Of a stretch of 64,000 nucleotides of DNA, positions 1 to 64,000 are shown in pieces. Where the stretch lies: positions 1,376,001-1,440,000 of the forward strand of contig OZ242374.1 in the NCBI GenBank assembly GCA_965209055.1. Reading direction: 5' to 3'. Position 1 is the stretch's first letter. Each line of letters opens with the position of its first letter. A program made the translations under genes and the position numbers. The notes below the pieces were generated by a model. The model was not told the origin of the DNA. It saw nothing but the letters and a program-made list of their open reading frames with translations, and made no database searches. Source of the DNA: Acidobacteriota bacterium. GTDB taxonomy: Bacteria > Acidobacteriota > UBA6911 > RPQK01 > JAJDTT01.

Positions 1-215
1 GCAAGGATCTCTATGTCTACGCCGTGGACCTGCAGTTGAACCAGAACGTGAGACTGGAGCGGCTTCCAAGCGTCGTGGTGGCCGCCACGACCTGGACGAC
101 GGGGTGCCGGGTCGGCGCCGTATCGGCCGACTCGGTCCGCGTGCTGGCCCAGGTGGCCGCCCAGTCGGTGGATCGCTTCATCGAGGACTACCGGACCGCC
201 AATTCGGCGAATTGA
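1..215 (+). CDS. 3' end of a hypothetical protein (truncated by window edge)
   Basis: Frame is open from the edge (KDLYVYAVDLQLNQ...DRFIEDYRTANSAN) to TGA at 213-215, with GC3-rich codons. Confidence 0.6.
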   Translation, partial: KDLYVYAVDLQLNQNVRLERLPSVVVAATTWTTGCRVGAVSADSVRVLAQVAAQSVDRFIEDYRTANSAN

Positions 216-244
216 TCCGCACCCGGCGAATCCTGTCCGCCTGC

Positions 245-1702
245 CTATTTTTCGGCGCCGGCCTGTTTCAGCGCCCGCACGGCTCCGACATGGCCTCGTT
301 GCGCGGCCATCATCATGGCGGTCTGGCCATTCTCGGCCCGGGCGTGCAGCTTGGCGCCGGCCGCCGCCAACGCCTTCACGGTGGCCGGATCGTCCTTGCT
401 GGCGGCGACCATGAGTGCCGTCATCCGATGTTCGGCCCGGGCGTTGACATCGGCGCCCGCATCCAGCAGCACCTGAACCAGTTCGGCGTACATTCCGGCC
501 GCCGCCCACATCAGGGGGGTCTGCCCGCTGTGGTCCTTTTCCTTCACTTTGGCCCCGCGGGCGATCAGGGCCGTGACCAGGGACGTGCGTCCCGCCACGC
601 AGGACCACATGAGCGGCGTCAGGCCATGCTTGTCCTTGTAATTGACCTCGATGTCCGGGTGGGTGAGCAGGGCCAAGCCAAGGGGCGAGAAGCCTCTCTC
701 GATAGCCAGGAGCAGAGCCCGTTCGTTTTTCTTGTTCCGGGCGTTGACATCGGCGCCAGCCGCCAGCACAGCCTGGGCCGCCACGATGAAACCCCTGCGG
801 GCGGCCTCCAGTAGAGGAGTGTTCCTGTTTCGGTCCGGCGTATTGGGGTCGGCGCCCGCCGCCAACAGGGATTGGACCGATGAGACGTCCCCCATTTCCA
901 CCGCCAGGAGAAGGGGAGTCTTTTTCTCCTTGTCCTTCTTCTCGAAATCGGCACCCGCCTGAATCAGAGCGTGGAGAGCGGCCCCCTCGCCGTTGGCCGC
1001 GGCAATCATGACGGGAGTCCGGCCGTCTCGATCCGGAGCGTCGGCGTCGGCTCCCGCCGTCAGGAGAGCCTGCACCATGGCGGCGTCGCCGCGGGACGCA
1101 GCGAAATGAAGTGCCGTCTCATTCCGCCGGTTCCGGCCCTTGACATCGGCGCCCGCCGCCAGCAGGGCTCGAACCGTAGCTGCGTCCCCCGTCTCGGCCG
1201 CGCCCAGCAAGGGCGTCGTCGGCCGAGGGCCCCCGGTGTTCACGTCGGCTCCCGCGGCCAGCAAGGCCTGAACCGTGGATGAGGCTCCGCCTTCCGCAGC
1301 CAATTGGAGTGGCCGCCGCTGCTGCCGGTCTTCGGCCGTCGTGGACGCCCCCTTGATCAATAGCGCCTGCGTGATCGTGGCGTCACCCCGTTCCGCCGCC
1401 ACCAACAGCGGCGTCCTTCCGTTGCTATCTGCCAGATTCGGATCGGCGCCCCGGAGCAGCAAGGTCCAGATGGCGTTCAAGTCGCCTCGGTCCACCGCGA
1501 CCAGCAACAGGGATCGGCCCCGCTCGTCGATGGAATTGACGTCGGCGACGGCTCCAATTAGTCTCTCGAAGGTCTCGACATCCCCCCTCTCGATGGCATC
1601 GACCAAGGTCCGCTGGTCAGATTCGGGGGCGCCGTAGGCAACGGCAAGAAAGCATCCGAGGAGAGCGATCCGGATGATCCCTGTGAGCGGCTTCCACATC
1701 AT
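245..1702 (-). CDS. Secreted ankyrin-repeat protein (about 12 repeats)
   Basis: Repeated G-x-TPLxxAA...LLxxGADVN motifs. Signal-peptide-like N-terminus (MMWKPLTGIIRIALLGCFLAVAYGA) starts at the ATG at 1702. Confidence 0.9.
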   Translation of the reverse strand: MMWKPLTGIIRIALLGCFLAVAYGAPESDQRTLVDAIERGDVETFERLIGAVADVNSIDERGRSLLLVAVDRGDLNAIWTLLLRGADPNLADSNGRTPLLVAAERGDATITQALLIKGASTTAEDRQQRRPLQLAAEGGASSTVQALLAAGADVNTGGPRPTTPLLGAAETGDAATVRALLAAGADVKGRNRRNETALHFAASRGDAAMVQALLTAGADADAPDRDGRTPVMIAAANGEGAALHALIQAGADFEKKDKEKKTPLLLAVEMGDVSSVQSLLAAGADPNTPDRNRNTPLLEAARRGFIVAAQAVLAAGADVNARNKKNERALLLAIERGFSPLGLALLTHPDIEVNYKDKHGLTPLMWSCVAGRTSLVTALIARGAKVKEKDHSGQTPLMWAAAGMYAELVQVLLDAGADVNARAEHRMTALMVAASKDDPATVKALAAAGAKLHARAENGQTAMMMAAQRGHVGAVRALKQAGAEK

Positions 1703-1881
1703 GTCCGGGGGTCCCGCCGGCCGGTTTCCGAAATGGCAAACCCGGGCCCGTGAAACCAAGAATAGCATAGTGTTTTCCCGGGGCCCCGAGAGGGTATCGA
1801 GCGTACGCGGGACGGCGTCCGGATTCGCCGCCTGGTCCGGTGACGAAACCTTGAACGGCACTCCAGGTCAGGAACATTGAG

Positions 1882-3438
1882 ATGAAGAGAAGGGATTTCG
1901 TCAGAGCTTCGTTGGGTTTGCCGGCCGCCGGTCTGGCGGCGGTTCCGGCGGCGGCCGGACAGGGCCTGGAGCCGGCGTCGAGGCCGCGGCCCGGGATCCT
2001 GGAGTTGGCGGGACAGAAGCAGCTTTTTCTTGACGATTGGATGATCGAGGAGGCGAACCGGATCTCCCGCTTCATGTATCGCCCATGGAAATATCCGGGA
2101 AATCCCATCCTGCAGCGGGATCGGCCGTGGGAAATGGGAGATGCCTCCGAATATTTTCGCGGAGTTCAAATTTTTGGCCAGAGCGTCCTCTACGACGAAG
2201 AGGACAAGATCTTCAAGATGTGGTACCTGCCGTGGGGTTTCCGGGATGGAAGCCGCCTCTGGTGCCATGCCGTCTCTGAAGACGGCTACAACTGGGAGAA
2301 GCCTGAACTGGGCATCTACGACTTCCAGGGATCCAAGCAGAACAACATCATGGCCAATTTCGGGGATCCCAATTACTTCAACGTCATCAAGGATCCACAC
2401 GACCCCGATCCCCAGCGGCGTTACAAGGCCTTGGGCGAACAGGAGGGCCCGGTTCCCAACCAAACCGGCGGCGCCGCGGTGGCCTTTTCTCCCGACGGCC
2501 TGCACTGGACGCCTTGGCCCGGGAACCCGGTGATTCGCCACGGGGCCAATCTGGGCGACGGGCCCACTTTGATGGGGTGGGACCCGCTTCGAAAGAAACA
2601 TGTCCTGTATCCCCGGCCCGGCCACCCGTTGGCCATGGAAATCCACGGCAACGGCGTCCACCGGCATATCCGCACCATCGGCTATTCCGAGAGTGACGAT
2701 TTTGTCCACTGGACACCCACGCGCATCATGCTGGCGCCGGACCGGCACGACCGGGTCGATTACCAATTCATGTGCTTCACCTCAGGGGTGACCGCAGGCA
2801 TCTACGTGGGTTTTCTCTGGATGCACGAAACCCACGAGCAGGTGTGGGACATCTTCCTGATGACCAGCCGCGACGGGTTCAACTGGAGCTGGGTGGATCG
2901 GAAAGTCCCATTTCTGGGCCGGGGTGAGATCGGAAGCTACGACGCCGGCTACATGTCCCCCAACGGGCCCATCTTCCATGACGGGAAGATCTGGATCTAC
3001 TACTGCGCCTTCAGCGGAGCCCACAGCTACCGTCCGAGCAAGCTGGGCTCCAGGAACAACATATCGATCGCCCTGGCGACACTTCCCGAAGATCGGTGGC
3101 TGGGCCTGCTGGCCGGTCCTTTCCAAGGGACGATCCTGACCCGGCCCTTCACCTTTACCGGCTCGAAACTGATGCTGGACATCGACGCTTCGCTGCCCAT
3201 GGAGCTCCCCAAGAGCTATCGCAATTTCGATGAGTGCGAGGTCCGGGGAGCGCTCGTGGACCCGTCGGGAGGGAGCATCGAAGGCTTCTCGCTGGAGCAG
3301 TCGATTCCACTGCTGGAGAGCGGGCGTCAGGAGTTGCGCTGGCGTGGCGCCCAGGTCTCCCAACTGGAAGGCAAGCCGGTGAGATTGCGGTTGGCCATGC
3401 GGGCGGCGGCCCTCTACTCGCTCCAGTTCGTCTCCTGA
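1882..3438 (+). CDS. Tat-exported five-bladed beta-propeller protein, glycoside-hydrolase-like (GH32/43/130 clan-like), substrate unknown
   Basis: Twin-arginine signal MKRRDFV. Repeated S-x-DG-x-x-W boxes (SEDGYNW, SPDGLHW, SDDFVHW, SRDGFNW) and GNP(I/V) motifs. Confidence 0.7.
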   Translation: MKRRDFVRASLGLPAAGLAAVPAAAGQGLEPASRPRPGILELAGQKQLFLDDWMIEEANRISRFMYRPWKYPGNPILQRDRPWEMGDASEYFRGVQIFGQSVLYDEEDKIFKMWYLPWGFRDGSRLWCHAVSEDGYNWEKPELGIYDFQGSKQNNIMANFGDPNYFNVIKDPHDPDPQRRYKALGEQEGPVPNQTGGAAVAFSPDGLHWTPWPGNPVIRHGANLGDGPTLMGWDPLRKKHVLYPRPGHPLAMEIHGNGVHRHIRTIGYSESDDFVHWTPTRIMLAPDRHDRVDYQFMCFTSGVTAGIYVGFLWMHETHEQVWDIFLMTSRDGFNWSWVDRKVPFLGRGEIGSYDAGYMSPNGPIFHDGKIWIYYCAFSGAHSYRPSKLGSRNNISIALATLPEDRWLGLLAGPFQGTILTRPFTFTGSKLMLDIDASLPMELPKSYRNFDECEVRGALVDPSGGSIEGFSLEQSIPLLESGRQELRWRGAQVSQLEGKPVRLRLAMRAAALYSLQFVS

Positions 3439-3456
3439 CGACCGGTCGTAGTAGAC

Positions 3457-4479
3457 TTGGGCGCGAGGTCGGACTTGAGGAAATCCAGATTCCTGATTAC
3501 CGGCGGCGCCGGTTTCATCGGCTCCCACGCGGCGGACGCGCTGATCGCCAGGGGAGACCGTGTCGTCGTCGTGGACAACCTGTCGACGGGACGCCTCTCC
3601 AACATCCGGCATCTTCTGGACCATCCACGATTCCAATTCGTTCGCGCCAACATCACCGACGAAGTCGTGATGGATCGTCTCGCCTCCACCTCCGACGTCA
3701 TACTCCATTTCGCGGCAGCCGTGGGCGTCCAGCTCATCGTCCGGGACCCCGTCCACACCATCGAGACCAACATCATGGGGACCGAGGCCATTCTCAAGGC
3801 CGCCCTCCGCTACCGATGCCGTGTTCTGTTGGCGAGTACGTCGGAGGTCTACGGCAAGGGGGTGAAGATCCCGTTCAGCGAGGAAGACGACCTGCTGCTG
3901 GGGGGAACCCAAAAGAGCCGGTGGGCTTACGGCGCCAGCAAGATGATCGACGAGTTTCTGGGCTTGGCCTACCAGCGGCAATACGACCTCGACGTCGTCG
4001 TGTTCAGGCTCTTCAACACCGTCGGACCGCGCCAGCGGGGGCGCTACGGCATGGTGGTGCCTCGATTCATCCGCCAGGCCCTCGCCGGAGAGCCCATCAC
4101 GGTCTACGGTGACGGCTCCCAGACCCGATGCTTCTGCGACGTCAGAGATGCCGCCGAGGCCCTGATCCGCCTGGCCGCGAGTCCCGGTGCAACGGGGGGT
4201 GTCTACAATGTCGGCAACGATCAGGAGGTTTCCATCAACCAACTCGCTCGCCGGGTCAGGGTTCTGACCGGATCCTCCTCACCCATCGTCCATATTTCCT
4301 ACTCCGAAGCCTATGGGAAGGGCTTCGAGGACATGCAGCGCCGCGTGCCCGACCTCTCCCGAATCCGGGCGCTCGTGGGATGGAGATCCACCCGGACTCT
4401 GGACGAGATCCTGATTGCAGTAAGAGACCATGAGCAGCCCCTTCCGGACCGCCTCAAAGTTGAATCCGCTCCCTCCTGA
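3457..4479 (+). CDS. NAD-dependent nucleotide-sugar epimerase/dehydratase (extended SDR)
   Basis: ITGGAGFIGSH, STSEVYG, YxxxK (YGASK), RLFNTVGPRQ and GDGSQTRCF. Start codon uncertain. Confidence 0.9.
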   Translation: MGARSDLRKSRFLITGGAGFIGSHAADALIARGDRVVVVDNLSTGRLSNIRHLLDHPRFQFVRANITDEVVMDRLASTSDVILHFAAAVGVQLIVRDPVHTIETNIMGTEAILKAALRYRCRVLLASTSEVYGKGVKIPFSEEDDLLLGGTQKSRWAYGASKMIDEFLGLAYQRQYDLDVVVFRLFNTVGPRQRGRYGMVVPRFIRQALAGEPITVYGDGSQTRCFCDVRDAAEALIRLAASPGATGGVYNVGNDQEVSINQLARRVRVLTGSSSPIVHISYSEAYGKGFEDMQRRVPDLSRIRALVGWRSTRTLDEILIAVRDHEQPLPDRLKVESAPS

Positions 4480-5596
4480 CAGCCCCGCGCAGGAACCGGT
4501 GCCCCTGCTGGATCTGAAGCGGCAGACCCGGCTGCTGGAACCCCGGATCACGGCCGCCATGCGCGAAGTCCTGGATTCCGGCGAGTTCATTCTGGGTCCG
4601 GCTGTCGTTCGGCTGGAGGAGAGGATGGCCCGTTACTGCCAGTGCCGCTACGCCGTGGCCGTCGCTTCGGGGACCGACGCGCTGCGCCTGACCCTTTCGG
4701 CTCTCGGCGTCGGCCCCGGCGACGAAGTGATCACGACCCCCTTCAGCTTCGTTGCGACGGCGGGCACCATTCTCCGTTGCGGTGCGACCCCGGTGTTCGC
4801 CGACATCGACCCCGGCAGCTACAACCTGGATCCGGACCGGATCGAGTCCGCCATCACCTCCCGAACCCGGGCGATCCTCCCGGTTCACCTCTATGGGCAG
4901 CCGGCGGACATGGATCCGATTCGGGACCTGGCGGCGGCGCGGGGGTTGAAGGTGATCGAGGACTGTGCGCAGGCGGCGGGAGCCTGCTACGGCGGCGCGG
5001 TGGTCGGTTCCCTGGGCGACGCCGGCTGTCTCAGCTTCTTCCCTACCAAGAATCTGGGGGCCTTCGGCGACGCAGGGATGATCGTCACCGACAACGCCGA
5101 ATTCGGCGAGCGGCTGGCCCTCCTCCGGAATCAGGGGAACCGCCGCAAGCACCGGGCCGACGTCCTTGGGTTCAACAGCCGGATGGACACTCTCCAGGCC
5201 GCCATACTCGAGGTCAAGCTGGATTCTCTGGAGGATTGGAACTCCCGACGGCAAGCCATCGCCCGGCGTTACAACCGTTGGCTCGGAGAAACTCCCGTCA
5301 GGACGCCGCCAGAATCTCGCCGCAGCCGCCACGTCTACAACGTCTACACGCTGCGGGCGCCTCGCCGTGACCGGCTCGCCAACCGGCTGGCCGGCCGGGG
5401 AATTGGAAACGCCGTCTACTATCCGGTCCCTCTACATCTCCAGGGAGCCTTCTCCCGCCTGGGGCACACTCCGGGAAGCCTGCCGGCGGCCGAGACGGCA
5501 AGCCGCGAGGTGATCTCGCTACCCATCTTTCCCGAGCTGACGCTGGAACAGCAGAGGCGGGTCTGCGAGGAAATAGTCGACTTCTACCGGGACTGA
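4430..5596 (+). CDS. DegT/DnrJ/EryC1/StrS family PLP-dependent sugar aminotransferase
   Basis: SGTDAL, PVHLYGQ, IEDCAQA, SFFPTKNLGAFGDAG (PLP lysine) and GFNSRMD. Confidence 0.93.
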   Translation: MSSPFRTASKLNPLPPDSPAQEPVPLLDLKRQTRLLEPRITAAMREVLDSGEFILGPAVVRLEERMARYCQCRYAVAVASGTDALRLTLSALGVGPGDEVITTPFSFVATAGTILRCGATPVFADIDPGSYNLDPDRIESAITSRTRAILPVHLYGQPADMDPIRDLAAARGLKVIEDCAQAAGACYGGAVVGSLGDAGCLSFFPTKNLGAFGDAGMIVTDNAEFGERLALLRNQGNRRKHRADVLGFNSRMDTLQAAILEVKLDSLEDWNSRRQAIARRYNRWLGETPVRTPPESRRSRHVYNVYTLRAPRRDRLANRLAGRGIGNAVYYPVPLHLQGAFSRLGHTPGSLPAAETASREVISLPIFPELTLEQQRRVCEEIVDFYRD

Positions 5597-5642
5597 CGGC
5601 CATTCCCGTGCCCGATCAAGCCTCAATCGAGGCGGCCAGGAA

Positions 5643-5728
5643 TGCCCGGAGTGGGACTCGAACCCACACGGAGGTGAACCTCCTCAGGATTTTAAGTCCT
5701 GTGCGTCTGCCAATTCCGCCATCCGGGC
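5643..5728 (-). tRNA. tRNA-Leu (anticodon TAA)
   Basis: Minus strand reads GCCCGGATGGCGGAATTGGCAGACGCACAGGACTTAAAATCCTG...GGGTTCGAGTCCCACTCCGGGCA. It has a long variable arm, and CCA is not encoded. Confidence 0.96.
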
Positions 5729-5956
5729 ACATAATTCCTTCCCCTCGGAACCTGGATGCAAAAACCTCCGAAAAAAACTCACGCTCGATCAGTCACTTAA
5801 TGCCAGATTCATCGTGGGATATGACCGGCGCTGCATCCACGACCTCCGTGTTGGTCCGAACTTCCTTCCCGGACGACTCGATTCATGAGGATTCTACCAT
5901 CCTCGGATCGGGTCCGGCTGGCCGGCGCCATCCTTCGCCTTGCGGTGAATCACGAC

Positions 5957-5965
5957 TGCTATAAT
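5957..5965 (+). promoter_or_regulatory. Extended -10 element of gltX (probably leaderless)
   Basis: TGcTATAAT ends 8 nt before the gltX ATG, and there is no Shine-Dalgarno sequence. Confidence 0.6.
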
Positions 5966-5973
5966 CGGACGCC

Positions 5974-7407
5974 ATGAGCCGCGTCCGGGTCCGTTTCGCC
6001 CCCAGCCCAACCGGATACCTTCACCTCGGCGGCGCCAGGACCGCCCTCTTCAACTGGCTCCTGGCCAGAAAAGCGCAGGGAACCTTCATTTTGCGAGTTG
6101 AAGATACGGACGCCCGGCGTTCCAGCCAGGAAATGGCAGAAGGAATCATGGACGGGCTGCGCTGGCTGGGTCTGGACTGGGACCAGGGACCCTTCTACCA
6201 GTCGCAGCGGCGCGAGCTCTATCGGGAAGCGGCCGAAAGAACCTTTGCCGGCAATCATGCCTACGCCTGCTTCTGTCCTCCGGAGGAAATTCAGGCTCGC
6301 TCGGCCGAGTCCCGCTCGGCCGGCCGGATCTGGAGAGACCAGGGTTGCCGGAATCGAGCCTCGCACCTTGCCAGGTCGCGAGTCGAGGCGGGAGAAGCCC
6401 ACACCCTCCGCTTCCGGGTTCCGGCGGACCGCAGGATCGTCTTTCAGGACCAAGTCTACGGAAAGGTATCGCTCTTTACGGACAACGTCGAGGACTTCAC
6501 CCTTCTCCGGTCCGACGGAAGTCCCACCTACCACCTGAGCGTGGTGACCGACGATTGGGAGATGGGAATCTCCCACGTGATCCGGGGAGCGGACCATCTT
6601 TCCAACACTCCGAAGCAGATCCTGCTGCATGAGGCACTTGGCAACCAGGCGCCCGGCTATGCCCACCTTCCCCTGATTCTGGGTCCCGACAAGAAACGGC
6701 TGAGCAAGAGGAACGGGGCCGAGTCGGTGCTCGAGTATCGGGAACATGGATTCCTTCCCGGGGCTCTGTGCAATTATCTGGCGCTCCTCGGCTGGTCTCC
6801 GGGCGACGACCGCGAACTCTTTTCCGACGGCGAGCTGGTGAAGAGCTTCGATCTGGCCCGGGTCAACAAGGCCAACGCCGTCTTCGATCGGCGGAAGTTG
6901 GAGTGGATGAATTCCCGCTATCTGGCCGACTCGAACAGCCATGACCTGACCCGGCACCTGCAACCGTTCCTTGAACCCTCCGGAGACGGTCAGAATGACG
7001 GGCGCCTGCTTCCGGTCATCACCCTGCTCAAGAGCCGATTGAACCGGCTCTCGGACTTTCCCGAGATGGCGGTTCCTTTTCTGACCGACGAATTCGACTA
7101 TGAATCCAAGGCGGTGAGCCGCCACTTTTCCCTCGCTGACCCGGAGGAACGCTCCCGGCTCCGAAGATGGTTGGAGACCCTGGCCGCTGAATACGAGCAG
7201 CTCAAAGAGTTCAACCTGGAGACGGTGGAGGCGGTGCTCCGGGGAACGGCCAAGGACTCGGGCTTCAAGATCGGGGCCTTCTTCGGCGCCGTGCGGGTGG
7301 CGCTGACGGGAAGGACCGCGGCTCCGGGAATCTTCGATGTGATCGTGACATTGGGGCGGCAAAGAGTCGTCGAGCGCCTTAAAAGGTGTCTGAAACTCCT
7401 CCAATGA
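5974..7407 (+). CDS. gltX: Glutamate--tRNA ligase
   Basis: RFAPSPTGYLHLGG (HIGH), LRVEDTD, IRGADH and RLSKR (KMSKS), plus a C-terminal anticodon-binding domain. Confidence 0.96.
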   Translation: MSRVRVRFAPSPTGYLHLGGARTALFNWLLARKAQGTFILRVEDTDARRSSQEMAEGIMDGLRWLGLDWDQGPFYQSQRRELYREAAERTFAGNHAYACFCPPEEIQARSAESRSAGRIWRDQGCRNRASHLARSRVEAGEAHTLRFRVPADRRIVFQDQVYGKVSLFTDNVEDFTLLRSDGSPTYHLSVVTDDWEMGISHVIRGADHLSNTPKQILLHEALGNQAPGYAHLPLILGPDKKRLSKRNGAESVLEYREHGFLPGALCNYLALLGWSPGDDRELFSDGELVKSFDLARVNKANAVFDRRKLEWMNSRYLADSNSHDLTRHLQPFLEPSGDGQNDGRLLPVITLLKSRLNRLSDFPEMAVPFLTDEFDYESKAVSRHFSLADPEERSRLRRWLETLAAEYEQLKEFNLETVEAVLRGTAKDSGFKIGAFFGAVRVALTGRTAAPGIFDVIVTLGRQRVVERLKRCLKLLQ

Positions 7408-8195
7408 GGCCCGTCGTCCTCTCCGTCATCATCCCCGCATACAACGAGGAGAACCGGCTGGGAGCCAGTCTCGGGAGAATCATCTCCTACCTGGAGGACC
7501 GCCGCCGTCCCTTCGAACTTCTGGTCGTAGACGACGGCTCGTCCGATAAAACGGTGCGGACCGCCATTTCGGCGGTGCGGGACCGTGGGAGCGAAGAGTG
7601 TCTCCGGATCCTGCAGAACGGGACCAACCGGGGCAAGGGCTACAGTGTCCGCCGCGGAATGCTCGCCGCCCGCGGGACGCACGCCCTCCTCACCGACGCG
7701 GATCTGAGCACTCCCATCGAGGAGGTCGCCAAGCTGGAACGGGAGATGACCCGCGGCAACCATCAGATCGCGTTTGGGTCGAGGGGCCTGACGGACTCCC
7801 GGATCCGGAAGCGCCAGAGCATATTCCGGGAAACGGCCGGAAAGATTTTCAACTTGGCCATGAGACTCTTGACGGGATTGCCGTACTGCGACACCCAGTG
7901 CGGATTCAAGCTGTTCGAATTGGAATCATGCCGCGTCCTGTTCCGGAAGCAGCGGCTGACGAGCTATGCCTTCGACGTGGAAATCCTTTATCTTGCCCGC
8001 AAGGCCGAGCTGGCGGCTCGAGAGGTCGGGGTCATCTGGCGACACCACTCCGACAGCAGGATCCGCCTCCTCAGAGACGGCGCCGGACTCCTGCAGGGTC
8101 TGGTCTCCATCCGTTGGAACGATCTGCTCGGCCGCTACGACCGGGATGAACGAGACCAGAATCGACGAACGACAACCGAGGGGAGCGACTCATGA
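7404..8195 (+). CDS. Glycosyltransferase family 2 (polyprenyl-phosphate glycosyltransferase-like)
   Basis: [34 protein letters not shown] and FDVEIL. ATGA overlap with the gltX stop. Confidence 0.9.
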
Positions 8196-8926
8196 CCAGA
8201 CTGGGTGTGAATGTGGACCACGTGGCCACGGTTCGGCAGGCTCGCCGGGCCCCCGAACCGGATCCGGTGACGGCGGCGCTGCTGGCCGAGTTGGCGGGCG
8301 CCGACGGCATCACCGTACACTTGCGCGGAGACCGGCGCCATATTCGAGAGCGGGACGTGCGGTTGCTGCGGGAGGTCGTCACCACCCGGCTCAACCTGGA
8401 AATGGCCGTCACCGAAGAGATGATGGAGATCGCGGGCCGGCTCCGCCCCAATACCGCCACCCTGGTGCCCGAAACCGATGAAGAGGTCACCACCGAGGGC
8501 GGACTGGATGTGATGGCGCGTCCCCAATCGGTCCGTTCCGCGATCCGAACCCTGGAAGGAGCCGGGATGGAGGTTTCCCTGTTCATCGATCCCGACCTGG
8601 ATCAGTTGGATGCCGCCTCCCGGATCGGCGCAGGCCTGGTGGAACTCAACACGGCAGCCTATGCCGAGGCCGTGCCCAAGGGATTGTCGGAGCATGAACC
8701 GGGCTACCGGCGGGAATTGGACAAGATGGTCGAAGCCTCGGAATTTGCCGCGGCCCGGGGCATTCGGGTCCTGGCCGGTCACGGCCTGACCTATCGAAAC
8801 GTCCGGCCCATATCGCGAATCCCACAGGTCGAAGAACTCAACATCGGACACAACATCGTGGCGCGAGCCACTCTGGTGGGCATGGAGCGCGCCGTCAGAG
8901 AGATGCTCGGCGCCATGAACGCATGA
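8192..8926 (+). CDS. pdxJ: Pyridoxine 5'-phosphate synthase
   Basis: [39 protein letters not shown] and ELNIGH. Confidence 0.97.
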
Positions 8927-9825
8927 ATTCCGAGAGAGGTCTTCTCCCGCCTGAAAACGCCTCGCCTGGAACTCTGCATGTACTGGCCACGCCATTGGGC
9001 CACCTGGGGGATCTGAGCCCGCGGGCGCGCGAAATCCTCGCGTCCGTCGATCTCATCGCCTGCGAAGACACCCGGCATTCGGGAAGGCTGCTCGCCGGTT
9101 TCGCCATCCGGACTCCCACCGTCAGCTACCACGAACACAACGAAACGTCTCAGGCCCGGACCCTGTTGGACCGCCTCCGGCGGGGCCGGAACATCGCCCT
9201 GATCAGCAATGCCGGCACACCCCTGGTTTCGGACCCCGGTTACCGCCTGGTCAAGCTCTGCCGGAAGAACTCGATTCCGGTCTCACCGGTTCCCGGTCCC
9301 TCGGCCGCCATCGCCGCTCTGTCGGTTTCCGGCCTTCCCACCGATCGATTTCTGTTTGCCGGTTTCCTTCCCAGGCAATCCGGATCCATGCGGCGCGAGC
9401 TGAAGGCGCTGAAGGATTTGAAGGCAACGCTGATTCTCTATGTGGCGCCGCACCGGCTGGCCGCCACCCTGGAGATGGCCCGGGAGGTCCTGGGCGATCG
9501 TCACGCCTGCCTGGCCAGGGAGATGACCAAGATCCACGAAAGCTTCACCCTGGGAACCCTGAGCGAGATACCCTCCCGGGCCGGCACCCGGCCGAAAGGG
9601 GAGTGCACGCTGGTCATCGAAGGGGCGGCATCCCAGCCGTCAGCAGCTCCCAACCTGGACCTGGAAGCCTACGTGGAAGGACTGATGCAGGTTCGGGATC
9701 TGACTCGCAGTCAGGCCGTACGATCCGCCGCGCGCGCCTTGGGGCTCCGCCGCCGCGAGGTCTACCGCCGCTGCCTCGAAGCTGAAGAGCTGTCCGGGCG
9801 CCGTGCGGAATCCGATCAAATCTGA
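8923..9825 (+). CDS. rsmI: 16S rRNA (cytidine1402-2'-O)-methyltransferase
   Basis: [37 protein letters not shown] and REMTKIHE. Confidence 0.94.
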
Positions 9826-9909
9826 GGAAATATGCAGAATATCTGCAATTCGGTCGGAATATTCTCACTCAACTTGACTGAGCACCATTATTTTCTGTAT
9901 AAATATGAA
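9823..9909 (+). promoter_or_regulatory. Sigma70-type promoter with ARG-box-like (ArgR/AhrC) sites upstream of the arg operon
   Basis: AT-rich patch with -35 TTGACT (9874-9879), an 18-nt spacer and -10 TATAAA (9898-9903). ARG-box-like TGTATAAATATGAA (9896-9909) overlaps the -10, and TGAGGAAATATGCA (9823-9836) is a weaker match to the consensus TGMATWWWWATKCA. Confidence 0.6.
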
Positions 9910-9941
9910 TTCTTGCCCCTGAGCGGGACGGGTGACAGAGC

Positions 9942-11027
9942 ATGAGCGACTTCAAGCACGCCGCGAGTCTAGGGACGCCCGGACAGACCAGGGTCGACGC
10001 CATCTCCTCGGTGGTTTCCCGCCTCAAGCTTCCCCGGACCCTCCGGCTGGGACAACCGGACCAGGTTGACTACGGCCAAGTCGTGGCGGCCCGCGTCCGG
10101 AGCGTGAATCTTTCCTATCCCGTGTTGGAGACCACCGGCAGCCGGAGTGTCCGCCTCCGGGAGGGCATGCGAATCGTCGGCGCGCTGGGCGCCCGCCGGG
10201 CACTCCACGGGTTCTCGGGACGTTTGCCGGAGCGGCTCGTCCCGGGAGCGGGCTTCCACCTTCTGAACAAAGGGGGCGTGATGGGCGAATGCACCGCCTT
10301 TCATCGCGCCCTGGGATGGCCGGCGGCACTCGAGTATCTGGGGACCGTACGCCGGAACGGAGGGTACCTGAGTCTTCGGGACGGCGCTCTTCCCTCGCTA
10401 TCCCATTCCCTTCCCCGAATTCCCGTGATCCTGGTGCTGGGAACCAGCATGAACTCGGGGAAGACCGCCGTCTGCAAGCAGATCCTCCGGCTTTTCTCCC
10501 AAAAAGGCTTCAACGTCAACGCGGGCAAAGTGGCCGGAGTGGCAGCGCGCGCCGACCTGGATGCGATGCGCAAGAGCGGGGCCGGGCGGGTCTTGAGCTT
10601 TCATGACCTGGGACTTCCCTCCAGCGCCCACTTGTCCGATCTCTCCACCGTCGCCCGGTCTCTGGTGCACCACTTGTCCTCCCCGGCGCCCGACTTCGCC
10701 CTCCTGGAAGCCGGCGACGGGATTCTGGGCGGTTATCGCGTCGATTCCCTGCTCCGTGACGATCAGTTGCTGGAACGAATCGTTTGCGTCGTCCTGTGCG
10801 CCAATGACCTGATGGGCGTCTGGGGATCCCTGGAGTGGTTGCGCCAGCAAGGTCACGACCCCCAGGGATTGTCGCTTCTGGTGTCCGGCCCCGCCACCGA
10901 CAGCGCCGAGGGAATCCGGTACGTCGAGCGGCATTTCCAGGTCCCTGCGGCCAATGCCTTCGAGAGTTCCGGAAAACTGTGCACCTTCATCCTGGAACGG
11001 TTGATACCATGGTCAAGATCGGCATAG
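9942..11027 (+). CDS. Uncharacterised P-loop (DUF1611-like) protein, first gene of the arg operon
   Basis: 361 aa with P-loop-like GTSMNSGKT, GKVAGV and LLEAGDG. It overlaps the argC start by 19 nt. The family assignment rests on motif resemblance only. Confidence 0.75.
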   Translation: MSDFKHAASLGTPGQTRVDAISSVVSRLKLPRTLRLGQPDQVDYGQVVAARVRSVNLSYPVLETTGSRSVRLREGMRIVGALGARRALHGFSGRLPERLVPGAGFHLLNKGGVMGECTAFHRALGWPAALEYLGTVRRNGGYLSLRDGALPSLSHSLPRIPVILVLGTSMNSGKTAVCKQILRLFSQKGFNVNAGKVAGVAARADLDAMRKSGAGRVLSFHDLGLPSSAHLSDLSTVARSLVHHLSSPAPDFALLEAGDGILGGYRVDSLLRDDQLLERIVCVVLCANDLMGVWGSLEWLRQQGHDPQGLSLLVSGPATDSAEGIRYVERHFQVPAANAFESSGKLCTFILERLIPWSRSA

Positions 11028-12019
11028 CCGGCGGGTCGGGATACAGCGGCGGGGAACTGATCCGCAATCTGGCCAAACATCCCCAGGCACAGTTGCGCTG
11101 GATCTCCTCCCGGCAGTTTACCGGCCAACCCGTGGCCTCCCTCTATCCCAACCTGCGGGGATTCGTGGATTGCCGTTTCGACAGTCTGGATTCTCTTCCG
11201 GACACGGATCTGGACGTCCTTTTCCTGGCGTTGCCCCACGGCCATGCCATGAAGATCCTGCCGCGGCTTCCCCGCGACCTGGTCGTCATCGACCTGAGCG
11301 GGGATTTTCGCATTTCCGATGCCGCCGTCTTCGAGCAGCACTACGGAATTCCCCAGGAGGCGCCGCAACATCAGTCATCGTTCGTCTATGGACTTCCCGA
11401 GATTCTTCGGGACCGGATCCGCCGGAGCTCGCGGGTCGCCAATCCAGGCTGCTTCGCCACCGCAACCATTCTTGCCCTCCACCCCCTATACCGGGAGGGG
11501 TGGGTCAAGGGACCCGTTTTCGTTGACACCAAGACCGGATCTTCCGGGGCCGGGCGGGGACCCGGCGCCAAGACCCACCACCCCCGGCGGAGCAACAGCT
11601 TCTTTCCCTACAAGCCGTTTCGCCACCAGCACGTGGCCGAAATCTCGCAGCTCCTGGACACCGCCGCCCATCCGCTGGTCTTCCAGACCTATTCCACACC
11701 CCTGGTCCGGGGCATTTTTGCCAGCCACTACATGGAATTGGACCGGCCGCTGCGGGATGACGAGGTCCGGGACCTCTACTCCGGCTACTACGGAGATGAG
11801 TTCTTCGTTCGATGGGCCGGGAAAGATCCGGATATCAACTTCGTCCGCAACGGGAACTTCGTGGATCTGGGGGCCGCCCACGACGACCGGTTCCTCATTG
11901 TCTGGTCGACGCTGGACAATCTTCAAAAAGGGGCCGCCGGCCAGGCCATTCAGAATATGAACCTGATCTGCGGCCTCCCGGAAACCATGGGACTCGATTT
12001 CCCTCCGTCGCACCCGTGA
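11009..12019 (+). CDS. argC: N-acetyl-gamma-glutamyl-phosphate reductase
   Basis: GGSGYSGGEL, FLALPHG, IDLSGDFR, YGLPE, VANPGCFAT (catalytic Cys) and DNLQKGAAGQAIQNMN. Confidence 0.93.
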   Translation: MVKIGIAGGSGYSGGELIRNLAKHPQAQLRWISSRQFTGQPVASLYPNLRGFVDCRFDSLDSLPDTDLDVLFLALPHGHAMKILPRLPRDLVVIDLSGDFRISDAAVFEQHYGIPQEAPQHQSSFVYGLPEILRDRIRRSSRVANPGCFATATILALHPLYREGWVKGPVFVDTKTGSSGAGRGPGAKTHHPRRSNSFFPYKPFRHQHVAEISQLLDTAAHPLVFQTYSTPLVRGIFASHYMELDRPLRDDEVRDLYSGYYGDEFFVRWAGKDPDINFVRNGNFVDLGAAHDDRFLIVWSTLDNLQKGAAGQAIQNMNLICGLPETMGLDFPPSHP

Positions 12020-12045
12020 CGGACCCCACTCGACAGGGAGAGAAA

Positions 12046-13215
12046 ATGGGAGAAACTGCCAACACCGTCATGGAAACGGAGGACCGTTACCAGCTCAAGA
12101 CCTACGCCAAACTACCGTTGGTGCTGGACCGGGGCCGAGGCTGCCATGTCTATGACCAGGACGGAAACGAATACCTGGACCTGTACGGCGGTCACGCCGT
12201 GGTCTCGACCGGCCACTGCCACCCGCGGGTGGTGGAAGCCCTGCGCACTCAGGCCGAGGACATTCTCTTCTATTCCAACGTGGTCTACAGTTCCGTGCGG
12301 GCTCGGGCGGCAAAGAAGTTGATGGAACTGGCGGGACCGCCCTACTGGCAGGCGTTCCTGGCCAATTCGGGCAGCGAGGCCAACGAGAACGCCATCAAGT
12401 TGGCGCGCGCCCTGACCGGCCGGGCCACGGTGATCTCCCTGTCCGACTCCTTTCACGGACGCACCTACGGGAGTCTTTCCAGCACCGGCGTTTCCAATTA
12501 TGCAGCGTATCTGAACACACCCGTCCCCGGTCATCGAATTCTGGATCTCCAGGATGTCGCCGATTCGGTCGATTCGGATACGGCGGCCGTCCTGCTGGAG
12601 CCGATCCGGAGCATGGGGGGAGTGGAGGAAGTCCCGGAGGAGACTCTCCGTGAGATCCACGACGCCTGCCGGACGCATGGGGCCTTCCTCATTTTCGACG
12701 AGGTTCAGACCGGAGTCGGGCGAACCGGCAGCTTCCTTTACGCCGGCACCGGCGGAATCTACCCCGAGATGGTCACCCTGGCCAAGGGGATCGCGTCGGG
12801 CGTTCCCGCCAGTGCGCTTCTGGTGACCCGCGAGGTGGCGGATCAGGTGCGGTCCGGAGACATGGGAGCGACCTTCGGCGGAGCTCCCGTCGCCTGCGCC
12901 GCCATGGAAGCCACGCTTCAGGTTCTGGAAGAGGAAGACCTCATCCGGAATGCGGCCCGGATCGGCAACTATCTGCGGGAGCAGTTGGAAGGCTTGCCCT
13001 GGGTCACGGAGGTCCGGGGGAAAGGGCTCCTGCTCGGCATCAAGATATCCGGGGGCACGGCCAAGGATCTGGGACGATTCCTGCGGACCCGGAGGATCCT
13101 GACCGGAACCTCCAGCGATCCGTCGGTGCTCCGTCTCATGCCGCCGCTCACTCTTGCACGCGAACAGGCCGACACTTTCCTGGAGGCGATCCGCAGTTAT
13201 GAACCTGGTCATTAA
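12046..13215 (+). CDS. argD: Acetylornithine aminotransferase (class III)
   Basis: NSGSEANENAIK, SFHGRT, FDEVQTGVGRTG and TLAKG. Lies between argC and argB. Confidence 0.9.
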   Translation: MGETANTVMETEDRYQLKTYAKLPLVLDRGRGCHVYDQDGNEYLDLYGGHAVVSTGHCHPRVVEALRTQAEDILFYSNVVYSSVRARAAKKLMELAGPPYWQAFLANSGSEANENAIKLARALTGRATVISLSDSFHGRTYGSLSSTGVSNYAAYLNTPVPGHRILDLQDVADSVDSDTAAVLLEPIRSMGGVEEVPEETLREIHDACRTHGAFLIFDEVQTGVGRTGSFLYAGTGGIYPEMVTLAKGIASGVPASALLVTREVADQVRSGDMGATFGGAPVACAAMEATLQVLEEEDLIRNAARIGNYLREQLEGLPWVTEVRGKGLLLGIKISGGTAKDLGRFLRTRRILTGTSSDPSVLRLMPPLTLAREQADTFLEAIRSYEPGH

Positions 13216-14014
13216 GCTGAGCGGCAAGGTCCTGGAACAGGAGGACTTCCGCCGGGCTCTCAGCCGCCAGATCACGTCCCTGGTTCGCGCGCCTCACCGG
13301 GTCCTTTTGATCCACGGAGGCGGCAAGCAGCTCTCCAGCCTCTGCGAACGGCTGGGGATTCCGGTGGTGCAGCACGAGGGCCGCCGGGTGACCGACGAAC
13401 CGACGTTGGACGCGGCCAAGATGGTCTTCTCGGCCGCCAACCGGGACCTGGTCGCGTCGTTGAATTCCTGCGGCGCCAGAGCCCTCGGCTTTGCCAGCTT
13501 CGATGCCGGACTGGTCCGCTGCCGCCGCCGGGGACCGATCCCGGTGCGGACGGCCGGGAGCAACGGTGCCGAGAAACGGCTTGTGGATTTCGGTCTCGTG
13601 GGAGAGATCGAGAGTGTGGACCCTCGCCTGATAAAAGATCTCTGGACAGCGAATCTGCTCCCGGTGGTGAGCTGTCTGTGCGCAACCGGTGACGGCCGGA
13701 TTCTCAATATCAACGCCGACACCCTGGCGGCGCGACTCGCCACGGCGTTGCGGGCCGACCGCCTCGTGTCGGTGACCGACGTGGAAGGTCTCTATCTGGA
13801 TGACTTTCGCGAGACCGTTCCCCGGCTGACCGCGGGGGAGGTCCGAATGCACCTGCGGTCCGGCGCCATCAGCGGCGGAATGATCCCCAAGATGCAGACG
13901 GCCTTGAAGGCACTGGAGCAGCAGATTCCCATGGTGCAGATCGTGGGCGGATTGTCGCCCAACGGGCTGATCCGGGGAATCGAGGGGGCGGCAGGAACCA
14001 GCATCGTCCCCTGA
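13199..14014 (+). CDS. argB: Acetylglutamate kinase
   Basis: VIKLSG, IHGGGK, GRRVTD, NINADT, TDVEG and GGMIPK. No fused GNAT domain. Confidence 0.93.
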   Translation: MNLVIKLSGKVLEQEDFRRALSRQITSLVRAPHRVLLIHGGGKQLSSLCERLGIPVVQHEGRRVTDEPTLDAAKMVFSAANRDLVASLNSCGARALGFASFDAGLVRCRRRGPIPVRTAGSNGAEKRLVDFGLVGEIESVDPRLIKDLWTANLLPVVSCLCATGDGRILNINADTLAARLATALRADRLVSVTDVEGLYLDDFRETVPRLTAGEVRMHLRSGAISGGMIPKMQTALKALEQQIPMVQIVGGLSPNGLIRGIEGAAGTSIVP

Positions 14015-14042
14015 CGATATGCCGGCTCCGGACAGGTCCAGG

Positions 14043-15542
14043 TCAGGCGCCCAGAGCCAGAGAGGGCCTCACCAAACCCAACTCCTGCTCCAAAACGTGC
14101 GCCACCCTCAGTAGCCGGCCTTCCTTGAAGTGGGGGCCCAGCAACTGCAGTCCGATGGGCACTCCCTCAGCCGTGTAGCCGCAAGTTGTGGCCACTCCGG
14201 GAATGCCCGCCAGGTTGGCAGTGACCGTATACACATCCGACAAGTACATCTCCAAGGGATCGGCGGTCTTGTCGCCCTGCGGAAAGGGCAGCGACGGGGC
14301 GGTGGGACCCATCAGGACGTCCGCCCGCTCGAATGCTCTGAAGTAGTCCTCCTTGATCAGGGTTCGGACCTTGCTGGCCTTGAGGTAGTACGCATCGTAG
14401 TACCCGGCGCTCAAGACATAGGTCCCGATCATGATCCGCCGCTTGACTTCGTCTCCGAATCCTTCGTTGCGGCTGTTCCGGTAGGTTTCCTCCAGGGCCC
14501 CGGACCTGCTGCTCCGATGGCCGTATCGCATTCCGTCGTAGCGAGCCAGATTCGAGCTGGCCTCGGCCAGTGCGATGATGTAGTAGGTGGCAATCGCGAA
14601 CTCCGTATGGGGCAGATCGACCTCCACGACCTCGCATCCGGCCGCCTCCAGCCTGGCTGCCGCGCGCCGGACCGCGGTTTCGATCCGCGGGTCCAGACCG
14701 GAAGCGAACCACTCCACCGGAAGACCGATCCTCAGGCCCCGGATGTCCCCGTCCAGGGCCGCTACGTAATCGTCCGGCGGCCGCCGTGCGGAGGTCGAGT
14801 CCAATGGATCGTAGCCGGATACGACCTGCAGAATCATGGCCGCGTCACGTGCGGTGCGGGCCAGCGGTCCAATCTGGTCCAGTGAGGAGGCAAAGGCCAC
14901 CAGCCCGTAGCGGGAAACCCTTCCGTAGGTCGGTTTCAAACCGACGACGCCACAGAAGGCGGCAGGCTGGCGAATCGAGCCGCCGGTGTCGCTTCCCAGG
15001 GCGCCCGGCGCCTCGAGCGCAGCCACCGCCGCGGCCGATCCTCCGCTTGACCCGCCGGGAACCCGGTTGAGGTCCCAGGGATTGCGGGTGGGGAAGAAAC
15101 CCGAGTTCTCGGTGGTGGAACCCATGGCGAACTCGTCCAGGTTGGTCTTTCCCAGAATCAGCCCTCCGCCGGCCCGGAGACGGGCGACCGATGTGGCTTC
15201 GTAGGGGGGAACGTAACGCTCCAGAATCCGGGACCCGCAGGTCGTCCGCATTCCCCGGGTGACGATATTGTCCTTCACGGCCAAGGGAATCCCGGTCAAC
15301 AGGCCGACCTCCCGTTCTCCCGAAGCCAGAGCTTGATCCAGCGCCCGGGCCTCTTCCAGCAGAGTCTCCGCAGCCAGGCTGAGGAAGGCCTGGACCTTGG
15401 GATCGCGGGACCGGATCCGCCGCAGGTAGGCCTCGGCGATTTCCAACGACGAGATCTGCCGGTTCCTGATTCCCCGGTGCAGTTGGGCAATGGACAGATC
15501 GCAGATTTCGGACGACGGCCGGGGCGACTCGTATTCCATCAC
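14043..15542 (-). CDS. gatA: Asp/Glu-tRNA amidotransferase subunit A
   Basis: Amidase signature GKTNLDEFAMGS, PGGSSGGSAAAVA, GSDTGGSIRQPA and EVKRRIMIGT. Confidence 0.97.
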   Translation of the reverse strand: MMEYESPRPSSEICDLSIAQLHRGIRNRQISSLEIAEAYLRRIRSRDPKVQAFLSLAAETLLEEARALDQALASGEREVGLLTGIPLAVKDNIVTRGMRTTCGSRILERYVPPYEATSVARLRAGGGLILGKTNLDEFAMGSTTENSGFFPTRNPWDLNRVPGGSSGGSAAAVAALEAPGALGSDTGGSIRQPAAFCGVVGLKPTYGRVSRYGLVAFASSLDQIGPLARTARDAAMILQVVSGYDPLDSTSARRPPDDYVAALDGDIRGLRIGLPVEWFASGLDPRIETAVRRAAARLEAAGCEVVEVDLPHTEFAIATYYIIALAEASSNLARYDGMRYGHRSSRSGALEETYRNSRNEGFGDEVKRRIMIGTYVLSAGYYDAYYLKASKVRTLIKEDYFRAFERADVLMGPTAPSLPFPQGDKTADPLEMYLSDVYTVTANLAGIPGVATTCGYTAEGVPIGLQLLGPHFKEGRLLRVAHVLEQELGLVRPSLALGA

Positions 15543-15835
15543 TCGATGACCCTGGGCACCCGGAAGTACCCCTTTCGGGCCTTGGGCGCCCCCTCAAGGA
15601 CGGCCTCCGGCGCCAGAGAGGGCCGGGTCCGGTCGGGACGAACGGCACCCTCGTCCGGGATCTCCGCCAAGCCGTGGTAGGTCGGCTCCACACCTTCCGT
15701 GTCCACCTGCTGGAGTTGTTCGAAATAGTCCAGAATCCGTTGAAATTGGCCGACGAACCGTTCCAGCTCACCGGGCGAGAACTCGAGATGGGCCAATTCG
15801 GCGATTCTTCGGACCTCTTTGGGAGTAATGCTCAT
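15539..15835 (-). CDS. gatC: Asp/Glu-tRNA amidotransferase subunit C
   Basis: 98 aa with IAELAHLE...VDTEGVEPT...YFRVPRVIE, overlapping the gatA start. Confidence 0.94.
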   Translation of the reverse strand: MSITPKEVRRIAELAHLEFSPGELERFVGQFQRILDYFEQLQQVDTEGVEPTYHGLAEIPDEGAVRPDRTRPSLAPEAVLEGAPKARKGYFRVPRVIE

Positions 15836-16788
15836 GGGACCCTCTTGTCGAGAACCGAATCCGACTTCATTCCGTACTTGCGGGCCAGCCGCACATCCGA
15901 TCCAAGTTGCCGTTTCAAGGCATCGAGATTGGAGAACCGCCTTTCCGAACGCAGCCTGAACCAGAAATCGAGCGCCATGGACTCTCCATAGAGGTCGCAG
16001 TCCGCATCCAGCAAGTAGGTCTCGACCACCGGCCTGGCCGCGGGTTCGCCCAATGTGGGCCGGTAGCCGACGTTTGTAGCGCCGACAAAAACAGCGCCGT
16101 TGACCGTCGCTCGAGTCACATAGACCCCGGTTGCCGGTATGAGTTCGCTGGCGGGCTGAAGGTTCGCTGTCGGGAAACCCAGGTCGGCGCCTCTGCCCGA
16201 TCCCCTCACCACCGTTCCCAGAATCTGATAGGGCCGGTTCAGGAGGCGCCGGCAGAGCGCCACCCTCCCTTGGCCCAAGTGCTTGCGGACGACCGTGCTG
16301 CTGACACGCCGCCCCCGGAAACGAACCGAATCGATGGCAAAGACATGGAACCCGAACTTCCGCCCCAGGGATTCCAGGGTCTTGAAATCGCCTGTTCTCC
16401 CGTACCCGAAACGAAAGTTGCTCCCCACGTGGATCTCCTTGACGCCACGGGAACCCAGGACGTCCCTGACGAAACGCTCCGGACTGAATCGGGAGACCTG
16501 CCGGCTGAAGGGGTACCGAACCAGGATGTCCAAACCCAACTCTTCGAGGAGCCGATGCTTCTGCACCGGCAACTGCAGGAGGGAAGGCGCATCCGCGGGT
16601 GAAATGATCTTCTGGGGATGAGGGGAGAAGGTGAGGAGGATCCCGGTCCCGTTTACTTCCCGAGCCCGCTGAACCACCCGTCTGACAATCGCCTGGTGCC
16701 CCAGGTGGAGTCCGTCGAAAACTCCTATCGTGGCCACCGGATAGGGCAACCCGGGAGGAAGTTTGTTCAGGTCGTCAATGATCTGCAT
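15832..16788 (-). CDS. ribF: Bifunctional riboflavin kinase/FAD synthetase
   Basis: TIGVFDGLHLGHQ, VGSNFRFG, VSST and LGFPTAN. Confidence 0.96.
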   Translation of the reverse strand: MQIIDDLNKLPPGLPYPVATIGVFDGLHLGHQAIVRRVVQRAREVNGTGILLTFSPHPQKIISPADAPSLLQLPVQKHRLLEELGLDILVRYPFSRQVSRFSPERFVRDVLGSRGVKEIHVGSNFRFGYGRTGDFKTLESLGRKFGFHVFAIDSVRFRGRRVSSTVVRKHLGQGRVALCRRLLNRPYQILGTVVRGSGRGADLGFPTANLQPASELIPATGVYVTRATVNGAVFVGATNVGYRPTLGEPAARPVVETYLLDADCDLYGESMALDFWFRLRSERRFSNLDALKRQLGSDVRLARKYGMKSDSVLDKRVP

Positions 16789-16829
16789 GTTCCTTCACAG
16801 TCCGTGGGAGGCCGCGGCTGCGGCTCGAG

Positions 16830-17585
16830 TCATACCTCCAGGACAAGACCGTCATGGGCCAGACTGACTGAATCCGGCAGGTAGGCATTCCCCTCGTCAT
16901 GATCCACCTCGTGGCAGATATGGACCAGGTAGGTTCGCTCGGGCCGAATGCGAGCCGCCGCCTCGACGGCTTCGGACAGACTGAAATGCGTTGGATGACT
17001 CTGGTAACGAAGACCGTCCAGCACCAGGCACTCCACCCCCTGCAGACGCTCGAAGCTGACCTCCGGAATGTAGCTCACATCGGTCAGGTACGCGAAACGT
17101 CCGATACGGAAACCCAGCACCGGCATCCGGCCATGCATGAGGTCGATGGGCTCGATCTCCAGGTCGCCCACTCGGAACCGGCCATCAACCGGAATCAACT
17201 CGACGCTGGGAACGCCGGGATATCCCTTGCCGTCGAAGAGGTGCCGAAAGGTCACCGCGATCTCTTTGAGCGTGGCCTCACTCCCATAGGCGGGCACCGT
17301 CCGCTCCGACCACATGTTGAACGGGTAGACGTCGTCGAGGCCCAGAATATGGTCCACGTGAGAATGGGTATAGAGGAGGGCGTCGAGATGACGAACTCCG
17401 TACTTGAGCATTTGGACGCGGAAGTCGACGGAAGTATCGATGACCAGTGTCACCGTTCCCTGGATCAGAAGCGAACTGCGCAGCCGATGGTTTTTCGGAT
17501 CGTCCGACAGGCAAACCTTGCAATCACATCCGATGACGGGAATCCCGCGAGAGGTCCCGGTTCCAAGAAACGTCACCCGCATCAC
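16830..17585 (-). CDS. MBL-fold metallo-hydrolase (PhnP/YcfH-adjacent family)
   Basis: LGTGTSRGIPVIGCDCKVC, THSHVDH (HxHxDH), AYLTD and HPTH. Confidence 0.88.
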   Translation of the reverse strand: MMRVTFLGTGTSRGIPVIGCDCKVCLSDDPKNHRLRSSLLIQGTVTLVIDTSVDFRVQMLKYGVRHLDALLYTHSHVDHILGLDDVYPFNMWSERTVPAYGSEATLKEIAVTFRHLFDGKGYPGVPSVELIPVDGRFRVGDLEIEPIDLMHGRMPVLGFRIGRFAYLTDVSYIPEVSFERLQGVECLVLDGLRYQSHPTHFSLSEAVEAAARIRPERTYLVHICHEVDHDEGNAYLPDSVSLAHDGLVLEV

Positions 17586-18013
17586 AGCTTGATCGACTGG
17601 GACTGCCTCATGACACCCATCTGCATCTCGTAGATCAGGCTGTCCAACAGCTTCGACTCTTCATTCGACAGATTCCCCCGAGTCTTTTCCCTCAACACGG
17701 TCAGGACTGCGATCATCTGCCGGGCGCCAGGGATATTTTCCTCTCTCTTTCCCGATACCGGGTCGGGAATGGCGCCCAAATGAACCATGCCGGTGGTCGC
17801 CAAAGAAAGGACGAAGCCGGAAAAATCGATCTCTGCTTCAGCGGATGCCCCTCCCGCCCCGGGAGGACGCGACTCCTCGGCGTCCGTCTCGGCCGGCTTT
17901 TCCTCCACATCCTTCGCCGCCGTCTCCGGAGGTTCCGGACGCAATTCTCCATCCTCGGAGAAGATCCTCCGATCATGGACCTTGAAGCCTCCCTCGCCTG
18001 AATCTCCCGTCAT
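17582..18013 (-). CDS. DUF1844-like protein
   Basis: FKVHDRR at the N-terminus, FSGFVLSL, HLG...DP and EKTRGNLSNEE. Confidence 0.8.
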   Translation of the reverse strand: MTGDSGEGGFKVHDRRIFSEDGELRPEPPETAAKDVEEKPAETDAEESRPPGAGGASAEAEIDFSGFVLSLATTGMVHLGAIPDPVSGKREENIPGARQMIAVLTVLREKTRGNLSNEESKLLDSLIYEMQMGVMRQSQSIKL

Positions 18014-18078
18014 GGATCCGTCCCTTCTGCTTGCGTTGCTTCGGCAGCCGCTCCGTTATCCCGCGTGCCGGACAGCGG

Positions 18079-19113
18079 TCAAGGATGAAGAATGACCTTC
18101 GTGAGGCCTGGCTCGCGCGCGTACAGCCTGTCGAACATTTCCTGACCGCGCTCCAGCGGCACCGACGCGCTCAGCACCGGCCGAACCCGGATGGCGCCGC
18201 GCCGCATCATATCCAGGCAGGCAGGATAATCGTTGGAAGAGGCGCACGAGCCCAGCACGTCGATTTCCCGGGTCACGACGCTCTGCAACCCGAATCCGAC
18301 GGTCGGCGCGATATTGCCGATCAGGACAACCGTCCCTCCCTTGCGCACGCTTTCGATGGACATGGCCACGGTTTCGGCGATCCCCACCGCCTCCATGACC
18401 ACGTCTGCCCCGAGCCCGCCGGTCATCTCTCTCAGCACCGCCGGCACGTCCGTCCCGTCGCCCGATTGAATGATCTCGTCCGCGCCGAGTTCCTTCGCCA
18501 GCCGCAGGCGGTCGGCCGCCAGATCGGCCGCGAAGATCCGTCCGCAGCCCGCGCTGCGCAATGCCTGGATCGTCAGCAGGCCGATCATCCCCGCCCCCAC
18601 AACCAGTGCCTTGTCCCCCAGCGCCGGGTTGGCGCGGGCGACGGCATGCACGGCGACGGAAACGGGCTCCACCATGGCCGCCTCGTCGAAGCTGACCTCG
18701 TCAGGCACCCGGAACACAACGTGGTCCGGAACGGTCACGTACTCGGCAAACGCGCCGTGCTGCCGGTAGTCGCCGCAGGAGACACCGAGCACGCGCCGGT
18801 CCTCGCAGAGGTTCGGCCGGCCTGCTCGGCAAAAGACGCAGCTCCGGCAACAGATCATGGAGTCAAAAGTGACCCGGTCGCCAGGATCGAAAGCGCGGGC
18901 TGCGGTTCCCACCTCCGCCACGACGCCCGAAGCCTCGTGGCCCATGATCACCGGCGGGATCCGGCGCCCGGAACTGCCGTCGTAGCCGTGCACGTCGCTT
19001 CCGCAGATTCCGCACGAACGCACCCGGACCAGCACCTCGTTGGGCGCGGCGTCGGGGCTCGGGACATCCAACAGGTCCAGCTTCCTGTACTGGTTCAGGA
19101 CAAGCGCTTTCAT
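18079..19113 (-). CDS. Zinc-dependent sugar-alcohol dehydrogenase (MDR family)
   Basis: CGICGSD, GHEASG, structural zinc motif C-x2-C-x2-C-x7-C, and GAGMIG. Start at MKALVL. Confidence 0.9.
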   Translation of the reverse strand: MKALVLNQYRKLDLLDVPSPDAAPNEVLVRVRSCGICGSDVHGYDGSSGRRIPPVIMGHEASGVVAEVGTAARAFDPGDRVTFDSMICCRSCVFCRAGRPNLCEDRRVLGVSCGDYRQHGAFAEYVTVPDHVVFRVPDEVSFDEAAMVEPVSVAVHAVARANPALGDKALVVGAGMIGLLTIQALRSAGCGRIFAADLAADRLRLAKELGADEIIQSGDGTDVPAVLREMTGGLGADVVMEAVGIAETVAMSIESVRKGGTVVLIGNIAPTVGFGLQSVVTREIDVLGSCASSNDYPACLDMMRRGAIRVRPVLSASVPLERGQEMFDRLYAREPGLTKVILHP

Positions 19114-20012
19114 GGCTTCTTCGCGCCTGGGATCGAGGCTTTGCCGGCAGTCCCCAACCCCCGTTTCTGGGCCTGCCATCGCTGTTCCATCTCCTCCGGC
19201 TCCACTTCCGCCAGCGGCCGGCCCTGTCCGGCGAAGTGCTCTTCCATGATTCGGTAGCGGCGGGAAAATTTTCGGTTGGCCCGGCTCAGGGAAGTTTCCG
19301 GGTCGACCTGGAGAAAACGAGCCACGTTGATGGCGGCAAAGAGAAAATCACCGATTTCTTCCCGGATCTCCGCTTCGTTCCGCTCGCGGACGGCGGCCGA
19401 CAACTCCTGGAACTCCTCCATGACCTTGTCTCCCAAGGCCTCGAGACTCGGCCAATCGAAGCCCACCCGCGCGGCCTTGGCCGACATCTGATAGGTAGCG
19501 TATATGGCAGGCAGCCGATCCGGCAAGGAGTCCAATGGAGACTTCCGATCCTCGTCCTGGCCCTGGTCCTCCTTCTCGGCGGCCTTGATCCGTTCCCATT
19601 CCCTCAACAACTCGCCACTCGATTCGAAGCGAGCCTGCCCGAATACGTGGGGATGCCGGCGGACCATCTTCTGGTGGATGTTCCTGCAGACGTCGTCGAT
19701 ATCGAACTCGCCTCTCTCCTTGGCGATCCGGCTATGAAAGACGATCTGAAGCAACAGGTCTCCCAACTCGTCGCACAGCGCCGCTGGAGACGACCAATCC
19801 AACGCCTCCAGGACCTCGTAGCTCTCTTCGATCAACATGGCCTTGAGGGTTTCAGGCGTCTGCTCCTGATCCCACGGGCATCCACCGGGCCCCCTCAGCG
19901 TATCCATCAGCTCCACGAGCTTTCGAAAATGGGGATGGCGGACCGGATTCCCGGTGTCGTTGTCATCGGACGGTTCTGAACGGACCGCGTTTGCCGGATC
20001 GAACGCCGTCAA
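19110..20012 (-). CDS. mazG: Nucleoside triphosphate pyrophosphohydrolase MazG
   Basis: GCPWDQEQT, EESYE, DELGDLLLQIVFH, KMVRRHPHVF, GFDW and EEIGD. Probable TTG start overlapping the rng stop. Confidence 0.93.
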   Translation of the reverse strand: MTAFDPANAVRSEPSDDNDTGNPVRHPHFRKLVELMDTLRGPGGCPWDQEQTPETLKAMLIEESYEVLEALDWSSPAALCDELGDLLLQIVFHSRIAKERGEFDIDDVCRNIHQKMVRRHPHVFGQARFESSGELLREWERIKAAEKEDQGQDEDRKSPLDSLPDRLPAIYATYQMSAKAARVGFDWPSLEALGDKVMEEFQELSAAVRERNEAEIREEIGDFLFAAINVARFLQVDPETSLSRANRKFSRRYRIMEEHFAGQGRPLAEVEPEEMEQRWQAQKRGLGTAGKASIPGAKKP

Positions 20013-21823
20013 TTTCCAATCACCTCGAACTGTTCGATGGAAAGCAACGGGTCCGTCTTGACCCGAACTTTCTGCCCCGTCAGCTTTTTGATCTCCTTGA
20101 GCACCAGGTTCTCTCCCCCCCGCAGCGCCTTCCCGATCTCCGGATGGCAACGAATGGTCATCGACTTGGCGTCCGGAGAAAGGGGAAGCATCTTGTGCAC
20201 CTGGTGATGAACGGAGTAGCAGACGGTGCGGACGGAACGGGTCAGGCCGGTGCCCTCACAGACCGCGCACCTTTGGGAGAGCGTCCTCTCCAGGGACTGT
20301 TTGTCCCGTTTCCGGGTCAGCGCCACCAACCCGAACTCGTTGAAATCGAGCACCTTGAATGGAGCCTTGTCCTTGGACAACTCCCTGCGGAGCGCCTCCA
20401 GGACCTGCCGCTGGTTTGCGCTGTCGGACATGTCGATGAAATCGATGATGATGATTCCGCCGATATTGCGGAGGCGGATCTGGCGGGCCAGCTCCTTGAC
20501 CACTTCCAGGTTGGTCCTGGTAATGGTGTCTTCCAGAGAATCGGTCTTGCCGACGTAGCGGCCGGTGTTGACGTCGATAGCGACCAGCGCCTCGGTCTGA
20601 TTGATCACGATGTGACCGCCGCTCTTCAACCAGACTTTCGGGCGCAACGCCTTTTCGATCTCTGCGTCGATCCCGTAATCCTGGAGAATATCCGAGTCCT
20701 TGGGGTAGAGCTTGATTCGCGAGGCCAAGTCGGGACTCAGACGGCGAACCATCTCCAAGGTTCTCTCGTACTCCTCCTCGTCGTCGATATGGACTTGGCG
20801 AAAGTCCGCGGAAAGGTAGTCTCGCACCACCCGTTCCGAAAGGCTCGGCTCGGCGTAGACCTGCGCCGGCGCCGCCATCCGCTGACCCTCCCTCCTGACT
20901 CGGTCCCAGAGCTGGGTGAGATATTCCATATCACGACGCAACTCCTCCTTCGAATGGTTCTCCGCCACCGTTCGTACGATGAAGCCGCCCTTGGTGAAAT
21001 CGCGCCGCAATTCACGGATCAGCCTCTTCAGACGCCGGCGTTCCTCATCGGACACGATTCGCCGGGACACACCGACGTGGCTGACAGTTGGCATATAGAC
21101 CAGATACCGGCCGGGAAATGCCACGTGGGAGGTGATCCGGGCCCCCTTCCGGCCGATCGGCTCCTTGGACACCTGAACCAGAATCTCCTGGTTTTCCTGA
21201 AGCATCCTGCCGATGGACTGATGAGTTGCATTTCCGGCGCCTCGCCGCTCACGGCTCCGATTTCTCCGGCTCGATTTTCCGGACGCACCGTTGGACTTGC
21301 CACCGCCGGACCCGCCGGCGCCTCGCGAAGGAGAGTCGAATCCGCTCAACCACTCGGGAAGAATCGTGGGAGACCAGCCCGCAGCAGCTCTGCCCGTGCC
21401 AACGGGTTCCGCGCCGATCCCGGAATCGACGGAGATTCGCGACGGGAGAATAGACGTCCGGCCCGATCCCTCCCACGAGATCTCATTCCGGCCGTCATCG
21501 GCCCCAAGCGATTCGGCAACTGCCCCTCGACCTTCGGTCGCCGCCCAGTCGGCGTCCGCTTGCGAGTCGAAACCCGCTTCGACACCGGGATAATTCTCTT
21601 CAAGAAAATCCGAGACGAAAAGAAATGCGCCGCGGCCCAGGCCGATGTCCACAAAGGCCGCCTGCATACCGGGCACGATCTTGCTCACGCGGCCCTTGTA
21701 GATGTTGCCCAGTATGCCCCGGGTCCTTTCCCTCTCGATGAAGACCTCCACCACCTGACCGTCTTCCAGGAGTGCGATCGTCATCTCGAGCGGAGTCGAG
21801 CCGATGATGAGTTCCTTGATCAT
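20009..21823 (-). CDS. rng: Rne/Rng family ribonuclease (RNase G-like)
   Basis: GNIYKGRV, PGMQAAFVDIG, KEPIGRKGAR, IDVNTG and RLRNIGGIIIIDFIDM. Downstream of rodA. Confidence 0.92.
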   Translation of the reverse strand: MIKELIIGSTPLEMTIALLEDGQVVEVFIERERTRGILGNIYKGRVSKIVPGMQAAFVDIGLGRGAFLFVSDFLEENYPGVEAGFDSQADADWAATEGRGAVAESLGADDGRNEISWEGSGRTSILPSRISVDSGIGAEPVGTGRAAAGWSPTILPEWLSGFDSPSRGAGGSGGGKSNGASGKSSRRNRSRERRGAGNATHQSIGRMLQENQEILVQVSKEPIGRKGARITSHVAFPGRYLVYMPTVSHVGVSRRIVSDEERRRLKRLIRELRRDFTKGGFIVRTVAENHSKEELRRDMEYLTQLWDRVRREGQRMAAPAQVYAEPSLSERVVRDYLSADFRQVHIDDEEEYERTLEMVRRLSPDLASRIKLYPKDSDILQDYGIDAEIEKALRPKVWLKSGGHIVINQTEALVAIDVNTGRYVGKTDSLEDTITRTNLEVVKELARQIRLRNIGGIIIIDFIDMSDSANQRQVLEALRRELSKDKAPFKVLDFNEFGLVALTRKRDKQSLERTLSQRCAVCEGTGLTRSVRTVCYSVHHQVHKMLPLSPDAKSMTIRCHPEIGKALRGGENLVLKEIKKLTGQKVRVKTDPLLSIEQFEVIGN

Positions 21824-21999
21824 TGCACCCTCGGGAGACGATCCCGCGGTGGGACCGGTGAACGAAAACGCCGTCATCCGGCGGGCGCCGGCGCAGCCGG
21901 CCCCGGCGCAGCCTCTTGCGCGCGCCCATTATACCTTCAACCCTGGCGTCTCCGTCCTTTTCGCCGGATGACACGAGTTCCGTTCGATGACTTCAGGTA

Positions 22000-22083
22000 A
22001 AGGAGCGGCGGTTTCCTAACCGCCGAACTCCGGTGTGACAAACTTGGCGACGAAGATTGGGCGATTGGAAATCGCCCCTCCTT
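22000..22083. repeat. Inverted REP-like doublet (REPIN/BIME-like)
   Basis: AAGGAGCGGCGGTTTCCTAACCGCC (22000-22024) and, on the opposite strand, AAGGAGGGGCGATTTCCAATCGCCC (22083-22059). Each unit is itself a short hairpin. Confidence 0.6.
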
Positions 22084-22115
22084 GCGCGGCGGCGGGGCGG
22101 CAACCGGCCGGCGGA

Positions 22116-23201
22116 TCAGTTCACGTAACTCTGAGACTGGGCGCTGAGGGCGACGCCCAGAGCCGAGAAGGTGACGATGGTGAATGAGCCGCCGTAGCTG
22201 AGAAGAGGAAGGGGGATGCCGATGGGCGGCAACAGTCCAAGCGCCATTCCCACGTTCACCAGAACGTGGGAAGAGATCATGCTGACCACGCCTGTGACCA
22301 CCAGAATCACGGTCCTGTCGCGCGCCTCGGCAGCGATGCGAATCAGCCTCATCAGAACCAACAGATACAACAGCAAAATGACTCCGGCGCCGACCAGACC
22401 GGTCTCTTCGGCCAGAAGCGCGAAAATGAAATCGGAGTGAATTTCCGGGACAAAACCGAAATGGCTCTGGCTACCCTGACCGATTCCTCTGCCGAGAACG
22501 CCACCCGAACCGATGGCGATCTGGGATTGCCGGGTCTGGTATCCGATCCCCTGAGGGTCCAGTTCAGGATCGAGCGTGGTCAGGATTCGCTGCTTCTGAT
22601 AGTCCTTCAGGTAGATCCACACGGCGGGAGAGGCGCACAGAATGGCGACCATGGACCAGACCAGGACCCTTTTGCACAGGCCCGCCACCACAACGATGCC
22701 CAGGACGATCGGCAGGTACATGAGCGCAGTTCCCAGATCGCCTTGAAGAACGACGAGAACCACGGGAACCAACGTCAGAAACCCCACTTTCAGAAGATGC
22801 CACATGCCGGGATGCCGCCGGTTCAAGCCGGCCAAGGATTTCGCAAGGGTCAAGAGGACCGCCAGCTTCCCCATCTCGGACGGCTGAATTTGAATCGGAC
22901 CCAGGACCAGCCAGCTCCGGCTGCCGTTGATTTCGGAACCGTAGAGCAGCACCAGAACCAGGAGCACCAGGCCTCCGCAGTACCAGATCGGAGCGTAGTC
23001 CGTATACAAACGGTAATCCAGGCTGACCAGAACCCCACAGACGCCGATCCCCAGGGCAATCCAGATGAGTTGCCGGATAAAGAGCCCGCTGGAGCCAAGT
23101 TCCGCAGCGCTGTAGACGCCCACGCCCCCAATCAGCGAGAGCGCCAATACCAGAACCAACAAAACGGGGTCCAGGCCGGTGCGAATACGACGCCGTATCA
23201 T
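22116..23201 (-). CDS. rodA: Rod shape-determining protein RodA (SEDS)
   Basis: Polytopic membrane protein with IQPSEMGK, QGDLGT, GYQ...AIGSGG, PEIHSDFIF and GIPLPLLSYGGS. Follows mrdA. Confidence 0.95.
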   Translation of the reverse strand: MIRRRIRTGLDPVLLVLVLALSLIGGVGVYSAAELGSSGLFIRQLIWIALGIGVCGVLVSLDYRLYTDYAPIWYCGGLVLLVLVLLYGSEINGSRSWLVLGPIQIQPSEMGKLAVLLTLAKSLAGLNRRHPGMWHLLKVGFLTLVPVVLVVLQGDLGTALMYLPIVLGIVVVAGLCKRVLVWSMVAILCASPAVWIYLKDYQKQRILTTLDPELDPQGIGYQTRQSQIAIGSGGVLGRGIGQGSQSHFGFVPEIHSDFIFALLAEETGLVGAGVILLLYLLVLMRLIRIAAEARDRTVILVVTGVVSMISSHVLVNVGMALGLLPPIGIPLPLLSYGGSFTIVTFSALGVALSAQSQSYVN

Positions 23202-23207
23202 GGGATC

Positions 23208-25025
23208 CTACTGCCTCGCCATTTCCCCGACCCTGTCCGGCCTCCGTTTGTCGTGGAACACCTGCAGTACCTTCGCCGCAATCGGAGCGGCGACGGCTCC
23301 GCCCGAGCCGCCGGCTTCAACCAGGACGACCACGGCGACCTCAGGGAACTTCTGGGGAGCAAAACCCACAAACCAGGCATTGGCAGTGAATCGGGAGGCC
23401 TGGGCCTCGTCGAGCTTCGAAAGGCCCGCCTGGCCGATGGTTTGCGCCGTCCCCGTCTTCCCGCACACGTCGAAGCCGTTGACCTGAGCGGCGCGTCCCG
23501 TGCCATACCGATTCACAACTTCCCACATGGCTTCCCGCAACAGATCGAGATTGTCACTGGAAATCTCGATCGCGGACGCGTTTCCTGCCGGCCGGCGCCT
23601 GGGAGCCTGGTCCCGGGCCAGATGCAGGGGAGCGGCAGATCCGGTGGCCAGGATACCGACCATCCGGGCCAGTTGAAGCGGCGTCAGGTGGACCGGGCCC
23701 TGACCGATGGAGACGGAAACGGTTTCCCCTCGATACCACTTCTCCCGCAAGGTCCGCCGTTTCCATTCCTTGGACGGGACCAATCCGGCAACCTCCCCCA
23801 CCAGGTCGATTCCGGTGGGCCGGTCGAGGCCGATGGCCTGTCCAAAGCCGGAGATCAGATCGATGCCCAGGGTCTTTCCGAGCTGGTAAAAGTACACATT
23901 GCAAGAGCTGCGGATCGCTTCCCGAAGCGACACCGGGCCATGCCCCTCCTTCTTCCAGCAGCGGAAATGGTGCCCGTACAGAGTCACTCCGCCGCCGCAA
24001 ACGTGGGGCCGGTTCGGATCCACATCTCCCCATTCCAGACCGGCGAGCGCCACGACCAGCTTGAAGACCGATCCCGGAGCAAACGTACTCTGGAGCGCCC
24101 GGTTCTGGAGTGGATGGTGTTCGTCTCCGACGAGGCGGTCCCATTCGCTCCGGCTGATGCGGGCTGCGAACCGGTTCGGGTCGAAAGCCGGCTGGCTCAC
24201 CATGGCCAGAATCTCGCCGTTTCGGGGATCGAAGGCGACAACCACTCCCCGCCGTCCGCCGAGTTGTTCTTCCGCCGTCATCTGCAGGTCGAGGTCAAGC
24301 GTGAGCTCAAGCGCGGCTCCCTCCTCGGGTGGAACCTGGCCCAACTCGTCGATGGTGCGCCCCAGGCTGTCGACGAGAATCTTACGGGTTCCGTTCCGGC
24401 CGGCCAGATGACGATTGTAGACCCATTCTACAGCATACTTGCCGACGATGTCCCCGGCCTTGAATTCGGAAAACTCCGTGGTCTCCAACTGGCCCCGCGA
24501 CGCCTCGCCCACATAACCCAGGACATGCGCGGCCAATTCTCCGTGCGGATACGACCGTCTCGGTTCGGACAGAATGTCCAACTCCGGATGCTCGCCCTTC
24601 CGGGAGAGGAGATAGGCCACCTCCGCCATGGTCAGGCTCTTTTTGACCACCAGCGGCTGGTAAGGGGAATAGCCGTCGGTCTCGGCGAAGCGTTGCTCCA
24701 GACGCTTTCTGTCAAGACCAAGACCCTGGACCAGATAGTCCACGGTGGCCTCCAAATCCGATGCCTCGCTCCGATAACAGACCAAGCTGAACGAGTTCGC
24801 GCTGCTCGCCAATACCCGTCCTTCGCGATCGTAGATCACTCCGCGGGGGGCCCGGATGGGGATGTTACGGGCGCGGTTGCGCTCCGCCGCCACGCTATGT
24901 TGGGTGAAATCGACGACGGTCAGGTGCCAAAGCTTCAGGAAAAGCCCCAGAAACAAAACCACGAGAAGCCGCTGAATCCATTTGAGGCGAAGCCGGCAGA
25001 GCGAATTGTCCTGATAGATGGGCAT
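23208..25025 (-). CDS. mrdA: Penicillin-binding protein 2
   Basis: APRGVIYDR, SxxK (GSVFK), SxN (SCN) and KTG. Alternative start at 25052. Confidence 0.95.
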   Translation of the reverse strand: MPIYQDNSLCRLRLKWIQRLLVVLFLGLFLKLWHLTVVDFTQHSVAAERNRARNIPIRAPRGVIYDREGRVLASSANSFSLVCYRSEASDLEATVDYLVQGLGLDRKRLEQRFAETDGYSPYQPLVVKKSLTMAEVAYLLSRKGEHPELDILSEPRRSYPHGELAAHVLGYVGEASRGQLETTEFSEFKAGDIVGKYAVEWVYNRHLAGRNGTRKILVDSLGRTIDELGQVPPEEGAALELTLDLDLQMTAEEQLGGRRGVVVAFDPRNGEILAMVSQPAFDPNRFAARISRSEWDRLVGDEHHPLQNRALQSTFAPGSVFKLVVALAGLEWGDVDPNRPHVCGGGVTLYGHHFRCWKKEGHGPVSLREAIRSSCNVYFYQLGKTLGIDLISGFGQAIGLDRPTGIDLVGEVAGLVPSKEWKRRTLREKWYRGETVSVSIGQGPVHLTPLQLARMVGILATGSAAPLHLARDQAPRRRPAGNASAIEISSDNLDLLREAMWEVVNRYGTGRAAQVNGFDVCGKTGTAQTIGQAGLSKLDEAQASRFTANAWFVGFAPQKFPEVAVVVLVEAGGSGGAVAAPIAAKVLQVFHDKRRPDRVGEMARQ

Positions 25026-25123
25026 GACTAGCGATGCACCTCCAGCCACCATTGGCGAAAGCCGTCAACGGTTGCCCGGGGACTGCTGCGCCTGGACTGC
25101 CCTGCCCTGCCCAAAGGGATCTC

Positions 25124-25693
25124 CTAGAAAGGATCTTCCTCGACCATCGGGTTCCGGGTGAAATCCTTGGGAGGAAACTTGATCCGATCGTAACCGCGAA
25201 AAACGAAGACTCCGGCCACCGCCGCAACACAACTGCGAATAGCGACGAACGACACCGAGCTATCCGGCAACGGCTGGCTGAGTAGGTCCAAGATAGCAAC
25301 CATGAGAACCGTGTCAAGGGCAGCGGCCGCCGCCAACAACAACATGCGCCCGAGAACGCCTTCCGCCGCCGCCCTCACGCGTAGCAGGCCAACCAGGTAT
25401 CCGATCAGGGTCTTGCTCAAGCCATTGAGCCCCAGGAGAGTCCCGACCAGCAAATCGGACAGCAGACCGAAAGATGTGCCCCAGAACGCCCCCTTGGCCG
25501 CCGTCGAATGCATGGCCAGATACAGAACCAGTATCAGCGGAAGATCGAAGTAACGCCGTAAATCCGGCAGCGTCCGGCTGAGCAGGATTTCGAAGCCTCC
25601 TGCGAGCAGGAGCAGAATAAGAATCTCGGTTCGGGAAAATCGGGCTTGCAGAGGGGCCCAACTTGACTCGGGGGCGGGTCGCGGACGCTTCAA
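25124..25693 (-). CDS. mreD: Rod shape-determining protein MreD
   Basis: Hydrophobic protein with GLLSDLL...LGLNGL, lying between mreC and mrdA. Confidence 0.85.
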   Translation of the reverse strand: MKRPRPAPESSWAPLQARFSRTEILILLLLAGGFEILLSRTLPDLRRYFDLPLILVLYLAMHSTAAKGAFWGTSFGLLSDLLVGTLLGLNGLSKTLIGYLVGLLRVRAAAEGVLGRMLLLAAAAALDTVLMVAILDLLSQPLPDSSVSFVAIRSCVAAVAGVFVFRGYDRIKFPPKDFTRNPMVEEDPF

Positions 25694-26499
25694 GGCAAAC
25701 GTGCGACGAGAACTTCCTCAACCTTGGCAAAATCGACGAAGGGCTCGACCTTGATGTTGCGATGGACCATTTCCCCTTTCTCTGAGGTCACGACGCGGCC
25801 GACCGGAATGCCTTTGGGATAGATCCGGTCGGTCCCGGAAGTGTAGACCAACTCCCCGACATCCACCGACTCGTGATTGGGGATGAATTTCCACTCGAGG
25901 AGATCGCTTCCGTCGCCTTGGAGCACGCCTTGCAGCCGGGAGTCGGCCAGCATGGCGCCGGCCGAAGCACCCCGGTTGGTCACCAGTTCCACCTCCGAGC
26001 TCATGGGTGTGGTCGCCACAACGCGCCCGATGATGCCGGACAGGCCGATGACCGCCAGGTTCCGCTTGACGCCATGGCGGGTCCCGACGTTGATGCCGAG
26101 ACGACGACTGAAGAAGGGAGCGGTCTTCCAGATAATGGTGGCCATCGTGGTTTCGAAAAGATACTGCCGGGCGAGGATCTGGAGTTCGGTGCTGCGGCCC
26201 AGCATCGACTGAACGCTCTTGAGCTGCGCGTTCTCAAGGCGAAGCCTGACGACCTCCGCCTCCAATTCCTCGTTCCGCTCCTGAACTCCGAAGAGAATCA
26301 CATAGCGATTCAGCGCTCCCTCGATACTGTCGGCCGCCGCCGACACCGCCAGCGCGAGAGGGGAGATCACGGCCACCCCCAGGGTCCTCAGCAGCGTATG
26401 GCCGTCGGGATTCCGCACCTGCGCCGAGATCAGCACCAAATGCAATACGACCGCCAAGATGACCAGAGGCAGTGATTTCCGTTCAGCCAGCCAACTCAT
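25690..26499 (-). CDS. mreC: Rod shape-determining protein MreC
   Basis: TM segment plus coiled coil, GIIGRV, and TSGTDRIYPKGIPVG. Confidence 0.92.
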   Translation of the reverse strand: MSWLAERKSLPLVILAVVLHLVLISAQVRNPDGHTLLRTLGVAVISPLALAVSAAADSIEGALNRYVILFGVQERNEELEAEVVRLRLENAQLKSVQSMLGRSTELQILARQYLFETTMATIIWKTAPFFSRRLGINVGTRHGVKRNLAVIGLSGIIGRVVATTPMSSEVELVTNRGASAGAMLADSRLQGVLQGDGSDLLEWKFIPNHESVDVGELVYTSGTDRIYPKGIPVGRVVTSEKGEMVHRNIKVEPFVDFAKVEEVLVARLP

Positions 26500-26673
26500 T
26501 CAGCAGTCCGTGATGAAGGTCCCGCCGGCACCGGGACCGTGGCTGCGCCCATCCGGACAAGGCGCTCTTACCAAGTATATCGGGAGAATGTGACCGGGGC
26601 GAAACGCGTCGCCCCCGGGACGCCCGCGCGGGAGAATGCCGTGACGACTCTTGCCGGGAGCTGCAGGAGATGC

Positions 26674-27696
26674 TCAGGAACTGATCCTCCTCAAGAGCTC
26701 GATGTCCTCGAGCATCTTTCCGGTCCCGATGGCGACAGAGGAGAGCGGATTCTCGGCCACATAGACGGGCAGGCCCGTCTCCAGGACGATTCGTTGATCC
26801 ATCTTCTGGAGCAGCGCGCCCCCTCCGGTCAAGATGATTCCCGTGTCCGATATGTCGGCGGACAATTCGGGCGGCGTCCTCTCCAGGGCGACTCGGACCG
26901 CATTCACGATGGCCACCATGGAGTCGGCCAACGCCTCGCGAATCTCCTCGTCGGTGACGGTCACGGTCTTGGGAATTCCCTCGATGAGATTCCGTCCCTT
27001 CACCTCCGCGGTGATGGGATCCGGCAGTTCGGCCGCCGATCCGAGCTGGATCTTCACTCGCTCGGCCGTCCGTTCACCGATGAGCAGGTTGTGCTTTCGC
27101 TTGATGTACTGAATGATGGCCTCGTCCATTTCGTTTCCCGCCACCCTGACGGAACGGCTGTGGACGATCCCCGCAAGGCTGATGACGGCGATGTCGGTGG
27201 TCCCGCCGCCGATGTCGACGATCATGTTCCCGTTCGGCTCGGTAATGGGAAGACCGGCTCCGATGGCCGCCGCCATCGCTTCCTCCACCAGATAGACCTC
27301 GCTGGCCTTCGCGCGGAGCGCAGATTCGCGAACCGCCCGCTTTTCCACCTGTGTGATCTCGGAAGGGATGCAAATGATGATCCGGGGACTCAGCAGAAAA
27401 CTCCTGTTCTGAGCCTTTCTGATGAAATAACGGAGCATTTCCTCGGTCACGTCGAAGTCGGCGATGACCCCATCCTTCATGGGCTTGATGGCGACGATGT
27501 TGCCCGGCGTCCTCCCCAGCATCTCCTTGGCGTCAGTCCCAACGGCTTCCACTTTGTTCGTGAACTTGTTGATGGCGACGATGGAAGGTTCGTCGACAAC
27601 CACTCCCTTCCCCCGCGCGAAGACGAGAGTATTTGCCGTGCCCAGATCAATGGCCAAATCGTGGGAAAAGGATTTGAACAGGGAACGAAAGATCAT
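26674..27696 (-). CDS. mreB: Rod shape-determining protein MreB
   Basis: AIDLGTANT, DGVIADF, DIGGGTT, ERTPPEL and LTGGGALL. Confidence 0.97.
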   Translation of the reverse strand: MIFRSLFKSFSHDLAIDLGTANTLVFARGKGVVVDEPSIVAINKFTNKVEAVGTDAKEMLGRTPGNIVAIKPMKDGVIADFDVTEEMLRYFIRKAQNRSFLLSPRIIICIPSEITQVEKRAVRESALRAKASEVYLVEEAMAAAIGAGLPITEPNGNMIVDIGGGTTDIAVISLAGIVHSRSVRVAGNEMDEAIIQYIKRKHNLLIGERTAERVKIQLGSAAELPDPITAEVKGRNLIEGIPKTVTVTDEEIREALADSMVAIVNAVRVALERTPPELSADISDTGIILTGGGALLQKMDQRIVLETGLPVYVAENPLSSVAIGTGKMLEDIELLRRISS

Positions 27697-27891
27697 AGGC
27701 CCCTATTGCTCCTCGAAATTCAGCGGGACCACACCGTCAGCCATGGCAGTCCCGTTTCGCTGTCGTCCATTATCGGACGCCGCCGGTTTTTACCGCAAGA
27801 AAACTCTCTCCGGAGACCGCGTAGCAGTATCCGCCTCATGTTATAATCGGCGACTGACGCAAACCTGATTCGGGGGCTGACGGAGGACTGG

Positions 27892-29796
27892 ATGCTACCC
27901 TTTTTCCGAGAGAAGCGACGAGGTCTGAAATGGATCCTGTGGCTGGTCATCATCGGGTTGGGCGTCGGCATGCTGGGCCTGTTCGTCGATACCCCGGGTA
28001 CCGGTTCCGGCGTTTCCTCCGCCCACGCGGCCGAGGTGGCCGATTACGTCATTACCTCCGGTGAATTCCGGAGACACTACATCCAACTCTTCGAAGCCTA
28101 CCGCCGCGTCTACAACTTGGACCGGCAGGACCCTGCCATCATCAAGCAGTTGGGCCTGGGCCAACAGGCGCTCGATCAACTGGTGGCCGAATACGCAACG
28201 TTCCACGAAGCACGGCAGATGGGCATCGCCGTGACCTCGGATGAAATCGTTCGATTCATCACCAGGACTCCCGTATTCCAGGAAAACGGGAATTTCATCG
28301 GCGTCGATCGCTATCGCGCCATCTTGCGGGCCAACAACTGGGCGCCCCAGGATTTCGAGGAGAGCATCCGCAGACAGCTTGCCCAGGAGAAGCTGCGCAG
28401 GATCCTGACGGATGGGATCTTCCCCACGTCGGGCGAGGTCCGGCGAGAGTTTCTGAAGCGGAATCAGGAGGTGAAGCTCCGGTACGTGGGCTTCGACCCG
28501 GAACAGTTGGCTCCGGGGAACGTGGAAGACGACATACTCAAGGAGTATTTCGACGAACGGCAAGAGAATTACCGGGTCGGCGAGCAACGCAGGATACGTT
28601 ATGTTTCCGTCGGCGCCGAGCCTGAGAGTGTCAGCGTCTCCGAAGAGCAGATCCGCGATCGAATGGAGCGCGTCACCGACACGGACCAGGCGAGAGTCAG
28701 CCATATTCTGGTTTCGGTGCGGAGCCCCGAAGACGAACCCGCGGCGAGGGCCAAGGCCCAGGGCCTGCTGCAACAGCTTCGGTCCGGTGGGGATTTCGCG
28801 GAATTGGCTCGAGAGCACTCCGAGGACCCGGTTTCGGCAGCGGCCGGCGGGGACCTCGGCTTTTTCGGCCGAGGGAAAATGATGCCGGAGTTCGAGAAGG
28901 CCGCTTTTGAGCTGAAGCCCGGCGAGCTGAGCGATCTGGTGGTGACGCCCTTCGGCTACCACATACTCCTCGGCGCCTTCAATCCCGGGCACCACGACGG
29001 CGATGCCCGGCGTCCGATCGCCGAATACGAAGCCCGGCGGCAGGAGGCGGAAGACCAGGCCAAGGACCTGGCGGAGAAAATCTCCGGAGAGCTGGCGGAG
29101 GACCCGGATCTGGCGAAGGCGGCGGGCGCTCGCGGTCTCGCGGTTGAGGAATCGGAGTACTTCGAACTCGGGGGTTTCATTCCCGGCCTGTCCGTCAAAA
29201 ACGACTTCAATCAGAAAATCTTCGATCTCCAGGACAACCAGTCGCTGAAACCGTACGAGGCGGCCGGTTCCTTCGTGGTGGCTCAGCTCATCGAAATCCG
29301 GCCCGGACACATGCCGCCTTTCGAAGAGATCCGTGAAAAGGTTCTCGCCGACTACCGCTCCACCCAGGGCGACGAAGCCGCTCGGGAGAATGCCTTCGCC
29401 ATGCACAAGGCGATCCAGGACGGTGGCGAGTTCCAAGAGCTGACGGAGGAAGGAGAATTGCAGGTCATGACGACCCCCTTCTTCAAACGGGGCGGCACCA
29501 TCGACGAGAACCTCCGATTCTCGCCGCAGGTTCACGAACATGCCTTTCGGCTGGAGAGGGGAGAGGTCGCTCCGCCGGTACTCGTCACCGGTAAGTACTT
29601 CGTGTTCCAGGTCGCCGAGAAGACGCCACTGGACCAGGAGCAGTTCGAACGCGAGAAGAGTCAGTTGGAGAAGGAGATGACGGAGAAGAAGCGCACGGAC
29701 TACTTCAACGCCTATGTGGAAGGCACGCTGGAGCGCCTGCGCGGGGACGACGCCATTACCATCAACCAGGAGACGGTGGACCGCATAACCGGTTAG
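27892..29796 (+). CDS. ppiD: PpiD/SurA-type periplasmic chaperone with parvulin PPIase domain
   Basis: N-terminal TM anchor, SurA-N-like region, and the parvulin motif SHIL...DFAELAREHSED...GGDLG...TPFGYHI. Confidence 0.85.
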   Translation: MLPFFREKRRGLKWILWLVIIGLGVGMLGLFVDTPGTGSGVSSAHAAEVADYVITSGEFRRHYIQLFEAYRRVYNLDRQDPAIIKQLGLGQQALDQLVAEYATFHEARQMGIAVTSDEIVRFITRTPVFQENGNFIGVDRYRAILRANNWAPQDFEESIRRQLAQEKLRRILTDGIFPTSGEVRREFLKRNQEVKLRYVGFDPEQLAPGNVEDDILKEYFDERQENYRVGEQRRIRYVSVGAEPESVSVSEEQIRDRMERVTDTDQARVSHILVSVRSPEDEPAARAKAQGLLQQLRSGGDFAELAREHSEDPVSAAAGGDLGFFGRGKMMPEFEKAAFELKPGELSDLVVTPFGYHILLGAFNPGHHDGDARRPIAEYEARRQEAEDQAKDLAEKISGELAEDPDLAKAAGARGLAVEESEYFELGGFIPGLSVKNDFNQKIFDLQDNQSLKPYEAAGSFVVAQLIEIRPGHMPPFEEIREKVLADYRSTQGDEAARENAFAMHKAIQDGGEFQELTEEGELQVMTTPFFKRGGTIDENLRFSPQVHEHAFRLERGEVAPPVLVTGKYFVFQVAEKTPLDQEQFEREKSQLEKEMTEKKRTDYFNAYVEGTLERLRGDDAITINQETVDRITG

Positions 29797-29854
29797 CCGG
29801 CGCGGCCGGTCCCCGCCATGTGCTCCCCTGCACGGACGCCGGTGTCCCAGGCGG

Positions 29855-31681
29855 CTACTGCACCGTGACCGACTTGGCCAGATTCCGGGGCCGGTCGATG
29901 TCGCAGCCTCGCTCTTTGGCCACGTAGTAGGCCAGCAGTTGGAGCGCGATCACGCTCAGGAATGGCGTGAACATCTCCCCGCATTGCGGAATCTCGATGA
30001 GGTCGTCGGCCAGCTCCGCCAAGTGGGTGTCTCCTTCCGTCCCCACCGCGATGACCGGCCCGTTGCGACTCTTGATCTCCTGGATGTTCCCGATCATCTT
30101 TCGATAGACACTGTCGCGGGGCGCCACGCAGACGGTCGGGAAACTCTTGTCCACCAGGGCAAGAGGTCCGTGTTTCATTTCTCCCGCGGCGTACCCCTCG
30201 GCGTGCAGGTAGGAGATCTCCTTCATCTTCAGGGCGCCCTCCATCGCCACCGGGTAGCTGAATCTTCTTCCCAGATAGAGAAGGCTCCGATGTCGGGCGT
30301 AACGGCGGGCGATTTCTTCAATGGCGGGCGCCTGCGCAAGCATGGACCGCATCCTGCCGGGCAGTGCCCGGAGCTCATGGACGAATTCCTGGCCTTCGCT
30401 CAACGACATCTGCTGGTGACGGCCCAGCAGGAGGCCCACCAGGTAGAGAATGGCGATCTGGGAGACGAAAACCTTGGTGGAGGCGACACTGATTTCCGGG
30501 CCGGCGTGATTGTAGATTCCGGCGTCGGTCAGGCGGGCGACCGTGCTGCCCACCACGTTGACGAGGCCCAGGCTGAGAGCTCCGCGCCGCTTGACTTCGC
30601 GGACCACGGCCAGGATGTCGGCCGTCTCCCCCGACTGGCTGATGGCCAGAACCGCCGTCCGCGCCTGCAGATTCAGCTTGCGGTACTGGAACTCGGAAGC
30701 GAAATCGACGTCGACAGGATAGTTGGTGCAGCTCTCGATGACGTAACGCCCCAACAAGCCGGCAAAATAGGAGGTCCCACAGGCCAGGATGATGAGCCGC
30801 CGCATGTTCCTCAGGCGCGACCAGACTCGCTCCACGCCGCCCAGCTTGGCCAGTCCTTCCGCCTCGATCAGCCTTCCCCTGATGGCCTCTCCCACCACCT
30901 CGGGCTGCTCATGGACCTCCTTGAGCATGAAGTGGGGGTAACCCCTCTTCTCGGCGGAAGACATGTCCCAGTCCAGGGTCTGGACGGAGCGATTCATGGG
31001 CATCCCGCTGAGAGTTCGGATCCGGTAGCTCCCGGGCTTCAGCAACGCCACCTCGCCGTCATGGAGGTAGGCCACCTCCCGGGTGTGACTCATCAGGGCC
31101 GCCGCGTCCGACGCGGCGAAGATCTCACGGTCCCGGATTCCCAGGATCAAGGGGCTGCCCAGCCGGGCGACCACGATCTGGGAAGGATTGTCGGAGGAGA
31201 TCACACCGATTCCGTAGGTCCCGTCGACGCGTTGAAGGGCCGAATTGACCGCCTCTTCCAAGTCGCCTCGATAGTATTCCTCGATCAGGTGGGCCAAGAC
31301 CTCGGAATCGGTGGAAGAGCGGAACCGGTGTCCCTTGTCCCGAAGCTCCTCCCGCAACTGCCGGTAGTTCTCGATGATTCCGTTGTGCACCACGAAGATG
31401 CGGTCCCGGCAGTCGCCATGCGGATGAGCGTTTTCGGGAGAGGGAACCCCATGGGTGGCCCAACGGGTGTGGGCAATGCCGCCCCATCCGGTCCAGGACT
31501 TGTCCCCGAGAAGCCCCGCCAGATCCGAGATCTTCCCCACCGCTTTCCGGCAGTGAATCTTCTCATTCACGGCCACCGCGACACCGCTGGAGTCGTAGCC
31601 GCGGTATTCCAGTCTTCTCAAGCCGTTGAGCAGGATCGGCAGGGAGGGACGATCCCCCAGGTAGCAGATAATTCCACACAT
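29855..31681 (-). CDS. glmS: Glutamine--fructose-6-phosphate transaminase
   Basis: MCGI, LEYRGYDS, HTRWATHG, SQSGETAD and RNLAKSVTV. Confidence 0.97.
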   Translation of the reverse strand: MCGIICYLGDRPSLPILLNGLRRLEYRGYDSSGVAVAVNEKIHCRKAVGKISDLAGLLGDKSWTGWGGIAHTRWATHGVPSPENAHPHGDCRDRIFVVHNGIIENYRQLREELRDKGHRFRSSTDSEVLAHLIEEYYRGDLEEAVNSALQRVDGTYGIGVISSDNPSQIVVARLGSPLILGIRDREIFAASDAAALMSHTREVAYLHDGEVALLKPGSYRIRTLSGMPMNRSVQTLDWDMSSAEKRGYPHFMLKEVHEQPEVVGEAIRGRLIEAEGLAKLGGVERVWSRLRNMRRLIILACGTSYFAGLLGRYVIESCTNYPVDVDFASEFQYRKLNLQARTAVLAISQSGETADILAVVREVKRRGALSLGLVNVVGSTVARLTDAGIYNHAGPEISVASTKVFVSQIAILYLVGLLLGRHQQMSLSEGQEFVHELRALPGRMRSMLAQAPAIEEIARRYARHRSLLYLGRRFSYPVAMEGALKMKEISYLHAEGYAAGEMKHGPLALVDKSFPTVCVAPRDSVYRKMIGNIQEIKSRNGPVIAVGTEGDTHLAELADDLIEIPQCGEMFTPFLSVIALQLLAYYVAKERGCDIDRPRNLAKSVTVQ

Positions 31682-31859
31682 CGTTCCCTCAGAATACTAC
31701 CAGCAGCCCGTCGGGACCCCTCCCTCCCCGCAACGTGAGGCGTGGTGGCCTCTGCCGGAACGTTGGGAGGGAGGGCGCGTCCGGGAGGGCGCCCGAAGAC
31801 ACTTGCAGGTGATTGAGTTCCGGGTGGAACCGAAGCCCGGGAGCCGGCGGCGCAGACTC

Positions 31860-32231
31860 CTAGAGAAGGCCCAGTTGAAGTTTTGCCGCCTCAGACATGT
31901 TCTCCATGGTCCAAGGCGGGTCCCAGACGATTTCTACGGCGACTTTTTCAACACCGGGAAGCGTCCGTACTTTGGACTCGACCTCCAACGGCAACGACTC
32001 GGCCACCGGACAGCTGGGCGAAGTCAGGGTCATCTTGATGTCTACAGCGCCAACGGAGTCGACGTCGACTCCGTAGATCAGACCCAATTCGTAGATATCC
32101 ACCGGAATCTCCGGATCGTAACAACTCCTGAGGACCGAAATCACCTCTTCGTGGATGGGGCCGCCCACCGGAGCAGTCCCACTTCCCGTTTCGGCCTGGA
32201 AACCCGGTTCCGGGTTCGGTTCTTCTGCCAT
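31860..32231 (-). CDS. sufT: SUF Fe-S assembly protein, DUF59/SufT-like
   Basis: YDPEIPVDIYELGLIY, MTLTSPSCP and WDPPW. Last gene of the suf operon. Confidence 0.85.
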   Translation of the reverse strand: MAEEPNPEPGFQAETGSGTAPVGGPIHEEVISVLRSCYDPEIPVDIYELGLIYGVDVDSVGAVDIKMTLTSPSCPVAESLPLEVESKVRTLPGVEKVAVEIVWDPPWTMENMSEAAKLQLGLL

Positions 32232-32262
32232 GGTTCCCCCTCCGCGGCGCTCCGCGAGAGTC

Positions 32263-32721
32263 TTATTCAGTCGAGACGACCTCGTTTCTCTTTTCGAGCG
32301 CCGCCCGCAACGCATGCCAGGTCAAGGTGGCGCATTTCACCCGAACCGGATAACGGCTGACCCCTTCAAACACCACCAATTTGCCCAGATCCGTTTCGGA
32401 ATGATCTTCCGAATCGAGCTTCCCGGTCACCAGTTGGTGAAAACGCTCGAACAACGCCTCGACTTCCTCCAGTTCCTTCCCCTTCAGGCTCTCGGTCATT
32501 ATCGAGGCGGATGCCATGGAGATGGCGCACCCCGAACCCTGAAACGAGACGTCGTCGACGACGGAGCCCTTCAACTTGACATATACGGTGACCCGGTCGC
32601 CGCAGAGGGGATTGAAGCCTTCCGACTGATGATCCGCGCCCTCCAGAACAGCGAAATTCCGAGGCCGCCGGTTGTGATCCAGGATGACCTCCTGGTAAAG
32701 GGCGCTCAGGTCCGGCATCAC
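32263..32721 (-). CDS. sufU: SUF system SufU (NifU-type)
   Basis: LYQEVILDH, NPLCGD, GCAISMAS and RVKCATL. Confidence 0.93.
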   Translation of the reverse strand: MMPDLSALYQEVILDHNRRPRNFAVLEGADHQSEGFNPLCGDRVTVYVKLKGSVVDDVSFQGSGCAISMASASIMTESLKGKELEEVEALFERFHQLVTGKLDSEDHSETDLGKLVVFEGVSRYPVRVKCATLTWHALRAALEKRNEVVSTE

Positions 32722-33983
32722 TCAAACACCTCGATCACCTTCCTGAGGCCTCGGCACATGGCATCGATCTCTTCCCGCGTGTTGTAGAACGCCAGCGACG
32801 CCCGCGCCGTGGCCGGGAGCCCATAGTAATCCATCAGAGGCTGGGCACAGTGATGGCCGGTCCGAATCGCCACCCCCTCCAGATCCAGAATGGTGCCCAT
32901 GTCGTGAGGATGGATTTCGTCCAGAACGAAGGAGAGCACAGCCGCCTTTGACGGCGCGGTGCCGATCAGGCGCAGGCCGGGAACCTGGGAAAGCCGGGAA
33001 GTTGCGTACTCCAAAAGCTCGTTCTCGTAGGCCTCAATGCGATCGAGGCCCAGATTCTCCAGATAATCCAGCGCCGCGGCCAGCGCGACGCCGCCGGCGA
33101 TATTGGGCGTCCCCCCCTCGAACTTGTGCGGAGGTTCGTTGTACGTCGTCTTCTCGAAGGAGACGGAACGGATCATCTCCCCTCCTCCCTGATAGGGAGG
33201 CATGGATTCCAGATGCTTCCATTTGCCGTAAAGGATGCCGATGCCGGTGGGGCCGTAGACCTTGTGTCCTGAGAAGCAATAGAAATCGCAATCCAGTTCC
33301 TGCACGTCCACCTTCAGGTGCGGCGCCGCCTGAGCCCCGTCCAGAAGGACGAGGGCCCCGTGCCCATGCGCCATTTCGACCATTTTCCGCACCGGGTTGA
33401 TGGTCCCGAGAACGTTGGACACATGGGTCACCGCGACGATCCGGGTGCGAGGGTTCAACAACTTCTCGTACTCGTCCAGAAGCATCTCACCCTGGCCGGA
33501 GACGGGAATGACCCGAAGCCGGGCGCCCTTTTCCTGGCAGAGCATCTGCCAGGGAACGATATTGGAATGGTGCTCCATTTGGGAAACGATGACCTCGTCA
33601 CCCGGGTTCAGAAGGCTCCGTCCGGCGGTCTGAGCCACCAGATTGATGCCCTCGGTCGTGCTCCGGACGAAGACGATCTCTTCCGCCCGCGTGGCGTTGA
33701 CGAACTGCTGCACTCTCTCACGGGTCGCCTCATAGGCGTCCGTCGCGCGGACGCTCAAAAGATGGACCCCCCGCTGAATGTTGGCGTTGGTGCGGGAATA
33801 GTAGCGGCTCACCGCATCGATGACCTGCTGCGGTTTCTGGCTGGTGGCCGCATTGTCCAGGTAGGCCAGCGGCTTGCCGTGAACCTTCCGGGAGAGGATC
33901 GGGAAATCCCGGCGGATCCGTCCCGGATCCAGCCCTCCGGACACGCGCCGGCGATGGTTTCGGGCGGTTGTGCTGAAGCTCAC
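32718..33983 (-). CDS. sufS: Cysteine desulfurase SufS
   Basis: YLDNAATSQKP, EHHSN, FSGHK and RTGHHCAQP. Confidence 0.96.
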   Translation of the reverse strand: MSFSTTARNHRRRVSGGLDPGRIRRDFPILSRKVHGKPLAYLDNAATSQKPQQVIDAVSRYYSRTNANIQRGVHLLSVRATDAYEATRERVQQFVNATRAEEIVFVRSTTEGINLVAQTAGRSLLNPGDEVIVSQMEHHSNIVPWQMLCQEKGARLRVIPVSGQGEMLLDEYEKLLNPRTRIVAVTHVSNVLGTINPVRKMVEMAHGHGALVLLDGAQAAPHLKVDVQELDCDFYCFSGHKVYGPTGIGILYGKWKHLESMPPYQGGGEMIRSVSFEKTTYNEPPHKFEGGTPNIAGGVALAAALDYLENLGLDRIEAYENELLEYATSRLSQVPGLRLIGTAPSKAAVLSFVLDEIHPHDMGTILDLEGVAIRTGHHCAQPLMDYYGLPATARASLAFYNTREEIDAMCRGLRKVIEVFE

Positions 33984-35323
33984 GTCAGCGCCTTCCTCAG
34001 AAAACTTCCTTGCGGCAGCCGGTCGAAGAGCAGGGAGCTGAGTCGATCCCGGAGGCCGGCCAGCCGGACGCGGCGGATCACATCTTCGGCGAACCCGTAG
34101 GTCAGAATGCTTCGGGCCATGGCTTCATCGATGCCTCGCGACCGCATGTAGAAGATGGCTTCCTGGTCGAGCTGGCCGATGGTGGCGCCATGGGTGCACT
34201 TGACTTCGTCGGCGTAGATCTCCAGTTGGGGCTTCGTGTTCACCAAGGCCCGGTCGGACAACAGCAGATTGTTGTTGGTCTGCACCGAGTCGGTCTTCTG
34301 GGCTCCCGGATGGACCACGATGCGGCCCCGGAACACTCCCCGGGATCGATCGCCCAGAATGCCCTTGTAAATCTCACGGCTGCCGCAATGGGGAGCGGCG
34401 TGCTCGATCCGGGTGTGGTTGTCCACCAACTGCTCGCCGGAAACGACAAAGATTCCGTCAAGCTTTGCGTCCGCCCCCTCGCCCCCGAGAAACACGTTCA
34501 GGTCGTTGCGTGTCAGCCGGCCTCCCAGGTCTGCCGACATGGTGCGAGCCACACTATTGGATTCCTGCCGGATCTCCAGGGTCGAGACATGGTGTGCGGC
34601 GGGACTCTCCTCCTGCAGCCGATAGTGATCCAGGTTGGCGTTCTCGCCCACCGCCACTTCGGTGACGGGATTGCTGAAATAGGACTTGTCTCCAACTCCC
34701 AGGTAGTGCTCGACCACCGAGCATTCGCTCCCGGCGCCCACCAGGATCAGATTCCGCGGATGCGTCACGAATGCCGGCCCACCGTTGCCGGTGGAAAGAA
34801 AAACGAGATGGATGGGATCCGGGATCCGGGATCCGGCGGAGACCCGAACCACTGCTCCGTCTTCAATAAACGCCGTGTTGAGAGCAACGAACGGATGGCG
34901 GTCAGCCTCCACATACCGGGCCAGATGAGCCTCGACCTCTTCGGGACATTCCCGAAGAATGGACGCCAGGGAGCCGACCCGGACCCCGCTCTCCCTCTCG
35001 TCCACGCGGGACAACCCGGCGCAGTATCGTCCATTCAGGAAGACGCAACGGACGCCGCCCTGGCCCCCGGCCGCCAGGGACTCCGTCCGCCAGCGTCCGT
35101 CCGGAGAAGGCGCGGGGGCGGTCTCATAGGAGGTGGCCGCCAAGCGGGCGACGTTGGTATAACGCCAATCCTCATCGGCAATGGTGGGAAAACCGGTCTC
35201 GGCGAAACGCAACATGGCTTCCCGGCGCAGCCGGGAAAACCAGGCGGGACTGTCCGACGCCGGACCGTCCAGCCGGTTGAATCGTTCCAGGTAGGAGTCC
35301 AGGGACTTTCGTGCGACCTTCAT
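33980..35323 (-). CDS. sufD: Fe-S cluster assembly protein SufD
   Basis: EDWRYT, KPQLEIYADEVKCTHGAT and FYMRSRGI. Confidence 0.95.
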   Translation of the reverse strand: MKVARKSLDSYLERFNRLDGPASDSPAWFSRLRREAMLRFAETGFPTIADEDWRYTNVARLAATSYETAPAPSPDGRWRTESLAAGGQGGVRCVFLNGRYCAGLSRVDERESGVRVGSLASILRECPEEVEAHLARYVEADRHPFVALNTAFIEDGAVVRVSAGSRIPDPIHLVFLSTGNGGPAFVTHPRNLILVGAGSECSVVEHYLGVGDKSYFSNPVTEVAVGENANLDHYRLQEESPAAHHVSTLEIRQESNSVARTMSADLGGRLTRNDLNVFLGGEGADAKLDGIFVVSGEQLVDNHTRIEHAAPHCGSREIYKGILGDRSRGVFRGRIVVHPGAQKTDSVQTNNNLLLSDRALVNTKPQLEIYADEVKCTHGATIGQLDQEAIFYMRSRGIDEAMARSILTYGFAEDVIRRVRLAGLRDRLSSLLFDRLPQGSFLRKALT

Positions 35324-35335
35324 TTCGATTCGTGC

Positions 35336-36103
35336 CTACGCTCCCGCCACCGCCCGCGGCCGGTCCTGCTCCAGGCCGGCGTACCCTCTTTCTTCCAGCT
35401 CCAGAGCCAACTCCTTGCCCCCCGACCGGACGATGCGGCCGCGGGCCAGGACATGGACGAAGTCGGGAACGATGTAATTGAGCAGACGCTGATAATGGGT
35501 CACGACGATGATGGCCCGCTCGGACGACCTCATGGCGTTGACACCGTGGGCGACGACCTTCAGCGCGTCGATATCCAGCCCCGAATCGGTTTCATCCATG
35601 ATGCAGAGGTCCGGTTCCAGGACCGCCATCTGGAAGACCTCGTTGCGTTTTTTCTCGCCGCCCGAGAAACCCTCGTTCACCGGCCGCGTCAGGAGGCTCT
35701 CGTCCATCTTCAGAAGCCGGGTCTTGTCACGGACCAGGTTGAGGAAATCCAGGGCGTCGACCTCCTCCTGGGAGCGGCTGACCCGGATCGAGTTGAGGGC
35801 GGCCCTCAAGAAATAGGTGTTGCTCACTCCGGGAATCTCCACCGGGTATTGAAAGGCCAGGAATATCCCCGCCTGGGCCCGCTCTTCCGGCGAGCACTCC
35901 AACAGGTCTTCGCCCTTGTAGGCGATCGCTCCCCGAGTGACCTCGTAGTCTTCCCGGCCGGCCAACACTTGGGCCAAGGTGCTCTTCCCGGACCCGTTGG
36001 GCCCCATGATGGAGTGGATCTCTCCCTTGCGGACCGTCAGATCCACACCCTTCAGGATCTTCGTATCCCCCGATCTCACATGCAGATCACTGATTTCGAG
36101 CAT
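35336..36103 (-). CDS. sufC: Fe-S cluster assembly ATPase SufC
   Basis: GPNGSGKST, FQYPVEIPGV, GFSGGEKKRNE and DETDSGLDID. Confidence 0.97.
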   Translation of the reverse strand: MLEISDLHVRSGDTKILKGVDLTVRKGEIHSIMGPNGSGKSTLAQVLAGREDYEVTRGAIAYKGEDLLECSPEERAQAGIFLAFQYPVEIPGVSNTYFLRAALNSIRVSRSQEEVDALDFLNLVRDKTRLLKMDESLLTRPVNEGFSGGEKKRNEVFQMAVLEPDLCIMDETDSGLDIDALKVVAHGVNAMRSSERAIIVVTHYQRLLNYIVPDFVHVLARGRIVRSGGKELALELEERGYAGLEQDRPRAVAGA

Positions 36104-36161
36104 TGGATTCCCTTCCTGAGTTCAGGAGCCTCGCGGCTTGATGGATTGGCGGCGCGGCGGT

Positions 36162-37619
36162 TTACCCGACACTTCCTTCGAGGCTGATGGACAACAGTTT
36201 CTGGGCCTCGACGGCAAATTCCATCGGCAGTTCCTTGATGACCTTCTTGCAGAAGCCATTGACGATCATGGAGACGGCGTCCTCCGCCGAAAGTCCCCGC
36301 TGCTGGCAATAGAAGATCTGATCCTCGCCGATCTTTGAGGTCGACGCCTCATGCTCCATGTGGGCGCTGCTGTTGTTCACCTCGATATAGGGGAAGGTAT
36401 GGGCTCCACACTCGTCCCCCATCAACATGGAATCGCACTGGGTATAGTTGCGGGCCCTTTCGGCGCCGGAGCCGATCCGGACCAGGCCCCGGTAGGTATT
36501 CTGTCCATGTCCGGCCGAAATCCCCTTGGAGACGATGTTGCTCCTGGTGTTCCTGCCGATGTGGATCATCTTCGTCCCGGTATCCGCCTGCTGCCGGTTG
36601 TTGGTCAGGGCCACCGAGTAGAACTCCCCCACGGAATTGTCGCCCAGCAGGATGCAGCTCGGGTATTTCCAGGTAATTGCCGATCCTGTCTCCACCTGCG
36701 TCCATGAGATCTTGGAATTGACGCCCTGGCACTTGCCCCGCTTGGTGACGAAATTGTAGATGCCGCCCTTGCCGTTCTTGTCTCCCGGGTACCAATTCTG
36801 AATGGTGGAGTACTTGATTTCGGCATTGTCCAGCGCCACCAGCTCCACCACCGCCGCATGGAGCTGGTTCTCGTCTCTCATGGGGGCCGTGCAACCCTCG
36901 AGATAGCTGACGTAGGACCCCTCGTCGGCGACGATCAGCGTGCGCTCGAACTGGCCGGTCTTGGCGGCATTGATGCGGAAGTAGGTGGAGAGCTCCATGG
37001 GGCAGCGGACGCCCTTGGGAACGTACACGAAGGAACCGTCGGTGAAGACGGCCGAGTTCAAGGCCGCAAAGAAATTGTCGGTGTGGGGCACCACCGTCCC
37101 CAGATAGCGTCGAATCAGTTCCGGATGCTCCTGAATGGCTTCACTGAACGAACAGAAGATGATTCCCAGTTCCGAGAGTTTCTCCTTGAAGGTCGTGGCC
37201 ACCGAGACACTGTCGAAGACGGCATCCACGGCCACCTCCGTGACTCCGGCCAGCATTTCCTGCTCCCGCAGGGGTATGCCCAGTTTTTCGTAGGTGGCGC
37301 GGATCTCCGGGTCGATGTCGTCCAGGCTCTTGGGGCCGTCGCCGTTGGACTTGGGAGCCGAATAGTAGACGATGTCCTGGTAGTCGATGGGTGGATAGTG
37401 GACATTGGGCCACTCGGGCTCCGCCATCTTCCGCCAGCGGCGATAGGCCCTGAGCCGCCACTGGAGCATCCACTCGGGCTCCTCCTTCTTGGAGGCAATC
37501 AACCCGATGGTGTTTTCGTCCAGGCCGGGAGGAACTTCGTCGGTCTCCACATCGGTGTAGAAGCCGTACTTGTATTCCTCCGCCGCCAGATCCTGCAACT
37601 GTTCCATCTCAGTAGGCAT
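36162..37619 (-). CDS. sufB: Fe-S cluster assembly protein SufB
   Basis: [28 protein letters not shown] and LPMEFAVEA. No intein evident. Confidence 0.97.
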
Positions 37620-37669
37620 GGGATTCCTCTCTCGCCGACGATGGTCGTTCCGGCAATCCTTCCCGGTAT

Positions 37670-38140
37670 TCAGCCTCTGGCCTGCGGCGGGTTCAACTCA
37701 TTCCCGCGTCCCGCCTCCAGCGGGACCAGCGAGTCTGCGAGGGGCGATGTCATGTCCAGCAGACTGATCCTCTCCAGCGCGTCCAGAACCGCCTGATTGA
37801 TCACTTGCCAGTTGCTCCGGATACAGCAGACCGGCTCCTGCTTGCACTCGCCAGGGGTCCCGATGCACTCGGTCATGGCAATGGGCCCCTCGATGACGTT
37901 GATGATGTCCGCCACCGAGATTCGCCCCGGCTTGAGTGCCAGACTGTAGCCCCCCTTGGCGCCGCGGCGGGACGACAGGACTCCTTGCCGAGTCAGGACC
38001 TTGAGGATCTTGCTGACCATGGGCAGCGGGATCCGGGTTTCGTCGGAAAGTGTTCGAGCACTGTAGGTCAGTCCCTCGCCACCGGCAAAATGCGTCAACA
38101 GAACGATTCCGTAGTCGGCCTCCTTGCTCATTCGAATCAC
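37670..38140 (-). CDS. Rrf2-family SUF system regulator
   Basis: Winged-HTH with RGAKGGYSL and IEGPI, and Cys ligands C-x6-C-x5-C. First gene of the suf operon. Confidence 0.9.
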
Positions 38141-38165
38141 GGCTTCGCCACCCTTTGGAGCGCAT

Positions 38166-38195
38166 ATAGTACTAATTTGGTCCTGTTTATGTCAA
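38166..38195 (-). promoter_or_regulatory. suf operon promoter with overlapping putative Rrf2 operator
   Basis: Minus strand TTGACA (38195-38190), 18 nt, TACTAT (38171-38166). Imperfect dyad ATAGTAC-N7-GTCCTGT (38166-38186). Confidence 0.65.
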
Positions 38196-38300
38196 CGCGC
38201 GCGGCGGTCTATTTTGGAGCGGCTCTCAGGCCCTGCCGTCCACCGGCGTCACGGGGCGGGAGCCGGCACGTCGTGAGCCTGTCGACGCCGGGAAGAACGG

Positions 38301-39293
38301 CTACGGACGGGGGCCCGGCGGCGAACCGGGGGCGTAGTATCCGGGCCGGGTATGGACGACGGCACCGGGAACCGCCGCCCGGATGGTCACGTCGCGCCAG
38401 GAGCCGTCACGGGCGCGATTCGTCGGACGATAAGAGATATAGTATTGATTCTTAAGCTCTTCCGCGACCCTCACATAGACGTCGGAAAGGCTTCCGAAGG
38501 CCTCGCTGTCAAGGACCCGGCCGCCGGTCCGATCCGCCAGCGTACGGAGGAATTTCTTCACCCCGACGATGTATTCGTCCGTCATCTGCCTGGGGATGAG
38601 CCGGCCGCGGCTCTGGAGTTGGATTCGCATGTGCCTGGCGCTTACCCAGTATGCTTCCACCGTGGACGCGACGTAGGTCATGGCCTCCGAGCGGGTCACC
38701 AGGTCCAGGACCTCGTTGGGTGTGACCATGCTGTTGGTGTCGATTCCGTCGGACAGCAGAATGATCGCCTTTCTTCCCGACACGCCGGCCAGGAGATCGT
38801 CGCAGGTGACGTAGAGGGCATCGTTCAGAACAGTCTTTCCCTTAGCGTAGATCTTCAGCATCGCGTTTTCGATGCGCTGGCGGTCGTTGGTCCAATCGAG
38901 GATGAGCTTGGGGAGGTTGCTGAACGTGATGACGGCGATCTGGTCCTCCTCGCCGAGGCTGTCCACAAAGCGGAGAGCCGCCCGCCGGATTTCGCTCTGG
39001 CTTCCCCGGGTGCTTCCGCTGACATCCACCAGCAGCACCACGCGCACGGGCAGCGCCTCGCTGTAGAAGTTCAGGATCTCCTGCCGGACGCCGTCCTCGT
39101 AGACGGAGAACTGGTCGCGGGTCAAACCCCGGAGGAAGCCGCCCTGGGCGGATCGCGCGTTCACCGAAAGGAAGACCTGGTCTACGGCGACACCGATTCG
39201 AAAGCCGGTGTCGGTTTCCTCGGCTTCGGGGGGGACGTCGTCCTGGATGGCGGGCCAGAAAAAACCCCAGATCAACAATGCCAGATGGGCCAC
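38301..39293 (-). CDS. Secreted VWA-domain protein (acidobacterial VWFA type)
   Basis: MIDAS DVSGS, GLTRDQFSVYEDG, KAIILLSDGID, TGG, QYYISYRP...DGSWR and RPGYYA. Confidence 0.85.
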   Translation of the reverse strand: MAHLALLIWGFFWPAIQDDVPPEAEETDTGFRIGVAVDQVFLSVNARSAQGGFLRGLTRDQFSVYEDGVRQEILNFYSEALPVRVVLLVDVSGSTRGSQSEIRRAALRFVDSLGEEDQIAVITFSNLPKLILDWTNDRQRIENAMLKIYAKGKTVLNDALYVTCDDLLAGVSGRKAIILLSDGIDTNSMVTPNEVLDLVTRSEAMTYVASTVEAYWVSARHMRIQLQSRGRLIPRQMTDEYIVGVKKFLRTLADRTGGRVLDSEAFGSLSDVYVRVAEELKNQYYISYRPTNRARDGSWRDVTIRAAVPGAVVHTRPGYYAPGSPPGPRP

Positions 39294-39330
39294 GCGTCCA
39301 TTATAACGGAGGATCGGCGTTGGGTCGGGG

Positions 39331-39786
39331 TCAGGCCAGGGGGGACTTTGTCTTTTCCAGGAGGCGAATCCGGCCGATCTCCAATCCCGGGTCCACGGCC
39401 TTGCACATGTCGTAGAGAGTGAGGGCGGCGACAGCCACCGCCGTCAAGGCCTCCATCTCCACGCCGGTCGCCCAGCGGCAACTGACCCGGCTCCGGATCA
39501 GGAAACCCGACTCGTCCAACTCCACGTCCACGTCCACAAAATCCAGGTTGATGTTGTGGCAGAGCGGAATCAGGCCGCTGGTCCGCTTGGCCGCCTCGAT
39601 CCCGGCCAAGCGGGCGACCTCGAACGGGTTGCCCTTGGGAAGACCGGCTTCGAGTATGGCCCGCCGGGTCTTCTCCGCAATGAGGACCCGTCCCTCGGCC
39701 GCCGCCGTCCTGCGGACCAGTTTCTTGGCGCCGATATCCACCATGCGCGCTTTCCCGGTGGAGTCCACATGAGTCAGCCGCGACAT
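39331..39786 (-). CDS. moaC: Cyclic pyranopterin monophosphate synthase
   Basis: LTHVD...[20 protein letters not shown] and YDMCKAVD. Confidence 0.96.
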
Positions 39787-39798
39787 TTTCGCCTCCTC

Positions 39799-41037
39799 TC
39801 ATGCCAGCCGGCCACGGCCCGGGTCGGCGTCCAGGAGCAGGACCGAGGCCCGCTCGCCGGCGGCGATCCCGGAGACGTGGGCGGGAATGATCAACAGGGA
39901 ATCGGCCCTCGCAAACCCCGTCAGATCGGCGGACCCTCCCGTCTCGACGGGAGAAACCCGGAGGCCGCCGCTCCATTCCGTGCGGGCCGGCTTGAAGAAG
40001 GTTCGACCCGGCTTCTGGGAAACCGCCTGCGTCAACGTGGCCTCGATCCTGCGCAATGAAACCGATTCGAATCCCATCCACCGGCGAACCAACGGCCTTG
40101 CAAAAAGCTGAAAGGTAACGAACGCCGAAACCGGATTGCCGGGAAGACCGAAGGCCAGCGTCGATCCCCTGCGGCCCACGCAGATCGGTTTTCCCGGTTT
40201 GACGGCGGCCTTGTGGAAAATCAGACTGGCTCCTTCCCGCTCCAGGATCCGGTGAACGAAATCATACTCCCCCATGGACACGCCGCCGGAGAGGAGGAGG
40301 AGGTCGGATTTCAGGCCGGATCCAATGACCTCCGCGAGGCGCTCCGGATCGTCACCCACCGAGACCTCCGATTCGATCTTCAGCCCGAGGCGGCGACAGA
40401 GCGCCGAGATCATGGGGCCGTTGGAATTCCGTATCTGCCCGAACCGGGGCCGGGCTTCGACCGGAACCAACTCGTCCCCGGTGGAGACCACGGTCACGGA
40501 GAGGGGCCGAAAGACTTCCGGTCGGGCCTGGCCGAATGTGGCCAGGACGCCGATCTCGGCGGGACCGATCAATCTTCCTGCTTCCAGAACCACGCTTCCC
40601 CGGGCGACTTCTCTGCCCCGGCTGGCGACGTTGGCTCCCGCCGCCACCGTTTTCAGGATCTCCACGGTGGACCCATCGACCATTCTCGACTCCTCCACCA
40701 TCTGGACCGCATCGGTGTCGCGCGGGACAGGCGCCCCGGTCATGATCCGCACCGTTTCGCCCGGAGCCACGGACGGCAATGAATCCGCTCCGGCCGCCAC
40801 CTCTCCAACCACGTCCAGGCGGGCCGGGACCTTCCTGACGTCGGCGCTGCGGACGGCAAAACCGTCCATGAACGATTTGTCGAACGGGGGAACGTCAGCG
40901 TCCGCATGCACGGGAGCCGCCAGAACTCGATCCAGACACTGCTCCAATGGCAGCTTCACCGTCACCGCGGGCGGACACTGGGCGAGAATTCGCTCCAAGG
41001 CCTCCTCGTAGGGAAGCAAATCGACCATTTCGTTCAC
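39799..41037 (-). CDS. moeA: Molybdopterin molybdenumtransferase
   Basis: PPFDKSFMDGFAV, RIMTGA, STGDEL, SGGVSMG, KPGKP and GLPGNPVS. Confidence 0.95.
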   Translation of the reverse strand: MNEMVDLLPYEEALERILAQCPPAVTVKLPLEQCLDRVLAAPVHADADVPPFDKSFMDGFAVRSADVRKVPARLDVVGEVAAGADSLPSVAPGETVRIMTGAPVPRDTDAVQMVEESRMVDGSTVEILKTVAAGANVASRGREVARGSVVLEAGRLIGPAEIGVLATFGQARPEVFRPLSVTVVSTGDELVPVEARPRFGQIRNSNGPMISALCRRLGLKIESEVSVGDDPERLAEVIGSGLKSDLLLLSGGVSMGEYDFVHRILEREGASLIFHKAAVKPGKPICVGRRGSTLAFGLPGNPVSAFVTFQLFARPLVRRWMGFESVSLRRIEATLTQAVSQKPGRTFFKPARTEWSGGLRVSPVETGGSADLTGFARADSLLIIPAHVSGIAAGERASVLLLDADPGRGRLA

Positions 41038-41066
41038 TCTCCGTCTGCGGTTACGGAACCTGGAGG

Positions 41067-42668
41067 CTACAGCACCACCTGTTCCCGATACTCTCCAAAC
41101 ACCTCTCCCATGGCCTCGGACATTTCTCCGACCGTCGCGCCCGCTTCGACCCCCTCCACGATGGCCGCCATCAGGTTCTCCCGCCCACGGGCCGTTCGGC
41201 TCAGCTTCTCCATGGACCGCCGCCAGCGGTCCCGGTTCCGTCCGGCCCGATGCTGCGACAATTCCATCATCTGCCGCTCTCTCGTCTCCGGGTCCACCCT
41301 CAACAACTCGATGTCCACCGGATCTTCATCCTGAAATCGATTGACGCCCACGACCACCCGCTCCCCCGACTCCAGGGTTCTTTGGAGACGATGAGCCGAG
41401 TCCTGGATCTCTCTTTGGATGAAACCGCTCTCGATGGCCGGCACCATCCCTCCCATGGACCGAATGCGCTCCAGATAACTCTCCGACTCCTCCTCCAGAC
41501 GGTTTGTGAGCTTCTCCAGATACCAACTTCCGCCGAGCGGGTCGACCGCCTCCGTCAGTCCCGATTCGTGGGCCAGAATCTGCTGGGTCCGGAGCGCCAG
41601 CTCGGCGGCGGCTTCCGTCGGAAGAGACATGGCCTCGTCTTTCCCGTTGGTGTGAAGCGACTGGGTGCCTCCCAGAACCGAGGCCAATGCCTGCACGGTG
41701 GTTCGGACCACGTTGTTGTCCGGCTGCTGCGCCGTCAGCGTGCTTCCGCCGGTCTGGGTGTGAAAACGCATCATGCAGGACTTGGGATTCCGGGCGCCCC
41801 AGCGTTCCTTGACGCAACGGGCCCAGAGCCGGCGCGCCGCGCGGAACTTGGCCACCTCCTCGAAGAGGTCGTTGTGGGCAGCGAAAAAGAAGGAGAGCCG
41901 GGGGGCGAAATCATCGATGTGGAGTCCCGCCTTCAAGACCGATTCGACGTAGGTTTCGGCATTGGCCAGCGTGAAGCCGATCTCCTGAGCGGCCGTAGAC
42001 CCGGCCTCCCGGATATGGTAGCCGCTGATGGAAATAGGGTTCCATCCGGGTGCCGCCTCATGGCAGAACGCCACCAGGTCGGTCACCAGCCGGAGGGACG
42101 CTTCCACCGGATAGAGATAAGTGCCGCGTGCAATGTATTCCTTGAGAATATCGTTCTGGACCGTGCCCCGTACCGCCCCCCAGGAGGTTCCTTGCCGGCG
42201 GGCCTGAACCAGATAGAGCGCCAGCAGAATCGGCGCGGTGGCGTTGATGGTCATGGAGGTGGAAACCCTGCCCAGGTCGATTTCACGAAATAGGGTTTCC
42301 ATGTCCCACAGGCCGTCAATGGCAACACCGGCGCGGCCCACCTCTCCCTCCGCCAGGGGATGGTCCGAATCCAAGCCCAACTGAGTCGGCAGGTCGAACG
42401 CGACGGACAGGCCCCGGTTTCCCTGAGAGAGGAGGTAGCGGTATCGGCGATTGGACTCCCGAGCGGTGGCGTAACCCGAATACTGGCGGATCGTCCAGTG
42501 CCGGTCACGATACATGCCCGGATAAGCGCCGCGAGTGAATGGATAGCCGCCCGGTTCCCCCAGATCCGAAATCTCGTCGAACTCCGGCATGTCGCGAGGC
42601 CCGTGGCATGCCTTCCCGGGCTCGCCGGAGCCGTCGCCGGAACTCAATTTGGTGGCATCCTTCCTCAC
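41067..42668 (-). CDS. Methylmalonyl-CoA mutase, substrate-binding (large) subunit of a split enzyme
   Basis: [43 protein letters not shown] and VGVNRF. No DxHxxG B12-binding domain. Start uncertain. Confidence 0.9.
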
Positions 42669-42782
42669 TTTACAAGCCCCTCGCGTTTGATATCATGGGC
42701 TCAATCCAAGGCCAGCAAGCCGCAAGGCCATGGCCTTGCTCGATTTCGGCTGGATGTTAGCAACGGGAAGAGTGGAACTCAA

Positions 42783-43046
42783 ATGCGAGACGGGCAGTTG
42801 AAGGACTACAAGAAGAAACTCGAGTCGGCCATCAACGACGCCCTCGTCAACTCCCCCCAGATCAACGCCGCCATTCAAGGCATTCGAGAACACGGATACG
42901 ATGTCTTCCTCATCATCGAAGCCACCATCGGCTTCAATGCCCGGGGGAGCGGAGCGGCGCCAGCCAAGAAACTGTCAGCGGTAAGGCTTCAGTTGACGGG
43001 TCAGGACGAGAAGTTTCTGCGTTCGCTGAAGATCAGCCCCGAGTAG
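42783..43046 (+). CDS. Small hypothetical protein (87 aa)
   Basis: MRDGQLKDYKKKLESAIND...GYDVFLIIEATIGFN...DEKFLRSLKISPE. Protein-like composition and good codon usage, directly upstream of mnmG. Confidence 0.75.
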   Translation: MRDGQLKDYKKKLESAINDALVNSPQINAAIQGIREHGYDVFLIIEATIGFNARGSGAAPAKKLSAVRLQLTGQDEKFLRSLKISPE

Positions 43047-43112
43047 CACACCCTTTCTGTCCGGGTCCATTTTGGGAGCCTCCGGACACGAAGGGGCTAC
43101 ATTCCCCACCAT

Positions 43113-45017
43113 ATGCCCGATCTCTCCGTCGACGTCATTGTCATTGGGGGCGGCCACGCGGGTTGCGAGGCGGCGTCAGCCGCGGCCCGAATGGGGGCCA
43201 ATACCGCCCTGGTCACCATAAACCGGGAAATGATTGCCCAGATGTCATGCAACCCGTCGGTCGGGGGCATCGGCAAGGGACACCTGGTGCGGGAGATCGA
43301 TGCCCTGGGAGGCCTCATCGGCCAAGTGGGGGATTCCAACGGAATCCATTTCCGGCTGCTCAATCGGAGTCGCGGCCCTGCCGTCCAAGCCCCTCGCGCC
43401 CAGTGCGACAAGAAGCTCTACCGGCATGAGATGCAGCACCGGCTGCGTTATCAGGACAACCTGACGGTCGTCCAGGCCGAGGCCACCGCCCTGCTGCGGC
43501 GTGGGAACCGGATCGCCGGTATCGAAACCGCTGCCGGCGACCGGATCGACGCGGCCTGCGTCGTCTTGACCACCGGCACCTTCCTGAACGGCCTCTGCCA
43601 TTTGGGGCAAAAGAAGTTCCGCGCCGGCCGTTCGGGCGAAAAGGCTTCGGTGCAGCTCGCCCGGTCGTTGAAATCCATCGGTTTTCGCCTCGGACGCCTG
43701 AAGACCGGAACGCCGCCGCGGCTCGAAAGGAAGAGCATCGACGTCTCGCGTTTCGAAGTCCAGTCGAGCGATCCGGACCCCACCCTGTTCTCATTCCAAA
43801 GCCCTGGGCCGAGACTGCCCCAGGTCGACTGTTGGCTCACGCTCACCAACAATCGCGTCCACCAGGTGATTCGCAACAATCTGCACCGCAGTCCTCTCTA
43901 CAGCGGAGACATCGTGGGTCTCGGACCCCGCTACTGCCCCTCCATCGAGGACAAGGTGGTGAAGTTTCCGCACCACGACCGCCATCAACTCTTTCTGGAA
44001 CCGGAAGGGCTCGATTCCGAACTCATATACGTCAGCGGCCTCTCCACCAGCCTTCCGGTGGACGTGCAGGAAGAGATCCTGGCCCAGATCGACGGCTTGG
44101 AAGACGCGACCATGATCCGGCCGGGCTATGCGGTCGAGTACGACTACGTTCAACCGTCGGAGCTGCGGCCCTCGCTGGAGACCAAGAAGGTCGAGGGGTT
44201 GTTTCATGCCGGCCAGATCAATGGAACCACGGGCTACGAGGAGGCCGCCGGCCAGGGAATCCTCGCCGGCATCAATGCGGCCCTCAAGGCCGCGGGAGGC
44301 GAGCCCTTCGTGCCCAGCCGCAGCGAGAGCTATCTGGGCATTCTGGTGGACGACCTGGTCACCAAGGATGTCGACGAGCCGTACCGGATGTTCACGTCCC
44401 GAGCCGAGTGCCGCCTGCTGCTCAGGATCGACAATGCCGACCGGCGACTCATGCCCCACGGCCACAGGCTGGGACTGGTGTCGTCGACACTCTTCGACAA
44501 ATTCCGGGACAAATGGCGGCGGATCGACGATGCCATCGATTTCTTGCGGAAAACCCGCCTGAAGAAAGCGTCCCGCCTGCTGGAGGAGCTGAGGGTTCGT
44601 ACCGGCGCTCCCCGCGGCGCCTGCCTGGACCGCCTGCTCAAGCGGCCAGAGGTCGACATTCGTGACATGACTCCCATTTTGAGGGCCCACGGGCATCACC
44701 TGAGCCGTGAAGAGGGGCAGGTGGTCCAAACACAGGTCCGGTACGAAGGCTATATCCGCCTGCAGATGGAGGATGTCCGGCGGCTGAAGAACATGGAGGG
44801 CAGAATCATCCCTGCCCAACTCGACTTCGGCCGCGTCAACGGGCTTTCCCTGGAAATGAAGGAGCGTCTGGAGCGGGTTCGCCCCACCAGCCTGGGTCAG
44901 GCGTCTCGGATTCCCGGTATAACTCCCGCCGCTCTGTCGATGCTGAGCATTCACCTGGAAGTGAGAAAGAGGTCTTCGGCACGGCAGCCGGTCACTGCAA
45001 CGACCTCCCAAGCATGA
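43113..45017 (+). CDS. mnmG: tRNA uridine-5-carboxymethylaminomethyl modification enzyme
   Basis: [41 protein letters not shown] and [11 protein letters not shown]. Confidence 0.97.
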
Positions 45018-45607
45018 CACGCTTCTCGAAATGCGTCTCTTCGCTTGAAACCCTCTTCGGCCTGACCCTCGACCAAGCGCAGCGAAACGGCGTTCGGACC
45101 TATCTCCGATTGCTGGCCAAATGGGACTCGCGGGTAAACCTGACCCGCGTCGCCCGAACGGACGACAGGCTGCGATTTCATTTCTTCGAGTCGTTCTGGC
45201 TCGCTCAGCAGTTTCTGGAGCCGTGCCACACAATAGCGGACGTCGGCAGCGGAGCGGGGTTCCCGGGACTGGCCATGCAACTCTATCGCCCCAGCCTCTC
45301 CGTGACCCTGATCGAAAGAAGCTTCAAGAAGACCGTCTTTCTGAAGGAAGTCGCCCGGGCTCTTTCCCTTGGGGCACGGATCGTTCACGGAGAGGCCGAA
45401 ACCGTCGCCGATTGGAAGGGCATCCAACTGGTCACGATCCGTGGCCTCAAACCGTCACCCGGATTGACCGAAACCCTGGCCGATCGCCGAATCCCGTTGC
45501 TGGCGCTCCATGGCGAGAAGCTCAGCGAACCCTTGAAGGGACGCCGCTGGGTCCGGCGCGAACGGGTTCCGGGCTCGCACCGACGTTATGCGACGCTCTT
45601 CGGGTGA
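45014..45607 (+). CDS. rsmG: 16S rRNA m7G527 methyltransferase
   Basis: KW...NLT, HFFES and [10 protein letters not shown]. Follows mnmG. Confidence 0.9.
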
Positions 45608-45629
45608 GTCGCGCTGAGAATTGCGCGGT

Positions 45630-45645
45630 TGTTTCACGTGAAACA
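45630..45645. promoter_or_regulatory. parS centromere site
   Basis: Perfect 16-bp palindrome TGTTTCACGTGAAACA, the canonical parS, immediately upstream of parA. Confidence 0.93.
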
Positions 45646-45755
45646 TTGCTGCCCCCGGTTCCACGGGCGTGTCCCCTGAACCGGGACAACCGGGCGGCAA
45701 AGCCCCCGGATCTTTCACCGCCTACTGTTACTATTTCCGCATCCGGAACCGAAAA

Positions 45756-46556
45756 ATGACGAGAACCATCGCCATTGCCAACCAGAAGGGTGGTGTCGGC
45801 AAGACCACCACCGCAATCAACCTGGCAGCCTCGCTCGCTCTCGGTACGTGGCGGGTCCTCCTGGTTGACCTGGACCCCCAGGGAAACGCCACCTCCGGAT
45901 TGGGAATCGACAAGAACGAAGACGCCCCCTTCATCTATGACATCCTTGCGGGCGCCGCGGATCCTATTTCGGCTCTCAGGCAGACCGAGGTGGAGAGCTT
46001 GCACCTCCTGCCCGCCAACCGCGCCCTCGTGGGGGCCACGGTGGAACTGCTCGACGCGCCGGACCGGGAATGGCTGCTCGGCCGCGCTTTGGCGCCGATT
46101 CGCGACCACTACGACTTCATCCTGATTGACTGTCCGCCGTCGCTGGGAATCCTCACGCTGAACGGATTGGTGGCTGCCGACGCGGTCCTCATTCCGATCC
46201 AGGCCGAGTACCTGGCCCTGGAGGGACTGACGGATCTGATGGAGACCATCCGGCGGATCCGGGAGGGTTACAACTCCAGCCTGTTGCTGGAAGGCATACT
46301 CCTGACCATGTACGACGAACGGCTCATCCTTTCCGCCCAGATACGCGCCGATGTCTGTTCCCACCTGGGCTCGTGGGTTTTTGACACCTTCATTCCCCGC
46401 AACGTGCGCCTGGCCGAATGCGCCAGCTTCGGTCAACCCATCCTTCTCTATGACGCCCGGTGCAAAGGCGCCATCAGCTATCGGAATCTCGCCCGGGAAT
46501 TGCTCGAACGCTACAAGGTGGGGCTGTCTCCGCTACCGCATGAGGTCAATGGATGA
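45756..46556 (+). CDS. parA: Chromosome partitioning ATPase ParA/Soj
   Basis: NQKGGVGKTT, DLDPQGN, IDCPPSLG and IPRNVRLAE. Confidence 0.95.
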   Translation: MTRTIAIANQKGGVGKTTTAINLAASLALGTWRVLLVDLDPQGNATSGLGIDKNEDAPFIYDILAGAADPISALRQTEVESLHLLPANRALVGATVELLDAPDREWLLGRALAPIRDHYDFILIDCPPSLGILTLNGLVAADAVLIPIQAEYLALEGLTDLMETIRRIREGYNSSLLLEGILLTMYDERLILSAQIRADVCSHLGSWVFDTFIPRNVRLAECASFGQPILLYDARCKGAISYRNLARELLERYKVGLSPLPHEVNG

Positions 46557-47380
46557 TGCGAAAAGTTCTTGGACGCGGACTGGACGCCCTGCTGCCCAAA
46601 ACGGAAACCAGCTCCTATTTTCTCCAGATCGAGCTGGATCGGATTCGGCCCAATCCTTTCCAGCCCAGAATCCACATGGACCGCGCCAAACTACAGGAGC
46701 TGGCCGATTCGATCACCGAAAACGGCGTTCTACAACCCATCGTCGTCCGGTCCCGGCCAGAGGGTTACGAAATCGTCGCCGGAGAACGACGCTGGAAGGC
46801 GGCTCAACAGGCCGGTCTTCCTCGGATCCCTGCCGTCGTTCAGGATCTTTCCGACCAAAGAATGGTGGAAGTCGCCGTCGTCGAGAATATTCAGCGGGAC
46901 GAATTGAGTCCCATCGAGGAAGCGCACGCGTACCACATCCTGATCGAAGATTTTCAGCTCACCCAGGAACAGGTGTCTCAACGCGTCGGCCGCAGCCGCG
47001 CGGCCGTAGCCAACACTCTTCGCCTGCTGCGGCTTCCCAAAGCAGTTCAGGAATCCCTATTGGGCGGCAGGATCAGCATGGGACACGCCCGGGCGCTGAT
47101 TCCCCTGACTCAGGCACAGCAATTGAAGTTGGCCCGCCAAATCGTGTCGGAGGACCTCTCGGTCCGGCAGGTGGAGCGCCGCGTCCGGGCCCTGCGACTT
47201 CCACCCTCGCGGCCGTCCGCCCTTGACCCCAACGTCAAGGCCGCCCAACAGAGGCTGCAACGACGTTGGAAGACGAGGGTTCAGATCCGCAGCCGGGGCT
47301 CAAAGGGCCGGATCGTCTTCTACTTCAATTCCCATGACGAACTGGATCGTCTGTACGAGAACCTCATGAAGGAGGAGTGA
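46553..47380 (+). CDS. parB: Chromosome partitioning protein ParB/Spo0J
   Basis: LGRGLDALL, NPFQPR, GERRWKA, ENIQR and HTH SRAAVANTLRLL. Confidence 0.95.
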   Translation: MMRKVLGRGLDALLPKTETSSYFLQIELDRIRPNPFQPRIHMDRAKLQELADSITENGVLQPIVVRSRPEGYEIVAGERRWKAAQQAGLPRIPAVVQDLSDQRMVEVAVVENIQRDELSPIEEAHAYHILIEDFQLTQEQVSQRVGRSRAAVANTLRLLRLPKAVQESLLGGRISMGHARALIPLTQAQQLKLARQIVSEDLSVRQVERRVRALRLPPSRPSALDPNVKAAQQRLQRRWKTRVQIRSRGSKGRIVFYFNSHDELDRLYENLMKEE

Positions 47381-47393
47381 GCCCTCCCTCTCG

Positions 47394-48821
47394 CTATTTC
47401 CCAATGCAGAATGTGCTGAAGATCTGTCCCAGCAGGTCCTCCACTGTCGTCTCGCCCGTCACAGCGTCCAGTTCGGACAGGGCGCCCCGCAGATGGTAGA
47501 GCGGAAACTCTTCGCTCAGACCGTCCCGATAGCCTTTCATTCCCTCGCAGAGCCGCAGCCGGGCACGCTGCAAACACTCTTTGTGCCGGAGCTCGGTGAT
47601 CACGACGCGTTCCCGCTCCCAGTCGCTCTCGGGCGCCACGGCCGTCCGGATCGCCCGCCTGAGGGCGTCCAGCCCCTCCCCCGTCAGGGCGGAAACGTCC
47701 GACCTGCAGCGTGCGCCCGACTCCAATTCCGATGGAATTCGAACCACCGCCTCCAGGTCCACCTTGTTCACCACCAACAGATAGGGCGTCTCCTTGAGCT
47801 CCGTCCAGATTCTGGCGTCCTCCGCCGAGAAGCCTCTGCTGCGATCGACCACGAACAAAGTCAAGTCCGACGCGCCGACGTAGTCCAATGATTTTCGGAC
47901 ACCGAGCCGCTCCACCGGGCTTCGCGCTGTTCGGATTCCTGCCGTATCCACCAACTGCATCGGGATGCCCTCCAGATCCACCGTTTGGTCGATGGCGTCT
48001 CTGGTGGTCCCGGGGAGAGTGCTCACAATAGCTCGGTCATATCTACATAAAGCATTGAATATACTGGACTTACCAGCGTTCGGACGGCCGACGATCGTGG
48101 CTGTGAATCCATCCCGGAGTACCCGCCCCACTCGAAATGTCTCCTCCAGGCGGCCGATGCGGCCGACGATCCGCCGCAAGTCCCGAAGCAAATCCTCCCG
48201 GCTGTCGGGTTCCACGGGATCTTCAACGAATTCCAATCCGGTTTCCATGTGGGAGATGATCCGCACCAGGCGTTCCTTCGCCGACCGGAGCAACCGCGAC
48301 AACTTGCCATCCAGTTGGTCCCGTGCCACGCGCGCCTGGTGGACCGTCTGGCTTCGGATCAGATCGCGAACCGCCTCCGCCTGGACCAGATCCATCTTCC
48401 CATTGAGAAACGCACGCAGCGTAAACTCTCCCGGTTCAGCCAGCCGGGCGCCCGCTTCTAGAAGACCACTCACGATCTGCGCCTCCACCGCCGGACTTCC
48501 ATGACAGGAAATCTCCACGACATCCTCCCCGGTATACGAGGCCGGAGCCGCGAAAAACGTCACCAGCACCTGGTCGATTCGCTTCCCGTCCCGGTCCAGA
48601 AAGTCGGTCAACGATGAATGCCGGGGTCTCCATGGCCGGTGCAGCGAGGGAGAAAGCCGCCGGCCCACCAGGTTGCGGCTGGCCGGACCGCTGACGCGAA
48701 TCAACTTGATGGCGCCGCGCCCCGGGGGTGTGGCCGCCGCAACTATGGTTTCACTGTACGGTTCGGTGGCGTCAGGAAGTGGCGTAGATGATGACGCGCC
48801 GATTGGGTCCCGTGCCTTCAC
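47394..48821 (-). CDS. mnmE: tRNA modification GTPase
   Basis: SYTGEDVVE, GEFTLRAFLNGK, GRPNAGKSS, GTTRD, DTAG, NKVD and C-terminal FCIGK. Start uncertain. Confidence 0.96.
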   Translation of the reverse strand: MKARDPIGASSSTPLPDATEPYSETIVAAATPPGRGAIKLIRVSGPASRNLVGRRLSPSLHRPWRPRHSSLTDFLDRDGKRIDQVLVTFFAAPASYTGEDVVEISCHGSPAVEAQIVSGLLEAGARLAEPGEFTLRAFLNGKMDLVQAEAVRDLIRSQTVHQARVARDQLDGKLSRLLRSAKERLVRIISHMETGLEFVEDPVEPDSREDLLRDLRRIVGRIGRLEETFRVGRVLRDGFTATIVGRPNAGKSSIFNALCRYDRAIVSTLPGTTRDAIDQTVDLEGIPMQLVDTAGIRTARSPVERLGVRKSLDYVGASDLTLFVVDRSRGFSAEDARIWTELKETPYLLVVNKVDLEAVVRIPSELESGARCRSDVSALTGEGLDALRRAIRTAVAPESDWERERVVITELRHKECLQRARLRLCEGMKGYRDGLSEEFPLYHLRGALSELDAVTGETTVEDLLGQIFSTFCIGK

Positions 48822-49350
48822 TTTCAGTCCGAACTCCGGGCTCGTCGGCCAAGCTCAAATGGATGATTCTCCGCTCGGCCGCCGGCAGAGACTGGAGGAC
48901 GAACTCCCGGCCGGTGAGCCGCACCTGCTCGGCGGCATGACCCGCCAGCAGCCTCAACTCCCCGTCCCGATCCGTGCGATAACCATCGCAATCGACCCAG
49001 AAGTTACAGCCTGTCAAAGACTTACGGTAGTAGATCTGGTTCAGCAGGTGGTTCACCGCATAGAGGAAACGGGCATTGTTGGCAAGAACCAACTCGCTGT
49101 CGTGTCCGCTGAGGCGAAAACTGATCAGGTCGTCATCGAGACTCGATTCGAAGGAGAGTTCCAGGTCCATCCTCTTCAACAAGTTGGTCAGAAACATCTC
49201 CGAGCTGGCCAGGATCTCGCCGTTGTCAACCTTCGGCTGAACCTTCCAGGGCCGGTCCGGTCCGCGGCGCCCTCGCGGACGGCGCCAGTGCTCCCGGCGA
49301 CGCCCGGACTGGCCTCCGGACGGAGGTCTCCAGGACCGGGACTCCATCAC
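48772..49350 (-). CDS. jag: Jag/KhpB-like RNA-binding protein (KH + R3H)
   Basis: DCDGYR, ERRIIH (R3H) and TESEGTGPNRRV. Lies between yidC and mnmE. Confidence 0.85.
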   Translation of the reverse strand: MMESRSWRPPSGGQSGRRREHWRRPRGRRGPDRPWKVQPKVDNGEILASSEMFLTNLLKRMDLELSFESSLDDDLISFRLSGHDSELVLANNARFLYAVNHLLNQIYYRKSLTGCNFWVDCDGYRTDRDGELRLLAGHAAEQVRLTGREFVLQSLPAAERRIIHLSLADEPGVRTESEGTGPNRRVIIYATS

Positions 49351-51065
49351 TTCTTCCTGGTTTTCTTGGGGGAGGACTTACGCTTCGGGGCCAACTCAGG
49401 CTTCCATCTCTGCATCAAAACCTGGAACATCATAGCAAAGAGGTTGCTGAACAGAAAGTAAACCACCAGGCCGCTGGACAGGTTCAAGAAGAAGAATGTG
49501 AAGACCACCGGCAGCAACATCATCATGCGCCTCTGCATCGGATCTCCCGCCGCAGGCGTCATCTTCTGTTGCACAACCATGCTCGCCCCCATGACGACAG
49601 GGGTGATGTAGTAGGGGTCGTGCCGGGAAAGATCCTGGATCCAGCCCATAAAAGGCGCCGCCCGCAATTCGATGGAGGAATCCAGCATCCGGTAGAAGGC
49701 GAAGAGAAAGGGCATCTGGATCACGAGCGGCAGGCACCCGCCTAACGGATTCACACCATGCTTCTTGTACAACCCCATCATTTCCGCATTCATCTGCTGG
49801 CGCCTGGGGTCGGTGCGCTTCATCCGCTTGTACCGATCCTGGATGGAGCGGACCTTGGGTTGAAGCTCGGCCATCTTCTTCATGGACACGATCTGCTTGT
49901 AGCGCAGCGGGAAAAGAGCCAGATTGATGAGGAAGGTTAAAACGATGATGGCAATTCCGTAATTGCCCACATAGGCATAGGTCAGCTTCAGGCAATAGAG
50001 CAGGGGCCTCACCAGAAGGTCGAACCAGCCATAGTCGATGATGTCCCCCAATGAGGGGTCGGCGAGGACCAGCTCCTCTTGATCTTTGGGCCCCAGGAAC
50101 AACGAGTACCGTGCCGTGCCCCTGAATTCGGCTTCTCCCAATACGAGTGTGGTTTCATCGGCCTCGCTGCCGTCCAACCCAGCCAAAGGGACCGCCGAAA
50201 GACGCGCCGCGCGGATTTCTCCCGGCCCGACCACGACGCAGGTGAAGTATTTGCTGTCGACAGCCACCCATCGGGCAGCCGTCTCGATCCGGTGGGCTGC
50301 CTCGGCCAGGTCGGAAGCCTCGTACTTTTCCATCGACCCCGCTGCGTGGTAGGCAACGCCAGGCCACCAGAAATCGGTAGAAGCGCCTCCCTCCGGGTCC
50401 GCTTCGCCGATGCCCGGCCCCAGCAGGACCGAATAGGATGCCGGCCTTCCCCCGAGCTCGACCCGTGTCCGGACATCCAACGTGTGCCCTGATCCGGGGA
50501 TGCTGATCTCCTCTTCCACCAGAAGGCCCTGGCTCCGGTAGCTGAATGCAATCTGCGCCGGCGCCTGCACCCGGCCGGCCGCCGCACCCGCGACTTCGAA
50601 CGGGGAGGTGGCCAGTTCCAGATCCAGTTCTTCATCATCCAGACGCAGTTGCATGGGTCTGGGGAAGGTTTCGGAGAGTCCCTGCACCAACAGCTCGACA
50701 GGCTCGCCCGACTCATTCGAATACCGTTTGAGGTGCACGCTCTCCAGCCGGGCGCCGGTGCTGCTCCAGGTCAGCACCATGTCGTCATTCTCGACCTGAA
50801 TCTTGCGATCCTGCCCCCGGGTTGGACTCAAGGGCTCGCTGCTGGGGGGAGTTTCCCGGGAAACGCGCTCCGGAGGCGGTTCGGGCTCGGCCCGCTGCTC
50901 TTCAACCTCCTGCTCCTCAGGCGTTTCCACAACGGCCGGAGCCGGAGGCGGTTCAAACCGCTGGTAGAGGAAGGGAATCAGCAGCAGAACGGCCATGGAA
51001 AGAAGCATCGCCATAAGGAGGCGCTTCTCCATGTCCATCTGTTCCGGTCCTTGACCACCCTGCAT
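49347..51065 (-). CDS. yidC: Membrane protein insertase YidC
   Basis: IDYGWF, GNYGIAII, VNPLGGCLP, WIQDLS and DPYY. Start may lie 9-11 codons later. Confidence 0.95.
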   Translation of the reverse strand: MQGGQGPEQMDMEKRLLMAMLLSMAVLLLIPFLYQRFEPPPAPAVVETPEEQEVEEQRAEPEPPPERVSRETPPSSEPLSPTRGQDRKIQVENDDMVLTWSSTGARLESVHLKRYSNESGEPVELLVQGLSETFPRPMQLRLDDEELDLELATSPFEVAGAAAGRVQAPAQIAFSYRSQGLLVEEEISIPGSGHTLDVRTRVELGGRPASYSVLLGPGIGEADPEGGASTDFWWPGVAYHAAGSMEKYEASDLAEAAHRIETAARWVAVDSKYFTCVVVGPGEIRAARLSAVPLAGLDGSEADETTLVLGEAEFRGTARYSLFLGPKDQEELVLADPSLGDIIDYGWFDLLVRPLLYCLKLTYAYVGNYGIAIIVLTFLINLALFPLRYKQIVSMKKMAELQPKVRSIQDRYKRMKRTDPRRQQMNAEMMGLYKKHGVNPLGGCLPLVIQMPFLFAFYRMLDSSIELRAAPFMGWIQDLSRHDPYYITPVVMGASMVVQQKMTPAAGDPMQRRMMMLLPVVFTFFFLNLSSGLVVYFLFSNLFAMMFQVLMQRWKPELAPKRKSSPKKTRKK

Positions 51066-51108
51066 CGTCTAATACAATCCACGAATTGCGCCGCTCGCGG
51101 GCCGGCCT

Positions 51109-51318
51109 CTACGGAAGAGGGTCGAACCCTCCAGCGTGCCATGGGTGACAACAAGCCACTCGCCTGAGCCCGAGCAGCATCCCCTTGAGCACTCCCTTTT
51201 TCTGAATTGCCTGGCGCATGTACTCCGAACAGGTGGGGTGAAATCGACAGGACGGAGGCAAGAACGGAGAAACGAACTTCTGGTAGAGACGCAACCATCC
51301 GGTCAGGAACCGCCTCAC
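51109..51318 (-). CDS. yidD: Membrane protein insertion efficiency factor
   Basis: YQKFVSP, CRFHPTCSEY and CHPWHAGGFDP. Confidence 0.93.
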   Translation of the reverse strand: MRRFLTGWLRLYQKFVSPFLPPSCRFHPTCSEYMRQAIQKKGVLKGMLLGLRRVACCHPWHAGGFDPLP

Positions 51319-51674
51319 GCCCCCCGCCTCCTTCCGTTCCAGCGTGAAACCATTCGAAGAAACTCTCCTTGAAGTTCCTGGAACGTCGCCGCCGCGGCGC
51401 CACGCCGAACATTGACCACGACGTCGGAGCAGGGAAGAATCCCCCGCTTGTTCATGCGGAAGCTCTCCCGCAGGCGACGCCGGATGCGGTTTCTCACGAC
51501 CGGCGGACCCACCTTACGGGACGCGGCGATCCCCAGCCGGCTGCGCGTCCGCCCGTTCTCACGAAAGTAGAGGACGAAGTAGGGCGTGAAGACCCTGTAC
51601 CCGTTCCGGTAAACGGCTAGATATTCTTTCCGGGTGTGCAGGCGTTCTTCCCAGGAGAAACCAAACTGTTTCAC
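51315..51674 (-). CDS. rnpA: Ribonuclease P protein component
   Basis: [23 protein letters not shown] (RNR motif). Confidence 0.93.
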
Positions 51675-51811
51675 CCGCTCACCGAAAGCATCGTCCGCTT
51701 TTTGGCTCGTCGCCGCCTCAAAATTGCGCGGCCCGCAGGCGACGCCATGCGCGCCCGGAACCCATGATTCTTCTTGCGACGGCGATTGTTCGGTTGAAAG
51801 GTTCGCTTCAT
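51671..51811 (-). CDS. rpmH: 50S ribosomal protein L34
   Basis: [22 protein letters not shown]...RRRRAK. Confidence 0.96.
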
Positions 51812-52196
51812 CTCGGTCTCCGCCCGCGTCGAAAGGAACCAGATGCTATGGGGATTATAGGAAACGGTTCGCACCGAGCCCTACAGTTCCGGGAGCACGC
51901 TTGCGGCAACCCGCTACGTTCCGCTCCCCCCGGGAAGATCCCCGCCCGGGCGATTGAAGATTCGTGGGAGCAATCGACACTGTGACGCCAAATCCATCGC
52001 CGCTCCCTCGGAACTGCAAAGTGTCAACTATCCGGGGGCATGATACCACGAAGCGGGGGAGGGGCGTTCACTGGGTTCGTCAACCGTCCCTGATACTCCC
52101 CAATCGCAACGCAGTCCGCACCTGTGCAGGGACGGTCAAATACCGTGACGACTTCTACGACGGGCTGACTATTCCTTATCCGCTCCGCGGGCGAGG

Positions 52197-53078
52197 CTAC
52201 ATGCCCTTCTTTTCATGCGTCGCATCCCTGGGGTAGCAGCCCAACACCGTCAGGACCTCCGTCAGTTCGCCGAGGTGCCCCAACGCGTTGCGCACCCGCG
52301 TCTCACCGGTGTTCCCGAGAAAGTCGAGGTAGAACAGGTACTCCCAGGGACGGCCATGAATGGGACGGGACTCGATCTTGGTCAGGTCGATGTCCCTCAG
52401 GGCGAAGACGCTCAGACACTTGAAGAGCGCCCCGGCGGCATTCTTGAAACTGAAGACGACGGAGGTCTTGTCCGCGGTTTCGGATACCGAGGATTTGATC
52501 GAGAGCAGAAAGAAACGGGTGAAGTTCTCCTCCCGGTCCTCGATCCGCTCCATCAGGACTTTCGCGCCGTAGAACCGTGCAGCGTTCCTGCCGGCGATGG
52601 CGGCATGGTCCCGGAGGCCTTCCTCTACGATCTCCTTGACGCTTCCGGACGTATCGTAGCCGGTTTCCCGCACCAGATGCGGATGGCGCTTGAAGAAAAG
52701 CTCGCACTGATCCAATGCCACCGGATGGGAGCGGACCGTCTTCACGTCCTCGAAGGCGCTCCCGGCCAACGTGATCAGGCTGTGTTGGACGGGCAGATTC
52801 GTCTCCTGGCGAATCCTCAATCCGTGACGGACCAGCAGATCGTAGTTCCGGTGAATCGACCCGGCCAGGGAATTCTCTATGGGAATGACGCAACATCCGC
52901 ATTCTCCCCGGGCCGTACGCAGGAAGACTTCGTCGAAAGTCCGGCAGCAGAGAAACTCCACGGGCCCCGGGACCATCTGCATGGCCGCCTCCTCGCTGAA
53001 CGATCCACGTTCTCCCTGAATGGCGACTCGGGTCGCATTTCGCTTGTCGTGCAGATCCGCGTCCAAAAAAACCTCCAT
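52197..53078 (-). CDS. pheA: Prephenate dehydratase with ACT domain
   Basis: QGERGSFSE, PIENS, SHPVAL, NFTRF and LTKIESRP. No chorismate mutase domain. Confidence 0.93.
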   Translation of the reverse strand: MEVFLDADLHDKRNATRVAIQGERGSFSEEAAMQMVPGPVEFLCCRTFDEVFLRTARGECGCCVIPIENSLAGSIHRNYDLLVRHGLRIRQETNLPVQHSLITLAGSAFEDVKTVRSHPVALDQCELFFKRHPHLVRETGYDTSGSVKEIVEEGLRDHAAIAGRNAARFYGAKVLMERIEDREENFTRFFLLSIKSSVSETADKTSVVFSFKNAAGALFKCLSVFALRDIDLTKIESRPIHGRPWEYLFYLDFLGNTGETRVRNALGHLGELTEVLTVLGCYPRDATHEKKGM

Positions 53079-53116
53079 TTCCGCTTTCGTCCGACCTCCG
53101 GCCCAGCGCCGTCCGG

Positions 53117-53212
53117 CGGAGGCACATGGGAATCGAACCCACCGGCCCCGGCTCCCGCCGCGGCCCGACTGATTTTGAAGACCAGGCCCGTCACCAGACG
53201 AGAAGTGCCTCC
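53117..53212 (-). tRNA. selC: tRNA-Sec (anticodon TCA)
   Basis: 96 nt with an 8-bp acceptor stem GGAGGCAC/GTGCCTCC, anticodon loop CTTCAAA, a very long variable arm, a GTTCGATTC T-loop and a G discriminator. Confidence 0.93.
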
Positions 53213-53268
53213 GTGCCGGTATTTTAGCTCTTTTCCGGCTGGACGGCGGCTGCTACCATCACGCTGGA

Positions 53269-54435
53269 ATGGCCAAGACGCGGGAACGGCGGCTCCCGGA
53301 GTCCGTGCAATCGCTTTGCCGCGCCGCCGCGCGCCTGCGCGACCGGGTCAAGGGCCGGACCATCAGCTTTTCGCCCAAAGTCTTCATCCCCCTGACCCGC
53401 CTCTGCCGCGACCGCTGCGGCTACTGCGCCTTCCGGAAGGATGCCAATGACGAGTTCCCACCCTACTTGACCCCGGACCAGGTTCTCACCGTCGTTCGCC
53501 GGGGGGAGGAACTGGGCTGCCGCGAGGCCCTTTTCGTTTTGGGCGACCGTCCGGAGCGCCGCTACCCGGAAGCGCGCCGCTGGCTTCGCCGGCACGGCTA
53601 CGACAGCACGATCGAGTATCTCTACGACATGTGCTCGCTGGTTTTGGCGGAGAGCCGCCTCTTCCCCCACAGCAATCCCGGCATTCTCACCCGGGGCGAG
53701 CTGGCGGCCCTGAAACAGGTCAACGTGTCCATGGGACTGATGCTGGAAAGCACGAGCCGCCGACTCTGCGAACCGGGAGGCCCGCATCATCGGAATCCAA
53801 CCAAGGACCCCCGGTTGCGACTTCGAGTGCTTCGGGACGCCGGCGAACTGAAGATCCCCTTCACCACCGGACTGCTGGTTGGAATCGGGGAAACCGCCCA
53901 GGACCGGGTGGATTCCCTTCACCAGCTCCGGCGCCTTCAGAGCCGGTACGGCCACCTGCAGGAATTCATCATCCAGAACTTCGTCCCCAAGCCGGGAACT
54001 CCCATGGCGGCAACGCCGGGTGCAACCGGCCGGGAGATGATGGAAACGCTCTCACGCGCCCGTCTGATTCTGGGCGGCTCAGCCAACCTGCAGGCGCCTC
54101 CCAATCTCTCGGCCAGCAGCCTTCGTTATCTGAATTACCTCGACGCCGGAATCAACGATTGGGGCGGCATTTCTCCGCTGACCATCGACTTCGTGAATCC
54201 CGAGGCCCCCTGGCCCCAAATCGCCGCCCTGGCCAGTCAAACCGAATCGCGCGGCTTCCGGCTCAAGGCCCGCTTTCCCGTCTATCCTGAATACATTCGG
54301 GAGCCTTCTTCATTCCTGCCGTCGGCTCTCCGCTCCCGGCTGCGGGCCGAGGCGGACCCGGACGGGTACTTCCCGGCCGCCTCCCTCCGGGCGCAGACCC
54401 CGGTTTCAGCCGTGGAGGCCGCCGGTGCCGGTTGA
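53269..54435 (+). CDS. cofG: FO synthase subunit CofG (radical SAM)
   Basis: SPKVFIPLTRLCRDRCGYC, PHSNPG, SMGLMLES, FTTGLLVGIGE, QAPPNL and DWGGISPLTIDFVNPE. Confidence 0.93.
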   Translation: MAKTRERRLPESVQSLCRAAARLRDRVKGRTISFSPKVFIPLTRLCRDRCGYCAFRKDANDEFPPYLTPDQVLTVVRRGEELGCREALFVLGDRPERRYPEARRWLRRHGYDSTIEYLYDMCSLVLAESRLFPHSNPGILTRGELAALKQVNVSMGLMLESTSRRLCEPGGPHHRNPTKDPRLRLRVLRDAGELKIPFTTGLLVGIGETAQDRVDSLHQLRRLQSRYGHLQEFIIQNFVPKPGTPMAATPGATGREMMETLSRARLILGGSANLQAPPNLSASSLRYLNYLDAGINDWGGISPLTIDFVNPEAPWPQIAALASQTESRGFRLKARFPVYPEYIREPSSFLPSALRSRLRAEADPDGYFPAASLRAQTPVSAVEAAGAG

Positions 54436-55729
54436 TCCGGAGCGGACGCTGAGCGGCGTTCGAGTCGACGTCGCCCGGATTCTGGGCAATTCGCTGGAGG
54501 GCCGCGACCTGGCGGTTCCCGACCTGGTCCGGCTGTTGGAGTGCCGGGGACCCGAGTTTCTCGCCCTCCTCCAAGCCGCCGACTCTCTGAGGCGCCGTTC
54601 CGTCGGCGACCGGGTGACCTACGTGGTCAACCGCAACATCAATTTCACCAATGTCTGCGCCAAGAAATGCAGTTTTTGCGCCTTCAGCCGAACCTACCGC
54701 AGCGACGAAGGCTATCTGCTGCCCGTGTCCGAAATTGTCCGGCGGGCCCGCGAGGCGCGCAAATTCGGCGCTACGGAGGTCTGCATCCAGGCCGGACTGC
54801 CTCCCGCCATGCCGGGTGACCTCTACATCCGCATCTGCCAGGCCGTGACCGACGCCCTGCCGGGCCTGCACGTCCACGCATTTTCGCCGGAGGAGATCTC
54901 GTACGGGTGCCAGCGCTCCGGGATGCCGGTCCGGGACTACCTGGTGGAACTCCGCGATGCGGGGATCGGCAGCCTCCCCGGCACATCCGCCGAAATCCTG
55001 GACGACGACCTGCGCGACCTCATCTCGCCCGGGCGCATCAGCAGTGAAGAATGGACCCGGGTCATTTCGACGGCCCACTCCCTCGGCATCCGGACCTCCT
55101 CCACCATGATGTTCGGCCACCTTGAAACCCCGGTCCACATTGCGCGGCACCTGGCGCACCTGAGAACCATCCAACGCCAGACCGGCGGTTTCACCGAGTT
55201 CGTACCCTTGGGCTTCGTCCACACGGAGGCGCCCCTCTACCAGAGCAGGCGGCTGCCCAATCTCCGGCCCGGTCCCACGGGCTGGGAGGTTCTGAAGGTC
55301 CACGCCGTCGCCCGGATGGCGCTGGACAAGGACATTCCCAACCTCCAGGTTTCCTGGGTCAAGGAAGGGATGAAGCTGGCGCAACTCTGCTTGGCGGCCG
55401 GCGGCAACGACCTGGGGGGGACGCTGATCAACGAGAGCATATCCACCGCCGCCGGGGCCGGCCATGGCCAACTGGTGACCCCTGAAGAGCTGCATCGCGT
55501 GATTCGCGACGCGGGCAGAGTCCCGGCGGAACGGAACACGCTCTACGGGACTCTGCGCACCTTCACCGGCGACGATGAAGACGGGCCTCATCCTCTGGAC
55601 TCCCTGCGGGACGGCGACCGGAACCGCTTCGGCTCCTATGCCCGGTTGACCCGGTCGCGGAAGTTTCGCTTCAGCCGCGGCGCCGCCCCGGGCGGGCGGA
55701 CGCGTGGGACTTTCACCGCGGAGAACTAG
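54425..55729 (+). CDS. cofH: FO synthase subunit CofH (radical SAM)
   Basis: VTYVVNRNINFTNVC-x3-C-x2-C, PGTSAEILDD, QVSWVK and DLGGTLINESIS. Adjacent to cofG. Confidence 0.92.
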   Translation: MPVDPERTLSGVRVDVARILGNSLEGRDLAVPDLVRLLECRGPEFLALLQAADSLRRRSVGDRVTYVVNRNINFTNVCAKKCSFCAFSRTYRSDEGYLLPVSEIVRRAREARKFGATEVCIQAGLPPAMPGDLYIRICQAVTDALPGLHVHAFSPEEISYGCQRSGMPVRDYLVELRDAGIGSLPGTSAEILDDDLRDLISPGRISSEEWTRVISTAHSLGIRTSSTMMFGHLETPVHIARHLAHLRTIQRQTGGFTEFVPLGFVHTEAPLYQSRRLPNLRPGPTGWEVLKVHAVARMALDKDIPNLQVSWVKEGMKLAQLCLAAGGNDLGGTLINESISTAAGAGHGQLVTPEELHRVIRDAGRVPAERNTLYGTLRTFTGDDEDGPHPLDSLRDGDRNRFGSYARLTRSRKFRFSRGAAPGGRTRGTFTAEN

Positions 55730-56481
55730 CGAAACAGGTCCCGTTCCGCGGGACGCACCAGGCTCGATCCGCCGCCTGGCCCGTCTTCCAAGCTCACTCC
55801 CCGGACCAGCGCCGCCGGCACCCGGCGCCGTTTTCCCATCACCAGCTCCGCAGCGGAGGCGATTTCGTCGGCGCGGGCGATGCAGGTGGCCTCCAACGTT
55901 CGGCCGAACCCGTCTTTCCTTCCCCGATAGTCCGACAACGGCATTCCCCCCGCCATGCCGATGGCCACGTTCACCTGTCCCTCGCGCCAGGGCCGGCCGA
56001 AAGTGTCGGCAATGATCACCGCCAAGTCAGAACCCGTCGCCTCGATCAGGCAATCCCTGACGGCGGCCGCGGAGCGGTCGGGATCCTCCGGGAGCAGGGT
56101 GGCCGTTCCCTGCGGACTGTTGGAGAGATCGACACCGGCATTGGCGCACACCAACCCGTGCCTGGTTTCAGCCAGCAGGACGCCGCGATCCATCCTCACG
56201 ATCCTCCGGCTCTCGGTGAGGGCCAATTCGACCACCCTGGGATCACGGCCCCATTCACGCGCCCAGGAGTCGGCCAACGGAGACGGGGTGACCGCCGCCA
56301 GAGGCACCGTCCGCCCTTCCGCCTTGGAAACGATCTTGTGAGCCAGCACCAGAATATCCCCTGAGCGGACCCGCAATGGAATCCCCCTCAGCGCCTCCAG
56401 CAGGAGTGGACCCAGAGCGTCCCCCCGTTTCACCTCCGGGAGCCCGGGGATGGCCAGGATGCGCACGCCGCCGTCACCCAT
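55726..56481 (-). CDS. cofE: Coenzyme F420-0:L-glutamate ligase (short form, no nitroreductase domain)
   Basis: GLPEV..GD, KIVSKAEGR, ANAGVDLSN, LLPEDPD, DTFGRPWREG, ADEIASAAELV and C-terminal DLFR. 251 aa. Confidence 0.93.
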   Translation of the reverse strand: MGDGGVRILAIPGLPEVKRGDALGPLLLEALRGIPLRVRSGDILVLAHKIVSKAEGRTVPLAAVTPSPLADSWAREWGRDPRVVELALTESRRIVRMDRGVLLAETRHGLVCANAGVDLSNSPQGTATLLPEDPDRSAAAVRDCLIEATGSDLAVIIADTFGRPWREGQVNVAIGMAGGMPLSDYRGRKDGFGRTLEATCIARADEIASAAELVMGKRRRVPAALVRGVSLEDGPGGGSSLVRPAERDLFR

Positions 56482-57148
56482 GTAGGCTCCACCCCTTCCC
56501 GGCCAGGCGGGCGGCGAGGCCGCTCTCGGCGAGATAGCCCCTGGTCGCCGCTCCCCCCTTTCCCTGCCAGAACCGCACCAGGTCTTCGGGGCCGTCCAGA
56601 TCCAGGCCGAACCGCGGGTTCGACAACACGGTGGCGTCAACCCGGGCGCGGCGCGCCTCTGCCAGATGCCGGCGCAGGCTGTCACGGCCGAAGCGGGACG
56701 GAAATGCATCCGGAGGCATTCTCAGCAAGGCATTGGTGCCCCGGCCGTCCCGTGAGGGCACCAGGAGCGCCGCCGGAGCGGCCAACGGACGCCCCAGCAA
56801 AGTGTCCACGTCACGCCCCTCGATGAGAGGGACGTCAACCGGCACCCTGAGAACGGTGGTTGCTCCCTGTTGGCACAGCGCGACTGTACTCTCGTCCACG
56901 GAGCGGCTCTCGGAGGTTTGGGTCCGCTCCCGAATGAACTCCCAACTGCGGCGGTCAGCGTAGGCCGCAAGCTCAGGGTCCCGGCCGGCCACCACCACCT
57001 TGTCCGGCAATCTCGCGCTCGCCAGCGCCCTGCCCACATCCTCCAACATGGCCCGGACCAGACCAGCCCTTTCCCGGCGGGACAGCCAGGGAGCCATTCT
57101 CCGTTTGGCTTGCGCCAGTTCCTTGACCGGCAACAGAACGACGTTCAT
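56474..57148 (-). CDS. cofC: 2-phospho-L-lactate/PEP guanylyltransferase
   Basis: PVK...AKRRM, AMLEDV, DVPL, GTNAL, RFGRDS...H and DLDGPEDL. Confidence 0.9.
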   Translation of the reverse strand: MNVVLLPVKELAQAKRRMAPWLSRRERAGLVRAMLEDVGRALASARLPDKVVVAGRDPELAAYADRRSWEFIRERTQTSESRSVDESTVALCQQGATTVLRVPVDVPLIEGRDVDTLLGRPLAAPAALLVPSRDGRGTNALLRMPPDAFPSRFGRDSLRRHLAEARRARVDATVLSNPRFGLDLDGPEDLVRFWQGKGGAATRGYLAESGLAARLAGKGWSLHG

Positions 57149-58125
57149 ACCAACCGCAAGAGCGCGCGTGCCAGCGCCCGTTTCGCGCTGGGGGTGTCCA
57201 TGATCGTATTTCGGACCACGACCCGCATGCCCAGACGTTCGATGGCCGGCGCGCTTCCGGCATCGCGTTCGTCCAACACGAAGACATCCAAGAGACCCCG
57301 GTAGATCCGGGCAACCCCTTCGGCCGAGACCGGATGCCCCAATTCCTCGAGCATTTTCGCCGCCGGTCCCTTGAGGGCCCGCCCGCCGACGATGGGACTG
57401 ACCGCCGCCACCAAGGCAGGACTCGACGCCACCGCCTGCCTGATACCGGGGACCGCCAGAATCGGTCCCACGCTGATGAAGGGATTGCTGGGACAGATGA
57501 CGATGATCCGGGCGTTTCGTATGGCCTTCTCCACTCCCGGGGCGGGGCGTTGTGAATCCAGACCCGTGTACTCGAATCCCCGGACCCGGGGACCGCACTT
57601 CTCCCTGACCAGGTATTCCTGGAGATGAAGGCGGCCGGCATCGGTCTCCACGAGAGTCGGCGTGTAGCCTTCGGCCATGGGCAGGACCGAGACCTCCACC
57701 CCAAGCGCTTCGCAGATATGTGCGGTCACGGCCGCCAGGCCCCAGCCCTGGTTCAACAGGGAGGTTCGCCAGAGATGGGTTGCCAGATCCTGGTCTCCCA
57801 AGCCGAACCAGGTGTCCGCACCCAAGCGGCCCAGGGCATTCAGGCAGCGGAACGTGTCTCCCTCGATGCCCCAGCCCCAGGTCCGGTTGGACAGCCCCGC
57901 CAGGGTGTAGGTGATGGTGTCGAGATCCGGGCAGATCCGCAGCCCGAAGGCCTCCAGGTCATCCCCGGTATTGACCACGACGGACAGGCGGCGTCCGAGC
58001 CCCTCCAGCGCCAAACCCCAGACCAGCTTTGCGGCACCGACGCCTCCGGCCAACGCCACCACGGGAACGGCGTCCGGCCTCGAAAACTCATCGCCGATCT
58101 CGACACGGGGAGGGGCTGGCGCCAC
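57145..58125 (-). CDS. cofD: 2-phospho-L-lactate transferase
   Basis: LAGGVGAAK, NTGDD, ICPDLDT, WFGLGDQDLATH, PSNPFISVGPIL and KGPA. Confidence 0.94.
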   Translation of the reverse strand: MAPAPPRVEIGDEFSRPDAVPVVALAGGVGAAKLVWGLALEGLGRRLSVVVNTGDDLEAFGLRICPDLDTITYTLAGLSNRTWGWGIEGDTFRCLNALGRLGADTWFGLGDQDLATHLWRTSLLNQGWGLAAVTAHICEALGVEVSVLPMAEGYTPTLVETDAGRLHLQEYLVREKCGPRVRGFEYTGLDSQRPAPGVEKAIRNARIIVICPSNPFISVGPILAVPGIRQAVASSPALVAAVSPIVGGRALKGPAAKMLEELGHPVSAEGVARIYRGLLDVFVLDERDAGSAPAIERLGMRVVVRNTIMDTPSAKRALARALLRLV

Positions 58126-58131
58126 GGATCT

Positions 58132-58791
58132 TCAAAGCCCCACGACGCGGAAACGCGACCCGTGAACCCGGTATCGGCGATTGATGCCGATCAGAAGGGC
58201 GCTCATTCTCTCCAGCGTCCGCGCCACTTCGAGCGGACCGGCGTCCACCGTTCGGACTCCGGGCCATGGGCTCAGCAATTCCGCCACTTCGCACTTCCGG
58301 CGCACCGAGTTCCCGCAGACGAAGACATCGCAGTCGAGAGGAGCCGCGACCTCGCCCAGGAGGCGGGCCGGAACCGTCTTCAGCGCCGCCACCAGAGCGT
58401 CCGGATCAGGAAGAGCCGCGGCCAGTTGCTCGCTGCCGGAGGGGGCCTCCAGGGAGGCCAATCGAACCCGACCGGAGTCGAACGACACCGGCACCGTGAC
58501 ATCGACCCAGGTGGCTTCCGGCGCAGCGTGCGGTGAGCAACGGGACACGAGATCGGCGGCCGCCGCGAAAGGAGACGCCACAAAGAGAACTGCGGATCGC
58601 GCCGCCACCTCCTGGTTCAGGGCGCCCCGAATCCGGGCTCCACCCCCCAGCAGACGATTCAACTCCGACGCCGTCCCGGCCGCCCGGCTCCGCCTCCGGG
58701 ATCCGACCAGGACCTCGCACCCCGCCTTCGCAAGACGCAGTGCAATACCTCGGCCTTCCTGTCCGGTGCCGGCGAGCACACCAAGCTTCAC
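58132..58791 (-). CDS. npdG: NADPH-dependent F420 reductase (F420H2:NADP+ oxidoreductase)
   Basis: GTGQEGRGIALRLA, VGSR, N..VA, SGSEQLA, DAGPL...LE and INRRY. First gene of npdG-cofD-cofC-cofE. Confidence 0.85.
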   Translation of the reverse strand: MKLGVLAGTGQEGRGIALRLAKAGCEVLVGSRRRSRAAGTASELNRLLGGGARIRGALNQEVAARSAVLFVASPFAAAADLVSRCSPHAAPEATWVDVTVPVSFDSGRVRLASLEAPSGSEQLAAALPDPDALVAALKTVPARLLGEVAAPLDCDVFVCGNSVRRKCEVAELLSPWPGVRTVDAGPLEVARTLERMSALLIGINRRYRVHGSRFRVVGL

Positions 58792-59069
58792 AACCCGCCC
58801 TCTTTTTTGCCTGAGGCGCGGGGTCCCGACCCCGGGGTCCACGCCTGCCGGAAGCCGCATTACAGCAAAGCGCGGCCACCCCCACAAGTCTCGCGTTTCG
58901 GTGGATTTTGTCCGCCCCTGGCCACCATCGTCACGGACCCGGAAAGCTTGCGGGGGAGAGAGCGTCCGCGTAATCTCTCCAATGCGTTGATGAGTTGACG
59001 GAGCCGCTGCAGACAACATTTTCAGGGCGGCGCAACGGTTCGAACCCGGATGTTTTCGGGGTGCTGTCA

Positions 59070-62000
59070 ATGAACTCGGTAGGCGAATATCTCAAGGGCA
59101 AGACACTGTTCATCACCGGAGCCACCGGCTTCCTGGGACAGTGCCTGGTCGAGAAAATCCTCTGGGCCGTGCCCGACGTCAAGCGGGTCTATGTCCTGAT
59201 CCGCCCGCGAACGAACCTGCGCGGCGCGGTCGTGACCGCCCGGATGAGATTGGAAAGGGAACTCTGCCACGCCAGTTGCTTCGACCGGCTCCGAAGCAAG
59301 CTCGGCGGCGATTTTCCGGCCTTTCTGAAAGAGAAACTGGTCCCGGTTTCGGGCGATCTGTCCAGGGACGACCTGAACATCGACGAGGAGACCCGGAAGC
59401 GCCTTCAGGGCGAAACCGATGTCGTCATCAACAGTGCCGCCGTCGTCTCCTTCGACGCCCCGCTGGATGAGGCCTACCACCTGAATGTGCTGGGCGCTCA
59501 ACGGGTCGCCCGCTTTGCCCAGTCCTGTGACGACTGTGTCCTGGTGCACGTCTCCACCGCCTATGTGTGCGGCGCCGTCGTCGGCTCTGTTCCGGAAACG
59601 ATCCCGGAGGCTCCGGCCGGGGGCGGCGAGCCCTTTCCGGCGCGCGCCTTCAGCGACGTCGACCTGGACATCGAACGCATCGAGAAAATCCTCGACTCGG
59701 TCCGCGAGCGCGCCTATGCCCCCGAACGGGAGCGGGAATTCGCGGCGGCGCTGCTGCGGAGATTCAGGCGGTCCAAGGGGGGGCGGAACGTCCGGAGGCG
59801 GGAGAAGATCGAGAACCTCCGCAAGAAGTGGATCCAGAACGAGCTCTCCCGGGAAGGGATGAGCTGGGCTCGCGAGCGGGGCTGGAACGACACCTACACC
59901 TACACCAAGTCCATCGGCGAACGGATCGTCCTGCGCACCCGGAACGGCGCTCCCACCATCATCATTCGCCCCGCCGTCATCGAGAGCGGTTTTTCGGAGC
60001 CCAGCCCCGGATGGCTCGAAGGCCTGCGCATGGCCGACCCTCTCATCGCGGCCATCGGCAAGGGCCGACTCCGGGCCCTGCCCCTGAGCCCCAAGGTCAT
60101 CATCGACCTGGTGCCCGTGGATATGGTGGTGAACGCGCTGCTGGCGGCCCTTCCCGCCGTCTCGAACGCGACCGGTGTCCAGATCTACCAGGTGGCCACC
60201 GGATCCTGCAATCCCATCACTTTGGGCTACCTCTACGATCTCATCTACCGCTATTTCAAAAGAAATCCCATGTTCGACAAGGCGGGGCGGCCCATCAACA
60301 TTCGCTACCTCCGCTTCCCGAAGCCGGCCATTTTCCGATTGCAACATCGACTCAAGGCGCTGCCGCTGAACCTGGTGTCGGGCGCCTTGGACAAGCTCTC
60401 CGCACTCGACTCGCCGGGCGGCGTCCAGCGCTACAAGCGGCGCCTTTCGGCGCTGACGGCCGCGCACGAAAAACTCTACTACTACGGAGAAATCTACGAA
60501 CCGTATCTGAACCTGAATTGCCGCTTCGGAATCGAGAACACGATGGGCCTGCTGGACACCATGTCCCAGGAGGAGCGGGAGGCCTTCAACTTCGACGTGA
60601 CGCGGCTGAACTGGCGCCACTACATTCAGAACATCCACATCCCGGGAGTCAAAAAATTCATTTTGAAGATGGAGGGAGCCGGCACGCTGGAGCCGAACGT
60701 CCAACCGTCCGGCGAAGGCGGATCGGTCTCGACCATCAACGACCTCCTCGCTTACAGCGTATCCCGATACTCCGCGAAGACCGCGCTGCAAATGCAGCGC
60801 AACGGCGAGTGGATCCGCTATACCTACTCGGATCTTCAGCGCCTGACCGCGACCGTCGGCCGGCAACTCCGGTCCGAAGGCCTCGTCAAAGGAGATCGAG
60901 TGGTGCTCTTCGCGGAGAACCAACCGGACTGGGGTGTCGCATACCTCGGGGCGGCCTCTCAAGGACTCGTCGTCGTTCCCCTCGATTCCCAGTCGTGGCA
61001 CCGTGAGGTCTGGTCCGTCGCCCGCTTCACAGGAGCCCGGGCCATCCTGGCTTCGGCACGTTCCCTCGAGCGGTTGCCCCCTGAGAGCATGGCGCGGAAT
61101 GAATCCGGCGAGGCCCCGATCCGACTCCTGAACATCAACGAGTTGGCCCAACCGTTCGGCCTCCCGCAATACCCGCGCAGCACCGGCGCCGTGGAACCCG
61201 CTTCCCCGCCCGCCGGCGGCCGCCCGGTGGAGGTCGACGCCGGGGACCCGGCTTCCATCATCTTCACCACGACCACGGCAGCCGACCCCAAGGGCGCCGT
61301 TCACACGCACTCCAGCTTCCTGAGCAATCTCCACGGCATGAACCGCTACCTGGCGGCGGAGCAGACGGATCAGATCCTGTCGGTGCTCCCTCTCTACCAT
61401 GCTCTGGAGTTCACCTGCGGCTTTCTTTCCCCCCTGTTTGGCGGCGCGACCGTCACCTACCTGCACTCCCTGAAGCCAAGAGTCATCCTGAAGACCATGA
61501 GGGACACGGGCACCACCTGCATGTTGGGCGTCCCCAGTCTCTACGCGCTGATCCGCGACGACATCAACCGGCGCACACTGCGCGCCTCAAAGTCGTCCTT
61601 GAAGTCCAACCTGGTGGCCAGGTCGCGCCAACTCAGCAAGTCCATCGACAAGACTTTCGGGAAGAACCTGGGCCGGCAGATTTTCGCCCGGGTGCACCAG
61701 GAATTCGGGGGCAGGATCCGAGCCTTCGTCAGTGGCGGCTCTTCTCTCGGAGATGAACTCTACGACGACTTCAAGGCCCTGGGGCTGACGATCTACGAGG
61801 GCTACGGGCTCACCGAGACCGCGCCGGTCCTCACGGTCAACCCGCTGAATCGAAGCCGCCGCGGCTCGGCAGGCAAGCCTTTGCCCGGGACCGAGTTGCG
61901 GATTTTTCAGGCCGACGACCGGGGAGAAGGGGAGATCATCGTCCGTACGCCCAGCCTCATGCAGGGTTACTACAAGAATCCGGAAGCGACCCGGGCCGTG

Positions 62001-63440
62001 ATGCGGGACGGCTGGTTTCACACCGGGGACCTGGGATGGGTGGACGAGGACGGATACCTCTACATCACGGGGCGCAAGAAAAACGTCATCGTCACGGGGG
62101 CCGGCAAGAACGTCTACCCCGTGGACCTGGAGGCCATCTACCGCAACGTTCCGGCCGTCGAAGACATCTGCGTGGTGGGCACTCCCAAGGGACTGACCGA
62201 AGATGTCCATGCGGTCATCGTGCCCGAGAAGGAGACGTTGCGGGAGGTGGCCGCGGCGGAATGGCCCCGGGCCATGAAGCGGGCGACTCGCGCCCTGGCC
62301 CGCCAGCTTCCGGGATATCAGCGGCTGCAGCACATTCATCTTTCGGAAACACCCCTCCCGAGGCGCGGCGACGGGTCGCTCGCCCGCGACGTGATCCTGC
62401 AGAACGTGCACCGGAGCGTCGCCCGCTCTCGAGCTCGCGGCGGCCCGGCGGCGCGGCCCCGCGGCAGTGACGTCGCCACGGCGCTGTGTCGGGAGTTGAG
62501 CCGGATCTCGGGGATTCCCTCAGCCGAAATCACGCCCGACTCCCATCTGTTCACCGACGTGGGCCTGGATTCGCTCGCCGCCATGGAGCTGCTGATTCAA
62601 CTGGAGCATCGGTTCGGCATCTCTCTGCCGGAAGAGCGGGTCGCCTCCCTGGTGAGCTTTGGCGATCTGGTCGATGCGGTCCGGGAAGGCATGGCTGCAA
62701 CTGCAGCCGGTGCGGGCGGCGCGCCCGCCGTCCGGTCCGCCTTGCCGTGGTCACAGCGCCCGTCCGTCGACCGAGCCTTCCTCGGGCTCTCCTTCTCCGC
62801 TCTGCGGCTCCTCTACGCAAGCTATTTCCGGTTGCGGCTGCGTTTTCCGGAACGTCTTCCCCGGGACGAGGCCTACATCATCGCCGCCAACCATTCCAGC
62901 CATCTCGACAGCGGCGCCATCATCGCCGCCCTGGCCGGGGCCCTGGGGACCAGGCAAGCCAAAAAGCTCCATCTTCTGGGCGCCCGCGACTACTTCTTCA
63001 ACAACGCCGTTCGCGCCTGGTTTTTCAGCACCTTTCTCAACGTGGTGCCCATCGAACGGGAGGAAACCTCGCTGGAGGGACTCCGCACCATCCAAACGAT
63101 CCTGCAGGAAGGGGAACCCGTTCTCATCTTTCCGGAGGGCACTCGATCGCGGACCGGCGAGCTTCGATCCTTCAAGCCGGGTCTCGGCCTCATCGCGCGG
63201 GAACTCAGGGTGCCGATCGTCCCCGTCCGGATCGACGGCGCCTATCAGGCGCTGCCTGCGGGCCGCACCCTTCCCCGTCCCGGACGGCTGGAAGTGACTT
63301 TCGGCAAGCCCATCAGGACCGAGCGGTATTTCGCGGACGGCGCCGAGGAGTCCCGAGTCCAGGTTTACCGAAAGATCGCCGACGACGTCCGGGAGCATGT
63401 CGTGCGCATGGGGGACGGGAACCGGAACGAACCGGTTTGA
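59070..63440 (+). CDS. ElbD-like multifunctional lipid synthase: fatty acyl reductase + acyl-CoA synthetase/adenylation + ACP + PlsC-type acyltransferase
   Basis: FAR domain: TGATGFLG, HVSTAYV, YTYTK and a sterile-like C-terminus FDVTRLNW. AMP-binding domain: GYGLTET and WFHTGDLG. ACP: GLDSLA. Acyltransferase: NHSSHLD and FPEGTRS. Domain order matches the myxobacterial ether-lipid enzyme ElbD. Confidence 0.88.
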   Translation: MNSVGEYLKGKTLFITGATGFLGQCLVEKILWAVPDVKRVYVLIRPRTNLRGAVVTARMRLERELCHASCFDRLRSKLGGDFPAFLKEKLVPVSGDLSRDDLNIDEETRKRLQGETDVVINSAAVVSFDAPLDEAYHLNVLGAQRVARFAQSCDDCVLVHVSTAYVCGAVVGSVPETIPEAPAGGGEPFPARAFSDVDLDIERIEKILDSVRERAYAPEREREFAAALLRRFRRSKGGRNVRRREKIENLRKKWIQNELSREGMSWARERGWNDTYTYTKSIGERIVLRTRNGAPTIIIRPAVIESGFSEPSPGWLEGLRMADPLIAAIGKGRLRALPLSPKVIIDLVPVDMVVNALLAALPAVSNATGVQIYQVATGSCNPITLGYLYDLIYRYFKRNPMFDKAGRPINIRYLRFPKPAIFRLQHRLKALPLNLVSGALDKLSALDSPGGVQRYKRRLSALTAAHEKLYYYGEIYEPYLNLNCRFGIENTMGLLDTMSQEEREAFNFDVTRLNWRHYIQNIHIPGVKKFILKMEGAGTLEPNVQPSGEGGSVSTINDLLAYSVSRYSAKTALQMQRNGEWIRYTYSDLQRLTATVGRQLRSEGLVKGDRVVLFAENQPDWGVAYLGAASQGLVVVPLDSQSWHREVWSVARFTGARAILASARSLERLPPESMARNESGEAPIRLLNINELAQPFGLPQYPRSTGAVEPASPPAGGRPVEVDAGDPASIIFTTTTAADPKGAVHTHSSFLSNLHGMNRYLAAEQTDQILSVLPLYHALEFTCGFLSPLFGGATVTYLHSLKPRVILKTMRDTGTTCMLGVPSLYALIRDDINRRTLRASKSSLKSNLVARSRQLSKSIDKTFGKNLGRQIFARVHQEFGGRIRAFVSGGSSLGDELYDDFKALGLTIYEGYGLTETAPVLTVNPLNRSRRGSAGKPLPGTELRIFQADDRGEGEIIVRTPSLMQGYYKNPEATRAVMRDGWFHTGDLGWVDEDGYLYITGRKKNVIVTGAGKNVYPVDLEAIYRNVPAVEDICVVGTPKGLTEDVHAVIVPEKETLREVAAAEWPRAMKRATRALARQLPGYQRLQHIHLSETPLPRRGDGSLARDVILQNVHRSVARSRARGGPAARPRGSDVATALCRELSRISGIPSAEITPDSHLFTDVGLDSLAAMELLIQLEHRFGISLPEERVASLVSFGDLVDAVREGMAATAAGAGGAPAVRSALPWSQRPSVDRAFLGLSFSALRLLYASYFRLRLRFPERLPRDEAYIIAANHSSHLDSGAIIAALAGALGTRQAKKLHLLGARDYFFNNAVRAWFFSTFLNVVPIEREETSLEGLRTIQTILQEGEPVLIFPEGTRSRTGELRSFKPGLGLIARELRVPIVPVRIDGAYQALPAGRTLPRPGRLEVTFGKPIRTERYFADGAEESRVQVYRKIADDVREHVVRMGDGNRNEPV

Positions 63441-63483
63441 CCCGGCAAGCGCGGCGCCTCTAAAATGGCGTCCTTCTCTGGCC

Positions 63484-63575
63484 GGAGAGGTGCTGGAGTG
63501 GCTGAACAGGGCTGCCTGCTAAGCAGTTACTCGGGGGAACCTGGGTCGGGGGTTCGAATCCCCCCCTCTCCGCCA
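63484..63575 (+). tRNA. tRNA-Ser (anticodon GCT)
   Basis: GGAGAGGTGCTGGAGTGGCTGAACAGGGCTGCCTGCTAAGCAGT...GGTTCGAATCCCCCCCTCTCCGCCA. Long variable arm and encoded CCA. Confidence 0.96.
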
Positions 63576-63644
63576 ACCGGACCGGCTCGATTCCTTCCGC
63601 GCCGGGCCTTTGGGGGTGCGCCCCTTCATTTTTTCCACGATTTC

Positions 63645-64000
63645 TCAGAAACGAAACACCAGCAAGAGCTGGGGCAGCACTTCGTCCGCGTCTTCAAACC
63701 CGAACTTGTTGACCCAGACATGCATTTCTATCCCGGCGAAGACGCGCCCCGGGCGCCGGGCCACCGCCTTGCCCAGGTCCAGGCGCAACTGGGGTTGAAG
63801 GAGGATCCAATGGGGCGCGCGGAACCCGAACTCGGTGTCTCGCGGACTCAGCCATTCCCCGTGCCCTTCGAACGAAAATGAGGCGCCGCCGATCTCGAAG
63901 GGGAGACCCCAGTTGAAATCGACCAGGTGGCTGTTGCCTTCTTTTGGTGCTCCGCCGGCCGCCACCCCCTGGTTGCGATCCACCAGATAGACGTAGTCGA
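63645..64000 (-). CDS. 3' end of an outer-membrane beta-barrel protein (Tsx nucleoside-channel-like), truncated by window edge
   Basis: Frame is open to the edge. Alternating beta-strand pattern, PQLRLDLG, WVNKFG and a C-terminal Phe. Confidence 0.6.
   Translation of the reverse strand, partial: DYVYLVDRNQGVAAGGAPKEGNSHLVDFNWGLPFEIGGASFSFEGHGEWLSPRDTEFGFRAPHWILLQPQLRLDLGKAVARRPGRVFAGIEMHVWVNKFGFEDADEVLPQLLLVFRF

Follow-up and report, generated by a model that had tools for sequence, protein, structure and literature searches.

The promoter-proximal gene of an arginine operon in an Acidobacteriota bacterium, here called X, probably encodes an N-acylglutamate synthase: we infer this reaction from the observed linkage of the gene, the signs of co-regulation, the complementary phyletic distribution and the predicted fold, and put the reading, whatever the mechanism, at about 75%. 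X would N-acylate L-glutamate, the first committed step of arginine synthesis, and so replace both ArgA and ArgJ, and ArgB would phosphorylate the N-acylglutamate that it supplies; the enzyme would not be a GNAT, X being a two-domain protein with a C-terminal P-loop domain of the BioD, CTP synthase and DUF1611 type. The role of X as a supplier of N-acylglutamate is well supported by its gene neighbourhood and by a distribution complementary to those of ArgJ and ArgA. For the narrower version in which the donor is an acyl-CoA, the default by analogy with the glutamate N-acyltransferase DgcN, the odds appear roughly even. A sequence-only reading of this DNA had proposed a new N-acetylglutamate synthase; the supply of an N-acylglutamate stands, the N-acetyl product and the acetyl-CoA donor remain candidates, and the idea of such a P-loop synthase is not new, the same role having been predicted earlier by Price et al. 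(GapMind 2026).

The window, a stretch of 64,000 nucleotides, comes from a closed, single-contig genome of 6,077,182 bp (6.08 Mb) and carries on its plus strand an operon in the order X-argC-argD-argB. X (9942-11027; ATG start, 361 aa), the predicted N-acyl-L-glutamate synthase, stands at the head of the operon and shares 19 nt with argC, as the sequence-only reading had described. The steps of ArgC, ArgD and ArgB assigned there are likewise confirmed: argC (11009-12019) encodes an N-acetyl-gamma-glutamyl-phosphate reductase (TIGR01850, 350.3 bits against a cut-off of 233.6) with the Pfam domains Semialdhyde_dh and Semialdhyde_dhC_1; argD (12043-13215) a class-III aminotransferase of the acetylornithine/succinylornithine type (Aminotran_3, E 1.4e-95), whose top NCBIfam matches are acetylornithine transaminases, at scores below cut-off (NF002874, 355.3 bits against 457; TIGR00707, 343.5 against a curated 410); and argB (13199-14014), which overlaps argD by 17 nt, a short-type N-acylglutamate kinase of 271 aa (TIGR00761, 185.6 bits against 151.3). 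AA_kinase is the sole Pfam domain of ArgB, so a GNAT fusion is absent, and the operon holds no argA, argJ or GNAT gene. In our alignment, the ArgB proteins of the window clade lack the N-terminal 'EALPYI' helix or extension found in ArgF'-linked ArgBs, which would make X the likeliest point of arginine feedback.

The 116-nt leader before X contains conserved AT-rich elements and a predicted sigma-70-like promoter (9874-9903, plus strand), with a -35 box TTGACT at 9874-9879, an 18-nt spacer and a -10 box TATAAA at 9898-9903. TTGAC and TGTATAAWTAT are kept in all eight genomes of the genus and its sister genus, the spacer being variable in sequence, and both the -35 and the -10 box recur unchanged in the argR promoter of this genome. 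Upstream of the promoter lie two conserved AT-rich elements (9827-9868, plus strand) that are candidate regulator sites: the first, GAAATATGCAGAATATCTGCAA (9827-9848), contains the inverted repeat TGCAGA-ATA-TCTGCA, and the second, CGGAATATTCTCAC (9855-9868), as read from the sequence, is intact in four of six same-genus genomes and carries one or two changes in the other two, with drifting flanks. A candidate operator-like 20-mer, CTGTATAAATATGAATTCTT (9895-9914, plus strand), overlaps the -10 box, is identical in all six same-genus genomes and recurs in the argR-argG-argH-argF promoter; with up to four mismatches it has only three matches in the whole genome. The 17-mer inside it, TGTATAAATATGAATTC (9896-9912), also overlaps the -10 box of the X operon, and its degenerate form, TGTATAAAWWTGMATTC, has two genomic copies, one in the X operon and one upstream of argR. 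The ARG-box-like sites noted earlier are borne out in part, by the conserved leader elements and by the 17-mer shared with argR, a candidate ArgR site.

ArgJ has no match in the whole single-contig genome, and the sole genome-wide match to the ArgA profile TIGR01890 is ArgB itself. A LysW/ArgX route was rejected, no LysW and no RimK-family match above cut-off being found in the genome, as was a GNAT-type synthase, the eight strongest GNATs all falling below the synthase family cut-offs (the best, on NF049894, at 30 bits against 280), though a generic GNAT elsewhere in the genome may still act as one. ArgF' (NF003384) is absent from the genome, its argF encodes a canonical OTC, and two ArgE-like M20 hydrolase genes score below the ArgE cut-off; the canonical OTC and the two hydrolases together point to a linear pathway with deacylation at ornithine, which would run through X, ArgB, ArgC, ArgD, an ArgE-like hydrolase and the OTC. 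X would hold in it the pathway position of ArgA, ArgJ, the short GNAT synthases or ArgX-LysW, and in relatives it also holds their operon slot; its partner in this genome is a short ArgB, as is that of E. coli ArgA. In sequence and fold it is unrelated to these classical first-step enzymes, with no ATP-grasp domain and no GNAT or ArgJ domain match among Pfam and NCBIfam profiles.

X is a member of a large family that lacks annotation. The arg-operon linkage and the anti-correlation with argA and argJ, for which the sequence-only reading had proposed a survey of homologues, are both observed. Immediately downstream of X lies argC in 65 of the 70 related loci with enough sequence, arg genes adjoin X in all 14 Pfam-annotated loci, and none of these 14 has a linked GNAT gene. 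An X orthologue occurs in 80 of 301 genomes of the phylum; all 80 have ArgB, none has ArgJ and none has ArgA above cut-off, a separation for which a Fisher p value overstates the case, related genomes not being independent. The 182 ArgB-bearing genomes include 80 with X, 87 with ArgJ and 15 with none of X, ArgJ and ArgA. These counts leave out weak-tier paralogues (E 1e-39 to 1e-51), which were rejected as orthologues because their contexts are unrelated to arginine (neighbours include FMN reductase, cytochrome oxidase genes and a YheC/D ATP-grasp gene) and because 8 of the 14 weak-tier genomes have no ArgB. Three genomes, each 98% complete and of the same genus as six X-bearers, carry argR-argC-argD-argF'-argB with neither X nor a GNAT gene in that operon and give no X, ArgJ or ArgA match genome-wide; X is hence not the sole novel solution. 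The window clade forms its own branch in a quick tree (SH-aLRT 100) and is at most 44% identical to ArgF'-linked members. An 867-aa frame over X in one relative, considered as an argG-X fusion, was rejected as just a stop-free stretch upstream. One metatranscriptome run yielded short contigs 94-96% identical to parts of X, argC, argD and argB, which belong to a relative, could reflect carried-over DNA and reveal no transcript structure.

The predicted model of X (pLDDT 91.9) consists of an all-beta N-terminal domain (about residues 20-138) and a SIMIBI-class P-loop C-terminal domain (about 157-360). Both motifs picked out earlier, GTSMNSGKT and LLEAGDG, lie in conserved columns. The motif residues of the C-domain are G167-x5-G173-K174-T175, K196, D205 and E256-x-G-D-G; across 44 homologues G167, G173, K174, T175, E256, G258, D259 and G260 never vary, and K174, T175, K196, D205 and E256 are invariant or at least 90% conserved across 90 sequences. 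The resemblance to DUF1611 proteins claimed in the sequence-only reading holds for the C-terminal P-loop domain, which is homologous to that of DUF1611/DgcN along its full length, and fails for family membership: the PF07755 (DUF1611) match of X covers just residues 160-193 at 13.4 bits, below the cut-off of 25, and X has no match to NF041892 (DgcN), a profile that the true DUF1611 proteins of relatives match at 138-156 bits. The N-domains of the two fail to align in hhalign, structural matches of X to 2g0t and 2obn begin at model residues 111-112, and K196, invariant in X, is a gap or Gly in DUF1611. Both X and true DUF1611 proteins are present in four genomes, which marks them as separate families. 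X is thus not a DUF1611 protein, the relationship apparently being limited to the C-terminal domain. Nor is the link to DgcN specific: X has weak structural similarity to DgcN (PDB 7XRJ), and comparison of the model places its C-domain at the same distance from DUF1611/DgcN, dethiobiotin synthetase and CTP synthase; BioD, CTP synthase, HypB and Ffh differ from DUF1611 by no more than 1 Z unit, in effect a tie.

Among SIMIBI-class proteins, BioD and the synthetase domain of CTP synthase are C-N ligases that depend on ATP, and X could itself be an ATP-dependent carboxylate-amine ligase, one that couples the alpha-amino group of L-glutamate to free acetate or succinate via an acyl-phosphate, with no acyl-CoA, a reading we regard as possible, if unlikely. 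BioD, CTP synthase and CobB/CobQ work in this way on the fold of X, and ArgX, an ATP-grasp enzyme, opens the LysW route by the same type of chemistry. X scores 14.7 bits on PF13500 (AAA_26), below the cut-off of 27, and its comparison with BioD returned 87.3% (E 3.8e-6). It appears to keep all the ATP/Mg residues of BioD, including the equivalent of K37 that is missing in DUF1611, although the correspondence (K15, T16, K37, D54 and E115 of E. coli BioD with K174, T175, K196, D205 and E256 of X) comes from alignments at 12-17% identity and may shift by one residue. Such retention is no proof of ATP use, since DgcN, too, has the Lys of the P-loop, an Asp and the Glu. Relative to BioD and the CTP synthase domain, X carries a further beta domain of 150 residues, and its gene context is arginine where that of BioD is biotin, the genome's own bioD lying elsewhere, at 1,707,682. 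DgcN, to our knowledge the one glutamate N-acyltransferase characterised on this P-loop fold, is listed as acetyl-CoA dependent, and we know of no N-acylglutamate synthase that uses a free acid, both of which count against a ligase. DgcN is described as a D-glutamate N-acetyltransferase (EC 2.3.1.312) that acts in D-Glu catabolism and not in arg operons. Slightly more doubtful still is the fuller proposal that the ligase makes N-acetylglutamate from the free acid and is the arginine-feedback point in the window clade. A ligase would add a third distinct mechanism to acyl transfer by GNAT and ArgJ enzymes and to ATP-grasp ArgX/LysW.

Many SIMIBI P-loop proteins are accessory NTPases, and several of these (MobB, HypB, UreG, Ffh/FtsY) are among the top fold matches of X, which might accordingly serve as a non-catalytic or regulatory partner, a nucleotide-dependent scaffold or arginine sensor for ArgB/ArgC, with an unrecognised GNAT elsewhere as the synthase. 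The genome does contain 11 GNATs with no assigned role, and the three relatives described above run the operon without X. The one natural fusion of X to an amino-acid kinase domain (P0145) would also fit such a partner, and it echoes the AAK + GNAT architecture of ArgA; a search for longer fusions, among proteins above 633 aa, gave none. Yet so clean an exclusion, with ArgJ and ArgA in 0/80 and ArgB in 80/80 X-bearers, is unexpected for an accessory factor, neither arg cluster of the genome has a linked GNAT, nor does X in the annotated loci, and K196 and D205, residues on the substrate side in the BioD manner, are conserved, all of which leaves this explanation improbable. It is very improbable that X is a deacylase or an acyl-ornithine/citrulline:glutamate transacylase filling the other gap left by ArgJ, as the synthase gap would stay unfilled, the genome has its two ArgE-like M20 genes, an M20 gene adjoins X in one related locus, and we know of no P-loop NTPase fold acting as an amidohydrolase. 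That idea draws on the anticorrelation of X with ArgJ, which does both jobs, on the sub-threshold ArgE scores of the M20 proteins, and on Steroidobacter being likewise without the expected ArgE (Price et al., bioRxiv Appendix 2).

The synthase reading agrees with the prediction of Price et al. (GapMind 2026; bioRxiv Appendix 2), in which a hypothetical protein of arg clusters, represented by A0A127FCT3, is an alternative N-succinylglutamate synthase; they call it a "very distant DgcN homolog", and by their table (PLoS Genet) the role is a prediction for every member. Their family occurs almost always in clusters with argR, argG, argC, argD, argF' and argB, is never found with ArgA and resembles DgcN 7XRJ only remotely in structure, and its N-succinylglutamate product was argued from a non-Glu residue at ArgF' position 92. 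X shares the arg-cluster setting, the lack of co-occurrence with ArgA and the remote likeness to 7XRJ, and, judged by this context and likeness, it is probably a member of that family. Their points (arg linkage, ArgA exclusion, DgcN likeness, ArgF' residue 92) are reproduced in our independent sample, in which position 92 is non-Glu in 53 of 53 linked ArgF' proteins of relatives (T 42, A 6, S 4, P 1), and the linked ArgF' suggests a succinyl group in most relatives. The window clade differs in having no ArgF', a canonical OTC and a short ArgB, and for these reasons the succinyl argument does not transfer to it; 16 of the 80 X-bearers have no ArgF', 15 of them in the window's own order. The acyl group of this clade could be acetyl or succinyl; the missing ArgF' leaves the synthase role of X unaffected, and it is the 'succinyl' label that is not supported there. 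Particular to this case are the canonical OTC without ArgF', the short ArgB, the apparent retention of the BioD ATP/Mg residues and the single X-AAK fusion.

Genome-based metabolic reconstructions recurrently miss the first arginine step, a gap that X would close in 80 of the 182 ArgB-bearing genomes of the phylum sample, near the 87 accounted for by ArgJ, and X, if a synthase, would make N-acylglutamate without a GNAT, by means of a nucleotide-binding fold. The window clade is the most useful for two questions, the identity of the acyl group and the choice between acyl-CoA and ATP plus free acid, and its simple linear pathway should be rebuildable in E. coli. In Atlas searches an N-domain query gave no match above 0.87, and a homologue used as query fell near a cluster of 350-aa hypothetical proteins (score 0.98) that is commonest in Pseudomonadota.

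The arginine operon of the window is headed by X, a 361-aa P-loop ORF (9942-11027, + strand) that overlaps argC (11009-12019; TIGR01850, 350.3 bits vs a cut-off of 233.6) by 19 nt and is followed by argD (12043-13215; Aminotran_3, E 1.4e-95; top NCBIfam matches acetylornithine transaminases, under their curated cut-offs) and argB (13199-14014; TIGR00761, 185.6 bits vs 151.3), whose reading frame shares 17 nt with argD and whose 271-aa product has AA_kinase as its sole domain. These data confirm what the sequence-only reading had described: a promoter-side ORF overlapping argC, an operon for the ArgB, ArgC and ArgD steps, an ArgB with no fused GNAT domain and, in X itself, GTSMNSGKT and LLEAGDG motifs, whose columns are invariant in an alignment of 44 homologues. 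The source of the window is one 6,077,182-bp contig (completeness 98.4), and searches of this whole genome returned no ArgJ match, no LysW, no RimK/ArgX-type ligase above cut-off and, for the ArgA model, a sole match to ArgB itself. All 11 GNAT matches lie more than 480 kb from both arg clusters, and none of the 8 strongest scores above a curated synthase family cut-off. The second cluster, argR-argG-argH-argF (genome 5,330,174-5,334,287), carries a canonical ornithine carbamoyltransferase (OTC; TIGR00658, 332.5 bits vs 280.85), and for two M20 proteins (genome 1,110,127-1,111,263 and 2,743,333-2,744,469) the top family is acetylornithine deacetylase (237 and 226 bits vs a cut-off of 297.7). 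As the other arginine steps all have genes, glutamate N-acylation is the single step without a candidate, and we put the probability that X is, at the level of role, the missing N-acylglutamate synthase at about 0.75.

The distribution of X across the phylum is consistent with this role. Among 301 genomes, each at least 90% complete, ArgB is found in 182, a strong X match (E below 1e-90) in 80, ArgJ in 89 and full-length ArgA in 5. Every one of the 80 X-bearers has ArgB and none carries ArgJ or ArgA, which bears out the anticipated anti-correlation, and strong X is found in none of the ArgB-less genomes of this sample. X, ArgJ or ArgA together account for 167 of the 182 ArgB genomes, and X and ArgJ alternate within three taxonomic families (f9, f28, f32). 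This phyletic pattern is given as counts, without a p value, because related genomes are not independent. Unpublished genomes enter several counts (G048 and G023 among the 80 X-bearers, G048 among the 16 of these without the acylornithine-type carbamoyltransferase ArgF', G145 among weak X matches with ArgJ, G023 among co-occurrences of X and DUF1611), and no claim hangs on these alone. More broadly, 119 genomes of this 301-genome sample, each of them at least 90% complete, give no ArgB match at E up to 1e-35; from these counts, much of the phylum is either without an acylated arginine pathway or equipped with a very divergent version.

Counting against the synthase reading are the 15 of 182 ArgB genomes with none of X, ArgJ and ArgA. 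One of these, G052, has a partial weak X match only, and in two others (G104, G174) the ArgF' match begins about 2 kb from the contig start, so that the upstream part of the operon, where X would be expected, may be unassembled. The clear X-less cases are G171, G277 and G293, of the same genus as six X-bearers, whose operons (L160, L161, L162) read argR-argC-argD-argF'-argB and contain neither X nor argG nor any GNAT gene; another solution to the first step must therefore exist. In G277 alone, argF' and argB are separated by an additional 181-aa ORF (L161:1390-1935, minus strand) that matches no Pfam family.

Linkage to arginine genes, a further expectation for homologues, also held. The family comprises 531 relatives in a word-indexed collection (the 120 matches listed being all unnamed or 'hypothetical', with 0 carrying a Pfam domain), 1075 cluster representatives at E up to 0.001, and 519 loci across species-representative genomes. 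We kept 80 of these loci, 70 with at least 1200 nt downstream, and in 65 of the 70 argC follows X directly, starting at most 640 nt past it on the same strand. Annotation of the five exceptions covered L036, L050 and L074, where X adjoins argH, argG or an M20 hydrolase gene; the remaining two are L019 and L037. The usual gene order is argR-argG-X-argC-argD-argF'-argB, with a carbamoyltransferase that scores 370-470 bits on the model for N-acetylornithine carbamoyltransferase (cut-off 288). In one Pyrinomonadaceae arg operon, argC and argD are separated by a 126-aa ORF that encodes a tRNA_bind domain (L026:10132-10512). Homologue P0292 (34% identity with X) is assigned by its source to an archaeal MAG, Candidatus Ranarchaeia, a placement that could reflect a mixed bin or members of the family outside bacteria. 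In homologue P0145 (626 aa, found on 4 contigs, source name 'acetylglutamate kinase'), an X-family domain (residues 7-310) is fused to an ArgB/ArgA-like amino-acid-kinase domain (363-597), which scores 127 bits with TIGR00761, under the 151.3 cut-off, and also matches ArgA model positions 5-277. With KIAD in place of the ArgB K-x-G-G, this kinase domain may have an ArgA-like regulatory function in place of a catalytic one.

The synthase role of X matches an already published prediction. In 'GapMind 2026' (PMC13759103), Price et al. report a hypothetical Steroidobacter denitrificans protein, ACG33_RS14135 (A0A127FCT3), found in arg clusters, whose homologues are 'virtually always' within arg operons (bioRxiv Appendix 2) and never alongside ArgA homologues, and predict it to be an alternative N-succinylglutamate synthase, with a table entry of not confirmed. 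From their identical context and properties, X and A0A127FCT3 very probably belong to the same family. The sequence-only proposal of X as a glutamate N-acyltransferase that starts arginine biosynthesis very probably stands in substance, through arg linkage and the 0/80 for ArgJ and ArgA, with an N-acetyl product and an acetyl-CoA donor as putative details, and falls as a new proposal. Specific to the window are a canonical-OTC, short-ArgB context, which bears on the acyl group, and a fully BioD-like residue set, which bears on the donor.

The orthologous clade needs to be told apart from distant paralogues (E 1e-39 to 1e-51), which lie in unrelated gene contexts. Among 14 genomes with weak-tier X matches, 8 are without ArgB and 5 have ArgJ, 3 of the latter at E 1e-39 to 1e-51; the arg role is therefore limited to the X orthologous clade. 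Two X-like paralogues (L091, L094) adjoin genes for an NADPH-dependent FMN reductase and cytochrome oxidase subunits I and III, a third (L090) adjoins a YheC/D-type ATP-grasp gene, and one of the three exceeds the DUF1611 cut-off (31.5 bits); all three are apparently not arginine-related. P0263 and P0267, distant X-like P-loop proteins, carry a fused N-terminal response-regulator receiver domain, an architecture that suggests phosphorylation control of some paralogues.

X had also been likened to DgcN, a D-glutamate N-acetyltransferase on the DUF1611 (PF07755) fold. No Pfam or NCBIfam family matches X above cut-off, and residues 160-200 give P-loop-level matches only (AAA_26 14.7, DUF1611 13.4, MobB 13.4 bits). 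The AlphaFold2 model (44-sequence alignment; pLDDT 91.9, pTM 0.88) comprises an all-beta domain (residues 20-138) and an alpha/beta P-loop domain (160-360), with FtsY/Ffh, dethiobiotin synthetase (BioD), HypB and CTP synthase as top Foldseek matches in the PDB (E 3.5e-6 to 4.6e-5). In profile comparisons, the X family matches DUF1611 at 91.0% (E 1.1e-6, 179 columns) and, as a control, BioD at 87.3% (E 3.8e-6, 163 columns), while DUF1611 and BioD match each other at 91.0% (E 1.1e-6, 84 columns); with shallower DUF1611 profiles the probability is 17.5% and 73.8%. Scores being similar for DUF1611 and BioD, the DgcN likeness survives at the level of the P-loop superfamily and not as family membership, and on its sequence scores X is outside DUF1611. 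True DUF1611 genes and X are both present in 4 genomes, and a language-model look-up of homologue P0003 returned unnamed clusters, plus clusters with PF07755 in 11% of members. For A0A127FCT3, the Foldseek match to DgcN (7XRJ) that Price et al. (PMC13759103) list is weak (E 1.4e-7, rmsd 5.6 Å).

Mapping X onto a BioD alignment (E. coli numbering through 1a82) pairs K174/T175 with K15/T16, K196 with K37, G199 with G42, D205 with D54 and E256 with E115. Across 90 family members K174, K196, G199 and E256 are invariant and T175 and D205 at least 90% conserved, whereas the position of K37 is a gap or Gly in DUF1611. In BioD these residues bind Mg2+ and the phosphates of ATP. With this full set, X may instead be an ATP-dependent acid-amine ligase, a live alternative of which we found no mention in the available text of Price et al. 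(PMC13759103). However, DgcN likewise retains most of the set and is listed as acetyl-CoA dependent (EC 2.3.1.312), and the residues are therefore no proof of ATP use. For X as N-acylglutamate synthase, they leave the acyl donor not fixed.

As to the acyl group, position 92 of ArgF', placed with the help of PDB entries for E92 mutants of the Xanthomonas enzyme, is non-Glu in all 53 linked genes covering the site (T 42, A 6, S 4, P 1), in agreement with the succinyl argument of Price et al. (PMC13759103), who report A, P, S or V at this position in 90% of 70 neighbouring ArgF' proteins; the experiments cited for that argument do not include Thr. ArgF' is absent from 16 of the 80 X-bearers, the window genome included, 15 of them from the window's order (f1, f3, f4, f6), and canonical OTC is found in 41 of 57 genomes of that order and 12 of 13 of the window's family. 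The window and loci L002-L006 form one branch (support 100 on a rapid tree with SH-aLRT as its sole support measure, the more thorough search being unfinished), and none of these loci contains argF'. Their ArgB is without the N-terminal 'EALPYI' segment borne by ArgF'-linked ArgBs, and the ArgA-model match of the window's ArgB begins at position 19, compared with 2-5 in most others. With canonical OTC and a short ArgB, the acyl group of this clade is not fixed by context and cannot be read from the genome. Arginine feedback in E. coli falls on ArgA; if 'EALPYI' is, as we take it to be, a mark of arginine-sensitive hexameric kinases, feedback in the window clade would act on X in like manner.

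Finally, the 116-nt leader of X contains, as read from the sequence, -35 (TTGACT, 9874-9879) and -10 (TATAAA, 9898-9903) boxes, the latter overlapped by a 20-mer (9895-9914), a candidate operator. The argR promoter has the same boxes and 17 of the 20 bases, and a degenerate 17-mer of the arg promoters has two sites in the genome, ahead of X and ahead of argR. The motif is identical in 6/6 same-genus genomes, while the spacer drifts, and its core is kept in 8/8 once the sister genus is added. The 20-mer may be a shared repressor site, probably one for ArgR. At up to 4 mismatches it has 3 matches in the whole genome, the sole further one (C1:3,831,407, minus strand, outside the window, 4 mismatches) being directly upstream of a 511-aa ORF without assigned function. 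The operon is flanked upstream (5974-9825) by gltX, a GT2 glycosyltransferase gene, pdxJ and a TP_methylase (RsmI-like) gene and downstream, on the opposite strand (14043-16788), by gatA, gatC and ribF; synteny with L002, L003 and L005 covers both flanks, and the arg operon thus sits within a conserved housekeeping block in the window's order. Positions 9800-14100 or close variants are present in sponge-metagenome-labelled runs from several studies, and in sequencing run X5 two of three contigs compared are at least 99% alike to this segment, jointly spanning all 30 bins.
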